From NCBI GenBank assembly GCA_965112735.1, contig OZ218955.1, positions 1,426,001 through 1,490,000 of the forward strand: a stretch of 64,000 nt of DNA, written 5' to 3'. The position numbers were made by a program, and so were the translations under genes. How positions within the stretch are numbered: the stretch's first letter is position 1; each line of letters opens with the position of its first letter. Below, piece by piece: positions 1 to 64,000 of the stretch. Origin of the DNA: Phaeosaccion multiseriatum (Eukaryota > Protista > Ochrophyta, other classes). The notes under the pieces are model-generated. The model worked only from the letters and a program-made list of their open reading frames with translations. It ran no database searches and had not been told where the DNA came from.

Positions 1-480
1 TCCGGCATATCCTCCTCCTCCTCCTTCTCCTCCTCTACAGGCGGCAACACCGTCTCAAACGACCGCCCCACAGGCAACACCCCGGACGCCTGTTCAAACG
101 CTCTTGCCACCTTCAACACAAGCCCCTCCCCCATACTCGGTCCTATAATCTGTAGCCCAATCGGCAAGCCACTCATCGCCTCGATCCCACAGGGCAGGGA
201 CAGTGCCGGCAGTCCGGCAAGGCTGGCAGGCACGGTAAACATGTCATCCCGGTAAGCAGACACCCCCCTACGCTCTGCCTCCCCCAGAGGGTAGGCGGTG
301 GTCGGGGTCGTGGCGCACACAAACACATCTGCCGTCTCAAAGGCCGCCGCAAAGTCCTCCCGCAGCCCTTCCCGGATCACCTGTGGGAGTGTGTGCGCGT
401 GTGCGTGTGTGCGTGCGTGTGCGTGTGTGTGTGTGGTCGTGTGTGCGTGCATACGGGCGGTCAGCAGAAGCAACGAACGA

Positions 481-522
<42 letters not shown>

Positions 523-2083
523 AACGAAGGCATATGTTTGCCCGACCCTCCCCTACCATGATTAAGAGAGACGCGAGAGAGCCAGGAATACAAGTAGAGA
601 GGTTCAACGACGGTTCAGACTGTCACTTGGTATGACCAAAGCCCCTCGCTCTTCAGGAGCTCCATCACCAGAAAGACGTGGTTAGCCTCGTACATATCCA
701 TCCCATCCTCGCGCCCACGCACTCACCTGAGCCTTGTTGTAGTAGGCGTCTGAGTAGCCCGCCGACAGACTAAAGGTGCCGAGAATGATGCGCTGCTTCA
801 CCTCATCCCCAAAGCCTCCACCACCCCCTGCCTCATCGCCAGCTGCATCGCCTCCTGCAGCTGCATGGGCTGCTTTCCCTTTACCCTTCCCCCTGCTCTG
901 CAGCATCACCTCTCTGGAACTTTCGGCCTCCTTGCTGCGGTAGCCATAGCGGATGCCGTCGAAGCGGGCCAGGTTCGCACTGGCCTCGCTCAGCACATTG
1001 ACATAGTAAGCGGCACACTGCTGCTCCAGCAAGGGCAGGCTGACCTCGACAATCTCGGCCCCGAGAGCGGTAAATTGGTTCACCGCCCTCTGCACGGCCG
1101 CCCCGATATGAGACTCCACCTTGTCCCCCCCCAACGCCTCCTTGATAACTCCGACTCTCACCCCGACGAGAGGAGGCTGCGGCTCAAGCCCCTCCCACTC
1201 CGTCTCGAGGTCGAGAGCAATGTCGAGGTCGGCCACATAAGGGGGCACAGGGGAGGGGGAGCACGTGGCATCTCCTCCTCCGCTTTCCATGCCAACACCA
1301 CCTCCATCGCTGCCTGCAATCACCTGCAGCAGCAGCGCGGCGTCGGTCACTGTGGAGGCGATGGGTCCAACGCAGTCGGTGGACGAAGCGTAGGCGATGA
1401 GCCCCTTCCTACTCACTCTGCCGTACGTGGGTTTGAACCCCACCACCCCACACCAGGCCGCCGGTTGCCGCACGGATCCGCCCGTGTCTGTCCCCAGCGC
1501 CCCCAACACCATCCCAGCCGCCACCACGGCCGCCGAGCCCCCGCTCGAGCCCCCCGGCACGAACTTTTTGTTCCGTGGGTTCTTCGTTTGCTTGAACGCC
1601 GAGGTCTCCGTTGTGCACCCCATCGCGTACTCATCCATGTTCGCCTTGCCGATGATGATGGCCCCGGCCTCCTTCAGTTTACGCACCACCGTGGCGTCGT
1701 AGGTAGGCACGTAGCCCTCTAGGATCCTAGAAGCCGCGGTGGTGGGCACGCCCTTTGTGCAGAGGTTGTCCTTGACGGCAATGGGCACGCCCAACAGCTT
1801 CATGGTCTTGATATGCGCGTCGCCGCTGGCAACGAGGGCGTCTATCTTCTTGGCCTCGGCGATGGCCTGCTCTCCCTGCACGCTGATGAATCCCTCCACT
1901 CCGTCTGCGCCCTGGTCGAGGGCCTCGATCTGGGCCAGCGCCTCGCGCACCAGTGCCTCAGACGACATGGCGCCACTTCGAACTGCGGCTGCAGCGTCTC
2001 TTATGGGACTGCTCGACCCCGCGAGCGCCACACCAGCCCCGCGACGACGCCCTCCACTCACACCCACCCGTCTCCGTCCCGAC

Positions 2084-2125
<42 letters not shown>

Positions 2126-2301
2126 CCTTGGCTGAGGCGGGAGGCTTGCAGGATGGACGGCCGAGGAGCGGCCGTTTGAACGAAAGCGTCCACCTTGCAC
2201 ACAAGCAGCAGCACCGCCTGCACAGCAGCCGCCGCCTGCAGTAGCGGCTCATTCCTCCGCCGCTTCCTCTCCCTCCGCCGCTGGGCCATGCTCATATTCA
2301 T
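1..2301 (-). CDS. gatA: Glutamyl-tRNA(Gln) amidotransferase subunit A (amidase family), organelle-targeted; 3' end runs off the window
   Basis: Exon 1 2301-727, GT-AG intron 726-381, exon 2 380-<1. Amidase motifs GVPIAVKDN, GKANMDEYAMG, PGGSSGGSAA, LGTDTGGSVRQPAAWCGVVGFKPTYGRVSR, NLARFDGIRYG, FGDEVKQRIILGTFSLSAGY. Exon 2 gives DDMFTVPASLAGLPALSLPCG...GLPIGLQIIG. The N-terminus has a hydrophobic stretch ending VDA-F, like a bipartite plastid signal. Confidence 0.95.
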
Positions 2302-2788
2302 ATTTCAGCAGGCGATCTCAAAAGCGCCATCTAGTGCCATCCAGTTTCACTGCCAGTGCTATCGCTTGTTGCAGTTCCCCGGGGTTTTTTGATGACGAGG
2401 GCAAGAGTTTTAGCTCCTCTTCTTGGACCAGGGAGGACGCCCTGCGTGTGCAATTAGTAGCGAGTTCTATAAAGCTTGCGCTAGGACGTGCGTACACAAA
2501 GTAGTAGTACGCCACACAATTGAGTGTAGTTGCCAAGCAGCGGCGGCAGCTTTAGGAGCAGCACCTTCTGTGTCAGCTTCGAGGGGGCACGAGTTCGGGA
2601 GGGCAATCGGCGCGTAGTGGTTTTTTGTAAGGAACGAGGAGCTGTTGCAAAAGCCGTTTCCCACGTGAGGGACAGAGGGACAGAGGGACAGAGAGAGAGA
2701 GGGAAGGGGCCTCCTGCCTCCAAACAGGGCTGTCATCTCCTGTTGTCGGCCAGGAGTGCAAATCAAATCCAGGAGTGCAAATTTAATT
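2302..2788. promoter_or_regulatory. Probable bidirectional promoter region (gatA / VDL1)
   Basis: 487 bp between divergent ATGs of two plastid-targeted genes. TATAAA at ~2468; short direct repeat CAGGAGTGCAAAT at ~2751 and ~2770. Confidence 0.45.
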
Positions 2789-4836
2789 ATGGTGTCCAAG
2801 GCATCGAGCCCGAGGCAGCGGTCACTAGTCGTGGCTGGCTGCGCGCTGACGCTGGCGACCGTGGGCCCCTTGCAGCGGGGAGTGCAGGCCTTCGCAGTGG
2901 TACCGAGCTCGTGCACGTGGTGTGGAGGTGTAGCTCCGAGCGTAGGTACGAGTCTGTTGGACCTTGAGAGCGTTTGTTGCTCAACCGCCGTCACTCCGCC
3001 ACTCCACCCGACCCTTCTCCGACTCAGACTCCGTTCTTGGTTACCGGGCCCTAATTTTGTCTTGGCTCTTTGCCCCATTGTCCTTGTCTTTTGTCCTTCC
3101 GCAGACGCAAGGAGTCGGCGCTCGGGAGGAAGGGTGCGAAAGCTGGAGGCAATACAAACTATGGACGGGAGGCTGGCGGCGGCGGCGGCGGGGATGCAGG
3201 AGAGAAGGAGATCAAGTAAAGTGGCGTTTGCGTCCATGACGATGGCGGCGGGAGACGCGGTGGGTGTGGAGTCGTGGGGCGATGGGGTAAAGAAGGCATT
3301 AGCGGGGGTGGCGGCGGGAGTTATAATGGGAGCGGCCCTGATGGGGGGAGGGGGGTCAGCAATGGCGGACATTGGGGGAGCCGCCATGGGACCGTCGTCT
3401 TCGCTGGTGGACGCGTCGACAACAGCAGGTACGAAGGAAAGGAGGTGGACTCTCCGGTCGTGGGCCTGTTCGTGTGGGTGTGCTTTTTCGAGGGGCCTCC
3501 GACGGTATAGAATAGCGACGGGGGGGAGAGGGGCCAGTCCGATGGCTCAGAGCGGCGATTGGCCTAGCAGCGAGATTGACTGTTGGGCTGTCTCGTGTGT
3601 GTCTTTGTCTGTCTGTGTGCCTGTGTCTGTCTGGCCTTCATGGTAGTACTCCACGGGCCCTCATCCCCCCCCCCCCCTTCTACCCCCTCGTCTTGGCGTG
3701 GTTGGTGCCTCTCTGGACCGATTGGTCAAACAACCACACACTTGCCCAACTAAACAGTCCCCCAAGAAGCGGAGGTATACGACGGTTTCGCGGACTTTGC
3801 AGCAAAAGGCCAAAAGATGGAGGAGAGCGACGTAGGTTGCTTTATGAAGGAGTGCAAACAGCCCACTGTGAGTTGTTTCACAGACGGTTCCTGTCTCAAG
3901 GGGGTCACCTGTTTGGGCCGCTGCAAAGGCGAGCAAGAGTGTGCGACGCGCTGCTTTGCGCAATACGGGTCCAAGCACCTCGACGAATGGCTGTCCTGCA
4001 CGCTCGAAGACCACTCGTGTGTCAAGATACCCAAGGACCTTGACTTTGCCATCATTGACCAGAACCCCCCCAAAACCGTGGAGGGCTTTGACCCGACGAT
4101 GCTGGAGGGCACATGGTACAAGGTGCTGGGTGTGAACAGCATGTACGACTGCTTCGACTGCCAACAAAACAGGTTGGTGCGGCTCTGGGAGGGTGTGCGT
4201 GTGCGTGTGCGTATGCATGTGGGTGTGGGTGGGTATGGGTGTGGGTATGGGTATGGGTTTGGGAATGGGTGTGGGTGTGGGTGTGGGTGTGGGTGTGGGT
4301 GCGCGGACGTGTGAGTTAGGGTACACACACTCACCTCACGCACGCCCTCCTTCCTTCCTTCCTTCCTTCCTTCCTTCCTTCCTTCCTTCCTCCCCCGCCA
4401 CAGCTTTGCCATTTCACCGGACCATACAGCGGCAACTCTCGGCGTGCAGTTCCGCCTACGAAAGCCGGACAGCGCTGCTGACTTTTGGCACAACTCCTTG
4501 AACGAGCGGCTGGAGGTTGATCCACCGGGAGGAGCACGCACTTTCCACACGGAGGGGAAGATGTTTGGACTGACATTTAAGGAGAATTGGTATGTAACGG
4601 GCCTCGGCAAGCAGCCCGGGAAGGAGTTCGTCTTTGTGCAGTACAAGGTGCGTGCGGTGTATGTGTATGTGTGCGTGTGCGTGTATTACATTCTCAGACA
4701 GACAGAGAGAAAGATGAAATATGAGTTGGAACGGGTTCACGCTAGGGCCAGAGCGCTTTCCCCCCCCGCACCCTCTTTGCATTACCTCACGCTCTACTTT
4801 CGTCCGTCGCCCCCTTCTACCTCCCTCCCCCCCCCG

Positions 4837-4880
<44 letters not shown>

Positions 4881-5184
4881 CTCTCATACTCCCTCCCTTT
4901 CTCAGGGCCACACACTGCAGGGCAGCTACGAAGGCGGTTTCGTCTACGCACGTCAGCCTCAGCTGCCAAAGGAGGTTCTCCCAGCCGTGCAGGGGGTGGC
5001 ACGCTCGCATGGCCTTGACCCAAGCAAGCTCGTTGCCATTGACAACTCGTGCCCTCTCAAGCCCGCGCTCCCAAAGGCTGGAGAGGCGACTGACATGAAC
5101 TTACCCCAGCGCCTCAAGTACGAAGCGGGCTTTGTGTACGACCTGCTGGAGTGGGTCTTTCCCGGCACCATTCACGACTACTGA
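2789..5184 (+). CDS. VDL1: Violaxanthin de-epoxidase-like protein (VDL1 type; Cys-rich + lipocalin), plastid/thylakoid-targeted, ~472 aa
   Basis: Exons 2789-2945, 3105-3428, 3758-4172, 4404-4647, 4906-5184, phases consistent; intron 1 is in-frame and less certain. YDGFADFA..KMEESDVGCF, CLGRCKGEQECATRCFA, WYKVLGVNSMYDCFDCQ, HTEGKMFGLTFKENWY and YKGHTLQGSYE match diatom VDL1 as I recall it. Signal ending VQA-F, plus a second hydrophobic lumen-type stretch. Confidence 0.88.
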
Positions 5185-5301
5185 GTGAGTTGAGTTGAGG
5201 CGTGACTCTGATGGAGTTGAGAGTTTACTCTGAGTGAGTCATAGCGTGAGTGACTCGATTGCTGAGTGAATCTGTCTGGGAGCAAATTTTGTGTGTTTGA
5301 G

Positions 5302-5338
<37 letters not shown>

Positions 5339-6201
5339 GAGGAGGAGGAGGAGAGGGGGATATTTGAGGGTTTTGAGGTTTGCTCCGACGTCGAGGGATG
5401 CGAGAGCGCTTCGTTTACGAGAAAGTCTTTTATTGTTGCGTTGTATGGGGAGGGGCAGGTAGGCAGACAGGCAGTTTAAGCACGCGACACGGCACGGGTA
5501 CACACACACATATACACACATACACACAACACACACTGAGAGAGCTTGCACCTAGAGAACTGGTGTTAGAGCTTTCGCTCACGCACGCACACACATACAC
5601 ACCACACTGAGAGGCTGGTTTATATTTAGATATTTAGGTTATATTTAGATGATTAGTTATAGTATTATACTTAGCTCGAGCACCAATTGAAGGTGCGTCG
5701 GGGAGGAGGAAAGGAAGGATCGGCCCTGTTGTACGGGGTGCAATACCATAAAGCACTTACTATGCAGGACCTTTTATTATTTATTTTATTTAAGTTTAAT
5801 GAGAACATCAAACTAGTGGAAGAGGGAAGGTGAGGGGGGGGATCATATAGAGCGTTTTATAGATTACCTAACGATATTTACTTTCATATATTTTACTTCA
5901 ATGCACGATACAATGTGTTGTAAGCAGTCATGTCATGTGGCTAGGAGGGGCTTTGCAGGGGGGATGGAGTGACCAAAGGAAGCTCTTTAAGTGTAGCGAA
6001 AGGAAAGCTGTCGTGGACTGACAGACAGCCCAAAGACGAAGGAACGCTTCTCTCCACCCCTCATCGAGCATCGGTCACACCAGCGCTGAGGGTGAAAAAA
6101 AAAAAAAATTATAATAATCATTTTTTTTTTTTAAATAAAAAAAATGGAGCGTACCGTCGGTAAAAGATTTAGGTAGGGTGTGGGTGATGGAGGAGAGTAG
6201 C

Positions 6202-6330
6202 CAGGAGGGTGGACTTTTCGTATGTCTTTTCGGCAAAGCTTAAGGGATGGCACAGCCCTTCCATCGCTTGCCATCGTCCGCCACCCCTTTCATACTCTCG
6301 AACTAAACCATACGAAATGTCGACCTCCTG
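6202..6330. mobile_element. Small fold-back element (degenerate MITE-like) next to (TA)n
   Basis: CAGGAGGGTGGACTTTTCGTATG at 6202 is an imperfect inverted repeat of CATACGAAATGTCGACCTCCTG ending at 6330. Internal GATGGCA/TGCCATC stem. No clear TSD. Confidence 0.4.
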
Positions 6331-6333
6331 AAC

Positions 6334-6338
<5 letters not shown>

Positions 6339-6378
<40 letters not shown>
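6339..6378. repeat. (TA)n microsatellite
   Basis: Direct reading. Confidence 0.95.
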
Positions 6379-6381
<3 letters not shown>

Positions 6382-6565
6382 CTACGCTCTGCCGTCTTCT
6401 GGCGCCGCGGTCTCTCTCGCTCTCTTTCTCTCCCTCTCGCTTGCCTGTCCCCGCCTGTCGAGATGCGAGCTGCGAGCTGACTGACCTGCACCTCCTTCTG
6501 CCGGCCCTCCTTCCAGCCCCCCCCCCCGAGTCCCCCCTTCGCGGGGCGACTCCGTCACGTCCACT

Positions 6566-6768
6566 TCACAAGCCTGTGAGGTAGCGGTACTGCTGCAGGG
6601 TGGAGTCCTCTACCTCCGCGCCGTCGTTATACTGAGAAGCCCCAGGCGGAGCAACCCCCTCGTAGCTCCTCTCCCCCTCCTCCTCCCCATCTCCATAGCC
6701 CTTGCATCCCACAATCCCCCCCACGATGCCCGCAATGGGCGACATCCCTAGTGCCTTCTCGGGTTTTC

Positions 6769-6801
<33 letters not shown>

Positions 6802-7465
6802 CTTCTGTTGGTGGTACAGCTGTTGGTGCTTCTGCTGCGAGTTGTGCTTTTGCTCCCCCCGCTGCACCACCAACTCCACGGCAGCTTCTCCTCGCAAGGT
6901 CAACAACATCCTCTGCTGCTGCCGCTGCTGCGGGAGGACAGACGTGATAACAGTAGTCGTCGTAGGAGTTGTGGTGAAACTTGCTCAGATGCACGCTCTT
7001 CGCTTGCGTCTCTTCCCCCCACGGCTCCTCCAGACGCACAGTGTAGTGCATGTTGCCTGCTGCCACTTGCGCCACTTGAGCACGCACGGCCTTTGTGCGG
7101 CCGGGTCCTGTATACCACACCTCCTCCCCCTTGGCGTACCTGGCAACTGCCCTCCGCGGTGAAGAAGTGGGTGTGCGTCGAGTAGAGCTCTTCTTCCCTG
7201 CCTGTTGCTGCTGCTCCACCCCTAGCTCCCCTTCTTCTCCCCCTCTCTGCGTGAAGGGTGGAGACGGGGGTTGTGTAGTGCTCCCATGCGCCGGGGAGGC
7301 ACAGCCCTCGTCCTGTAGCTCCCCCTTTTTTTGCTCTACGCGATGTCCGAGCCTCGCCCACCCTGTGAACCAGCAGTGCACCCGCCGTCGCACTCGTAAC
7401 TGACTGCTGAGCAAGAGAGCGCCAATACACGCACCATAGAGGGCGATGGCCCCCGCCCGACTCAT
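6566..7465 (-). CDS. Hypothetical single-exon protein, ~299 aa: N-terminal hydrophobic anchor and a small SH3/Tudor-like beta domain
   Basis: First ATG at 7465 (MSRAGAIALYGACIGALLLSS). Central segment YAKGEEVWYTG...AQVAQV...HYTVRLEEPWGEETQAKSVHLS has a beta-barrel pattern; the rest is low complexity. Confidence 0.55.
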
Positions 7466-7946
7466 TTCTTTGAACCGGGGGAAGCCCACATAAATGCAAC
7501 GTTACAGATTAAACAGAGTCCATGCGGGGAGAGTTTCGCCACCCTTTCATTAGGAGGGCATGTGCACTCGATCAAGCACTCGAGAGTGTGAGAAGGGTGT
7601 TTAATTGGTTGATTATACCCGAGAGAGAGCTTGTAAAGCAAGAGGAAAGACGGCGAAGAACCTGAAAAAGAGGGCCTGCCTACGCCTGGGCCATTGACAT
7701 ACTCCCTGCTCGGCACAACAACGTTCGTTCATTCCATCGCCCCATTATGGCGCAACGAGGCTAGGAGGTAACATTGCAAGCAGCACAGCTTACATGCAGT
7801 AGAGCGTGGCATACCACGTCTTCGTGCTGAGTCTGCCCCAGTAGAAGTGGGAGGAAGGGAGAAGAGGCACGGAGCAATTGCTTTGGCAGTTGACCTTTTT
7901 TTTTTGGGGGGGGGGCATTCGACCGGGAGGGAGGAACTCGACCGCG

Positions 7947-7988
<42 letters not shown>

Positions 7989-7989
7989 A

Positions 7990-9747
7990 ATGAGGAACGA
8001 AGAGGAGAGCAGCGCAGACGCCGGCGGCGCGGGAGAAATGAATGAGCTTGTGAAGAAGATGATAACTTCGCCTGTCCACGTGCCGCGCCCCCGAGCCAAG
8101 CGAGTCATGCGGGACAGCCTGTCTCCCGTGCGGTGCCGACCCTCGGTGGCGGAGGAGCTCAGGCGGCACGGAGGGGGAGAGCAGCGCAGTGTACCGCCTG
8201 TGGAGGCCTTCTCCCGCGACGACTCCGGCACTGCCCCCGCCACCCCTGAGAATGTCCTAACAGGAGGAGGAGGGGCAGGAGAGGGGTTGGGGTCGGACAC
8301 CGTTGGCAACAATCATCACGGAAATGAGGGTCCCGCCTCCTTACCAGCGCAGACGGCTGCCTACCGCGCCGCCATACGAGCGGGTATACTCGGCCCGGCC
8401 TCCGCCCCTTCCTCGGTGTTGCGGAGGAGCAAGGATATTCACCTGTCTACCGTAGTCCCACACACGCCCAACACGCCGGAGCGTACCAGCGGACTCCGCT
8501 CCCTCATGACCCAGGCCAAGCAACTCGAGGCAGACGGGTGCTTGCAAGCGGCACTGTCGTGTTACAAGGAAGCCCTCTTTATGCTACCTGGGGAGGAGAG
8601 GATTGTACGCAAGATGGACGACTTGCAGCTGGCCCTCAGCCTGGAGGGGTTGGAGATGGTGACAGGAGGAGGAGGAGGAGGAGGAGGAGGAGGAGGAGGC
8701 GGCGGGGGGACGAGCGGTGGTGATGACGACCAGGGTGACCAGCAGCGGCAGCAGGAGGAGGAGATGGCGACTCTTCTCCGCGACAGCATGTCGAGCGTAC
8801 CTCAGCTCACCATGCCCCACTCCCCCTTAAGACTCACCACCTCCACCACCATCGGTACCCCCCGCAGCAGGACTACAGGCAGGAACAGCAACTGGAGGAG
8901 TGACAACAACCGCCGCCGACCAGAGGGGGAAGACCTGTGTCTCAGCCCCGCGCGGCTGTTGCACAGCAGCCTCCAGGGGGTGGCCATGCCTGTAGGGCTG
9001 CTCTCACCGGCAAGGCCGGCCCGCCGAGCCACGCCGGGTGCCGAGAGAATCAGCAGGCAGCAGCAGCTGGAGCAGGAGGCAGAGGAGGAGGGAGGCATGC
9101 CTCCTGCTCCTCCCCTGTCCTCGTCCTTTGGGGGTGATGCTGAAGGGGGGCAAGACGGTGTGTTTAGCCCCGACGCTGATAGTGACGATGAAGAGGAAGA
9201 GGAGGAGGAGGAGGGGGGGCGAGGGGGGGGATTGCCCCGCTATCGCCAGCAGCAGAGCCCCCAGCAGGGGAAGCAGAGTAAGCGTAACCGTAAGGAGGAG
9301 GAGGAGGAGGAGGAGGAATTGGGCTTCCAGGGCTATTACATTGGCGGCGGCGGTGGTGGCCAGAGGCGGGAGGAAGAGGAGGAGGAGGGGGGGGGGGGGG
9401 ATGAGCACGAACACGAGTATGATAGCGAAGACGAGGAAGAGTTCCAGCTCGAACAGATTGGAGAACGGTCCGTGAGCACGGCCGCTCGGAAACACCACCT
9501 CGAGCTGCTTAGTGAGGGCATGAAGAGTGCCATGGAGTCAGAGATACTCCATCTTGTCAACACGGGTTCCCACGAGGCCCTTCAGCAGCTTTCGGGCATT
9601 GGAATCCGAAGGGCAGCTCTCATCTGTGAGACCCGGAGGTCGGAACCCTTTGCGCACTTGCATGAGCTGAGCCGCATTGGCCTGTATCAGAAGCAGATCA
9701 CCAAGCTGGCGAGGCAGAAAGTGCTGCAGCGGCTGGACATGCAGTAA
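7990..9747 (+). CDS. Single-exon 585-aa protein with one TPR-like helical hairpin and a C-terminal helix-hairpin-helix DNA-binding domain (KIF22/Kid-tail or ComEA-like)
   Basis: LMTQAKQLEADGCLQAALSCYKEALFMLPG (TPR-like). ILHLVNTGSHEALQQLSGIGIRRAALICETRRSEPFAHLHELSRIGL (HhH). Many SP/TP sites. Confidence 0.8.
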   Translation: MRNEEESSADAGGAGEMNELVKKMITSPVHVPRPRAKRVMRDSLSPVRCRPSVAEELRRHGGGEQRSVPPVEAFSRDDSGTAPATPENVLTGGGGAGEGLGSDTVGNNHHGNEGPASLPAQTAAYRAAIRAGILGPASAPSSVLRRSKDIHLSTVVPHTPNTPERTSGLRSLMTQAKQLEADGCLQAALSCYKEALFMLPGEERIVRKMDDLQLALSLEGLEMVTGGGGGGGGGGGGGGGTSGGDDDQGDQQRQQEEEMATLLRDSMSSVPQLTMPHSPLRLTTSTTIGTPRSRTTGRNSNWRSDNNRRRPEGEDLCLSPARLLHSSLQGVAMPVGLLSPARPARRATPGAERISRQQQLEQEAEEEGGMPPAPPLSSSFGGDAEGGQDGVFSPDADSDDEEEEEEEEGGRGGGLPRYRQQQSPQQGKQSKRNRKEEEEEEEELGFQGYYIGGGGGGQRREEEEEEGGGGDEHEHEYDSEDEEEFQLEQIGERSVSTAARKHHLELLSEGMKSAMESEILHLVNTGSHEALQQLSGIGIRRAALICETRRSEPFAHLHELSRIGLYQKQITKLARQKVLQRLDMQ

Positions 9748-10004
9748 GTGTGGCGTAGAGTCGGCTGGACACACGGCAGGAGGGAGTCAGTTCCGGGGCA
9801 GGGTGGGGTGGCATGTACTTCAAGTACGATGTATGTGTGTGTGCTTTTTGCCACACTCTGAGAAAGAAAGGGTTAGCCTTTCTCCCTCCCTCCCTCTCCA
9901 CCCACCAGCTCTGCTGGGGGGGGGGGGGAGGACCAAGGATGGACCCGAAACCCGTAGTGGGTTGCGTGGATAGCAAGGGTAGATGGTTGTGATGGCGTTG
10001 GTGG

Positions 10005-10047
<43 letters not shown>

Positions 10048-10576
10048 TGTGACCGAGAGACTGACATGATTGACACTTGGGCGGGGTGAGAAGAGAAGAG
10101 AGAGACGGGAGTTTCCTTTTGTCGTTCCGCTGTGTTGTTGCTGGCGGCTCCCCCCCCCCTCTTTCTGCTACTTTCCGCTAATGAGGAGTTTGTGAAGGAT
10201 GGTTTGATTTGTCGTAAGTCGTAAGTAGTACTACGTAGTTAGGGTGTTGACCACTGGGGGAGCAGGCTGTGACTTTTTCTGTCATGAGTGTGTCGTTGGA
10301 AAGTGTCGAGGCTTCCACATGATGTGACGTCAAGTAGTGGTTCAGTGTCTTGCATGTTTGAGTGTTTGTGTGTGTGCTAAGTGAAAGCAAGTTGGTGAAA
10401 GTTTGCATGTCGGAGCGGAAGAGTAGTAAGAAGGGAAGAAAGGTCAAGCACCAGTGAGTGAGTGAGTGAGTGAGTGAGGGGTTTCATTCGTTTGTTGGTG
10501 AAGAAGAGCAGTAAGGCCAAGTGCAAACAAACAAGAAAGTATACCTCTCACGCTTCAGTACCCGAGTGTCCTCCCG

Positions 10577-10610
<34 letters not shown>

Positions 10611-10909
10611 TCTCTCTCTCTCTCTCTCCCTCTCTCTCTCTCTCGTTCGCGTACGTACGAGCGGCGATGGAGGGATAGCCCGTCCTTGATTGAGCTCGCT
10701 GCGAGCGGCAGGGCAGAAAGTCTTTTCGACGTCCTTCTTCACACACAGAAGTACCGAACACGTCAAGACTTGTGATTCCCTTCAATTCAAAGTACTCGTC
10801 TATTAACAAGATTCGTGTGTAAGTACGTACAAGCAAGAGATAGGCACATGGATACCCCTCACCATTCCCCCTTTCCATAGGCCTCCTACTAAGCAAAGCT
10901 CCTTCACAC

Positions 10910-10986
10910 CACATTCCGTCCTCTAAAAGGAAGGAGTCCTCTCAAAGGTAAAACTCACCCTTGACCCTCTGTCACCAGCCGTCTCC
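10910..10986 (-). pseudogene. Degenerate duplicate of the last ~80 bp of the CNOT3 CDS
   Basis: cacattccgtcctctaaaaggaaggagtcctctcaaaggtaaaactcacccttgaccctctgtcaccagccgtctc aligns, with indels, to 11204-11275 cacatttcgtcctccaggaaggagtactcgaaggtaaactcgctcttgactctctggcaccagcccgtctc. Confidence 0.75.
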
Positions 10987-11190
10987 TACCACAAGCCTAT
11001 GCACAGGCCTACCATAGGCATACCATATCACATGCATACCATAGGCCTACCATATGCCCACCTATACGCGTATCATATGGCTCGGCCTACCATAGGCCTA
11101 CTATATGCATACCATAGGCCTACAATAGGCCCACCTATACGCATACCATATGCCTAGGCCTACCATAGGCCTACCTACACGCGTACCACA
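10987..11190. repeat. Degenerate minisatellite built on CCATAGGCCTA
   Basis: Repeated ataggcctacc / ccatatgc variants between the CNOT3 stop and its degenerate copy. Confidence 0.8.
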
Positions 11191-11202
11191 GGCGCTCGCT
11201 CA

Positions 11203-12410
11203 TCACATTTCGTCCTCCAGGAAGGAGTACTCGAAGGTAAACTCGCTCTTGACTCTCTGGCACCAGCCCGTCTCGTAGTCGAAGTACACATACGTGCCCT
11301 CCTCATACTCGTCCGTCGTCACCTGTGAACAAGAGAGCGCAAGTTGAGGGGGAGGGTGATAATCGAGTAAAGGATTTTAGATTTGGGCAAATGGAACACT
11401 GAAAGGAAAAAGGAGAATGAAAGGACGCTCGGCATCGATATAAAATCGACCTCCTTGATTGATACATACACTCGGTCAATTGGAATTCCTTGCATACCTT
11501 GGGCTCCTCGTGTCTCTGGAACCAAGTCATGTACTTCTTGTGGTATCTCCAGCTCTGCCGTTTCAGCTCCCGAGCCGCCAGGAACTGAGGATATGTGCCT
11601 GGACAGAGAATGACAAGGGTATGGCAACGGTGGAAATGACGGCATTGCATGGCCATGGGATGGCAGTGCATGGCAGGGAATGGCATTAGATGCCAGCGTA
11701 TTGAAACGCAGACTGTGGCTGTGGCCAGAGTAGACAACAGCAGATAGATAAGACTGGGGGTGCGGTGGTACGTACGGGAAAGGAGGAAACATGCTCGTTG
11801 CTCGTTGCGAGGGGAGGGTTACTGTAGCTGGGATACACACGCCCCCATCCACACGTCTCCCCCCCCCCCCCACACACACACACACCCACCCACCCACCCA
11901 TCTACACATGCATGTACCTTGCTGATAGTAGAAGATAAAGAACAGCAGGTCCGTACTGAAGTGCTGAAACATTTGTGGGGTCTCCAGAGCAGTGTTCGGC
12001 TGCGTAGGGAACGCCGCAGGGGTGCGGTACGGGTTGCGTGGGGTATAGTTCTTGGACCGTTCCGCGTCCGCAGGCGTGGGTGCGAGGACCATGCTCTGTT
12101 GAAGCATGGCCAGCCCTCGTTGTTGGTGGGGCGGTAGCTGTTGCTGCTGAGACTGCTGCTGCTGTATCAACTGCTGTTGCTGCTGCTGCTGCTGATGGTG
12201 GCTCTTCTGCTGCTCCGAGCTGACCCCGTTCAAGCCCCCGCTCGCCCCGTCTTGCGCTGCGTTGTTTGCGGGGCGTAAGTTGGGAGAGGGAGCCCCGGAC
12301 TTTGGCAGCTGCTGCTGAGAGGACTGCTGCTGTATCGCCAACTGCTGCTGCTGCTGCTGCTGCTTCTGCATATCGGACTGAGACTGCTGCGGTGACCGCT
12401 GGGCGAACGC

Positions 12411-12441
<31 letters not shown>

Positions 12442-15400
12442 TGTTGCATTCGCTGCTGCTGTGTTAAGGGTTGCTGCTGCTGAGGTGACCGTGCTGTCTG
12501 CTGCTGCTGCTGCTGTAGTTGCTGCTGCTGTTGCTGAGCTTGGAGCTGCTGCTGCTGCTGCTGCTGCTGCTGTCGCTGCAGTTGCTGCTGTTGTTGGAGC
12601 TGCTGCTGCTGGAGCTGCTGCTGTTGCTGGAGCTGCTGCTGTTGCTGGAGCTGCTGCTGCTGCTGTTGATGCTGCTGCTGCTGTTGATGCTGCTGAGGCG
12701 TCCCTTGCCTAGCCCCTTGCTGCGGCTGATTTGCACCACCCGAGGCTGACCTCTCCTGGTTCTGCTGCTGAGGAGTAAGAGAAGGCGACAACGGCTGCTG
12801 GGGCGTGCCCCCTCCTGACCCGGACGGCAGCTGGCCTGTTGCTTGCTGCTGCTTCTTCGCCCCCTGTGATACAGCCCGGCCAATGCCCGCCATAGGCAGC
12901 CCTCCCCCCCCAGTGCTGGAGGTGGTGCTGCTGCTGCTACTAGTACTCCGATCTCGAATGGCCTTGTTGCTATTTGGTGCCGTCGGTGGCAGTCCCCCCG
13001 CTCCTCCTACTGGTACTGCCGCCGCCCCTGCTGCTGCTGCCGCCGCTGCTGTTGATGCCCCCCCTGCCCCGGGAGCTACCGTACCACCAACTGCACCACC
13101 AACTCCTGGTGGCGCAGCAGCCGTCGCTGCTGATGCTGCTGGCGTAGCTGCTGCTGCTGCTGCTGCTGCTGCCGCTGAAACGGTGGCGGGCCGAGGTTCC
13201 TTCTTGGCCACTGCTCGTCCGATGCTAATGCCTCCCATCGGAGCCGCCACTGACGCTCGACTCTTCTTAACCTTGGCAGCCTTCCCCGACGACCCAGAGG
13301 TGGAGCCTCCCTCGCCTCCACCTTCCTCGTCCTCTTCCCCTCCCCCTCCTCCTCCTGCTGTGGACCCCTTTCCACCGCCTTTTCCGCCAGTGGATGGCGT
13401 AGCGGTGGAGTTGGTGCCTGCGGGGGGAAGGTCAAGCTCCAGAGCCTCGTAGAAGTCGTAGGTGTCCACTCCTGGTTTCTCAATGTTCTGTCGTATGCAT
13501 GTGTTTGGAGCAGGTGAAGCATGTTTATGTGAGTGTGTGTATGTATGTATGTTTGTGTGTACGTGTGTGTATACGTGTGTGTGTGTAGTTCGGGAAGAGA
13601 GATGAGTTCGTTCGATGTGATGCAGTGGAGGAGGGGCGGGAAAAGGGGAAGGGGGGAGGGGTTGTTTTAGTCAGAGGGATTTCGCCTCGGCTTAGAAGAG
13701 AGGAAAGGGAAGGAATGAGCTCATTCACTCACTCCCTTTCTCTCTCGCAGTCAACTCATCTCCACCCCTACCTCACCCACTTAACTCACCCACTCACTCA
13801 CTCGCATACTCGCCCGTCCACCCACCCACTCACACCCCCACTCACTCACTCACTCAGTCACTCAGTCACTCAGTCACTCAGTCACTCAGTCACTCACTCA
13901 GTCAGTCACTCACTCACTCACTCACGCACTCACTTACTCACTCACTCACTCACTCACTCAGTCACTCAGTCACTCACTCAGTCAGTCACTCACTCACTCA
14001 CGCACTCACTTACTCACACCCCCACTCACTCACTCACTCACTCACTTCACTCACTCCACTCACTCACTCACTCCACTCACTCACTCACTCACTCACTCAC
14101 TTCACTCACTCCACTCACTCACTCACTCACTCACTTCACTCCACTCACTCACTCACACACACACTCACTCACTCACTCACTCACTCACTCACTCACACAC
14201 TCACTCACCTCCGCGCCTCCCTCTCCGTTCTCAATGTAAAAGTCGAGATCGTCTTTGATCTCATCCACTGCCTCTGCGTCCACCTCGTCGTTGTCCAGCA
14301 TACGCATAATCTGCACGGGGGTGGAGCAAGGAAGGAAGGAAGGAAGGGGAGGAGGGAGGGGAGGGAGGAAGAAAGGCAAGGGGAGAAGGGGAGGGAGGGA
14401 GGGGTTTGGGAGGGGCGAAAGGGAAGTGCAGATAGAAGGGCCAGTCGGAATGGATGGATAAGAAGCAGCAGGCAAAAACAAGAGAAGCAAAGAAGGAGGG
14501 GCGTCTTCCAGCTATATATATACTCTATTCCACCCTAAGACAGGCCGTGTGGAAGTAGCAGCCTGCCCGCCAGCTTGGCACCTGGTCAACACACCTTGCT
14601 TCCTCAGCCTTTGACTTTCCTCTTGCGCGCCTCCGTCCCTCCCTCCCATCCCTCCTTCCCTCCCGTCCCTCCCTCCCTCAACCCCCCCCCCCCCCCTTCT
14701 TGCCCAACCAATCCACTTGCCTGTTCGCAGCGCCCAATGTGATACCGGTGTTGAGTCGTGCCGTTGTCGAGGGTGGCAATCTTGTCGGCATCTTTGGCCT
14801 TCTTCTTGCCGCTCGTCAGCTTCTCTAGGTCTGCCTCATACGAGTCTATTTGGGCATTGAGGTCGTCGATTTTGTCCTGCAGCCAATCTCTCCTCTCCTG
14901 CCGAGCCTGCTCCTCCGGGTCCGCTTGAGCAGCGCGTGCCAAGCCCTCTTTGCTGAAGGCTTTTGTCTTTGTTTCCTTTTCGCAAACCTTGAATACATAC
15001 AAGGTAGGGTTTGTTTGTGTATGTGTGTGTGGGTGGGTGGGTGGGGTTGGCGTGGGTTAGCACCGCAGTAGACAGCAAGCAAGCAGACCAGCAGCATCAC
15101 ACAAGCAATCACGCCATTGGTTGCGCAAAAGCAAAGCAACATCAAGCGGTACATAGGTAGGTGTGCAGTGCACCCACTCATTATCGTAACGGCTCGGACT
15201 CGGCTCGTTCCCCCCCCCCCCCACATACCTTAAACTGCTCCATCTTGCTCTCTATCCGTTTCCGGGCATCCAGCAGGGCCTTCTTGTCCTTAATGTCGTT
15301 ATTCGCTATCCACGTTTTGATGCTGTCTCTATGTCGCTGCAGCTTCTTAATCTCCTTCTTCAAGTCACCCTCGTACTTCTCCTTTTGGTTCTGCTGCGTG

Positions 15401-15874
15401 GCTGAGTACACCTTGTCCCAGATCTCATCAAACACAACGACTCCTTCCTCCACTTTCTTCATCACTCGGTCGATCTCCGCTGCATTGTTGGGGACGTGCG
15501 TAGATTAAGGTCGTGTGTGTTGAGGTAGTAGCAAAGAGAGCAAGAGTGAGAGAGGGGATGGGAGGAGGGAGGGGGGGGGAAGAGGGAGAGCACAAACAGT
15601 ACATGTATCTCTTCCGTTTCTCGTCTCCTCTGTCCACTCCGACCCCCTACCCCCTGAGGGTGGACAACATCAAGCAAGGCCACCGCATGATAGAGCTAGT
15701 GAATGGTGCGTGAGCAGGAGATCAAGAAGGACGAGAAGGAAGAGGGAAGAGCCGGTGATCGAAGTCCTTCAGCAAAGCGGCACGACAGAAACCACATAGC
15801 TCGTTATATTCGTACGCCAGCCCCCCTTCATATAACTTACTCTGCTCTTTCCGCTTATTCCCCATTTTCGCCAT
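11203..15874 (-). CDS. CNOT3: CCR4-NOT complex subunit 3 (Not3/Not5), ~814 aa, poly-Q middle region
   Basis: Exons 15874-15841, 15479-15229, 14987-14721 (followed by a GC-AG intron), 14310-14209, 13487-11918, 11598-11498, 11322-11203. N-terminal [22 protein letters not shown]...[21 protein letters not shown]...[17 protein letters not shown] box [43 protein letters not shown]...[33 protein letters not shown]. Confidence 0.96.
13780..14208. repeat. (TCAC)n microsatellite; (GTGA)n on the CNOT3 sense strand, starting at the donor site
   Basis: Direct reading. Confidence 0.9.
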
Positions 15875-17203
15875 GGTTGCCTCCTCGCAGGCTCCCTCCC
15901 GAAGAGGAAAGGGAGAGGGGGATCAAGCTGGGATCAAGTTGATGAGCTGCTCCGTCTTGCTCCTTCTCAACTCCTCGCGCTCTTCACGCACTGCCACCAA
16001 AATACCTCAGAGACCACAGGAGGCTGACTCAGCATGAAGAGGCCCTTCTTCCCCACTTCCCCCTCTCCGCCTTGTTGCACACAAAATTGCGATGAAGGGA
16101 AGCCCCCCGGGGTCTAAGAATATCGATATTATCGACAAAAGCACGCGTCGACTCCTCCCAAACAAACAGCAAGCCCTCTCATCTCAAACACGGGGCGCAG
16201 CAGGGAGGAAGCAGCGTGTGGTTGTGTGCTCACCGGAAGGTAAGGGAGTTGTTCTTGGCGCACCTTCTTTTTGGCTTGTTGTAGTTGCATGCTCTTCCCT
16301 CTTCGCTTTTTTGGGAGATCCACGCCGTTCGGTGCATTTCACAGAGCCTTCTCTGATCAAACTTGAGACAGAACACGAGACAGGGAAGGAGGATGATGCA
16401 GCCAAAGGAAGATCGAAATGCGTACAGCGTAGAGTGACTGTGTTGCCCAGAGTGAGGATTGTAAAGAAGGGAGAAAGGGCAAAATGTGGTGACAAGAGAC
16501 ACGCAAGTTGGGAGAAGGGGGGAAAAGGCTTGGTGGTAGCAGTGGCTCTTGACCGGGCCAGCAAAGGGAGGAATGTGGAGGCGCGGTGAACGTGAGGAAG
16601 AGTATCCCAGAGTGTGAGAGCTGTATTGGCGTACGTCTCTGTGTTTCATCAGACGGAAGGGAGAACAGGAGATGGAGCAGCCCGAAGATGGGTCCTCGTG
16701 TCCTCTTCTCCAATACAAGGCGAAATCTCTTGCACTGTCTCTCTTCGCTCTCTCCTTGACACCCCTCTTGGCGCTTAGAAAGGCCCTCTTCCCCGGGTTA
16801 ACTCGCAACAACTCCGTCGTCCGTATCATTCCCCAACGCCCCCCCTCCCCCCCCTTTCGTCCTCCTGTTGCGTTACCTTGCCAAAACTTCCCTCTCATCT
16901 CACGTGCGATCGATCCTTCGCTACCTCTTGTTGTCCATTTCCTTATCCACAGAAGGCGCCTTTCCCCAGAACGCGTGATTGGAGGAAGACAGGAGACAAA
17001 AGACACCAAACGACGTCTCTCTCTCCCAGGCACACGCACCCTATATACAAGCACTCCATCCCCACCACGTAGAGCAGCCGACGAGCGCGCTTAAGCTCTC
17101 CTGGGGCTCTTCATTCCTTCATTCCACCCCCCCCCCTCTCTCTCTCTCCACCGTACTCTCTTCCTTCCCTCCACCGCTTTCGCCTTGGCCTTCACACCGC
17201 ATC

Positions 17204-22471
<5,268 letters not shown>

Positions 22472-23550
22472 CCGGACTCCGAGAAGGGACTCCGGGAAGG
22501 GTTGGACAGGGAGGGAGGGAGGGAGGGAGGGAGGGAGGGAGGGAGGGAGGGAAAGAGGGCTGTGTCTCGTTCGTCCCTCCGTGACGGACGGACTTACGGA
22601 CTTCCGGGCTTACCAACTCCACGACATGTGACTCTAATTTGGACTCATATGACTCTACTATGCCCGCAGTAAGCGAGGCACAGGGAGGGTGAGCGGGTTA
22701 GAGGGGCAGAGGGATGGCAGTGGATGGAAGGGGCGGAGCAAGGGATGACATCAGTCAACACGAGTCGAGGAGACGGGATGGATGGGTCATGCCTGCGAAG
22801 CACGCGAAGGAAGCACGCGAGGACACACGAGCAAGGGGGTTGGTTTGTCATTTGTGACTTGGTTGGTTTGCTTGCCGCCCGCTGGAAACATTCTCTCCAT
22901 TGAGTGTTACGGCGTGCGGGGTGTGGTGGGATGGGAGGGAGAGAGGGAGGGAGGGAGAGAGGGAGGGAGAGAGGGAGGGCTCTTTTTAAGAGACCTTTTG
23001 AATGTCGTGGTGATGCCTTGGCGCTTGCCATAAGTGGGAAGAGGGGGGGGAGGAGAGGAGAGAACAGGAGAGGAGAGGGACGGAGGAGGTCAGCAGCGGT
23101 GTATAGCGCGTGGACGGCTGGGCGACAGTCGGCAAGTTGGTGATACAGCGGCGCAGCAGGCAAGTTTGTCATTTGTGATGATACATAGAGCAGTAGCAGC
23201 AGCAGCAGTAGCAGCAGCAGCGCTTGCTCGTCGTGTGTGCGGAGAGGGGGGGGGGATCACCCGGAGAGGGGGGGGGGATCAGCCGGAGAGGGGGGGGGGG
23301 ATCAGCCGGAGAGGGCCAGAGAGACACGAGGGGGGGGGTTGCTGACGCTGGAGAGAGAGAGCTGTGGGAGGGGAGGCCGGAGGGGGGCGGGTGTGGGGGA
23401 CAAAGGAAGGACAACCGGCTCTATGGGACAGGACAGGACAGGACAGGACACAGCCCCCACCACTTATCTATTTACTTATCTTCAGTGGCAGACAATTTTT
23501 ACTTTATACAATAAAAAGAGAGAAAGTGATGTTCCCATTCATTCGTTCTT

Positions 23551-26500
23551 TCAATAATTGGGTGTCCTCACGCCCATTTGCCCCCCCATGGCAAAGGGAG
23601 ACGGAGACGGGGACACCTCCTTTCCACCCGCAGTCTTCTCCTCCTCCTCCTTCTCCTCCTCCTCCTCCTCCTCATCCTCCTCCTCAACTCCTCCCCCTCC
23701 TCCTCCTCCTCCCCGCCCGGAGGTATTCCCCTCCTTGCGTCGCCCGCTACCTCCTCCTCCTCCTCTTCCTCCTCCTCCCCCCAACTTCCTTCCTGTCCCT
23801 CCCCCCTTTCGGTTGCCATCCTTTGACTTACGACCCGACAGGATGGCAGCTCGCGCCGCCTCTTGCTCGCGTACCTCCTCTTTTCGAGCGTGCGCCATGA
23901 GCCAGGCGTACTGGTAGCCACCGCACCCCTGCTGGGCACCTCCTCCTCCCCCTCCTTCTCCCCCTCCTCCTTCTTCTCCTCCTCCTCCTCCTCCTCCTCC
24001 TCCTCCTCCTCCTCCGGCTGCTGCTGCTGCTGCTGCTGCTGCCACAACTGCTGCTCCCACCGCTGCCCCCCCCCCATCCATCACCACCGACTTTGGACTC
24101 ACCCCCGCCCGTACCAGCAGCTGAGCACACTCGTGCTGTCTTGCGTTGAGCGCCTTCGCCAACACCGTCTCTCTCTGAGCATTCACCTCCTCCAGTTGAT
24201 CCACGAGGAAGGTGGGGTGCTGGAGTAAGTCAGTGAGGAAGGAGGTGTTGCCAGAGGCAGCGGCGAGGTGTAGAAGGGTATTGCCTTCGCAGTCACACAG
24301 ACCCGATACGAGGGCTCCCAAGCCGAGCAGCACGTGGGTGCAGCCCCATCTGGAGGGACGGGAGAGGGGAGGGGGGGGGGGGTGTCAGGACAGGGGGTGA
24401 GTGTTCAAGTCAACGTCGACCTTCTTTACACATACAACCATGTCTGATTCCCATACACCTCTCTATACACTCATCATCATCATCAAGTACAGTACCTGCA
24501 GTCGTTGGCGTACATACCCCCTATACCCAAATACCCATATACCCATACACCTCTCTATACACTCATCATCATTATCAAGTACAGTACCTGCAGTCGTTGG
24601 CGTACATACCCCCTATACCCATATACCCATATACCCATACACCTCTCTATACACTCATCATCATTATCAAGTACAGTACCTGCAGTCGATGACGGCTGTG
24701 CCGAGCAGCGTGCGGCCGTAGTGATTGGTCCAGCGCAGCACATCAATGCTGTCCCTGCCCGATGCAATCGTGCTCAAACAAGCTGAGTGGTCTTGAGCCA
24801 CGCAACGGAAGGCCAGAATCTGTAGTCAAGAGGGGAGTGGAGTGTGTGTGGTGTGTATGTGTAGTGTATGTGTTTCCGTGTGTGTATGTGTGTGTGTGCG
24901 TGTGTGTATATGTGTGTGTGTGCGGATGCGTGCGTTTGAGTGGTGGTGGTGGTGGTGGTGTTGCGTGTGTGAGTGAGTGAGTGAGTGAGTGAGTGCGTGA
25001 GTGTGCATATGTGTACGCCCCATCCCTCCCCTTCTCTCCCCTCCCCTTCTCTCCCCTCCCCTCCCTCCGCTCCCCCTCCCCTCCCTTCGCCTCCCCGCCC
25101 CTCCCCCCCCCCCCCTCCCTCCGTCCGTCCGTCCGTCCCTCCCTCCCTCCCTCCCTCCCTCCCTCCCTCCCTCCCTCCCTCCCTCCCTCCCTCCCTCCCT
25201 CCCTCCCTCCCTCCCTCCCTCCCTCCCTCCCTCCCTCCCTCCCTCCCTCCCTCCCTCCCTCCCTCCCTCCCTCCCTCCCTCCCTCCCTCCCTCCCTCCCT
25301 CCCTCCCTCCCTCCCTCCCTCCCTCCCTCCCTCCCTCCCTCCCTCCCTCCCTCCCTCCCTCCCTCCCTCCCTCCCTCCCTCCCTCCGTCCCTCCCTCCCT
25401 CCCTCCCTCCCTCCCTCCCTCCCTCCCTCCCTCCCTCCCTCCCTCCCTCACTCCCCCCCTCCCTCCCTCCCTCCCTCCCCTCCCCTCTCCTCACCTGAGC
25501 ATGCCTCTCCCCCCACGAGAGCATTCGAAGTGGCGGTAAGAGCACTGCCAGCGCAGTAGCATTGCCCCGATCGACTGCGAGCATTGCTGCTGTGCGTCTC
25601 TCGGCGTCTCTGGCCCCCGCCTTGGCCCCTGCAGAGAGGAGGAAGGACACGACCTCCTTGCTCTCGGTGTCGTCGGTGGCGGAGAGGGCGTGATGAAGCT
25701 GGGTGTGTTTGGGTGTGTTTGGGTGTGTTTGGGTGTGTGTGGGTGCGCGCGTGGGTGGGGAGGAGGGGAGCAGTGTCGTATTCGATGACAAGAGAGAGAG
25801 AGATGGAGAGGAGAGAGAGAGGAGAGAGAGACAGAGAGAGAGGGAGAGAGACGAGAGGGAGAGAGGAGAGAGAGAGAGAGAGAGAGAAAGAGAAAGAGAG
25901 AGAGAAAGAGACAGAGACAGAGAGAGAGAGATAGGAGAGAGCTCTGTAAGCACGGGGTCGGAGTGAGTCCACTCCCGCTCCTACTCCCATGCGACCACCC
26001 ACTCACATACTTCCACGCAGTCACCCACCCACCCTCTCTCCTCCTGACACCCACCCACCCACCCCCTGTCCTGACACCTATTGACTCACCGCTGTAGCCC
26101 CATAGTGGTCTTTGACATGCACATCGGCGCCAATGCCCACCAGTGCCTTACACCCCTGCCTCGATCCGGCGGCAGCGGCAAGGTGCAGCGGCGTCCGACC
26201 ATGCTCCTTCTCCTGCACATTGACTTCCATCGCCTGCACCGCACCACCGCCAGGTCCACTAGTTGGTGATTCGAGGCCTCCTTGTCCTTCTTCACCGTCA
26301 CTGCCAACACCGTCAGGTCCAGCGGTTGATGATTCATTGATGAGGAAGTTGCTGGCCCTGGTTGCACCGCCGCCGCTTCCGGTTCCATCACTGCTGCGGC
26401 TGGTGTTGCTCCACTGGCATTGGGGCGACTGAGCCAGGAGATGGTAAGGGGTCATGCCTTGGTTATCCGCCTCTCCCATGTCGGCAACCTGTGAGTTTTT

Positions 26501-29044
26501 TTGGAATAAGGCAGTCAGTAAGTCAGTGATTCAATACCGAGATATCGACTGCAATTACGTATTGGATGTTGATAAGGTCGCATAAACTGAAAATTGAAAA
26601 CTGATAACGAGTAGGAATGGTGAGGGCAGGGACAGCCGCGCACGCCCTCACTCATGCACTCACTCATGCACTCACTCATGCACTCACTCATGCACTCACT
26701 CATGCACTCACTCGCGTGCGCGCGCAACACACACACACACACGCACAAACACACACACATACATACACACACACACGCACACACGCACACACACTAACGC
26801 ACGCACACACACGTACACACGCATACACGCATACACATACACACGCACACACACTAACGCACTCATGCACACACACACACACATGTACACGCACACACGC
26901 ACACACGCACAAACACACACACATGCACACACGTACACATGCACACACAACACACACGCACACACGCACACACACTAACGCACTCATGCACACACACACA
27001 CATGTACACGCACACACGCACACACGCACACATGCATACACATGCACACACGTACACATGCACACACAACACACACGCACACACACACATACACGCGCAC
27101 ACGCGCACTCACGCACACACACACATACATACACACACACACACACACACATACACACACACACATACACACGCACACACTCACCATGAGTCCCGATTGG
27201 TTCGGCTGGGCCAACAGCTGCTTGACACTAGAGAGGAGGCCGTTGGCAGCAGCGTGATGGAGAGCGTTTCTGCCTGCGTTATCGGTGCTCGTGAAGTCAA
27301 CGACATGCTCCAGGCACAGCTCAATGACCTTTGCGTGTGGGGGGGAGGGAGGGGGGAGGGGAGGGGAGGGGAGGGGATGGGAGGGGAGGAAGGTTGGGCC
27401 CGGGTCAGACACACCATTACGTATGCTTAGTTTGTTGACATAGTGACTTGACAAGACCTACCGCGGAGTGCCCTCCTCTTGCCGAGGCGAGCCCTAGCGT
27501 GTCCCCCGTGGCCCAGTACTGCTCATCGTCCCCGAAGCCGAAGCGCAAGGCCATGCCCACCAGCCAAGTCTGCCCTTTCTCCGCGGCCCTCAATACCCCC
27601 AATACGTCTTCGTCCGTCCATACATCGGGCAGCAGTGAAGGCCCGAAGAGGTCTCCTGCTCCGCCTCCTCCTCCTCCTCCTCCTCCTCCTGCTATTCCTC
27701 CTCCTCCTCCTTCTGCTGTTCCTCCTCCTCCTCCTGCTGCTGTTCCTCCTCCTCCTCCTTCTTCTTCTTCTCCTCCTCCTCCTCCTCCTCCTCCTCCTCC
27801 TCCTCCTCCTCCTCCTCCTCCTCCTCCTCCTCCTCCTCCTCCTCCTCCTCCTCCTCCTCCTCCTCCTCCTCCTTCTTCTTCTTCTCCTTCTCCTCCTCCT
27901 CCTCCTTCTCCTTCTCCTCCTCCTGCTCCTCCTCCCCCTCCCCCTCCCCCTCCCCCTCCTCCTCCTTCTCCTCCTCCTCCTTCTCCTCCTTCTCCTCCTC
28001 CTCCTCCTCCTCCTCCTCCTCCTCCTCCTCCTCCTCCTCCTCCTCCTCCTCCTCCTCCCCCTCCTTCTCCTCCTCCTTCTCCTCCTCCTCCCCCTCCTCC
28101 TCCTCCTCCTCCTCCTCCTCCTCCTCCTCCTCCTTCTCCTCCTTCTCCTCCTCCACCTGCTTCTCCTCCTCCTCCTCCAACTGCGGCTGCACTTCCTCCA
28201 CCTCCCTCCTCCTCCTCCCCCGCCTCCTTCTCCCCCTCTCCCTCTTTCTCCTCCCCCTCCACCCTCTCCTTTTCCACCTTCCCCTCCCCTCCCTCCAGCT
28301 CCTTCTCCCCCACCCCCTCCTCCCCCTGCTCCTCTCCCTCCTTCTCCCCCGCGCCCTCCACCCTCTCCTCCTCGCCCTCCCCCCCCTTCTCCTCCCCGTC
28401 CTCATCCCCGTCGCCCCCCCCCGCTCTCTCCACCCCCCCCTCGCCCCCCTCCTCCACGACACGATCGTCCATGCCTTCCGTCACTTCGCAGAGCAGCCGA
28501 GCCACCTGTTCCGGTTTCGGTTTCGGTTTCGGTTTCAGATTCGACGGTCAGAAAGACACACTGCACCTCATACCATATGCTGACAGGCTGATGAACATGT
28601 TAAGAGGAGAGACGACTAAAGAGATAGAGGGAAAGAATGGGCGAGAAAGAGAGCGAGGGAGAGAGAGAAGAGAGAGAGAGAGGGCGAGAAAGAGAGCGAG
28701 AAAGAGAGCGAGAGAAGGAGGGAGAGAAGAGAAGAGAGAGAGAGAGAGAGACGGAGAGAGAGAGCGGGAGGGGGAGAAGAGAAAGAGAGAGTGGAAGAGA
28801 GAAGGAGAGAGATAGAGAAGGAGAGAGAGAGAGAAAGAAAGAGAGAGAGAAAGAGAGAGAGAGAGGGGGCGAGAGAGAGGGGGAGAGGGAGAAAAGGGGA
28901 GAAAGAGAAGAGAGAGAGACAGAGGGAGATGAAGTACACGACGCTCTACCAACTATAACATTACGTAGGTGATTACGTGACGGGACGACCCTTTAACACT
29001 CCGCACACTCTCTCTCACACACACAAGCACACTCCACACACTCA

Positions 29045-29128
<84 letters not shown>

Positions 29129-31598
29129 CACACAAACACACACACACCTCAACATGGCCGTGCGCAAGAGCGTCAATGAAGGGCACTCTTCCGTGCAAGT
29201 CCCTATGATTGGGATCGACACCCAAGTAGAGGAGGGTCTGCACACACTCCACAGAGCCGCTGCGAGCCGCCAGGTGGAGGGCGTTGACCTGCCAAAAGAG
29301 TGAGGGAGAGGAAGGGGAGGAGGGGGAAGGGAGGGGAGGGGAGAGGGAGGGGAGAGGGAGGGGAAGGCGTCTGAAGTCAGTCAGTAGTTTCAGGTGTGTG
29401 TGCATGTATGTGTGTGCGTGTGTGCGTGTGTGTGCATGCGCCATGCACACACACACGCACACACGCACACACGCACACACGCACACACACACTCACCGAC
29501 CCCACCCCATCCATCCACCCACCCACCCACCCATCCCCCCACCCACTGACTTACTACCCACCCACCCACCCATTGACTTACTACCCACCCACCCACTCAC
29601 CTGTGTCTCTCCACACAGGCTATTCACGTCCACCTCGTGGGCTCCAAGGTAAGAGAGCATATTGTTTCTGCAGTGTAGAGCAGCAAGGTGCAAGCAGGAG
29701 GTGGAACCGTCCCCTCCCTCCTCGACGGACACAAGGCAATTGGCGTCCAGACCGCTGTCCATGAGCTGCGACGTGAGGTAGTGGAGTCCGCCTATGACTG
29801 CTTCGTGGAGGACCTGGGAAGCCGGGGGGGTGTCAGGACAGAAGGTGGATGGGTGGGGTGTCAGGACAGAGGGGGGAGGGATGGATGTCAGGACAGAGGG
29901 TGGGTGGGTGGGTGGGTGGATGTCAGGACAGACGGTGGATGGGTGGATGTCAGGACAGAGGTTGGGTGTGGGTCGGTGGAGGGGGAACCCTCCCTGTTGA
30001 GACCCCCCTCCCTCCTGACCACCATCCACTGCCATCCCCGCCTCCCCTGCCCCCCCCCGTGTGCGTACCTGCGGCAGCAGCTCCACCTTGGGCCTGGAGA
30101 GAAGGTACTCCACCACCTGTGTCAGCAGTTTCAGTTCACGGGCATATCGGCCACAGTTTCAGTTCACAGGCATATCGGCCACAGTTTCAGTTCACAGGCA
30201 TTATCGGCCACAGTTTCAGTTACAGTTTCAGTTATCAAAAACTCAAACAACCACATACCACCCATATACCCGTAAAGCCCATTTACGATATATCCATATA
30301 CCCATATACCTCTACCCGTCGACCTCTATACCCATACACCTCTTTTCCCACATAAAAATGTCCCCCCATATACCTGCGTATGCTTGCCCCTCACGGCCAG
30401 CTGCAGCGCGCTCTCCCCTGCCCTGTTCTTGGCATTGAGGTCAAAGCCCAAGGCTACAAGCTTTCGCACCATGCCCAAGCGACCCGCCTTGGCTGCCACC
30501 GACAACAACGTGTTGCCCCAAGGGTCGCGGAGGTCCTGGTGGTGTGGGGGGGGGGGGAAGAAGAAGAGGAGGAGGGGGAGCGAGGAGGAGGAGGAGGAGG
30601 AGGAGGAGGAGGAGGAGGAGGAGGAGGAGGAGGAGGAGGAGGAGGAGGAGGAGGAGGAGGAGGGAGGAGGAGGAGGAGGAGGAGGAGGAGGAGGAGGAGG
30701 AGGAGGAGGAGGGGGAGGAGGAGGAGGGGGAGTGAGGGTGGAGGTGGGGGTAGGGATCAAATCTCCCTTCCTCCCTTAAGTCCTCCTCCTCCTCCTCCTC
30801 GCCCCCTCCCTCCCCACATACCTCTAACATGCCCTCCACCCCCCCTCCCCCCGCCACAAACTAACAACCCTCACCTTGTTAAAGCCTTGGCCTCCCTTGC
30901 CCTCTCCTCCTCCCCCTCCTCGTCCTTCGCTGTCTTTGAACAGCACTGCCACGCGCACCTCATCCCCTTCTCGTGCCTGCCATAGAATGTCGTTTTGCAC
31001 TATTTTGCGCCGTCGCTTGACCTGATCGTGGGAGTACATAGGTGGGTGTAAGTGGAAGTGGGTATAGTTGTCAGTTATCAGTTTTCACACTTCATTTCGA
31101 CCTTATAATACGTAATGCAAACTCAAATTCAAATTCAGAAGGGGATCATTCTCGACATGAGGTGTAGAGACGTGTGCAGAGTGGAGAGTTTGAAGTCTCA
31201 GTTGAGGGGTTTAGATGATAGGAGCAGAGATCGAGGGCTTGTGGGGGGTGTAATACAGAGAGAAAGAAGGCAGAGCGGAGCAGGGGAGAGCAGGGGAGAG
31301 AGGTGTCGTGTGCATTGTTAGACAGGGGAGAGATGCACAAACAGGCACACACCACGCACACACATACATGCATGCATACATACATCACACATGCACACAC
31401 ACATGCACACGCACACACGCACACATACACACACGCATACATGCACACACACATGCACACGCACACACACACATACACACATACTCGCACGCACACACAC
31501 ACACGCACACACATTCACACACACACACACACATATGCACACCCACACACACACACACATATGCACACCCACACACACCCACACACACACACACATAT

Positions 31599-31646
<48 letters not shown>

Positions 31647-34588
31647 GCACACCCACCTGCGCTCTGGCCACAAAGCCCCTACACGCGCGCTGAATGTGCG
31701 GCACCGCTCTCAAGCGCACTGCGTCCCACTTCCTCATGCGGAGTTGTGACACACGCGCCCGCGCCTGGTGAGCGCGAATAAAGTGAGCGATGGCAGTGGA
31801 CGCGTCGACTCGCTGCTTCTGGCGCCGCCGTCGGACCTCTCTGCGTTGTCTTCGGCGACGGACGAAGGTGCGTACGGCGCTTTGGATGAGCTGAGGATAG
31901 GGTAGGGGGGGGGGTAGGGGAAGGGGGAGGGGAAGGGAGAGGGGGAGGGGAGGGAGAGGAGATTAGAGATGGAGGGGATCTGGGAGTAGAGGCGTATGAG
32001 GAGAGGATAATAGATATTAGAGGCATATGGGAGGGAAGGGGAGGACTAGAGGCATATGGGAGGGAAGGGGAGACTAGAGGCATATGGGGAGGGAAGTGGA
32101 GACTAGAGGCATATGGGGAGGGAAGGGGAGACTAGAGGCATATGGGAGGGAAGGGGAGGGAGAGGAGATTAGAGATGGAGGGGATCTGGGAGTAGAGGCG
32201 TATGAGGAGAGGATAATAGATATTAGAGGCATATGGGAGGGAAGGGGAGGACTAGAGGCATATGGGAGGGAAGGGGAGGACTAGAGGCATATGGGAGGGA
32301 AGGGGAGACTAGGGGCATATGGGGAGGGAAGTGGAGACTAGAGGCATATGGGGAGGGAAGGGGAGACTAGAGGCATATGGGAGGGAAGGGGAGACTAGAG
32401 GCACATGGGAGGGAAGGGGAGGGGTAGAGGCATATAGGAGGGAAGGGGAGACTAGAGGCATATGGGGAGTGAAGAGGGGGTCATTGGCACTGACCTTGAT
32501 GGCGAGGTCAGAGCGTGCGTATCTGCAAATGGCGACTCTCCGACGTGCAAGGTGTCTCCGATAGCGGCACTGGAGCGTCAGAGCGGCTAAGGCGTGAAGG
32601 CGGAGACGGCGTTTGAGCACGGAGTGGACGGCCCAGTGACCACGGAAGGCAACCTGAGGGGAGTGGAGGGGAAGGGGAGGGTTGACGCCCTTCAGAGAGA
32701 CTTCCCAACAAGAAGCAAGCAAGCAAGCAAGCAAGCAAGCACGCTGCCCCTACCCCTCATGGGAAGGGGAGGGTTGACGCCCTTCAGAGAGACTTCCCAA
32801 CAAGAAGCAAGCAAGCAAGCAAGCAAGCAAGCACGCTGCCCCTACCCCTCATAGCCCCCCTCCCTCCCCTCCCTCCCCTCCCTCCCCTCACTCTCTCCCT
32901 CACCCCTCCCTCCTCTCCCTCCCCTGCCTCCCCTCACCTGTATCCGCAGCGCGGCCCTCTCTCTCCTCGCCCTCTGCACCGCCTGCCGGGTAAAGTCCGC
33001 CAAGCGCACACTCACAAACCTCCGACACCAGCACTGAATAGCCGTCGCTGCCTTCCTCCTCCGCTCCTTCGCCGCCTCTGCACGCTTCTTGGCGACGATC
33101 CTCCTGGCGATGTATTGCCAATACGCGCACTTGATGGTGCATGCCGCCAGATGCCTGGTGTGCCGCATCTTCTGCCTTCGCTGGTCACCACCCGTCACCA
33201 GCAGTTGGTGATCCTTGCCGTTGCCCTTGGCCCCCTTGTCCTTGTTCTTCTTCCCCTCCCCTTCATCTTCCTCGCCCTTGCCTCCCCTCTCGCCCTCACC
33301 CTCCCTCTGCATGCCGTTTCTCTTGCCCCCTCCCTGCCGCATCACCAATCTGTTCTGCACCTCAGGGGGCAGGGCGACACAGTACTCTCTGAGATGGCAC
33401 CGGATGGAACGCTGCACTGCCAGTTTGGCCTTGACCTCTCCCCAACACTCTCGGAGGGAGAAGCCTCGGTACGCGGCTTGGATGGTTTGGGCGGCGAAGG
33501 TCTCCAAGTGCAGTCGGAGTGTTCGAGTCTGTTGGTCAAGGGAGGGTCAGGGGTCAAGTGATGGCAGTGGATGTTAGAGGTGGTGGGGTGGAAGATGTGA
33601 AGGTGAGGGTAGAGTGAGGTTAATGAGGTGGAGAGAAAGAGGTGTGTGAAGGTGAGGGTGGAGTGAGGCTAATGTGCGGGTGGACATGTGTACAGGTGAA
33701 CAAACAAGTGATAGCGGCCCTCCCTCCCTCTGCTGGTCGGGCGCCTCCCCGTCCACTGTCACCCCCCTCCCCCCCCCCCATTAACCCCCCCCATCCACTG
33801 CCATCCCTCCCTCCTCACCCACCGACCAACCCATCCACCCACCCACCCACCCACCCACCCACCTGGCTTAGTCTCCGCATGAAGGCCGCATGCTCTGCCC
33901 ACAAGGCCTCATTGACAAGAGACATGTCGGGCCCAACACGCATGCCCCCCCCCCCCCCACCACACACTCCTTTCCCCCCAGCAGCCCTCGCCCCCGTCCC
34001 CACCCCGCTGCTGAACAAGTCTTCCCCCCTCCCTCCTCCTCCTGCTCCTCCTCCTCCTGCTCCTGCTCCTCCTCCTCTTCCTCGCCGCATGCTCGTCGCT
34101 GCGGTACCTCCGGGGGTAGGGGGAAAGCGTAGAGGGCTGGACTTATCCAACACCGTGAGGAAGGGGGCATCCTCCTCGTCATCTCCACCCCTCAATAGGG
34201 GCCCACCACCTTGCCCGCTACGACTTGCCAGCGAAGTTGTGTGGACTCTTCGCATCCTTCGGGCTTGGGAGATGGGGTCTACCACTGCTGTCACTGCTGG
34301 TGCTGTTGTATCACCAATTGCTGCTGATGCTTTTTGGCCTGCTGCTGCTCCCGAGGAGGAGGAGGAGGAGGAGGATGAACGAACAGCAGTAGCAGCGGTG
34401 GTGGCAGCCCTCCTTAGCACCCCCCCCCTCCTTGCTATTGGCTTGGTTGTCGTGACCACGCTAACGATATCACTATTGGTCACACGATGAGTCCACAGGT
34501 ACACGGGAGAGCTGCTCGGCTGCCCCTGTACAGTGACCACGATGTGGTCGTAGCTCCGCTTCTGCTCCTCCTCCTCATCCTCCTCCTC

Positions 34589-34627
<39 letters not shown>

Positions 34628-34658
34628 ATGTTGTTGTTGTTGTTGTTGTTGTTGTTGC

Positions 34659-34736
<78 letters not shown>

Positions 34737-35327
34737 CGTTCTTCTTCTTGTTGTCGTTCTTCTTCTTCTTCTTGTTGTTGTTGCTGTTGCTGCTGCTGTT
34801 GATGTTGTTGATGTTGTTGTTGTGTTTGTGGTTGTTGCTTCTTTCCCTCCTCATCATTGGTGGTTCTGGTGTTGCTGGTGGTGGCTTCTGTCTTTTCGTC
34901 GTGATGCTGGAGCTGCTTGAAGGCGTCCATCCATTCGTGTCGAGGGATAGCAAATGTGAGGCACGGGGGGGGGGGGGGGGCAAGGGGGTCAGAGAAGGTG
35001 TCAGTAGCGCAGGAAGGTGTGGGCGGAGTAATGGGAGGAGAGGAGAGGAGGGAGGGAGGAGAGAAAGAGAAGAGGCTGATCAGGACTGGATGAAGGTCTA
35101 TTCACAATGGGTTTCGATGTAGATCACCGTCAGCCAAAGAAAATACGACTCTTATTGCACTCGGCAGCAGCATGCTCCATCAGTTCGTTCTTTCGTTCTC
35201 TCTCGCTGGTCTGTGCTGAGCTCACCTCATTCTCCAGCGCGAAGCCTTCCTCAGAGGACATGCTTCGGTAAGACGGGAAAGGAGACCCTACCGAACTGCT
35301 GGCGGCAGCAGCGGTAGCAGCAGCCAT
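23551..35327 (-). CDS. Large IQ-motif + ankyrin-repeat protein, ~1860 aa, 16 exons, with poly-Q, poly-G and poly-E tracts
   Basis: Exons 35327-35226, ~34912-33863 (acceptor uncertain), 33528-32938, 32653-32495, 31890-31657, 31021-30875, 30535-30374, 30116-30069, 29813-29601, 29288-29148, 28505-27462, 27328-27185, 26488-26090, 25698-25495, 24819-24680, 24349-23551. IQ-like motifs [48 protein letters not shown] motifs [58 protein letters not shown]. Confidence 0.8.
24450..24688. repeat. 92-bp tandem repeat (~2.6 copies) spanning an exon/intron donor junction
   Basis: caagtacagtacctgcagtcg at 24484, 24576, 24668. Confidence 0.9.
25130..25480. repeat. (CCCT)n microsatellite; (AGGG)n on the gene sense strand at the intron 5' end
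   Basis: Direct reading. Confidence 0.95.
26645..27180. repeat. 12-bp CACTCACTCATG repeats followed by a long compound (AC)n tract
   Basis: Direct reading. Confidence 0.9.
30127..30235. repeat. ~27-bp minisatellite AGTTTCAGTTCAC(A/G)GGCATATCGGCCAC, ~3.5 copies
   Basis: Direct reading; lies just upstream of the acceptor of the 48-bp exon (minus strand). Confidence 0.85.
31930..32470. repeat. ~28-bp minisatellite GGAGACTAGAGGCATATGGGAGGGAAGG with a higher-order duplication
   Basis: Direct reading; fills most of intron 32494-31891. Confidence 0.9.
32668..32852. repeat. 92-bp tandem duplication containing (GCAA)n
   Basis: gttgacgcccttcagagagacttcccaacaag at 32681 and 32773. Confidence 0.9.
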
Positions 35328-36036
35328 GACCACCCTCTTTTTTCGGCGCTGAGCGGCCTTCCTTCTCCCTCTTCCCCTCTTTCCCTCCCTTGCCTTCTTG
35401 TGCTGATTAGGCACCCATTGCCCACCTCCTTTCTGCACAAAATTCTGCCGCTTTCCTTCCTCCTTCTCCCTCTCTCCCTCTCACTCCTTCAACTCCAGTG
35501 ATGGTACTGCCTTTGCATCCACTCCTCACACCGTGACGCCTTGGTCCTCCGCGATCGCAAGGCGATCGTGCTGTTACAGAAGTTTCAGTTTCAGCTTACT
35601 CTCTCTTTCTCGAGGCCCTCGATTTTTTTTCTTTCAAATACAGACCAACTGCCACAAAAAAATTGGAGAGTTGTCTTCACCATAAAAGGCGCGCAGAGAG
35701 TCGACGAGCGGAGAGGATTGGGAAGGTGGGGGAAGAGAGGACCAGTAGGAGGAGCAGTAGGAGGAACAGCAGGAGCAGGAGCAGGAGCAGCCGCAGCAGC
35801 CGCTGCTTGAGGGAGGGCTGAGGGGACCAAGCGTGGCTCCTCTCCCCCAACTCACTTCCATCTCCCTTGCCGCTCTGCAGCAGCAGGAGCAGCACGAGCA
35901 GGACAGCAGGTGCAGGAGGAGAAGAAAAGCGACGGGACAGACCTGGGTCTGACTGGACGGGGAGGAGCATCGGCGGCCAAGCCCTCACACACCCGTGAAG
36001 CACTACCGCTGAGCTCAAGCACCAGCAGTGGACAAT

Positions 36037-39000
36037 ATGGACGCCCGTGGGTTCTCTTTCCCGCTGCTGAAGGCCAAGCAAATCCTGGACTGCCTGCAGG
36101 ATCTTCAAATACCTCTGACGGAAGAGGTGCGTTGGAGAGCCGCCTTTGAGCCTCGCATCCTTCTCCGTTGTCATTGCCCTTCCCCCCTGCTTGCCCACAC
36201 ACACTCACGCACACACATCGCTGTTTCCTCTCCCAAGGCCCTCACAATGCCTGAGCGACATCGAGAGTCCATCATGCGCGTGTTTGAGCGACTCGTTGAG
36301 GCCACTACTGGCACCACGAGAGAGGAAATGGCACAGCCCGTCTTCGCAGGGTAAGCACAGCGGCACAAGCCGCCGCACGTCTTATGTTCTATTTTACAAT
36401 TCACACTCACTTCGAGACGTGGCATACTGTCTGTAGTGGGCCCCTGATTCGACCAAGCCGACGCAGAGCTCTCTCTCTCTCTCCCTCTCTCTCCCTCCCT
36501 CCAATAAATGCTCCACGAGAGACGTCGAACAGTGCTGACGAACACTTGCGGAGGCCCATGCGCGATGTACTGCCCCCCCCCCCCTCAATTCCCTCCCTCG
36601 CTCTCTTTCTTCCCTCCTCCCCCACCCATTCCCTCCTCCCTCTCTTTCTTTCTTCCCCCCTGCCCTCCATCCCCCCCCTCTCTTTCTTTCTGCCCTCCTC
36701 CCCTCCATTCCCTCTCTCTCTTTCTTTCTCCATCTCGCATCTCCCTGTCTCCCCTCGCCCCTGACCGACAGCTTAAATGTCCTCAACTACGCTGAGCTGC
36801 ACGAGGGTGAGTGAGCGAATGAATGAGGGAGGGAGGGGGTGATGAGCGAACCGAGTGAGTGACTCTAAATGTATTGCCTCGCAAGGCACATCCACAGCTG
36901 AAACACGCGAGTGCGGTGTATGGTGTGAGTGGGGGGCAGGCAGGTACAGCAGGCACTCTCTTCGTAGCGTGAGTAGGGGGCAGGCAAGGTGGGCAGGGAG
37001 ATGAGCGCGAGGGGGTGGAGGGTAGAGGGACTAACTCTTAAGTCGGACACTCTGAAGGGGTGGAGGGTAGAGGGACTAACTCAAGTCGGACACTCTGAGG
37101 GGGTGGAGGGTAGAGGGACTAACTCAAGTCGGACACCCTGCGAAATTATTCTCGCTCCCGGACATCTCTCCAGCGCAGCAATGTGTATCGACCTCCCCTT
37201 GCCCCACTTGCTTTGGTTTTGGTGGTACCCTCACGAAGCGTCCACACACACACATACATACAAACATACGCACATACATACGTACATACATGCATACATA
37301 CATACATACTTACATACATACATATATACATACATATACATACATACATACATACATACATACATACATACATACATACATACATACATACATACATGTC
37401 CATCACACCAGTCGCCAATAGGGCGGGCAGAATCACTCACTTCACCTCTCCTCCTTCCCCCTCCCCTTCCTCCCACCCCCTCCTACCCCCCACCAACACC
37501 CAAAGATTCCATCCCCGAGCTGGCCTTCTACCGTGCCTGTGCCAAGATGATGCGAGTATCTTGTGTGAACGACTTCTCCCAACAGGACCTCACCCGGCCC
37601 AACAAGCAGAGGATTCGCAAGCTTCTGTCCGCCGTCATCAACTTTTGCAAGTTCAGGGAGGAGAGGCTCGTGCTGTACAATGAGATCACCGCCAAGAAAG
37701 AGAAGGTCAGTCAGTCAGGATGGAAGGATGGAAGGACGGAAGGAAGGAAGGAAGGGAGGAAGGAAGGAGGTCAGTGAACTCCCTCACTCCCTCACTCACG
37801 TACACACTCACGACACTCTCTCCCTCCAGGCCGCTCCTCCCCTCCCCTCTCACCTCCCCCCCCCTAATCCCCCCCCCCCCCCATCCATTGCCATCCCCCC
37901 CCTCCCCAAGGCTCTGCACCACATGTCGTCTCTGCAGACGGAGGCCGCTCGACTGTCCAAGGAGCTGGAGGCCCTCAAGGAACAGACCAAGGAGGACAGG
38001 TATATGGGTATGGATGGGGATGGCAGTGGAAGGAAAGCAGCATGTCAACACTTCCAGTCTCAGCTCTCTTTCTCTCTATGCAATGCTTCTTCTTGTCCTC
38101 CTCCTCCTCCTCCTCCTCCTCCTCCTCCTTCATGAGTCTTCTTCATGCTTCTTCTTCTTCTTCATCTCCTCCTCCTCCTCGTCGTTGTCGTCGTCCTCGT
38201 CCCTCCCAACAGGTCGAGCATCGCTGCTGTGGAGCGCGACTGCCGTGCCGTGGAGGGGATAATCGCCGATAAGAACAGAGGGCAGGCAGAGATCAGACAG
38301 CAGAGCAGCGACTTCAAGAAGAGGAGCAACGATCTCAAGGTGGGTGGGGTGTGTACATGGGTGTGCGTATGTGCGTGTGCGTGCGTGTGTGCGTGCGTGT
38401 GTGTGTGCGTGTGCTCGCGCTTTGTGTTTTGCACTCGGGCACGTCCCCCCCCCCGCCACCGATCCACTTCCAACCGCAAAGTGAAACTGGTGCTCTCCCC
38501 TCCTCCCTCCCCCCCCCCCCACACACACACACATACACACCCGCACACGCTCACAGGACCGCAACGCCACATTAAGCCTTGACATTCAAACCTGCCTTGT
38601 GGAGCGCGAGAGGCTTCAGGGGCAAATTGTCAACTCTCCAGTGCGCATACGACGAGAGATGGTCGATCAGCAAGCCGGTGAGACTCAATGACTTACTGAC
38701 TCACTCATTCACTCCCTTACTCACTCACTCACTGGCTCACTCGCTGACTCACTTGCTCTGTGGCTCATTCACTCACCCACCCACTCTCCCTCACCCACCC
38801 CCTCCCTCCCTCCCTCCCTCCGTCCGTCCCTCAGCGCTGGAGAGGGAGCGGGCAGAGGGCCTGCAGGCAGAGAAGGAGGCTCTCAAGATGGACATGTCCG
38901 TGTCTATTGCGGCTGTGGCGGAACAGGAGACACTGGCGGCGGTGCAGGTGGGTGGGTGGTGGGTGTCAGGACAGAGGGTGGGTGGGTGGTAGGTGTCAGG

Positions 39001-40919
39001 ACAGAAGGCGGGTGGGTGGTGGGTGTCAGGACAGAGCGTGGGTGGGTGAAAGGTTGGATGGGTATGTGAGGTAGAGGGTGTGTGGGTGGGTAGTGGGTAG
39101 GTGTGCGTACGTGTGTGCGTGTGTGGGTAGGTGGGTGGGTAGTGGGTAGGTGTGTGTATGTGTGTGCGTGTGTGTGGGTAGGTGGGTGGGTAGTGGGTAG
39201 GTGTGTGTATGTGTGTGCGTGTGTGTGGGTAGGTGGGTGGGTAGTGGGTAGGTGTGTGTATGTGTGTGCGTGTGTGTGGGTAGGTGGGTGGGTAGTGGGT
39301 AGGTGTGTGTATGTGTGTGCGTGTGTGTGGGTAGGTGGGTGGGTAGTGGGTAGGTGTGTGTATGTGTGTGCGTGTGTGTGGGTAGGTGGATGGGTAGTGG
39401 GTAGGTGTGTGTATGTGTGTGCGTGTGTGTGGGTAGGTGGGTGGGTAGTGGGTACGTGTGTGTATGTGTGCGCGTGTGTGTGGGTAGGTGGGTGGGTAGT
39501 GGGTAGGTGTGTGTATGTGTGTGCGTGTGTGTGGGTAGGTGGGTGGGTAGTGGGTACGTGTGTGTATGTGTGCGCGTGTGTGTGGGTAGGTGGATGGGTA
39601 GGAGACACTTATCTCTTGTCTCTACCTGACCTCTTTTTGCCTACCTCATGTCTTTTAGCCCCTGTCTATAGCTATAGCTCACTCACTCACTCACTCACTC
39701 ACTCACTCACTCACTCACTCACTCACTCACTCACTCACTCCCTGACTTTCTCACTCCTTCCCTCCCTGCTGGACACCGACCCACAACACTCGTTCCCACC
39801 CGCAACCACCCACTCCCCCCTAACCCCCCCCCCCACCCAGACTATCGAGGAGGTGGAGACTGAGCTTTCTAAGCAGAAGGATGCCATCCAGGAGGTGAAG
39901 GCAACGCAGAGCACCGTCAGCGCCAACCGCTCCAGGAGCGCAGAGGAGGAGGCAAGAGTGCACAACTCGGAGCGGCAGGTGTGATACATACGGGTATATG
40001 GGTGTGATACAAACGGGTATATGGGTGTGATACATACGGGTATATGGGTGTGATACATACGGGTATATGGGTGGGATACATACGGGTGTATGGGTGTGAT
40101 ACATACGGGTATATGGGTGTGATACATACGGGTGTATGGGTGGGATACATACGGGTATATGGGTGTGATACATACGGGTTTATGGGTGTGATACATAAGG
40201 GTGTATGGGTGTGATACATACGGGTGTATGGGTGTGATACATACGGGTGTATGGGTGTGATACATACGGGTATATGGGTGTGATACATACGGGTGTATGG
40301 GTGTGATACATACGGGTGTATGGGTGTGATACATACGGGTATATGGGTGTGATACATACGGGTATATGGGTGTGATACATACGGGTATATGGGTGGGATA
40401 CATACGGGTGTATGGGTGGGATAGGGTAGGGGGATGGGGGGAGTTACCAACCAAACGCGCTGCTAAATATCGTGTACCTACTCCCTACCTCCTCCTCCTC
40501 CTCCTCCTCCTCCTCCTCCTCCTCCTCCTCCTCCTCCTCCTCCTCCTCCTCCTTCTCCTTCTCCTCCTTGTGGTGGCAATCTTCGCCAGCTGCACCGCTT
40601 GGAGGAGAAGGTGCAGCACATCCGACGGCAGGCGCGTGTCAAGGCAGAGGCCGCCGCTGTCGAAATGAAGGACATTCAGGCGGAGCTCAGAGAGGCCGAG
40701 CACGGCAGGAGAGCAATGTTGCACCGTCTGGACAGCGCTGAGGCCGACAAACTCAGGTGGGTAGTAAGTACGTCAATGGGTGGGTAGGGTAGTCGGTGGT
40801 GATGCCAGGACAGAGGGTGGGTGCGTGCGTGCGTGCGTGGGTGCGTGCGTGGGGTGCGTGGGTAAGAACATGATCGCACACTTACGCACACTAAAAAAAT
40901 TCACTCACCCTCTCTCACC

Positions 40920-40957
<38 letters not shown>

Positions 40958-41130
40958 GGCATGAACAGATGCTGACAGAAGCCCGCCGAGCCGCCTCGGA
41001 GGAGCAGGAGGAGTACTTGTCTCGCTTCCGCCAGATGGAGAGCGCTGTGTTGCAGCACCAGCGCGCCCTCCTCACTGCGGTGCGCTCTGTGTCTGTCCAC
41101 AGTACAGGCAGCGGAGTGGGGGGGCGGTGA
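36037..41130 (+). CDS. NUF2: Kinetochore protein Nuf2 (NDC80 complex), ~454 aa, 11 exons
   Basis: Exons 36037-36126, 36238-36350, 36772-36806, 37506-37705, 37911-37999, 38213-38339, 38557-38677, 38835-38947, 39841-39978, 40590-40756, 40959-41130 (1365 nt). FSFPLLKAKQILDCL, YAELHEDSIPEL, DFSQQDLTRPNKQRIRKLLSAVINFCKFREER, QIVNSPVRI, then coiled coil. Confidence 0.93.
37011..37137. repeat. ~43-45-bp tandem repeat x3, each copy containing GACTAAC
   Basis: ggggtggagggtagagggactaactc(tt)aagtcggacac x3. Confidence 0.9.
39080..39600. repeat. 51-bp G/T-rich minisatellite, ~10 copies
   Basis: 17-codon periodicity (VGRCVYVCACVWVGGWV) in the spurious ORF 39103-39984. Confidence 0.9.
39979..40421. repeat. 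23-bp minisatellite GTGTGATACATACGGGT(A/G)TATGG, ~19 copies, starting exactly at the NUF2 intron-9 donor
   Basis: Direct reading. Confidence 0.95.
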
Positions 41131-41579
41131 GAGGAGGGGCTTGGGGTGGGTGGTGAGCAGTGGGGGGCCGCTGCGGTGGGCGCGGTCGACACGTTTGTGT
41201 ATGTATTTGTGTGGGTGTGAGTGTGTGGGTGTGTGGGTGTGTGGGTATGTGTCCATCCACTGCCATCCCTGTCTCACAGTCCTGACGCCCCCGAGTCTGT
41301 CCATCGTTGATTGGGGACACCTGCATGGGCCTCTGTGTGTTGACTTTCGTTGTGTTAGTGGAACACCACATCCGACAGTGTTAAACGCTCCCAATACTTG
41401 CTTCCACGCAATCGACAGGCTACAATTGTACATGTAAATAAATACTACGAAGTATATCCCTTTCGTTTTATTTTTGAGTGTTCTGTTACATGTGATTATA
41501 AAATTAATGACTATAATAAAAAAAAACCTGGGTGAGTACGGACGGACAGGCGAGGGAGAGGCCGGAAAGCTCCAAGCTC

Positions 41580-41646
41580 CCGGTCTCTCTCTCTATCTCT
41601 CTCTCTCTTGATCTCCCCCCCCCCCCTCTCTCTTTCTCTCTTGATC

Positions 41647-41687
<41 letters not shown>

Positions 41688-42015
41688 ATCTTCCCCCCTC
41701 TCTCTCTGTCTCTCTCTCTCTTGATCTTCCCCCCCCTCTCTCTATCTCTCTCTCTCTCTTGATCTTCCCCTCTCTCTCTCTTCTCTCGCTTGATCTTCCC
41801 CTCTCTCTCTCTCTTGATCTTCCCCCCCCCCCCCCCTCTCTCTCTCTCTCTCTCTGTCTCTATCTCTATCTCATTCCCCCTCTCTCTTTTATCTCTCATC
41901 CCCTCTCTCTCTCACTATCTCTGTGTGTCTCTATCGCACATTCCCTCTCTCTCTGTGTGTCTCCCTATCTCTCATTCCCTCTCTCTCTCTCCCTCTCTCT
42001 CTCTATCTCTAACTC
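41580..42015. repeat. (CT)n compound repeat punctuated by TTGATCTTCCCC
   Basis: Direct reading. Confidence 0.85.
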
Positions 42016-42164
42016 TCATTCCCTCTCGCCGCGTAGACTTGGATCATCATGGCGGGGACTGTACTCTCCTACACCACATCTCGTACGACAGTACCACAGC
42101 GTTCCCCCCTATGACTTCTCATGCAGCCGCGCCGACCTCGTCTGACCCCTCCGCACAACAGCCG

Positions 42165-42848
42165 CTACAGTACAGCCGTTACATCTGTTACATCCCCCTC
42201 GTTGGGGCCGCTAGGGCGATTCCTCCACCGTCTCGTGCAGCTACCCTCCTCTGACTCTCTTACTCGCACGTGCCGATGCGGGTGAGAGAGAGGTGGAGGC
42301 GGGCCGCTTGCACGCGTGCACTGAACGATGATGATGATGATGACGTCCGATGGTGAAGGCATTGTTGCTCCTCCGCACCACTGCGCCGCCGCCACCCCCC
42401 CCCCCCTCCCCTGCTCCTGCTCCTGCCGTTGACACGCCCAAGCCGTAGCGTATCCATTTCCTCCAAACACCTGATCGCAACAGAAGCGCGCAGCGTCCGC
42501 GCCGCCGCCGCCCCCCCCGCCGCACTGCAGCTTGCCGAAGCTTGTGGATAGACTCCACCTCCTTGCGTCGTCCTGCAGTTGCTGCTGCTTCTGCTGCGAG
42601 TGGCGATGAGGAGGACTATAGTAGTGCAGGGCGTGGGCAGAAGGGAAGGCAGTCGCTGATGGGCTACTGATAGTTGGCGTGCTGGTGTAGTCGAGTCTCT
42701 TCCTCAGTCCGCCCCACTCGAGCTCCGCTCGCTGTTCATGCTCCTGCTCCTCACTTCTTTTGGCATTGGTGCTGTTGTTGCTACCGTTCTGCTCCCCGTA
42801 AAATCTGGCACAGCAGGTCATGGAGCCTTGACAGCAGTCGCACACCAT
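42165..42848 (-). other. Possible orphan ORF or decayed gene (227 aa)
   Basis: ATG-initiated ORF largely free of microsatellite; no recognisable motif; upstream frames contain stops. Confidence 0.25.
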
Positions 42849-43404
42849 ACGTACCCGACGTCAACACAGTTCCGGATGAACACTCTGATTCGCTTCCGCA
42901 GATGTTAGTCGTGGGGCGGAGCAAAACGGTTCACCTCTTTATGTGCCGCTCGAGGAACGCGCCCTTGTATATCCTTCTCCTGTGCTGTTATATATTCTGT
43001 GTGAGGTCTTGCTGATCTTGGTTCCTCCTCTCCTCCACTATTTGACTACCACCACTACCAACGCTACCAGGCAATCACAGGAGCCAACACATTAACTAGT
43101 CAGTGGGCTGTATGATCTGGCAATTGATCTTATCCGTCTTCAGAGTTTTTTTATTGAGTAAACGCACTGAACCCACAGTGTGACAATGCATGAGAGTTTC
43201 AGTTTGCGGCCAAAATGTAACGGCAAAGCTTTTTTTCCCCCTTTTCTTTTTCTTAAAGGGGCCTGTGCTAATCGATGCTAACCATGGGATCCCTTCTCTA
43301 ATGACCTCTCCTCCCTTCTCTTCTAACCCAGCCAGCAGTCACTCAGACACCTCCGCACTTTCAGTCCGTCATCTCTGACTACTGACTACTAGGCACCTAG
43401 CTAG

Positions 43405-43538
43405 TCGACCCCTGACACGCTATCGCCCACTTTCTCGATAGCGCGCTATCGCGCTATCGGCCGGGGCGCCGGCGATAGCGGATAGCGACCCGGCTGGCGC
43501 CGGCGATAGCGGATAGCGGATAGCGTGTCAGGGGTCGA
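43405..43538. mobile_element. 134-bp MITE with 20-bp TIRs and a 10-bp TSD
   Basis: TIR TCGACCCCTGACACGCTATC ... GATAGCGTGTCAGGGGTCGA. Flanking direct repeat ACCTAGCTAG at 43395-43404 and 43539-43548. Internal GCTATCG / GATAGCG subrepeats. Confidence 0.9.
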
Positions 43539-43544
43539 ACCTAG

Positions 43545-46500
43545 CTAGACTGCTGGCACTCTCCCGTGCATCGTCTCTAGGGCGGCCGACAAGCACACAC
43601 TCTGAAGCTGAGGCTCGAAGTGCTTCATACGTGTGGCCCGTCCACTCTTGCCCCGCCCAGCGCCGCCCATCACCGCCGGCCGCCGTCCTCCCCACCCCCC
43701 CCCCCCCCCCCCTCCTCCTCCTCCTCCTCCTCCTCCTCCTCCTCCTCCTCCTCCTCCTCCTCCTCCTCCTCCTCTTACTGGCATCCACCTACGCTTCAGA
43801 GCCTCCTTCTTCGCTACCGCTGCCCCCTCCTCCTCTCCCCCCCTCCCACCATCAGTAGCTCCTCCTCCTCCTCCTCCTCCTCCTCCTCCTCCTCCTCCTC
43901 TTCCTCCACCACCACCACCTTGGAAGATACGGTCCCTCTGATGCGGTCGAGTCGGCGTTCGTCCTCGGCAGACCCGCTCTGCTAATTTCCTCCGAAATTG
44001 CTCTGACTTGGCCAGATTCTCCTTCGCTGCCACTTGGAGCGCCGAAACCGTTCTGGCAATCTCTCGAGCGCTTGATGCGATTATGGAGGGTGGGAGCGGC
44101 TTCATACCCACGATAAGGTCCTATGTGTGTTTGCAGTTGTGTGTGTATGTATGAGGGCGTGCGCAGTTGTGTGTGTGTGTTGACATCAATGACGCGGGGA
44201 GCGTGAGGGGGTGAGGGGGTGGGTATGAGGGTAGATATTGGAGTTCTCAGGTCAAGGGCCGGGTCAGGGTCAGGGTCAGGGTCAGGGTCAGGGTCAGGGT
44301 CAGGGTCAGGGTCAGGGTCAAGGAAGGTCAAGGTCGGGGTCAGGGTGAGGGTCAGGGTGAGGGTGAGGGTCAGGGTCAGGGGTAGATCGGTCGCATGAAA
44401 CACACACACACACAACACAACCGCACACACACACACACACACACACACATACGCAAACACGCACACACATACACAACCGTACACACACACACACACACGC
44501 ACCTGCTGCGGTGCCCCTCCCGAGCGCAGCTCAGCCGCGTGAGCTCCCATCACACCCTGCACTAGGCCCTTCCTCCCTCGTATTGACTTGGTGAGAGAGG
44601 AGGAGAGGGCCGCAGGCCCCGCCCCCGATACTGCCTGAGACCCTTGTAACTGAGAGGCCTCGTTTGTTGCAGAAACAAGGTTGCTGGACTCCTCGTTCGT
44701 CCCTGAAGCTGTTGCTGCTGCCGCTGCTGTTGTTGGTCTGCTTGGGATAGGCCCACTTCCAGCAGGAGATCCCCCTCCTCCCCCCCCTCCTCCTGCACCA
44801 CTTGTTCCGAGGTGCTGCTGGCGAGCCCTGCTGTGGGTAGAACACAAAAGAGAAGACGAACAAGTATGCGAGTTGGTGATACTGGCACACATGAGGTACC
44901 GTGACGCACCCACCCACACCCACACCCACTCATCCACTCACACACCCACCCACCCACCCACACACCCACCCACCCACTTACACCCACCCACCTCCTCCTC
45001 GCCGGATAGCCGCCTCCCCTCCCTCTTGATCCGGCGGTGGCCCAGTAGCTAGGTCTTGTGGGTGCAGGGTCGAAAGCACTGCAGCGGTACAAGCGAGCAA
45101 GCTCAGCGTCCACGAGGGGGAGGTACTGCGCAGTTCCCTCCACAGCGATATGGCATACGAATCTTTGGGGTGGGGGGGTGAGGGAGGGGAGGGGAGTGGA
45201 GGGAGGGAGAGGGGGAAGGAGAGGGGGAGGGAGGGAGGAGGGAGGGAGGGAGGGAGGGAGGGGGAGTTATAGGCTATGACTCTGCCCAGCCCTGCTCCAT
45301 CTTGCCCTGCCCTGCCCAGACTCCTCTGCTGACTGACTGACTGACTGACTGACTAACTGACTGACTGACTAACTGACCTACTAACCTACAGAGAAGGTGC
45401 AGTGATTCGAAGAAGATGGCATCGAGCACCGTTGACTCAAAGTTGCTGCAGTACAGCAGCACACGCCCGTAGATGCTGCCCATCTGTGAAGCCGTTTCGT
45501 CAACATCAAGACAATACAGAAAAGAGGAACAGAGGGGTCAAGAGGGAGGGGTCAGGAGGGAGGGAGGGGGGTGTTGGTTGGCAGGCTGATTGGTGTGTTG
45601 GTAGGTTGGTTTGCCTCACCTCAGCAATAGCTCTACGCCGCTTCTCCAGTGAGAATTTCGAGGCCTCCTTCTCGAGGTCCTTCCTTTGCGCTCTATACTT
45701 TCGCAGCACGGCACTCTCACCCCCCTTACCGCCCCCCGCCGCCTCCTCCTCGTCCCTCGCCGAGGCAACGGAGGAGCTCCACTTCTTCTCGAACTGAAAG
45801 AAGCGCTTTTGCATCTCCGCCTTGCCAATGACGAGGAACATGTAAATGATGACGCTCTGCAACCAGTACTTGCACAAGTCGCTTTTTGCAAAGGCCAAGA
45901 GGGAAGGAGGCAGAGCTGCTCTCCCTTCCGCGGCAAGCTCTCGCATGACAAGGAGTGCTTCCGAGAGTCCGTCCTTCAAATTGAAAATCTAGATTGAGCG
46001 AGGATCGAGGAGGAGGAGGAGGAGGAGGAGGAGGAGGAGGAGGAGGAGGAGGAGGAGGAGGAGGAGGAGGAGGAGGAGGAGGAGGAGGAGGAAAATAGGC
46101 CAGCCAAAACAAGTAGAGCATTGGAGATTGCGTTACGATAGTGATGAGAAAGAGACAGAAGGAGGGATTGAGGGAGAGGGAGAGAGACAGGGAGAGGGAG
46201 AGAGGGAGAGGGAAAAAGACAGAGATACAGAGAGAAAACCAGAGAGGGAGCGAGAGAAAGGGGCGAGAGATAGAGAGAGGGAGAGAGAGGGAGAGAGAGG
46301 AGCGAGAGAGCGGAGAGAGAGCGAGGTAGAAAGAGTGAAGGAGTCAATGACCAAACCTGTCTGACGACACACCTTCCTTGGGCGCGTGCCCCCTCCCGCG
46401 AGGTCAGACGAGGACTCTCCTAGGCCACCTCCGCCTCCGCTGCTACCGCTGTCGTTGCCGCTGCTCCTAGTCGTTGAAAGATGGCGCTTCCCTCGCGAAA

Positions 46501-46678
46501 AGGTCGAGCCTGTCCTTGCCTTCCGAACCTCCGCGGTTCCTCCTGCGTCCCCGGACATGCAAACACATAGCCATGCAAAGCAGTTTAAGAAAGATGCGCC
46601 CGAAGACCTTCCCCCCCCCCCTCTCCTCTTACCAGTGGCAAGAGGTGAAGCAGAGTCGCCGTCATCGTCCAGCTCCAT
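43545..46678 (-). CDS. PPP1R36-like (PPPI_inhib family) protein, ~615 aa, 6 exons
   Basis: Exons 46678-46373 (start uncertain; in-frame ATGs extend to 46831), 45988-45620, 45483-45386, 45162-44992, 44830/44827-44503, 44120-43545. Spliced core AIAEMGSIYGRVLLYCSNFESTVLDAIFFESLHLLCRFVCHIAVEGTAQYLPLVDAELARLYRCSAFD resembles the PPP1R36 'Y..LxL...D..FFE....E+GRLFR...FN' block. Confidence 0.65.
44260..44381. repeat. (TCAGGG/TGAGGG)n hexamer array in an intron
   Basis: Direct reading. Confidence 0.9.
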
Positions 46679-46829
46679 GTTGTTTTTCCCCCCCCCCCAA
46701 AAAAAAAAAGTAACTGTAAAAGAAACTGAAACTTTAACTTTGGCTGTCATCGTCCCTTCATCCATCCCTCCTCTTTCCTCCCCCAGCCCCCCCACCCCTT
46801 CCAAGGAGGGAGGAATAAGAATTGGGACC

Positions 46830-48486
46830 ATGCAGATCCCCGAGGTAAGAGTATTTGCCCCCCCCCCCTACTCTAGTCTTCCAGTCTCCTCTGGCCCTTG
46901 TCCCTCACCCCTTTCCCCCTCCATCCCTCGCTTGTGGGTTGCTCTTGTGCCAGGCTACCCGCCTTGACCGAGCCATCAGATGTGGCCAAAGTGTCCGGCA
47001 GGTGCAAAAGGCGGTGAGGGCCCTCGTCGCGAAGAACGGAGGAAGCAAGGCATGCCTGGACGAGCACCTGAGTGAGCAAGGATTTTCAGCCATGCATGCA
47101 GCCGTGGGACACAAGAGCGTTGACATTGTTGCGCTTTTGCTGCAAGAGGGAGCGTCGCCGAATGTGCGAGATGCGGAGGGCAGAACTGCGTTGATGAGTG
47201 CGAGTGGTCCTTTTTCAGATGCTGCTGTTGTACAACAGCTCCTCTCTGCTGGTGCTGAAATCAACTCAACAGGGAGCGACGGATATACGGCTCTCATGGG
47301 GGCGTCCAAGGGAGGGGCAGTTGAGATTGTGAACATGCTGCTCTCCAATGGTGCCGATGTAAGCTTGGCTTGCACTAATGGCCTGACGGCGTTGATCATT
47401 TCAGCAGAGGCGGGCCAGCATGAGGTGGTGCAGCAGCTTCTGTCGGCGGGTGCAGAGGTGGACTGTGTAGACGCGGAGGGACATACGGCTCTCCAAGACG
47501 CCTCATTTAACGGACTCGAAAGTGTAGTCCAGCAGCTGATTTCCGCCGGGGCGGAGGTCGAGAAGACAAGTCCCAAAGGCTTCACGGCCTTGTCCTGTGC
47601 CTGCATGAGCGGGCATCTTGCGGTGGTGCAGCTCTTGCTTTCGGCCCACGCTAACCCCAACAATCATGTTGATGGCAGAGATATTGAAGGCCACAGTCCG
47701 TTGGTGATGGCCGCCGAAAAAGGACACGACAGGGTCACACAGCTGCTGCTCACCTCTGGGGCAGATCCGAGTTTGGCCAGCTCAGAATACTATCCGCTTG
47801 CCGTAGCAAGCCAAAATGGTCATGGTCTTGTAGTGGATCAGCTCATTGCAGCCGGTGCCGGCCTCGAAAGCCGTAACGGTGGAAAGGGGATAACAGCGTT
47901 GATGGTGGCATCTGAGAGGGGGCATCGAAGTATTGTGCGAAAGCTGCTCAGGGCTGGTGCAGAGGTTAATGCGACTAATGGGTATGGAGGAGCGCTACAC
48001 GTGGCATCTCAGGAAGGCCATGCTCCTGTCGTGAAGGAACTCATCTCAGGAGGGGCCGATGTGGAGATGCTGAATACTCGTTACAGAGCCTCAGCTTTGC
48101 GCTTAGCTGCTGTGCATGGTCATGCGGCGGTGATCCGTGAGCTCCTGTCTGCTGGAGCTGATCCTGAAACTGAAACTGAAGTCGTAAGCTCTTTTGGGAC
48201 GCCCTTGTACAGTGCTGCACTCGCGGGCCACAGCGGGGCGGCCTTGGAGCTTCTCTCAGGAGGGGCCTCAGTGGAAAGGGCTCTGTCTCAGGCTCGAGGG
48301 CTCAACGATGCAGGCGCCTGTGTTCAGTGGCTTCTGGCCGCGAGCAGACAGCACTTTGCGTCACAAAGCGCGTTGGACCTGATGCGGGGCACTGACCGTC
48401 TCTTTGGCAAGGAAGGGAGGCTGAAGGTGTCGCAGAGAGAGGTGAGCTCTGAAGTGCTGCAGGAGGTGGCGGAGGAGATGGCATGA
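46830..48486 (+). CDS. Ankyrin-repeat protein, copy A (~12 ANK repeats, ~515 aa)
   Basis: Exon 1 46830-46844 (MQIPE|gtaaga), intron to 46953, exon 2 46954-48486 (1533 nt). Tandem G-x-TAL-x-x-A...G...VV..LL..GA repeats. Confidence 0.9.
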
Positions 48487-49040
48487 TAAGCTCGCCATCC
48501 CCCCCCCCCCCTGTTGGGAAGAACAGCGGGCGGTCTCTCGAGGTCGTCTCACACAGTCAGGCACAAGGAGGGGCGAGGAGAAGAGAGAAGGGTACCTTGC
48601 CTCACGCCTCAAGTCTCTCTCCTCGGAGGGCTCTGCCAAGAGGCAGAGGTGGGAGGAGGTGAGGGGGAGAAGGAGGAGTAGCGAGGCAGAAGAGACCCAT
48701 GTGACTTACCGGATAGGGGTCTGGGAGCGCCCGGCAGCTACCGCGACACCGGCACCGCCGCCGCACGCCATACGCCGCCGCGGAGGCTCTGAGCCACAGC
48801 CGTGACAGCCTTGGCGCCGGGCAAAGCAAGCCCCCCCTTCTTCTGTTGCCGCGTGGACTCCATCCACTGCCTTCTACTGGGGCGGGGGAATGCTCAGGAC
48901 CATGGGCTGTGCCTCACTGCCTCATGAGAGGAGCTGTCGACCCAGCGCCGTCGCGCCTTCCCACGAGCCGGCAACCGCCACCGCTGGCGAAGGGCAAGAA
49001 GGAGTCCGTGAAGGAGGAGGAGCTGGGGTAGGAGAGAGGG
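46920..49040 (+). repeat. Left arm of a ~2.1-kb inverted duplication
   Basis: Reverse complement of ~60255-62372. Covers the intron 3' end, the ANK exon and ~550 bp downstream. Confidence 0.95.
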
Positions 49041-49569
49041 AGAGAATGCGTCAAAAACACAAGAGGGAGTCATGAGAGAGAGGGAGAGGGGGGTTCAGAA
49101 AGGCACCAGGAGAAGTCAGAGATGTTTACTCTTGATCCTATCCTACTTGGCAGTTACGCTTCTCTCAGTTTTGGGTTTGGGCATGTATGGCGCTGCTGTG
49201 GTGCAAAAGAGGAAGGATTGCAGACCTGCAGAGCTGCAGAGCATTTCTCGCTGTATCACCAACTAGGCTAGTGTGTAATAATCGTATCCGTGTTATTTTA
49301 TAACCCAAATTGATATTTGACTATAATTCATGACAAAATGAGGTACTTCATTCTATACACTCCAAAAGATGAAAGCTCCTAAAGATTGCTTCCTATGGTA
49401 CGATGAGCTTATCCTCAATCCTCGTTGCATTCAAGTCCTCTCCTCTCCTCTCCCCTCCTTCCCTTCCTAATCTCAAAACGTCAAGCCCCCAGCCCGACAA
49501 CACAGCCACACCTTCCCATTGACTCTCCCACCGCCCCTCCTACTCCTACTCCTACTCCTATAATTACTA

Positions 49570-52500
49570 TTACCGCTCCTGCTGCTGCTGCTGGGGCTGA
49601 ACGTTGGCCCCCACCTTGCCACTCCCGTCCACAAACAGCGGCACGCCAATGTTGGCACCAAACTGCAACACCATCGGCGAGGAAGACCTTGTTCCGTCCG
49701 GGGCCAACACACTCAAATCACTGTCATTGTCGCTGTCCACACCATCGTCCGATCCGTTCATATCCTGTTCCAAAGCCGCCCGCGCCTCTGCGGCCAACCG
49801 CGCCGACCCGAGTCTCTCCTGCTCAGCAGACCCAACCCCCTGCTCCCCCTGTCCGGAGGGGACGCGCGCAGAGGACGCAGAGGAAGCAGAGAAGGCGGAG
49901 TTGTCGTCGCGTACCTCTTGGGGGCGACTGGCGCGGACGTACGCGGAAGCAGGTGGGTTTCCGAGTCGAGGAGGAGAGGGGCTTTGCTCATCTACACGAA
50001 CACGTTCCCTCGGTCGGCTGTCCCCCGCTGCTGCTGCCGCCACCGCCGCCGCATCGTCCGCAGCCCTCCACGCGCCTCTCTCTCCTGCCGACGTACGAGG
50101 CTGCGAAGCGCCCCTCGCCTGCTCTCTCGATCGCTCCCTGCTATCTCCTCTTCGTCCGTCCCTTGGTGCGCTGAGAGGCCTTGCTGCTGGAACAGGCCGT
50201 CTGCCCCCGCTGCCTCCGAGACTCACTTCCTCGTCGGCCACCGCCGGGTAGATGTTACTTTGACCCGACGACCCTGACCTTGCCCTTCCGCCACCGCCAC
50301 CTTGCCCCCAACCCCCCGATCCTCCTCCTCCCTCACCATTTCTGAAACGCGCCTCCTCGGAGGGCGACCTCTTGTAGTGGTAGCTCTCTCCATACCCACC
50401 CACCCCGCCCACCGACTGCGACCCCCTCTCTCTCTCAATCTCTCGCGCCCTTGCCGCTCTCTCCCTCGACACGCTTCGGCCGTATTCGTCGCCCACCAGG
50501 GTGCGGTCCTCATTCTTGTTCAGCTCCATCAACGAACCCGAGCTGGAGGCACCCTGCATCTGCATCGACGCCCTTCGTCCTCCCCCCCCTTGCACCACTC
50601 TACTCATGGAGCGGGTAGAGTACGCCAAGAGGTCAGGGGCGGAGTTATTGTTGGGACCGTACTGACCCCCACTCGGAAGGGGGGGCAACGACATGTTGCT
50701 CACGTCCATCCCTCCTCCTCCGTACCCTCCTCCATAGGCCGGGCCCGTGAAGCTTGCCGTCGAGTTGGAGCGTGTCATGGTCGTACGGCGCAACTCATTT
50801 CGACTCGTCTGCATCACTGCCTTGGAGAGGTCGTAGTCGGACGGACCCACCGCCCCGGGCACAGCGCGTGGGGCATCGAGTACAAGCTCCCCGGGGGACC
50901 CGCTCCTCGTGCCCCTCGAAGGGGAAGCAGAAGAGCCCTTTCGTCCTCGTCCTGGTCCTCCTGCTCCTGGTCCTCCTGCTCCTGGTCCTCCTCGCCCTCG
51001 CCTGGGAGGAGTGACCCCGACTCCTGCGTTTGAGCGTGATGACTTGCTCATACCCGTAGACAGGTCAAATGCGGGGCTGATGGGCGGTAATCGTACCCCG
51101 GCCTCACTCTTGCTGAGCAGGTCCGACACACTCCCTCCTCCTCCACTCGTCACGGGCGGGGGCAGTCCTCCTCCTCCTCCTCCTCCTCCTCCTCCTCCTC
51201 CTCCTCTTCCTCCTCGCTCTCCTCCATCTCCTCCCCCCTTGGACATGCTCCTGAGCCCATTCTCGTAGTTGTACTCGTAGCGGTGATCGGACACTCGACT
51301 ACCCTCGTCGTACTCACTGTAGCCTTCATCCCCGTCCTCCCGGTCGGCCTCGAAACCGTCATCCTCATGCATCATCTCAAGCTGCCCCTGCTGCTTGTCC
51401 ATCATGTCGTGGTTGTCCTTGGTGCGCGACTGTATGGCCCACTTGGTACAACAGAGCACCGCTCCAAACAGTCCGAACAACCCGGCCACCACCAGCAACG
51501 CCAGCAGCCCGTCGTTCAACACGCGCGGCTCGCTTTCACCAGACGCGGATCGCGACCCGACACCAATGACTCCCGCAGAGGCCATCACCCCAGAGTCTCC
51601 TCCGGTAAAGAAAGGGGTGTCGGGACCGACCCCTGTGGAGCTATCGGGATGCTCGAACAGCTCATCCACCTCCCTCCAAGAAAGGTTGAGCACACGTGCC
51701 TCGGCATCGCACGAGCCGTAGGCAACGAGGAGGCGCTCCCCGTCCAAGGAAGGGGTGAGGCCGGAGCTAAACACCGGGCAGTTGTCGGGGTCGCCGCTCA
51801 CCACCGGCAGGGCACGACTGACGGCTAGAGGCCGATAGGGTTGTTCGGCAGTGAAGGAGAGAAGGTAGTTGACGTACTCGCCTTCCGCGCTGAGGGTGTG
51901 GAAGGTTCCCAAGAAGTAGTCGTCAAGGACAGTGTTGCGGATGCGAATGGCGTTGGAGCCTCCGTGAATGTCCAGTTTCAATGCGCTGCCAAAGAGCTCC
52001 AGGGGGGTTTCCACCACGGGGTACTCCTCCACCACCTCGTTCAACAGCGTGTCCACACGCACAGCGGTGAAGGGAGAGATGTTCTGAATGAAGCCCTTGG
52101 ACTCATCTTCTCCGTCATCGAGGTCGAAGGACATCCAGTTCTTTTGGAAGCTTCCGTCGTCGAGGTTTCCGGGTTGGAGCTGGCTGGCAAACACCACCTG
52201 AGTAGGAACAAGAGGGGGAGGGAGGGGAGATGTCAGCAAAAGCAAGAGCAAGAGCAAACACAAAAGCCAAAGCAAAGGCCCAAAGCCTCTACTCCCTCTC
52301 CCCTCCTCCCTCCCTCCCTCCCTCCCTCCCTCCCCACTGACTTACCGACTCATCCCCCTCCGAGCGTGTGCGCAAGTCCCCAGCAGTGACGAACATGGTA
52401 CCCACCGTCACACCCCCCGCTGTCGGGCACTGCTCGAACGGTTCGTTGGGCAGGGTAGAGAAGAAGGTCAAGGCCAGTCGGTCACCCGCCTCCGCGTCGT

Positions 52501-55405
52501 CGCCCGTCGGGGGCAGCAGCGTGAGCCTGGGGTCCTGGGGTCCCGTTACCACCGCCTGTGTGTAAGTGTTGTTGACTGGGTGGTACACCGGCGCCACCAC
52601 ACATGGGGTCCAACTTCGCTGGGAAGGAGGCGCCATGGAAAGCACCTGCAGCCCGTCGGAAGAGAGAGGTTCGAGGGTTACCGGGTCGACTTCTCCGAAG
52701 ACAATGTCGCTGTACCAGACGGTGGTGAGCAGCTCTCCCGTGCCCTGGGGGCCGTCCAGTTTTTCCCCCGGGGTGGCGTCGTGCTTGACGCGATGACGGC
52801 GAGCGGCGAGGAACATCGAGGGCTCTCCGGCGGCGTTGGGCACCTGCGATTTATTCAGTGGTTATGTGAGTTACGTAGTAGAGAAGTTGGTCATTCACAT
52901 ACAGGGAAATTGGGTCAGTTTATCAGTTTCATTGATTGCTTGGGTCATATGAGGGTATCGAATAATGATCACCCCCCCCCCCCCACCCACCCACCCACTC
53001 AGGGAATTACCCGACACACTCACTCACTACACCCCGCCCTCCCTCCACTCTTCGTGCTGCGCCCCACTCAACTCACTCACTCACTGAATCCATCCATCCA
53101 TCCATCCCTCCATCCCTCCCCTCCGTCCTTCCTTCCCTCCGCCCTTTGTACTACCAACACCCCAACAAAACACACAAAACATAAAACCATTTCATTTACC
53201 TGCAGAACGGAGGGGTTGATGAAGGCGTAGTCCCCCCCCCCTCCATTGGCCATGGGCTCAGCAGCGGTGAGGTTCAGTCGCGCATCCATCGCTCCAGTGT
53301 CATACTCCACAAACGATGCGCCTCGCGTGCCTGCCGCTCCTCCGTCGTGGTTGGTCCAATCTCGAATCACTTGAGGAGGCACCAGGCCCCACAGAGCCCA
53401 GAGCCCGACCAAGCTGGCAAAAATGATGGTCATCCGACGGCGGAACAGCTTGTCGGGTTGTTGCGGCATCAACAGGTTGGCGACGTAACTCATGACAATG
53501 GCAAAGGCAAACATGACCAAGAGGAGGCCAAGGTCTACCCATCCATTCCAGACGTAAAAGACAATAAACTGGAAGACGTAAATCGGGTAGGCGAACTTGC
53601 CCAACCCGGAGAAGATGCGCGTCTTCAGCACGACGGACAGCGGGTCTGCACCCATGGCCAGGCCAATGATGAGCAGTCCGTGGAGCGGAGCCAATGCGCC
53701 TAGGCGGCACGAGAGCTTGAAGGCTGGGGGCTGAATGGCGGGAACAGTAAAGAAGAGGGCGAGGAGGAGGCTGCCGATGGATGCACCGTACTTGAGGACC
53801 GCAGGGGCGCCCGTGCGAAATTGGCTGTTTGGGGGTTGAGGGAGCCGGGGGGATGGCAGTGGATGGTTGGTGTGCGTGTGTGTGTGTGAGAGAGAGAGGG
53901 GGGGATGCGAGTGCTCAAGCAAACGTTGTCTGACGCAGTTGCCCTGCCCCTCCCCTCCGCTCCCCTCCGCTCCCTCACCTCACCGACCCCATATGCTTCC
54001 TTCCCTTCCCTTCACCCACGCCACACACCCTTCGAAAAGCAAAACCTTTGGGGAAGTTGTTCTAAAAACTCTGGAACTTGACACTTACGCGTAGACGCAG
54101 GCCAAACCCACTCCGAAGGCGTAGATGTGCAAGTAAAAGAGCGGGAAGAAGGACAGCATGGTAACGAATAGATCCTTCCACGTGTCGTTGTCTCCATAGT
54201 TGTGGAACTCGTACCACTCCACACTGGCCCCAACCATTGGGGGGATGGCGGCGGCGAGCCAACCGAGGACCGAGAGGAAAGCCATGTAACCGACGAGGGT
54301 GCGGCGGGAGAGACCGAGGGTGAAACACTCGATGCGGTTGTGAAGGAACCTTTTGAGTGGGTGGGAGTGAGTGAAGGAGGGAGGGAGGGAGGGAGAGACG
54401 GAGGGAGAGATGGAGGGAGGGAGGGAGGGAGGGAGGGACGTAAGTAGGGGTGGGGAGGAGAGGACAGAAGGAGACGCATGGGGGAAAAAGCCCCCATCCT
54501 ACTTGCTTCGTCAGCACACTCCACCCACTCCACTCACTCACTCACTCACTCACTCACCAGAGGGGGATGATGGTGCTGAGGAACCAGCAGTGGCCCTGAA
54601 TGACTTGCTCCGTAACCTTTGGCAGCCACGACTGGGTCAGGGTGAGGAGTGAAAAGGCATGCAGCCACGTGGTGTCCTGCCAAGTGTCCTTGTAAATGGC
54701 GACGGCGAATCCCAACACTAGACCCAGCAGGTATATGGGGTATATGCTCTTGATGCGGTCGTACATAAACGAAGCGGCAGGCGTCTCCTCGTAGGGCTCA
54801 AAGTTGGCAACCCCTCCCACCACTCCTCCTCCCACGGCCTCAACAGCCGCGGCATGCATAGCTCTCTTCCTGAGGGAGGAGTACGTAAGCACAAAGGCCG
54901 ACAACATGATGAACCACGGCGCCCATGTGAAGCCCCACTCCGCTATGTAGTAGTCGGACACGCCCACGGGGTTGGTGAAGAGGAAGTGTCCGCCGATGAT
55001 GTGGATGGCAGCCAACAGGCGCAATCCGTCAAACCCCCCCACGTAGGGGTAGCTCTTGGCGGCCTTGGCGACGGCGGCCTCGACCTCGGACTCTGACTCC
55101 TCGTTGGCGACAGTTTTGTTCTTGTTGACGTTCTTCTTGTTGTTGTTGTTGTTGTTGCTGTTGTTGTTGCTGTTGTTGTTGTTCTTACCCACAGAAGCAC
55201 CTGCTGCAGATGCTTTGCTGTTGCTGCTGGTGGCTGTGGAAGCTGCCATGGCGGTGTCAAAGTTCGATGCGTCCGGGTCAGCAGAGCTCGTGTTGACCCT
55301 CGTTCTGTCGGGGCCAGAGGGAGCGGAAACCGCAGAAGATCCAGAAGCAGAAGCCGCAGCAGCCAGTCCGACCGTGTCAACCGGCGCGCGTGGTCCCTCC
55401 TCCTC

Positions 55406-55462
<57 letters not shown>

Positions 55463-56553
55463 TCGCTGCTGCTGGAGAGCAATGGCTTGCGAGCCCGTGG
55501 GGGAAGAGAGCGTATCGATGGAGTAGTCCTTGGAGATGCCCATGGACATAGAGTCATTGTCATCGTCGCCGAAATCGGCCTCTGTCTTTCCCTCCTCGGA
55601 TCGCTCCGGGTACTTGTGTTGTTCCGTCGCTGTTCCTCCTGCCGTGGTTGCTGCTGCTGCGGCGGCTGCGGCTGCCGCAACTGCTGCCACTGCGGCGGGC
55701 TCGCCTCTTCGACTGCCATCCCTGCCCTTGAGACCCATGGCACCGTCTGCAGAGGACAGCGGAGAAGTGTCGGACTTGGGCGGCGTGATAGACTGCGACG
55801 AAGACGAAGAAGGCTGGGACATCGACACCCCCTCCTTGGAGGAGCTGCCGCCGATGACGGCCCTCTCACTACTCCCACTACCGCTCTTGGTGAGGCCCTT
55901 CATACCCGCCCCTCCTCCGGGGCGAATGTACACAGCGGATGCCTTGGAACGGCTGCGCCCACGAGAGCATATGCGTCCGACAGAGTGCAACAACCCCCCG
56001 AGGGTCCGACCCCCCTTGAAGAGAGTCCAGAGCACGAAGATAGACGCGAGGACGACACAAGCCCACTGCAGACCGTTGTAGTCCCAGGGCTGCACTCGCT
56101 TAATCGCGCCTCGGTTGGACACGTCGGTGGTGAAGGCAGGGGTGGCGTAGGCAGGCACCACGCTGTCGTCGAGGATGAGATCTTTGTACAGGCTAAGGTC
56201 ACCGGCAGTGGCACCGTCCTCGTCGTCGTCGCCTCCTCCGGCTGAGCGCGCCACCACCTCCTCTCCGTCCGTCAGGGTCGTCGAAGGGTAGGAGGTGATG
56301 CGGCACCCTCGATGGTACTGCTGCCACCATTCGGAGTCGGCAGCAGGGACGTACGACTGGCAAGTAGGCGCCCCCACGAACTGAAAGAGACAAAAATTAA
56401 CATTTACGTGGGGAGGGAAGTGTGCAAGTTGGTGGGGTTGGGGGGTTGGTGTGTGTCTGTGAATACTTTTGCGCTATTCGACAAGACAAGGCAACACAAG
56501 GAGGACACACACACAACACATACACACACACACACAACCACACACACACACAA

Positions 56554-56585
<32 letters not shown>

Positions 56586-56831
56586 CCACACACACACAAC
56601 CACACCTGCTCCTCGCACTCGTGTGCCTCTTCGATCTGGTCGGCTTCACACGCGACACTGATTAGTCTCTGGAACAACACATGGTTGCTGATGTGCGGGG
56701 CGTGCCCGGCCACCAGGGGGGGCGCGTTGGTGGCGGTGAGCACGGTGCCTTCGTAGTCCAGGAAGTGGCCTTCGTACTCCTCTGCCAGCTGTAAATAGCA
56801 TGAGTGTGAGAGTGAGATTTGTGATGTGTGT

Positions 56832-56862
<31 letters not shown>

Positions 56863-56911
56863 CGTGTGCGTGTGTGTGTGTGTGTGCGTGTGCGTGTGTG
56901 TGTGTGTGCGT

Positions 56912-56942
<31 letters not shown>

Positions 56943-56981
56943 CATGTGTGTGTGTGTGTGTGCGTGTGCGTGTGTGTGTGT

Positions 56982-57029
<48 letters not shown>

Positions 57030-59100
57030 GCGTGTGTGTGTGTGTGCGTGTGTGTGTGTGTGCGTTTTTTGGGGGGGGGGGCGGTGGAGTTGAAAAAATG
57101 CAGAGAGAGAGAGAGAGAGAGAGAGTGAGAGAGACAGAGAGCAAGCAGCAAGAGGCAAGGGGTTCAGATAAGATGAATCGATCGAGGCTTGTGTGCCTTT
57201 CCCTCTCCCTCTCCCTCTCCCTCTCTCCTTCCCTCCTCTCCCTCTCTCCTCATCCTCATCCTCCCTCCCCCCCCCCCCCTTCCTTACCTGGCGAGCCATG
57301 TCGTTGGCACCCTCGAGGAAGTTGGTAAAGCCCTCCACCCCGAGGAACACGGGCACAAGACCGGGGAAGTCCTCCTGCAAGCGAGTGAGTATGCTCGTGT
57401 ACTCATCCAACAAGAACACCAGCTGTGAATCCACGCTGGATTCCTGCAGCTCCACCACTGCCTCCGAACCCTCAAACTCGCAAGCCCACGTGGCCCCCTC
57501 CTCAGGATACAGACAGAAGGAGTACCACGTGCCCAGTGATATGACAACGTAACCGCTCGCATCCCCCCTACCAGCATCCTGCATGCTGTCGAGGTGGCCG
57601 AGCAGCTCGGGGGCAGACCTGCCCTGACCAAAGAGCATGGAGGGCCTAGAGCGAACGTCTTTGGCAAACACCTCCTCACACGACTGCCTTCCTTGGTCGA
57701 GGTAGCCCATTCGTGCGGGCATGCCAGCACTGTCGGGTCGAAGGACGACACTGGCGCAGGGAATGGAGTTTGGGTCTCCGTCGCCAGTGGGGTTGTTGCT
57801 GTCCCTGTAGAGCCAACTCTGGAAGAAGAGGGCCTCGTCGTACACTTGGTCCAGCTGTGAGAGGGGGGTGCGTTTGGGAGGGGGGGGGGGAGTTTGGAGG
57901 AGAAGGCGGGGGTGGGTGGGTGGGGGGGGGAGGATGGAGTGAGTGAAGTAGTCGGTTCGGCCGAGAGGGTGCGGATGATACGAAGGGGAGAAGAGCCGCT
58001 TGGGATTCCCAAGTAGAGAGGCTGTACTGCTCTTGTTCCGGACGAAACAAGAATTAGTGGGACAGGAGCCAGAGCTGTAGTACACAAACAAAACTCCCCC
58101 CCCCCCCCACACACACACACACACGGCACGACATACACACACATACGGCACGCACGAACTCACGCACTCACCCAAGGCCAGACGGCAGCCAGGATACCAA
58201 GGACGTCGCTGGCTCCCAACAAGACCAAGGCCGTGTCTGTGGCATCCTCCCCGCCCAGGGAGGCCAGGCATTGGTTCACCTCTGTCTGGGAGAAGAAATG
58301 GTAATGGCAGTCGTGAGGGTCTGCGAGACCGACGCGAGGGACACGAGAGAGGGGAGGGAGGGAGGGAGGGAGGGGGGGTTGTGAGTGTGTGTGTGTGCTG
58401 GAGTTTGTAAGAGAGTCGAGTGAGTGGGGGGGTTGAGCCTTTGCCCCCTCCGCCACATCGTTAAGACGAAGGAACATGTGCACACGTGAAGGGGAACGAG
58501 ACGAGAATGTTGATGCTCTTTTCCATGGTGAAAGGTTAGGAGTAACGCTTGTGTGCCGACCACCCGATGGACCCGGAGAGAGAGAGAGAGAGAGAGCGAA
58601 GGGCCCTCTCGTGCCGTTGGCATCATGAAACACATGCACCCCCCCGAATACCCCGACCCGCACTCACTTCTCAGCTCAAAGGTATTGCAGATGCGATTGC
58701 CGTCTTCGTCAACGTCGCACCGCCACTGCCCAGGACTCTGTACATCCGCACAACGTTGCGTGCACGAGTCCCGGAGGTTTGGCTCGGGCACCACCACGAC
58801 GGGCGCCTCTGGGATGTCATCCTCTTGGGCTGCGAGAGGAGAGATTGGTACAGGGCAACAAGGGGCGGGGCAGATTTAATTCCTTCCTCTCCTTTTGGCC
58901 TCTCCTTTCCCCTTCTGTCTCTCTCTCTCATTCTTTCCCCACTGGCCTTGCAACGTGGGCGCCCTTCATCCCTCCTCTGCCACGCTCTCCCCTTCCCTAT
59001 AATTTCTTCCCCCTTCCATCCCTCCCATCTCACCTTGGACCCCCACGACGAACAATGACGCCGCAAGACCAAGCGCTGACACGAGCGTGAAGGCGCGCAT
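49570..59100 (-). CDS. Secretory multi-domain membrane protein, ~2320 aa: signal peptide - SGNH/PC-esterase-like - TM - low-complexity linker - acyltransferase-3 - five-bladed beta-propeller (GH130/GT91/GT108-like) - TM - long disordered tail
   Basis: Exons 59100-59034, 58829-58668, 58320-58172, 57854-57288, 56788-56606, 56380-54558, 54349-54089, 53824-53200, 52843-52346, 52197-49570 (6963 nt, all GT-AG, phases consistent). Signal [41 protein letters not shown]...[33 protein letters not shown] (R-x10-H), [67 protein letters not shown]. Confidence 0.85.
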
Positions 59101-60254
59101 CCTTTACGCGCGTCCTGTGTGCCGCGCTACTCCCTTTGCCCTTGCCCACTCACAGACAGTAAGGCCTCTTCAGAGAGGATTGCTCGACAGCACCATAGAT
59201 TGTGTTATTGTTCACCCGAATTCCACGTAACCAGCGCTATGCTTCCCCACTGCGGCGCTAGTCTCCGTCGCTCACCGAAGGTGTAAGGTGTAGCGTCGCT
59301 CACTGAAGGGCTTTGACTTCAATATGAATATGTGTCTTCGTTCCTTTCGATCAAAGACCACGACCCACACTACCCGTAAATGATGATGCTACCCAGGTCG
59401 TCTCTAATGATGGAGAGGGCCCATCAACCTAAAGAGGCCCAAGTCGAAGGATTTTGAACGGACCCCACAATCTTCGGAGTGACGATGCGGGCGCGAAAAT
59501 TAACATTGCCCCCCAAAACCCTCTATTTTTGTGCAGTTACGAAAACCAGAATGGGAGAGGAAGTGTGAAACAAAGAAGAGCAAGCAAAAAAGAATGTGAT
59601 ACTATTGACACTCTCCCTCAGAAGAAGCAAGTGTGGCCCATCACAGTTGAGATCCTTGAGGGTTCGAATGTAGGCTCGAAGGGCCCTACATTGTAGTGAG
59701 GGGGGGGGGGGGATTCGGGAGGAGGGAGCCCAGTGTGGTTTCCGTTGACTGAACGGGCTAAACTCACTCATTCCTCACCCACGCACTCACGCACTCACGT
59801 TCGCATATCAACTCACTCACGCACTCACTCACTCGCCACAACGATCTACCTACTATACCGAGCAAGTTCGCTCTATAGTTCACTCACTCACACACTGACT
59901 GAATCACTGACTCACCCATTCACTCATCACTCCCTCACGCGCGCACGTACTCACATTCGCATAAACTCACTCATTCCTCACCACTCACGTACTCACGTTC
60001 GCATAAATTCAACTCACTCATACACACGTCCTCCTATCTTTGAGTGTTGAGTCCCTCACCGTGAGTCCGTTCCTCCCATACCCAGCAGAGGTGAAAGCAA
60101 TCCTCCTAAATCCCCCTTCGCTACTGTTTCTTCTGCGATATATAGTGGTGTTTACGCACGATGTATTGCCAAGTACTAAGTACACTAGAGCTGCGCAGAG
60201 CCGTATCGCGTGGCCCTCGGTATCCTTGGTCTCGTCCTCATCCCCGTTCTCCCC

Positions 60255-62372
60255 CGCTTTCTCTCCTACCCCAGCTCCTCCTCCTTCACGGACTCCTTCT
60301 TGCCCTTCGCCAGCGGTGGCGGTTGCCGGCTCGTGGGAAGGCGCGGCGGCGGTAGGTCGACAGCTCCTCTCATGAGGCAGTGAGGCCCCCGCCTGAACCT
60401 CCACCCGCCCCAGTAGAAGGCAGTGGATGGAGTCCACGCAGCAACAGAAGAAGGGGGGGCTTGCTTTGCCCTGCGCCAAGGCTGTCGCGGCTGTGGCTCA
60501 GAGCCTCCGCGGCGGCGTATGGCGTGCGACAGCGGTGCCGGTGTCGCGGTAGCTGCCGGGCGCTCCCAGACCCATAGCTATCCGGTAAGTCACATGGGTC
60601 TCTTCTGCCTCGCTACTCCTCCTTCTCCCCCTCACCTCCTCCCACCTCTGCCTCTTGGCAGATCCCTCCGAGGAGAGAGACTTGAGGCGTGAGGCGAGGT
60701 ACCCTTCTCTCTTCTCCTCGTCCCTCCTTGTGCCTGACTGTGTGAGACGACCTCGAGAGACCGCCCGCTGTTCTTCCCAACAGGGGGGGGGGGGGATGGC
60801 GAGCTTATCATGCCATCTCCTCCGCCACCTCCTGCAGCACTTCAGAGCTCACCTCTCTCTGCGACACCTTCAGCCTCCCTTCCTTGCCAAAGAGACGGTC
60901 AGTGCCCCGCATCAGGTCCAACGCGCTTTGTGACGCAAAGTGCTGTCTGCTCGCGGTCAGAAGCCACTGAACACAGGCGCCTGCATCGTTGAGCCCTCGA
61001 GCCTGAGACAGAGCCCTTTCCACTGAGGCCCCTCCTGAGAGAAGCTCCAAGGCCGCCCCGCTGTGGCCCCTTCTTGCGGCAACAAACAAGAGCGTACCAA
61101 AAGAGCTTACGACTTCAGTTTCAGTTTCAGGATCAGCTCCAGCAGACAGGAGCTCACGGATCACTGCCGCATGACCATGCACAGCAGCTAAGCGCAAAGC
61201 TGAGGCTCTGTAACGAGTATTCAGCATCTCCACATCGGCCCCTCCTGAGATGAGTTCCTTCACGACACGAGCATGGCCTTCCAGAGATGCCGCGTGTAGC
61301 GCTCCTCCATATCCATTAGTCGCATTAACCTCTGCACCAGCCCTGAGCAGCTTTCGCACAATACTTCGATGCCCCCTCTCAGATGCCACCATCAACGCTG
61401 TTATCCCCTTTCCACCGTTACGGCTTTCGAGGTCGGCACCGGCTGCAATGAGCTGATCCGCTACAAGACCATGACCATTTTGGCTTGCTACGGCAAGCGG
61501 ATAGTATTCTGAGCTGGCCAAACTCGGATCTGCCCCAGAGGTGAGCAGCAGCTGTGTGACCCTGTCGTGTCCTTTTTCGGCGGCCATCACCAACGGACTG
61601 TGGCCTTCAATATCTCTGCCATCAACATGATTGTTGGGGTTAGCGTGGGCCGAAAGCAAGAGCTGCACCACCGCAAGATGCCCGCTCATGCAGGCACAGG
61701 ACAAGGCCGTGAAGCCTTTGGGACTTGTCTTCTCGACCTCCGCCCCGGCGGAAATCAGCTGCTGGACTACACTTTCGTGTCCGTTAAATGAGGCGTATTG
61801 GAGAGCCGTACGTCCCTCCGCGTCTACAGAGTCCACCTCCGCACCCGCCGACAGCAGCTGCTGCACCACAGCGTAATGCCCCCTCTCTGCTGAGCTCATC
61901 AACGCCGTAAAGCCATTAGTGTCAGCCAAGCTTACATCGGCACCGTTGGAGAGCAGCATGTTCACAACCTCAACTGCCCCTTCCCTGGACGCCCCTATGA
62001 GAGCCGTATATCCGTCGCTCCCTATTGAGTCGATTTCAGCACCAGCAGAGAGGAGCTGTTGTACAATAGCAGCATCTGAAAAAGAACCACTCGCAAAATG
62101 CAACGCACAGTTGCCCTCTGCACTTCGCACATTCGGCGACGCTCCCTCTTGCAGCAAAAGCGCAACAACGTCACCCCTCTTGTGTGCCACGGCTGCGTGC
62201 ATGGCTGAAAACCCTTGCTCACTGAGGTGCTCGTCCAGGCATGCCTTGCTTCCTCCGTTCTTCGCGACGAGGGCCCTCACAGCCTTTTGCACCTGCCGGA
62301 CACTCTGGCCACCTCCGATGGCTAGATTAAGGCAGGCAGCCTGCCTTGTACAACGCACAAGCGAGGAATGTA
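60255..62372 (-). repeat. Right arm of the ~2.1-kb inverted duplication
   Basis: Reverse complement of ~46920-49040. Confidence 0.95.
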
Positions 62373-62439
62373 CATTAGACACGGTGGCGGAGAGGGGGAG
62401 CTATGTTCTTCGTACCTCAATGCTTAAGGCCCTCTGCAT
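60808..62439 (-). CDS. Ankyrin-repeat protein, copy B (~518 aa)
   Basis: Exon 1 62439-62416 (MQRALSIE|gtacg), intron 62415-62341 with CTAAT branch site, exon 2 62340-60808 (1533 nt; same length and intron position as copy A). Confidence 0.9.
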
Positions 62440-62737
62440 AGTGCCAGGAATGGGCCTGTGGCTGAATCAAGTATGGGGAGAGGGGGGGGGAAGGGAATTT
62501 AGAGAGCAAGAGAAGGTATTATCACCCTTAAGTGCCATCTATGGTTGTCTAAAAGTAATATCTCACCGCCCCGGGGAACTTAGCCCTCGCGGTCGTGTCC
62601 CTCTGACTCATCAGTTCTCCCCATTGGAACACAGTTGATACCAGCCAGGATCCTGTGTCGAACCGATCGTTCGTGTCGGGCCCGCTGGAGCGCTGGAGTT
62701 CAAGAGAAGGTACATTTAAGTTCCAGCTTGACACCAA

Positions 62738-63351
62738 TCGGCCCCTGACATGGCTGCTTCTGAGGCGACCCTGCTTCCTGCTTTTCTGGCCGGCGCCAGA
62801 GGGCCTACTTCCTGCTTCTGGCCGGTGCCACCGGCCTGCTTCCTGCTTCTGGGCTGGCCTCTCTCAGAAGCAGCCATGTCAGGAGGGGCGAAAAGACCTG
62901 TAATCAGATAAGATAATCTTGTCCAGGGTCGACTCCCTCCCTCCCTCCCTGCCTGCCTCCCTCCCTCCCTCCCTGCCTGCCTCCCTCCCTGCCTGCCTCC
63001 CTCCCTCCCTCCCTCCCTCCCTCCCTCCCTCCCTCCCTCCCTCCCTCCCTCCCTCCCTCCCTCCCTCCCTCCCTCCCTCCCTCCCTCCCTCCCTCCCTCC
63101 CTCCCTCCCTCCCTCCCTCCCTCCCTCCCTCCCTCCCTCCCTCCCTCCCTCCCTCCCTCCCTCCCTCCCTCCCTCCCTCCCTCCCTCCCTCCCTCCCTCC
63201 CTCCCTCCCTTCCTCCCTCCCTCTCTCCCTCCGTCCCTTGCTTCCTGCTTCTGGCCGGCGCCAGAGGGCCTGCTTCCTGCTTCTGGCCGGCGCCAGCCGG
63301 CCTGCTTCCTGCTTCTGGGCTGGCCTCTCTCAGAAGCATGTCAGGGGCCGA
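62738..63351. mobile_element. Composite of two short TIR-element units interrupted by (CCCT)n; ends related to the 43405 MITE
   Basis: TCGGCCCCTGACATGGCTGCTTCTGAG at 62738. Inverted CTCAGAAGCAGCCATGTCAGGAGGGGCGA (~62863-62891) and CTCAGAAGCATGTCAGGGGCCGA (ending 63351). Internal CCTGCTTCCTGCTTCTGGCCGG repeats. (CCCT)n at 62935-63235. Confidence 0.7.
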
Positions 63352-63394
63352 CTCCTCCTCCTTTCTCCTCCTCCCGATACCTGCGCTACTGGCG

Positions 63395-63693
63395 CATCAA
63401 TAGCTGATAGCGTGCTGACTGGTTTGGTTGCTGGCGCCACCCCCCCGCCCCTCCGCCGCCCTGTACTCCGCCCCCGTATAGAGCTGAGGGGGGCGGGGGG
63501 GTCGGGGGTGCAGCCACAGGGAGGGGAAAAAATAAATAAATAAATAATAAAAAAAAATAGAAAGGATAGCGTGGCCGCCGGCATTAGCTCGTAGCGCGCC
63601 GGCTGCGCTAGCGAATAGCTGACAGCGTGCCGGCTGACGCCGGCAATAAAGTGATAGCTCAAAAGCGCGTCAGGGGCGGGGTCGGGGGTCGAC
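63395..63693. mobile_element. Degenerate relative of the 43405 MITE
   Basis: Repeated GATAGCG/TAGC and GCCGGC motifs, ending GTCAGGGGCGGGGTCGGGGGTCGAC. Confidence 0.4.
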
Positions 63694-64000
63694 GTTCAGC
63701 CTCCTCCACAGAGAATCTGACAAGCCACATATATAGTCATGGGAACTCTCCCGTCGGTCAACGCGGAGACTGAAATATTATGCTTTACTCCTAATAATTA
63801 GAGGAATGTGGGGATTCCCGCCCCCTTCACCGTGATGAAATGATGGCTAGAGTGGCGCGAAAGCATAAGAAAGGGTTTTGTCCGACGGCTTAGCTTTTGG
63901 GGGGGGGGGGCCAAACTTGGTGGAGCGCTTCTTCTTTGCACGCATTCATCCGCATTCTGCATTTTCTCCTCCCACTCTCAGCAGCAAGGTCACTGGATAG

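Follow-up and report, generated by a model that had tools for sequence, protein, structure and literature searches.

The DNA analyzed here, referred to as the window, is a 64,000-nucleotide stretch of the Phaeosaccion multiseriatum genome, and one locus in it raises the question of whether a single gene encodes an SGNH-type domain, an acyltransferase-3 (AT3) membrane domain, and a GH130-like propeller, and what such a protein would do. Splice junctions were read by hand, and 10 phase-consistent exons on the minus strand from 59100 to 49570 gave a 2320-codon frame, as the original prediction had described. Exon lengths total 6963 nt (2320 codons plus the stop codon), all 9 introns are GT..AG (6 were checked a second time), and phases carry over correctly across the exon junctions. 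Every motif quoted in the prediction was present in the translation. From the N-terminus, the protein has a signal peptide, an SGNH-type domain, one helix, a long linker, AT3 plus a predicted 11th helix, a GH130-like propeller of five blades, another helix, and a tail, and the features are distributed as follows.

Exon 1, 59034..59100, minus strand: start codon and hydrophobic signal-peptide-like segment, 22 codons + 1 nt; GT donor at 59033.
Exon 2, 58668..58829, minus strand: Cys-rich beginning of the mature protein; frame runs on from exon 1 (phase 1).
Exon 3, 58172..58320, minus strand: start of the SGNH-like domain; C-H-Y-H-F-F...C-L motif; block I G-A-S with the candidate nucleophile Ser.
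Exon 4, 57288..57854, minus strand: SGNH-like domain core with the VISLGTW block.
Exon 5, 56606..56788, minus strand: end of the SGNH-like domain; block V G-H with the candidate catalytic His; FQR...C...ECEE motif.
Exon 6 (whole), 54558..56380, minus strand: divided into three parts below.
Exon 6, first part, 56018..56380, minus strand: conserved Cys motif C-Q-S-Y...H-R-G-C, then the first transmembrane (TM) helix (about 56018-56074).
Exon 6, middle, 55037..56017, minus strand: ~330-residue low-complexity linker (poly-A, poly-Q, poly-N); GC3 0.70; frame shared with both flanking domains.
Exon 6, end, 54558..55036, minus strand: first AT3 helices, R-x10-H motif; PF01757 match.
Exon 7, 54089..54349, minus strand: middle AT3 helices; collinear with Chrysoparadoxa protein P0001.
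Exon 8 (whole), 53200..53824, minus strand: AT3 end, 11th helix, and propeller start.
Exon 8, first part, 53377..53824, minus strand: last AT3 helices (Pfam match about 53482-53793) and a predicted extra 11th helix (about 53377-53433).
Exon 8, end, 53200..53376, minus strand: start of the predicted luminal propeller, INPS motif; paralogues L002 and L003 encode it and the remaining propeller in a single exon.
Exon 9, 52346..52843, minus strand: propeller; AARRH, W-x-S, and G-P-Q-D-P-R (candidate proton-donor Asp).
Exon 10 (whole), 49570..52197, minus strand: remainder of the propeller, last TM helix, tail, and stop.
Exon 10, first part, 51508..52197, minus strand: propeller; QKNW, IHGGS, FH, and YGSCD...R; 51-52% identity to paralogues.
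Exon 10, last TM helix, 51451..51507, minus strand: hydropathy peak 2.71; also in L002, L003, and P0001.
Exon 10, end, 49570..51450, minus strand: Gly/Ser/Arg-rich tail of ~620 residues and stop codon; one open frame.

Exon 6 alone joins the end of the N-terminal domain, the helix, the linker, and the AT3 start, and exon 8 alone joins the AT3 end to the propeller start. In L002 and L003, the AT3 end, the entire propeller, and the final helix lie within one exon. In the exons for the domains and the linker, GC3 was 0.70-0.78, against only 0.65-0.66 in the tail, where codon positions 1 and 2 had values of 0.63-0.69 and 0.59-0.62; because this codon periodicity is weak, the tail is supported mainly by its long open frame. 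No domain or Pfam match was detected in the tail, and the tails of relatives are far shorter. The ~330-residue linker is presumably cytosolic. A search for RNA data for the gene found none; the only 4 public runs holding the stretch did so as contigs that span the introns too and therefore behave as genomic DNA. The exon structure and the motifs of the prediction are confirmed, and we consider it probable, jointly with the glycan-acylation function proposed below, that the locus is one real gene for one 2320-residue multi-pass membrane protein.

An exhaustive search returned 200 relatives. Among those of at least 800 aa, 50/53 had AT3 immediately followed by the propeller, and among those of at least 1100 aa, 26/36 also had an SGNH-like domain. 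The domain order is kept at all four propeller loci of the own genome (three paralogues in addition to the window gene), in gene models of Chrysoparadoxa and Guillardia, and in many other algal and protist proteins. All three domains occur in two ORFs free of interruptions (1551 and 2021 aa; intron-poor eukaryotes, metagenomic) and in a 1724-aa transcriptome ORF. Other N-terminal modules in the family are ILEI, PAN, and WSC, and one transcriptome-derived relative, P0016, has ILEI, an SGNH-like domain, and the propeller without AT3. A widespread eukaryotic family, marine algae included, normally has this architecture, which is a variant of known O-acetyltransferases. The architecture had been put forward as undescribed, and no description of an AT3-propeller fusion was found in the literature searched; however, such proteins are already in public databases, where the named members (Chrysoparadoxa, Guillardia, and Cymbomonas) are all annotated as "hypothetical".

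The membrane block could be assigned by family match. The exon 6 product scored 38.6 bits with Pfam PF01757 (cut-off 31; E 8.6e-10; profile 3-132), and the exon 8 product matched the same profile at 212-319 (E 0.0033). An R/K-x10-H in the first helix defines the AT3 motif (PMC9558356), and exon 6 encodes F-D-G-L-R, ten residues, and then H; CWFLS and a further 12-residue motif are also carried by the block. PF01757 was the sole acyltransferase family matched by the membrane exons in the Pfam scan, the Cas1_AcylT type not being among the matches. The Pfam match and the R-x10-H motif support the AT3 assignment. Simple hydropathy, which does not resolve all ten core helices, placed a hydrophobic segment between the end of the Pfam match and the propeller. 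Judging by hydropathy and by analogy with OafB, both soluble domains (SGNH-like and propeller) would be luminal, a placement consistent with the signal peptide, with one helix following the N-terminal domain, and with the predicted 11th helix.

The N-terminal domain follows the hydrophobic signal-peptide-like start and contains the motifs LLGASD, VISLGTW, and VAGHAPH. The exon 4 product is 30% identical to P0001, and exon 4 had thirteen matches in the own genome. The fold was modelled with AlphaFold on residues 55-385 of P0001, this ~30% identical relative, rather than on the window protein. The best structural match of the model (pLDDT 72, pTM 0.76) was the plant xylan O-acetyltransferase XOAT1 (6cci, Z 13.4, 201 residues aligned), the best 50 matches were all SGNH proteins (Z 9.4-13.4), and the best Foldseek matches were GDSL esterases (8.5e-05). 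These modelling results support an SGNH fold for the N-terminal domain. The block I Ser and the block V His were each invariant in 25/25 aligned family members; in the P0001 model, the Ser is located at the junction of strand 40-45 and helix 47-55, and the His is in the loop preceding helix 285-302. L013 is the only paralogue without the Ser, and it is also without the His; the C-Q-S-Y...H-R-G-C motif likewise follows its N-terminal domain. The aligned family members have no D-x-x-H spacing for a block V Asp, the residue preceding the His being mostly G, S, or A, and the block III Asn is unconserved, with Q, S, P, and others at the matching position. CE2 enzymes with a Ser-His pair minus the Asp are known, and the block III Asn is absent from XOAT1 (PMC9487903). 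Exons 2-5 had no Pfam match at E up to 1, including PC-Esterase PF13839, and PC-Esterase clusters occurred at 0.90 among the ESM Atlas look-alikes of L013. The Z score of XOAT1 differs by no more than about 1 from those of ordinary GDSL esterases, which makes the link to PC-esterases specifically a weak one. The prediction of an SGNH/PC-esterase-like domain is therefore upheld for the SGNH fold, as modelled on a relative, but not by a PC-Esterase Pfam match.

The domain after the predicted 11th helix contains the motifs INPS, GPQDPR, QKNW, IHGGS, and YGSCD, followed by the final hydrophobic helix. Its fold was modelled on paralogue L002, which is ~50% identical and has the propeller in a single exon, rather than on the window protein (pLDDT 86, pTM 0.88). 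The model matched GH130 structures at Z 24.3 (5ayc), 23.0 (4udg), and 22.9 (9fj8) with 280-307 residues aligned, GH43 enzymes at about 18, and GT108 at 18.6; the Foldseek value was 1.3e-08. In the Pfam scan, neither soluble domain of the window protein matched any family, and GH130 PF04041 had no match in the window exons or the paralogues. Weak PF04041 matches were found in 4 of 44 family members, two of which reached 24.9 (the best) and 21.1 bits against a cut-off of 26 (profile 94-319), and one family member had a weak BMT match. ESM Atlas look-alikes of the propeller carry GH130, BMT/GT91, and DUF1861. The model supports a five-bladed propeller with GH130 mannoside phosphorylases as the closest structures, and the predicted likeness to GH130, GT108, and GT91 was borne out by the model, the near-threshold Pfam matches, and the Atlas look-alikes together.

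Seven propeller residues, R60, D149, K225, N226, H309, Y317, and R376 (L002 numbering), were each invariant in 43/43 aligned sequences with an overall identity of ~25%. The Asp of G-P-E/Q-D-P-K/R, which is kept in 43/43, aligns at about profile position 101 in the two near-threshold Pfam matches, and its correspondence to UhgbMP D104 is approximate. H309 is roughly at the spacing of the GH130 phosphate-binding pair (UhgbMP R168, H231). In the family alignment, with the active site matched approximately, no conserved Arg was found at the place expected for the phosphate-binding Arg of GH130 phosphorylases; a nearby position is His (29) or Arg (12). The window protein has Gln at the Glu of E-K-N-W, which is Glu in 40/43 relatives. 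As far as the sequence can indicate, each of the three domains retains its key residues.

Taken together, these data suggest a multi-pass protein, located in the secretory pathway or at the cell surface, that probably attaches acyl groups, most likely acetyl, to a glycan. By analogy with OafB, OatA, and CASD1, AT3 would take an acyl group from cytosolic acyl-CoA and offer it on the luminal side. The invariant Ser of the SGNH-type domain, paired with the His, could then accept the acyl group and transfer it to a sugar hydroxyl, as in XOAT1 and CASD1. The propeller, in the position that SGNH occupies in bacterial AT3 proteins, would handle the beta-linked sugar being modified. We lean toward the propeller being itself catalytic rather than only glycan-binding; if it is, an inverting nucleotide-sugar glycosyltransferase like GT108 or GT91 would be the most likely activity by analogy, with a glycosidase less likely. 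Tentatively, the propeller could belong to a new family allied to GH130, GT108, and GT91 and be active in the lumen as an inverting glycosyltransferase dependent on a nucleotide sugar, a possibility to which we give well under even chances. If true, a single chain would add a sugar and then acetylate it, and it would be the first glycosyltransferase in physical linkage with an AT3 conduit for acetyl groups. Its product might be an acetylated glycan with beta linkages, found in algal scales, walls, or mucilage.

The same O-acyltransferase could also carry the propeller as a non-catalytic module, similar to a lectin, that keeps the acceptor glycan positioned above the luminal AT3 exit or before the SGNH-type domain. 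We regard this as rather unlikely, and it has evidence in its favor: the propeller sits after helix 11, where bacterial AT3 proteins bear an acceptor-facing domain, the other N-terminal modules of the family (ILEI, PAN, and WSC) are of sugar-binding types, the GH130 phosphate-binding Arg was not found, and a binding pocket may be as conserved as an active site. However, the candidate proton-donor Asp in E/Q-D-P-K/R is invariant, as are K-N, H, and R that parallel the catalytic inventory of GH130, and such conservation at ~25% identity is commoner in catalysis.

A trimming role is improbable. In that scenario, an SGNH-type acetyl-esterase and a propeller beta-glycosidase would remodel or degrade an acetylated glycan, with AT3 secondary or re-acetylating. 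The structural matches of the SGNH domain are mostly esterases, GH130 enzymes with signal peptides are hydrolases (PMC7660257), and P0016 combines ILEI, the SGNH-like domain, and the propeller without AT3. Yet AT3 is fused directly to the propeller in nearly all long relatives (the 50 of 53 above) and retains its donor-binding motif, the top structural match of the N-terminal domain (XOAT1) is a transferase, and no second carboxylate was identified as a possible hydrolase base. It is very improbable that the ten-exon model is an artefact fusing 2-3 neighboring genes, for instance one for an AT3-propeller protein and another for a secreted SGNH-like protein: no RNA data were found for the locus, its linker and tail are of low complexity, and the codon periodicity of the tail is weak, but each domain boundary is spanned by a single exon and the order is repeated at each of the four propeller loci, in the models from Chrysoparadoxa and Guillardia, in the uninterrupted metagenomic ORFs, and in the transcriptome ORF.

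The preferred reading, a glycan O-acyltransferase, has its nearest parallels in CASD1 (human sialate O-acetyltransferase) and Cas1p (Cryptococcus), in which, as predicted for the window protein, a luminal N-terminal SGNH/PC-esterase-type domain precedes a multi-pass acyltransferase of the TmAT superfamily, and whose glycan substrates lie within the secretory pathway (PMC2824669, PMC12423673), as is probable for the window protein. In contrast to these, the window membrane domain matches PF01757 with no Cas1_AcylT match listed, its two domains are separated by a helix and the ~330-residue linker, and AT3 is followed by the ~400-residue propeller, another helix, and the long tail. The bacterial proteins OafA, OafB, OatA, and PglI share the AT3 core with R/K-x10-H; in them an extra 11th helix places a soluble domain across the membrane (PMC9558356), as predicted for the window protein, in which, however, that domain is a GH130-like propeller rather than SGNH, and the SGNH-type domain is at the opposite end. 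Plant TBL/XOAT1 proteins likewise have a Ser at block I and a His at block V and are Golgi-type and lumen-facing, a likeness that rests on predicted topology for the window protein, whose motif is G-x-S rather than G-D-S, without the D-x-x-H Asp or a Pfam PC-Esterase match. TBL proteins are polypeptides separate from their presumed membrane partners, whereas the window protein is predicted to be one chain.

On the propeller side, the GH130 beta-mannoside phosphorylases and hydrolases RaMP1, UhgbMP, Uhgb_MS, Teth514_1788, and BT3780 share the five-bladed fold with the L002 model (Z 22-24); the Asp of E-D-P-K/R, invariant in the family of the window protein, is at the same profile position in the near-threshold Pfam matches of two relatives, and the E + K pair resembles a pattern tied to beta-1,2 specificity in GH130 (PMC7660257). 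However, identity is ~12%, the window protein has no Pfam match, and the phosphate-binding Arg was not identified. GH130 is a cytosolic single-module enzyme, with more than 99% of its phosphorylases mono-modular, whereas the window propeller is predicted to be membrane-tethered and luminal. GT108 (Leishmania MTP1-4) and GT91 (fungal beta-mannosyltransferases, Pfam BMT) are propeller-fold inverting transferases that use GDP-mannose; the L002 model matched 2b4w (Z 18.6) and 6q4w/x/y/z, and BMT clusters occurred among the Atlas look-alikes. The similarity of the family's propeller to these transferases is weaker than to GH130, and GT108 enzymes are cytosolic, unlike the predicted luminal propeller of the window protein.

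The gene lies on the minus strand of the window and comprises 10 exons, with all borders read from the sequence.

Exons of the window gene, in the order of transcription; every border was read from the sequence
59100-59034, minus strand, exon 1
58829-58668, minus strand, exon 2
58320-58172, minus strand, exon 3
57854-57288, minus strand, exon 4
56788-56606, minus strand, exon 5
56380-54558, minus strand, exon 6
54349-54089, minus strand, exon 7
53824-53200, minus strand, exon 8
52843-52346, minus strand, exon 9
52197-49570, minus strand, exon 10

All 9 introns start with GT and end with AG (6 were double-checked), and their phases are consistent (1, 1, 0, 0, 0, 2, 2, 0, 0). Borders, phases, and a summed exon length of 6963 nt, equal to 2320 codons and a stop, gave the same figure as the original prediction of ten phase-consistent exons and a frame of 2320 aa, and the motifs quoted in that prediction were all found in the ORF translations. 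GC content at the third codon position was 0.70-0.78 in the exons of the domains and linker. Because it was only 0.65-0.66 in the C-terminal tail, support for the tail comes chiefly from its one uninterrupted frame. Long microsatellites of the (CA)n/(GT)n type pack introns 4 and 5 (56400-57150); public contigs break there, and over 56900-57099 the depth is zero. The arms of an inverted repeat, each about 2.1 kb long (46951-49037 and 60260-62343; 95-98% complementary), flank an 11.2-kb segment that contains the gene.

Four public sequencing runs, all from one sample and none recorded as RNA, contained the stretch. Contigs from these runs spanned introns and exons of the gene, breaking only at simple repeats. 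Two apparent joints in the reads were rejected as evidence of splicing, their sides being 18-21 bases long and in low-complexity sequence. The linkage of the domains, however the gene is spliced, is nevertheless direct. Exon 6 is a single open frame of 1823 nt. It runs from the conserved end of the N-terminal domain through a hydrophobic helix and about 330 residues of low-complexity linker into the first helices of the acyltransferase-3 (AT3) block; exon 8 holds the last AT3 helices, one extra helix, and the first propeller motif. Propeller loci number 4 in this genome (67 Mb, 22 contigs), and all are preceded on their own strand by the N-terminal domain. In 2 paralogous loci (L002, 130-2364; L003, 724-3321) a single exon encodes everything from the end of AT3 through the complete propeller to the last helix. 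All three domains are also found in uninterrupted ORFs of relatives (1551 aa and 2021 aa, plus a 1724-aa transcriptome ORF), and the relatives therefore make the three domains as one chain. For the analyses of individual domains, the window exons were searched one by one, and for whole domains the work drew on relatives in which each lies in one piece.

The membrane block was assigned by its match to Pfam Acyl_transf_3, to which the exon 6 product scored 38.6 bits, exceeding the cut-off (31), and the exon 8 product aligned to the end of the same profile. An R/K-x10-H motif, regarded as essential for donor binding in AT3 proteins (PMC9558356), is present in the first AT3 helix. One additional hydrophobic segment lies beyond the end of the Pfam match, which is the arrangement of bacterial AT3 proteins with a fused soluble domain (PMC9558356).

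The exons of the N-terminal domain matched no Pfam family. They were aligned with paralogous copies and with proteins of Chrysoparadoxa and Guillardia, and residues 55-385 of the Chrysoparadoxa relative (P0001) were folded (pLDDT 72, pTM 0.76). Against 48,161 chains, an aligner independent of Foldseek placed the Arabidopsis xylan O-acetyltransferase XOAT1 (6cci) first (Z 13.4, 201 residues aligned). The best 50 structural matches were all SGNH proteins, including OatA, PatB, sialate esterases, and acetyl-xylan esterases, and Foldseek agreed. In the model, the Ser of G-x-S lies where the first strand meets the first helix, the block I position, and the conserved His occupies the loop preceding the last helix, the block V position. 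Iterated searching with a local profile aligned 25 members, and both residues were invariant in all 25. No block V Asp is present; a review of SGNH enzymes notes Ser-His pairs among CE2 enzymes and, for XOAT1, a block III that is atypical (PMC9487903). The SGNH call made from sequence is thus borne out, and the modeled fold argues firmly for an SGNH-type domain. Because XOAT1 led generic GDSL esterases by only about 1 Z unit, membership in the PC-esterases is suggested by the model only as a lead.

Neither the window exons, the propeller-family profile, nor the family member closest to GH130 gave anything useful when searched by sequence against solved structures. The single-exon paralogue L002 (835-2079), which is about 50% identical to the window exons, was folded with a 44-member alignment. 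The model was all-beta, with pLDDT 86 and pTM 0.88. Foldseek ranked GH130 beta-mannoside phosphorylases and the Uhgb_MS mannoside synthase at the top (1.3e-08), followed by Leishmania GT108. The independent aligner gave Z scores of 24.3, 23.0, 22.9, and 22.1 for GH130, 18.6 for GT108, and about 18 for GH43-type propellers. Pfam GH130 was touched by 4 of the 44 family members; two of these matches were pinned down, at 24.9 and 21.1 bits where the cut-off is 26, and were collinear over profile positions 94-319. Clusters retrieved from the ESM Atlas by shape and features included GH130, BMT (GT91, fungal beta-mannosyltransferase), DUF1861, and giant-virus GT2-TPR-propeller proteins. The fold closest to the modeled propeller is GH130, with GT108 and BMT-bearing look-alikes after it, in agreement with the GH130/GT91-like propeller originally proposed. 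The nearest Atlas clusters were mostly viral, including phage hypothetical proteins and giant-virus proteins in which such a propeller is joined to a GT2 glycosyltransferase and TPR repeats.

Overall identity within the propeller family is about 25%, and still a number of polar residues vary little or not at all. These are the N-P of INPS, the R and H of A-A-R-x-H, W-x-S, the Asp of G-P-E/Q-D-P-K/R (43 of 43), K-N-W (K and N in 43 of 43), an H or R followed by G, and, farther on, an invariant H, Y, and R. In each of the two Pfam matches just below the cut-off, the invariant Asp aligns near profile position 101. For GH130, the inventory is the donor D104, R59, an E/Y preceding the donor, K or R150, H231, and D304 (PMC7660257). 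Judged by sequence, the two patterns appear to run parallel. The phosphate-binding Arg of GH130 was sought in the conservation of the family and was not found. The window protein retains all of the conserved propeller residues except that Gln replaces the Glu of E-K-N-W, which is Glu in 40 of 43 relatives. In its exons 9-10 (52197-52843), Gln rather than Glu also precedes the invariant Asp (G-P-Q-D-P-R), as in the closest relatives.

On balance, we favor a catalytic propeller. If it is catalytic, an inverting nucleotide-sugar transferase of the GT108/GT91 type would be more likely than a glycosidase. That the propeller merely binds the glycan, with no catalysis of its own, appears rather unlikely. 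A deacetylase, FpGalNAcDeAc (6n1b), was also a good structural match (Z 20), meaning that the propeller fold can handle sugar acetyl groups as well, but this reading was not adopted because the conserved motifs follow GH130.

A search of the organism's own genome located paralogues of the window gene on contigs C1 and C4. On C1 (G000:C1:4707122-4719387; L002, L003, L006, L008), two full paralogues are arranged head to head, with about 11 kb between them. Immediately upstream of their AT3-end exons are ORFs that start with the same residues, suggesting inverted duplication or gene conversion in the recent past. The fourth paralogue (G000:C4:3646004-3648758) is broken into short pieces and has one TAG within its propeller match, which could be an intron or the sign of a damaged copy. 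At least a dozen loci in the genome carry the N-terminal domain, and only four have the propeller. One copy of the N-terminal domain in a single exon (L013, G000:C8:2200822-2204151; ORF 457-2487, minus strand) has G-A-E in place of G-x-S and also lacks the conserved His of the family; since both residues are lost, it may be inactive. A canonical GH130 was looked for in the Phaeosaccion genome, and none was found.

Word-based homologue searches came back nearly blank, as they depend on 5-residue words in common and this family has diverged too far. These blanks say nothing about absence, because an exhaustive HMMER profile search, covering 1.84 billion representatives, recovered 200 relatives at E up to 0.001, 91 of them at E up to 1e-10. 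With local profiles, AT3 directly preceded the propeller in 50 of 53 representatives of at least 800 aa. After iteration, an SGNH-like domain was found before AT3 in 30 representatives, including 26 of the 36 that were at least 1100 aa long; several of the remaining ten look truncated, since they begin inside AT3. Additional N-terminal modules in the family (ILEI, PAN, WSC) are of sugar-binding types. Members are unnamed or hypothetical proteins, such as CAM9132528.1 of the ochrophyte Chrysoparadoxa australica, XP_005834830.1 of the cryptophyte Guillardia theta, and KAK3253314.1 of the green alga Cymbomonas tetramitiformis. Two metagenomic contexts were examined, and both are eukaryotic. Genes for dynamin, actin, and deoxyhypusine synthase adjoined the family member in one, and HA-domain neighbors were present in the other. 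A transcriptome ORF from EukProt (P0016, 1013 aa) combines ILEI with the SGNH-like domain and the propeller, and shows neither an AT3 domain nor any clear membrane block. It resembles the two luminal domains in soluble form, and its composition ties the SGNH-like domain and the propeller to each other.

Taken together, the exons, the Pfam match of AT3, and the folds of relatives confirm the original observation and support its reading of the domains. The architecture and the conservation of key residues were established, and the folds were established on relatives. The signal peptide would deliver the SGNH-type domain to the lumen, and the helix that follows would lead back into the cytosol, placing the linker there. 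AT3 would begin on the cytosolic side, by analogy with OafB, the 11th helix would make the propeller luminal, and the last helix would leave the tail in the cytosol. AT3 could then move an acyl group from cytosolic acyl-CoA across the membrane, the Ser of the SGNH-type domain could accept it and pass it to a sugar hydroxyl, and the propeller could handle the beta-linked sugar being modified. A function in glycan acylation or building is plausible for the window protein.

The marine algae and protists that carry this family have cell coverings that are poorly understood at the enzyme level, and the family is a concrete candidate for acetylating, and perhaps also building, a surface glycan in them. 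More than 99% of proven or predicted GH130 mannoside phosphorylases are single-module proteins (PMC7660257); a membrane-tethered luminal relative joined to acetyl transfer would be a new setting for the fold. For enzymologists, the family is also a natural system in which to ask what receives the acyl group from AT3, a distant SGNH domain or whichever domain docks at the AT3 exit. The abstract and outline of the report on the xanthophyll acetyltransferase XACT (PMC13080032) showed no link to the window locus, and this candidate was set aside.

Reviews of AT3 and TmAT proteins describe AT3-only, AT3-SGNH (bacteria), and NRF-AT3 (animals) proteins and make no mention of a propeller partner (PMC9558356, PMC12423673). 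A 2010 survey of PC-esterase architectures mentions no propeller fusion (PMC2824669), and a full-text literature search found no paper on an AT3-propeller fusion. The architecture is widespread, yet undescribed as far as this search showed. The first two-thirds of the window protein resemble CASD1/Cas1p, in which an N-terminal luminal SGNH-type domain is followed by a TmAT membrane domain, although the membrane domain here is of the AT3 type. Compared with OafB and OatA, the propeller occupies the place of their SGNH domain. Given these likenesses and the missing propeller in the reviews, we therefore regard the window protein as a new architectural variant of the known glycan O-acyltransferases, and not as a new kind of system.
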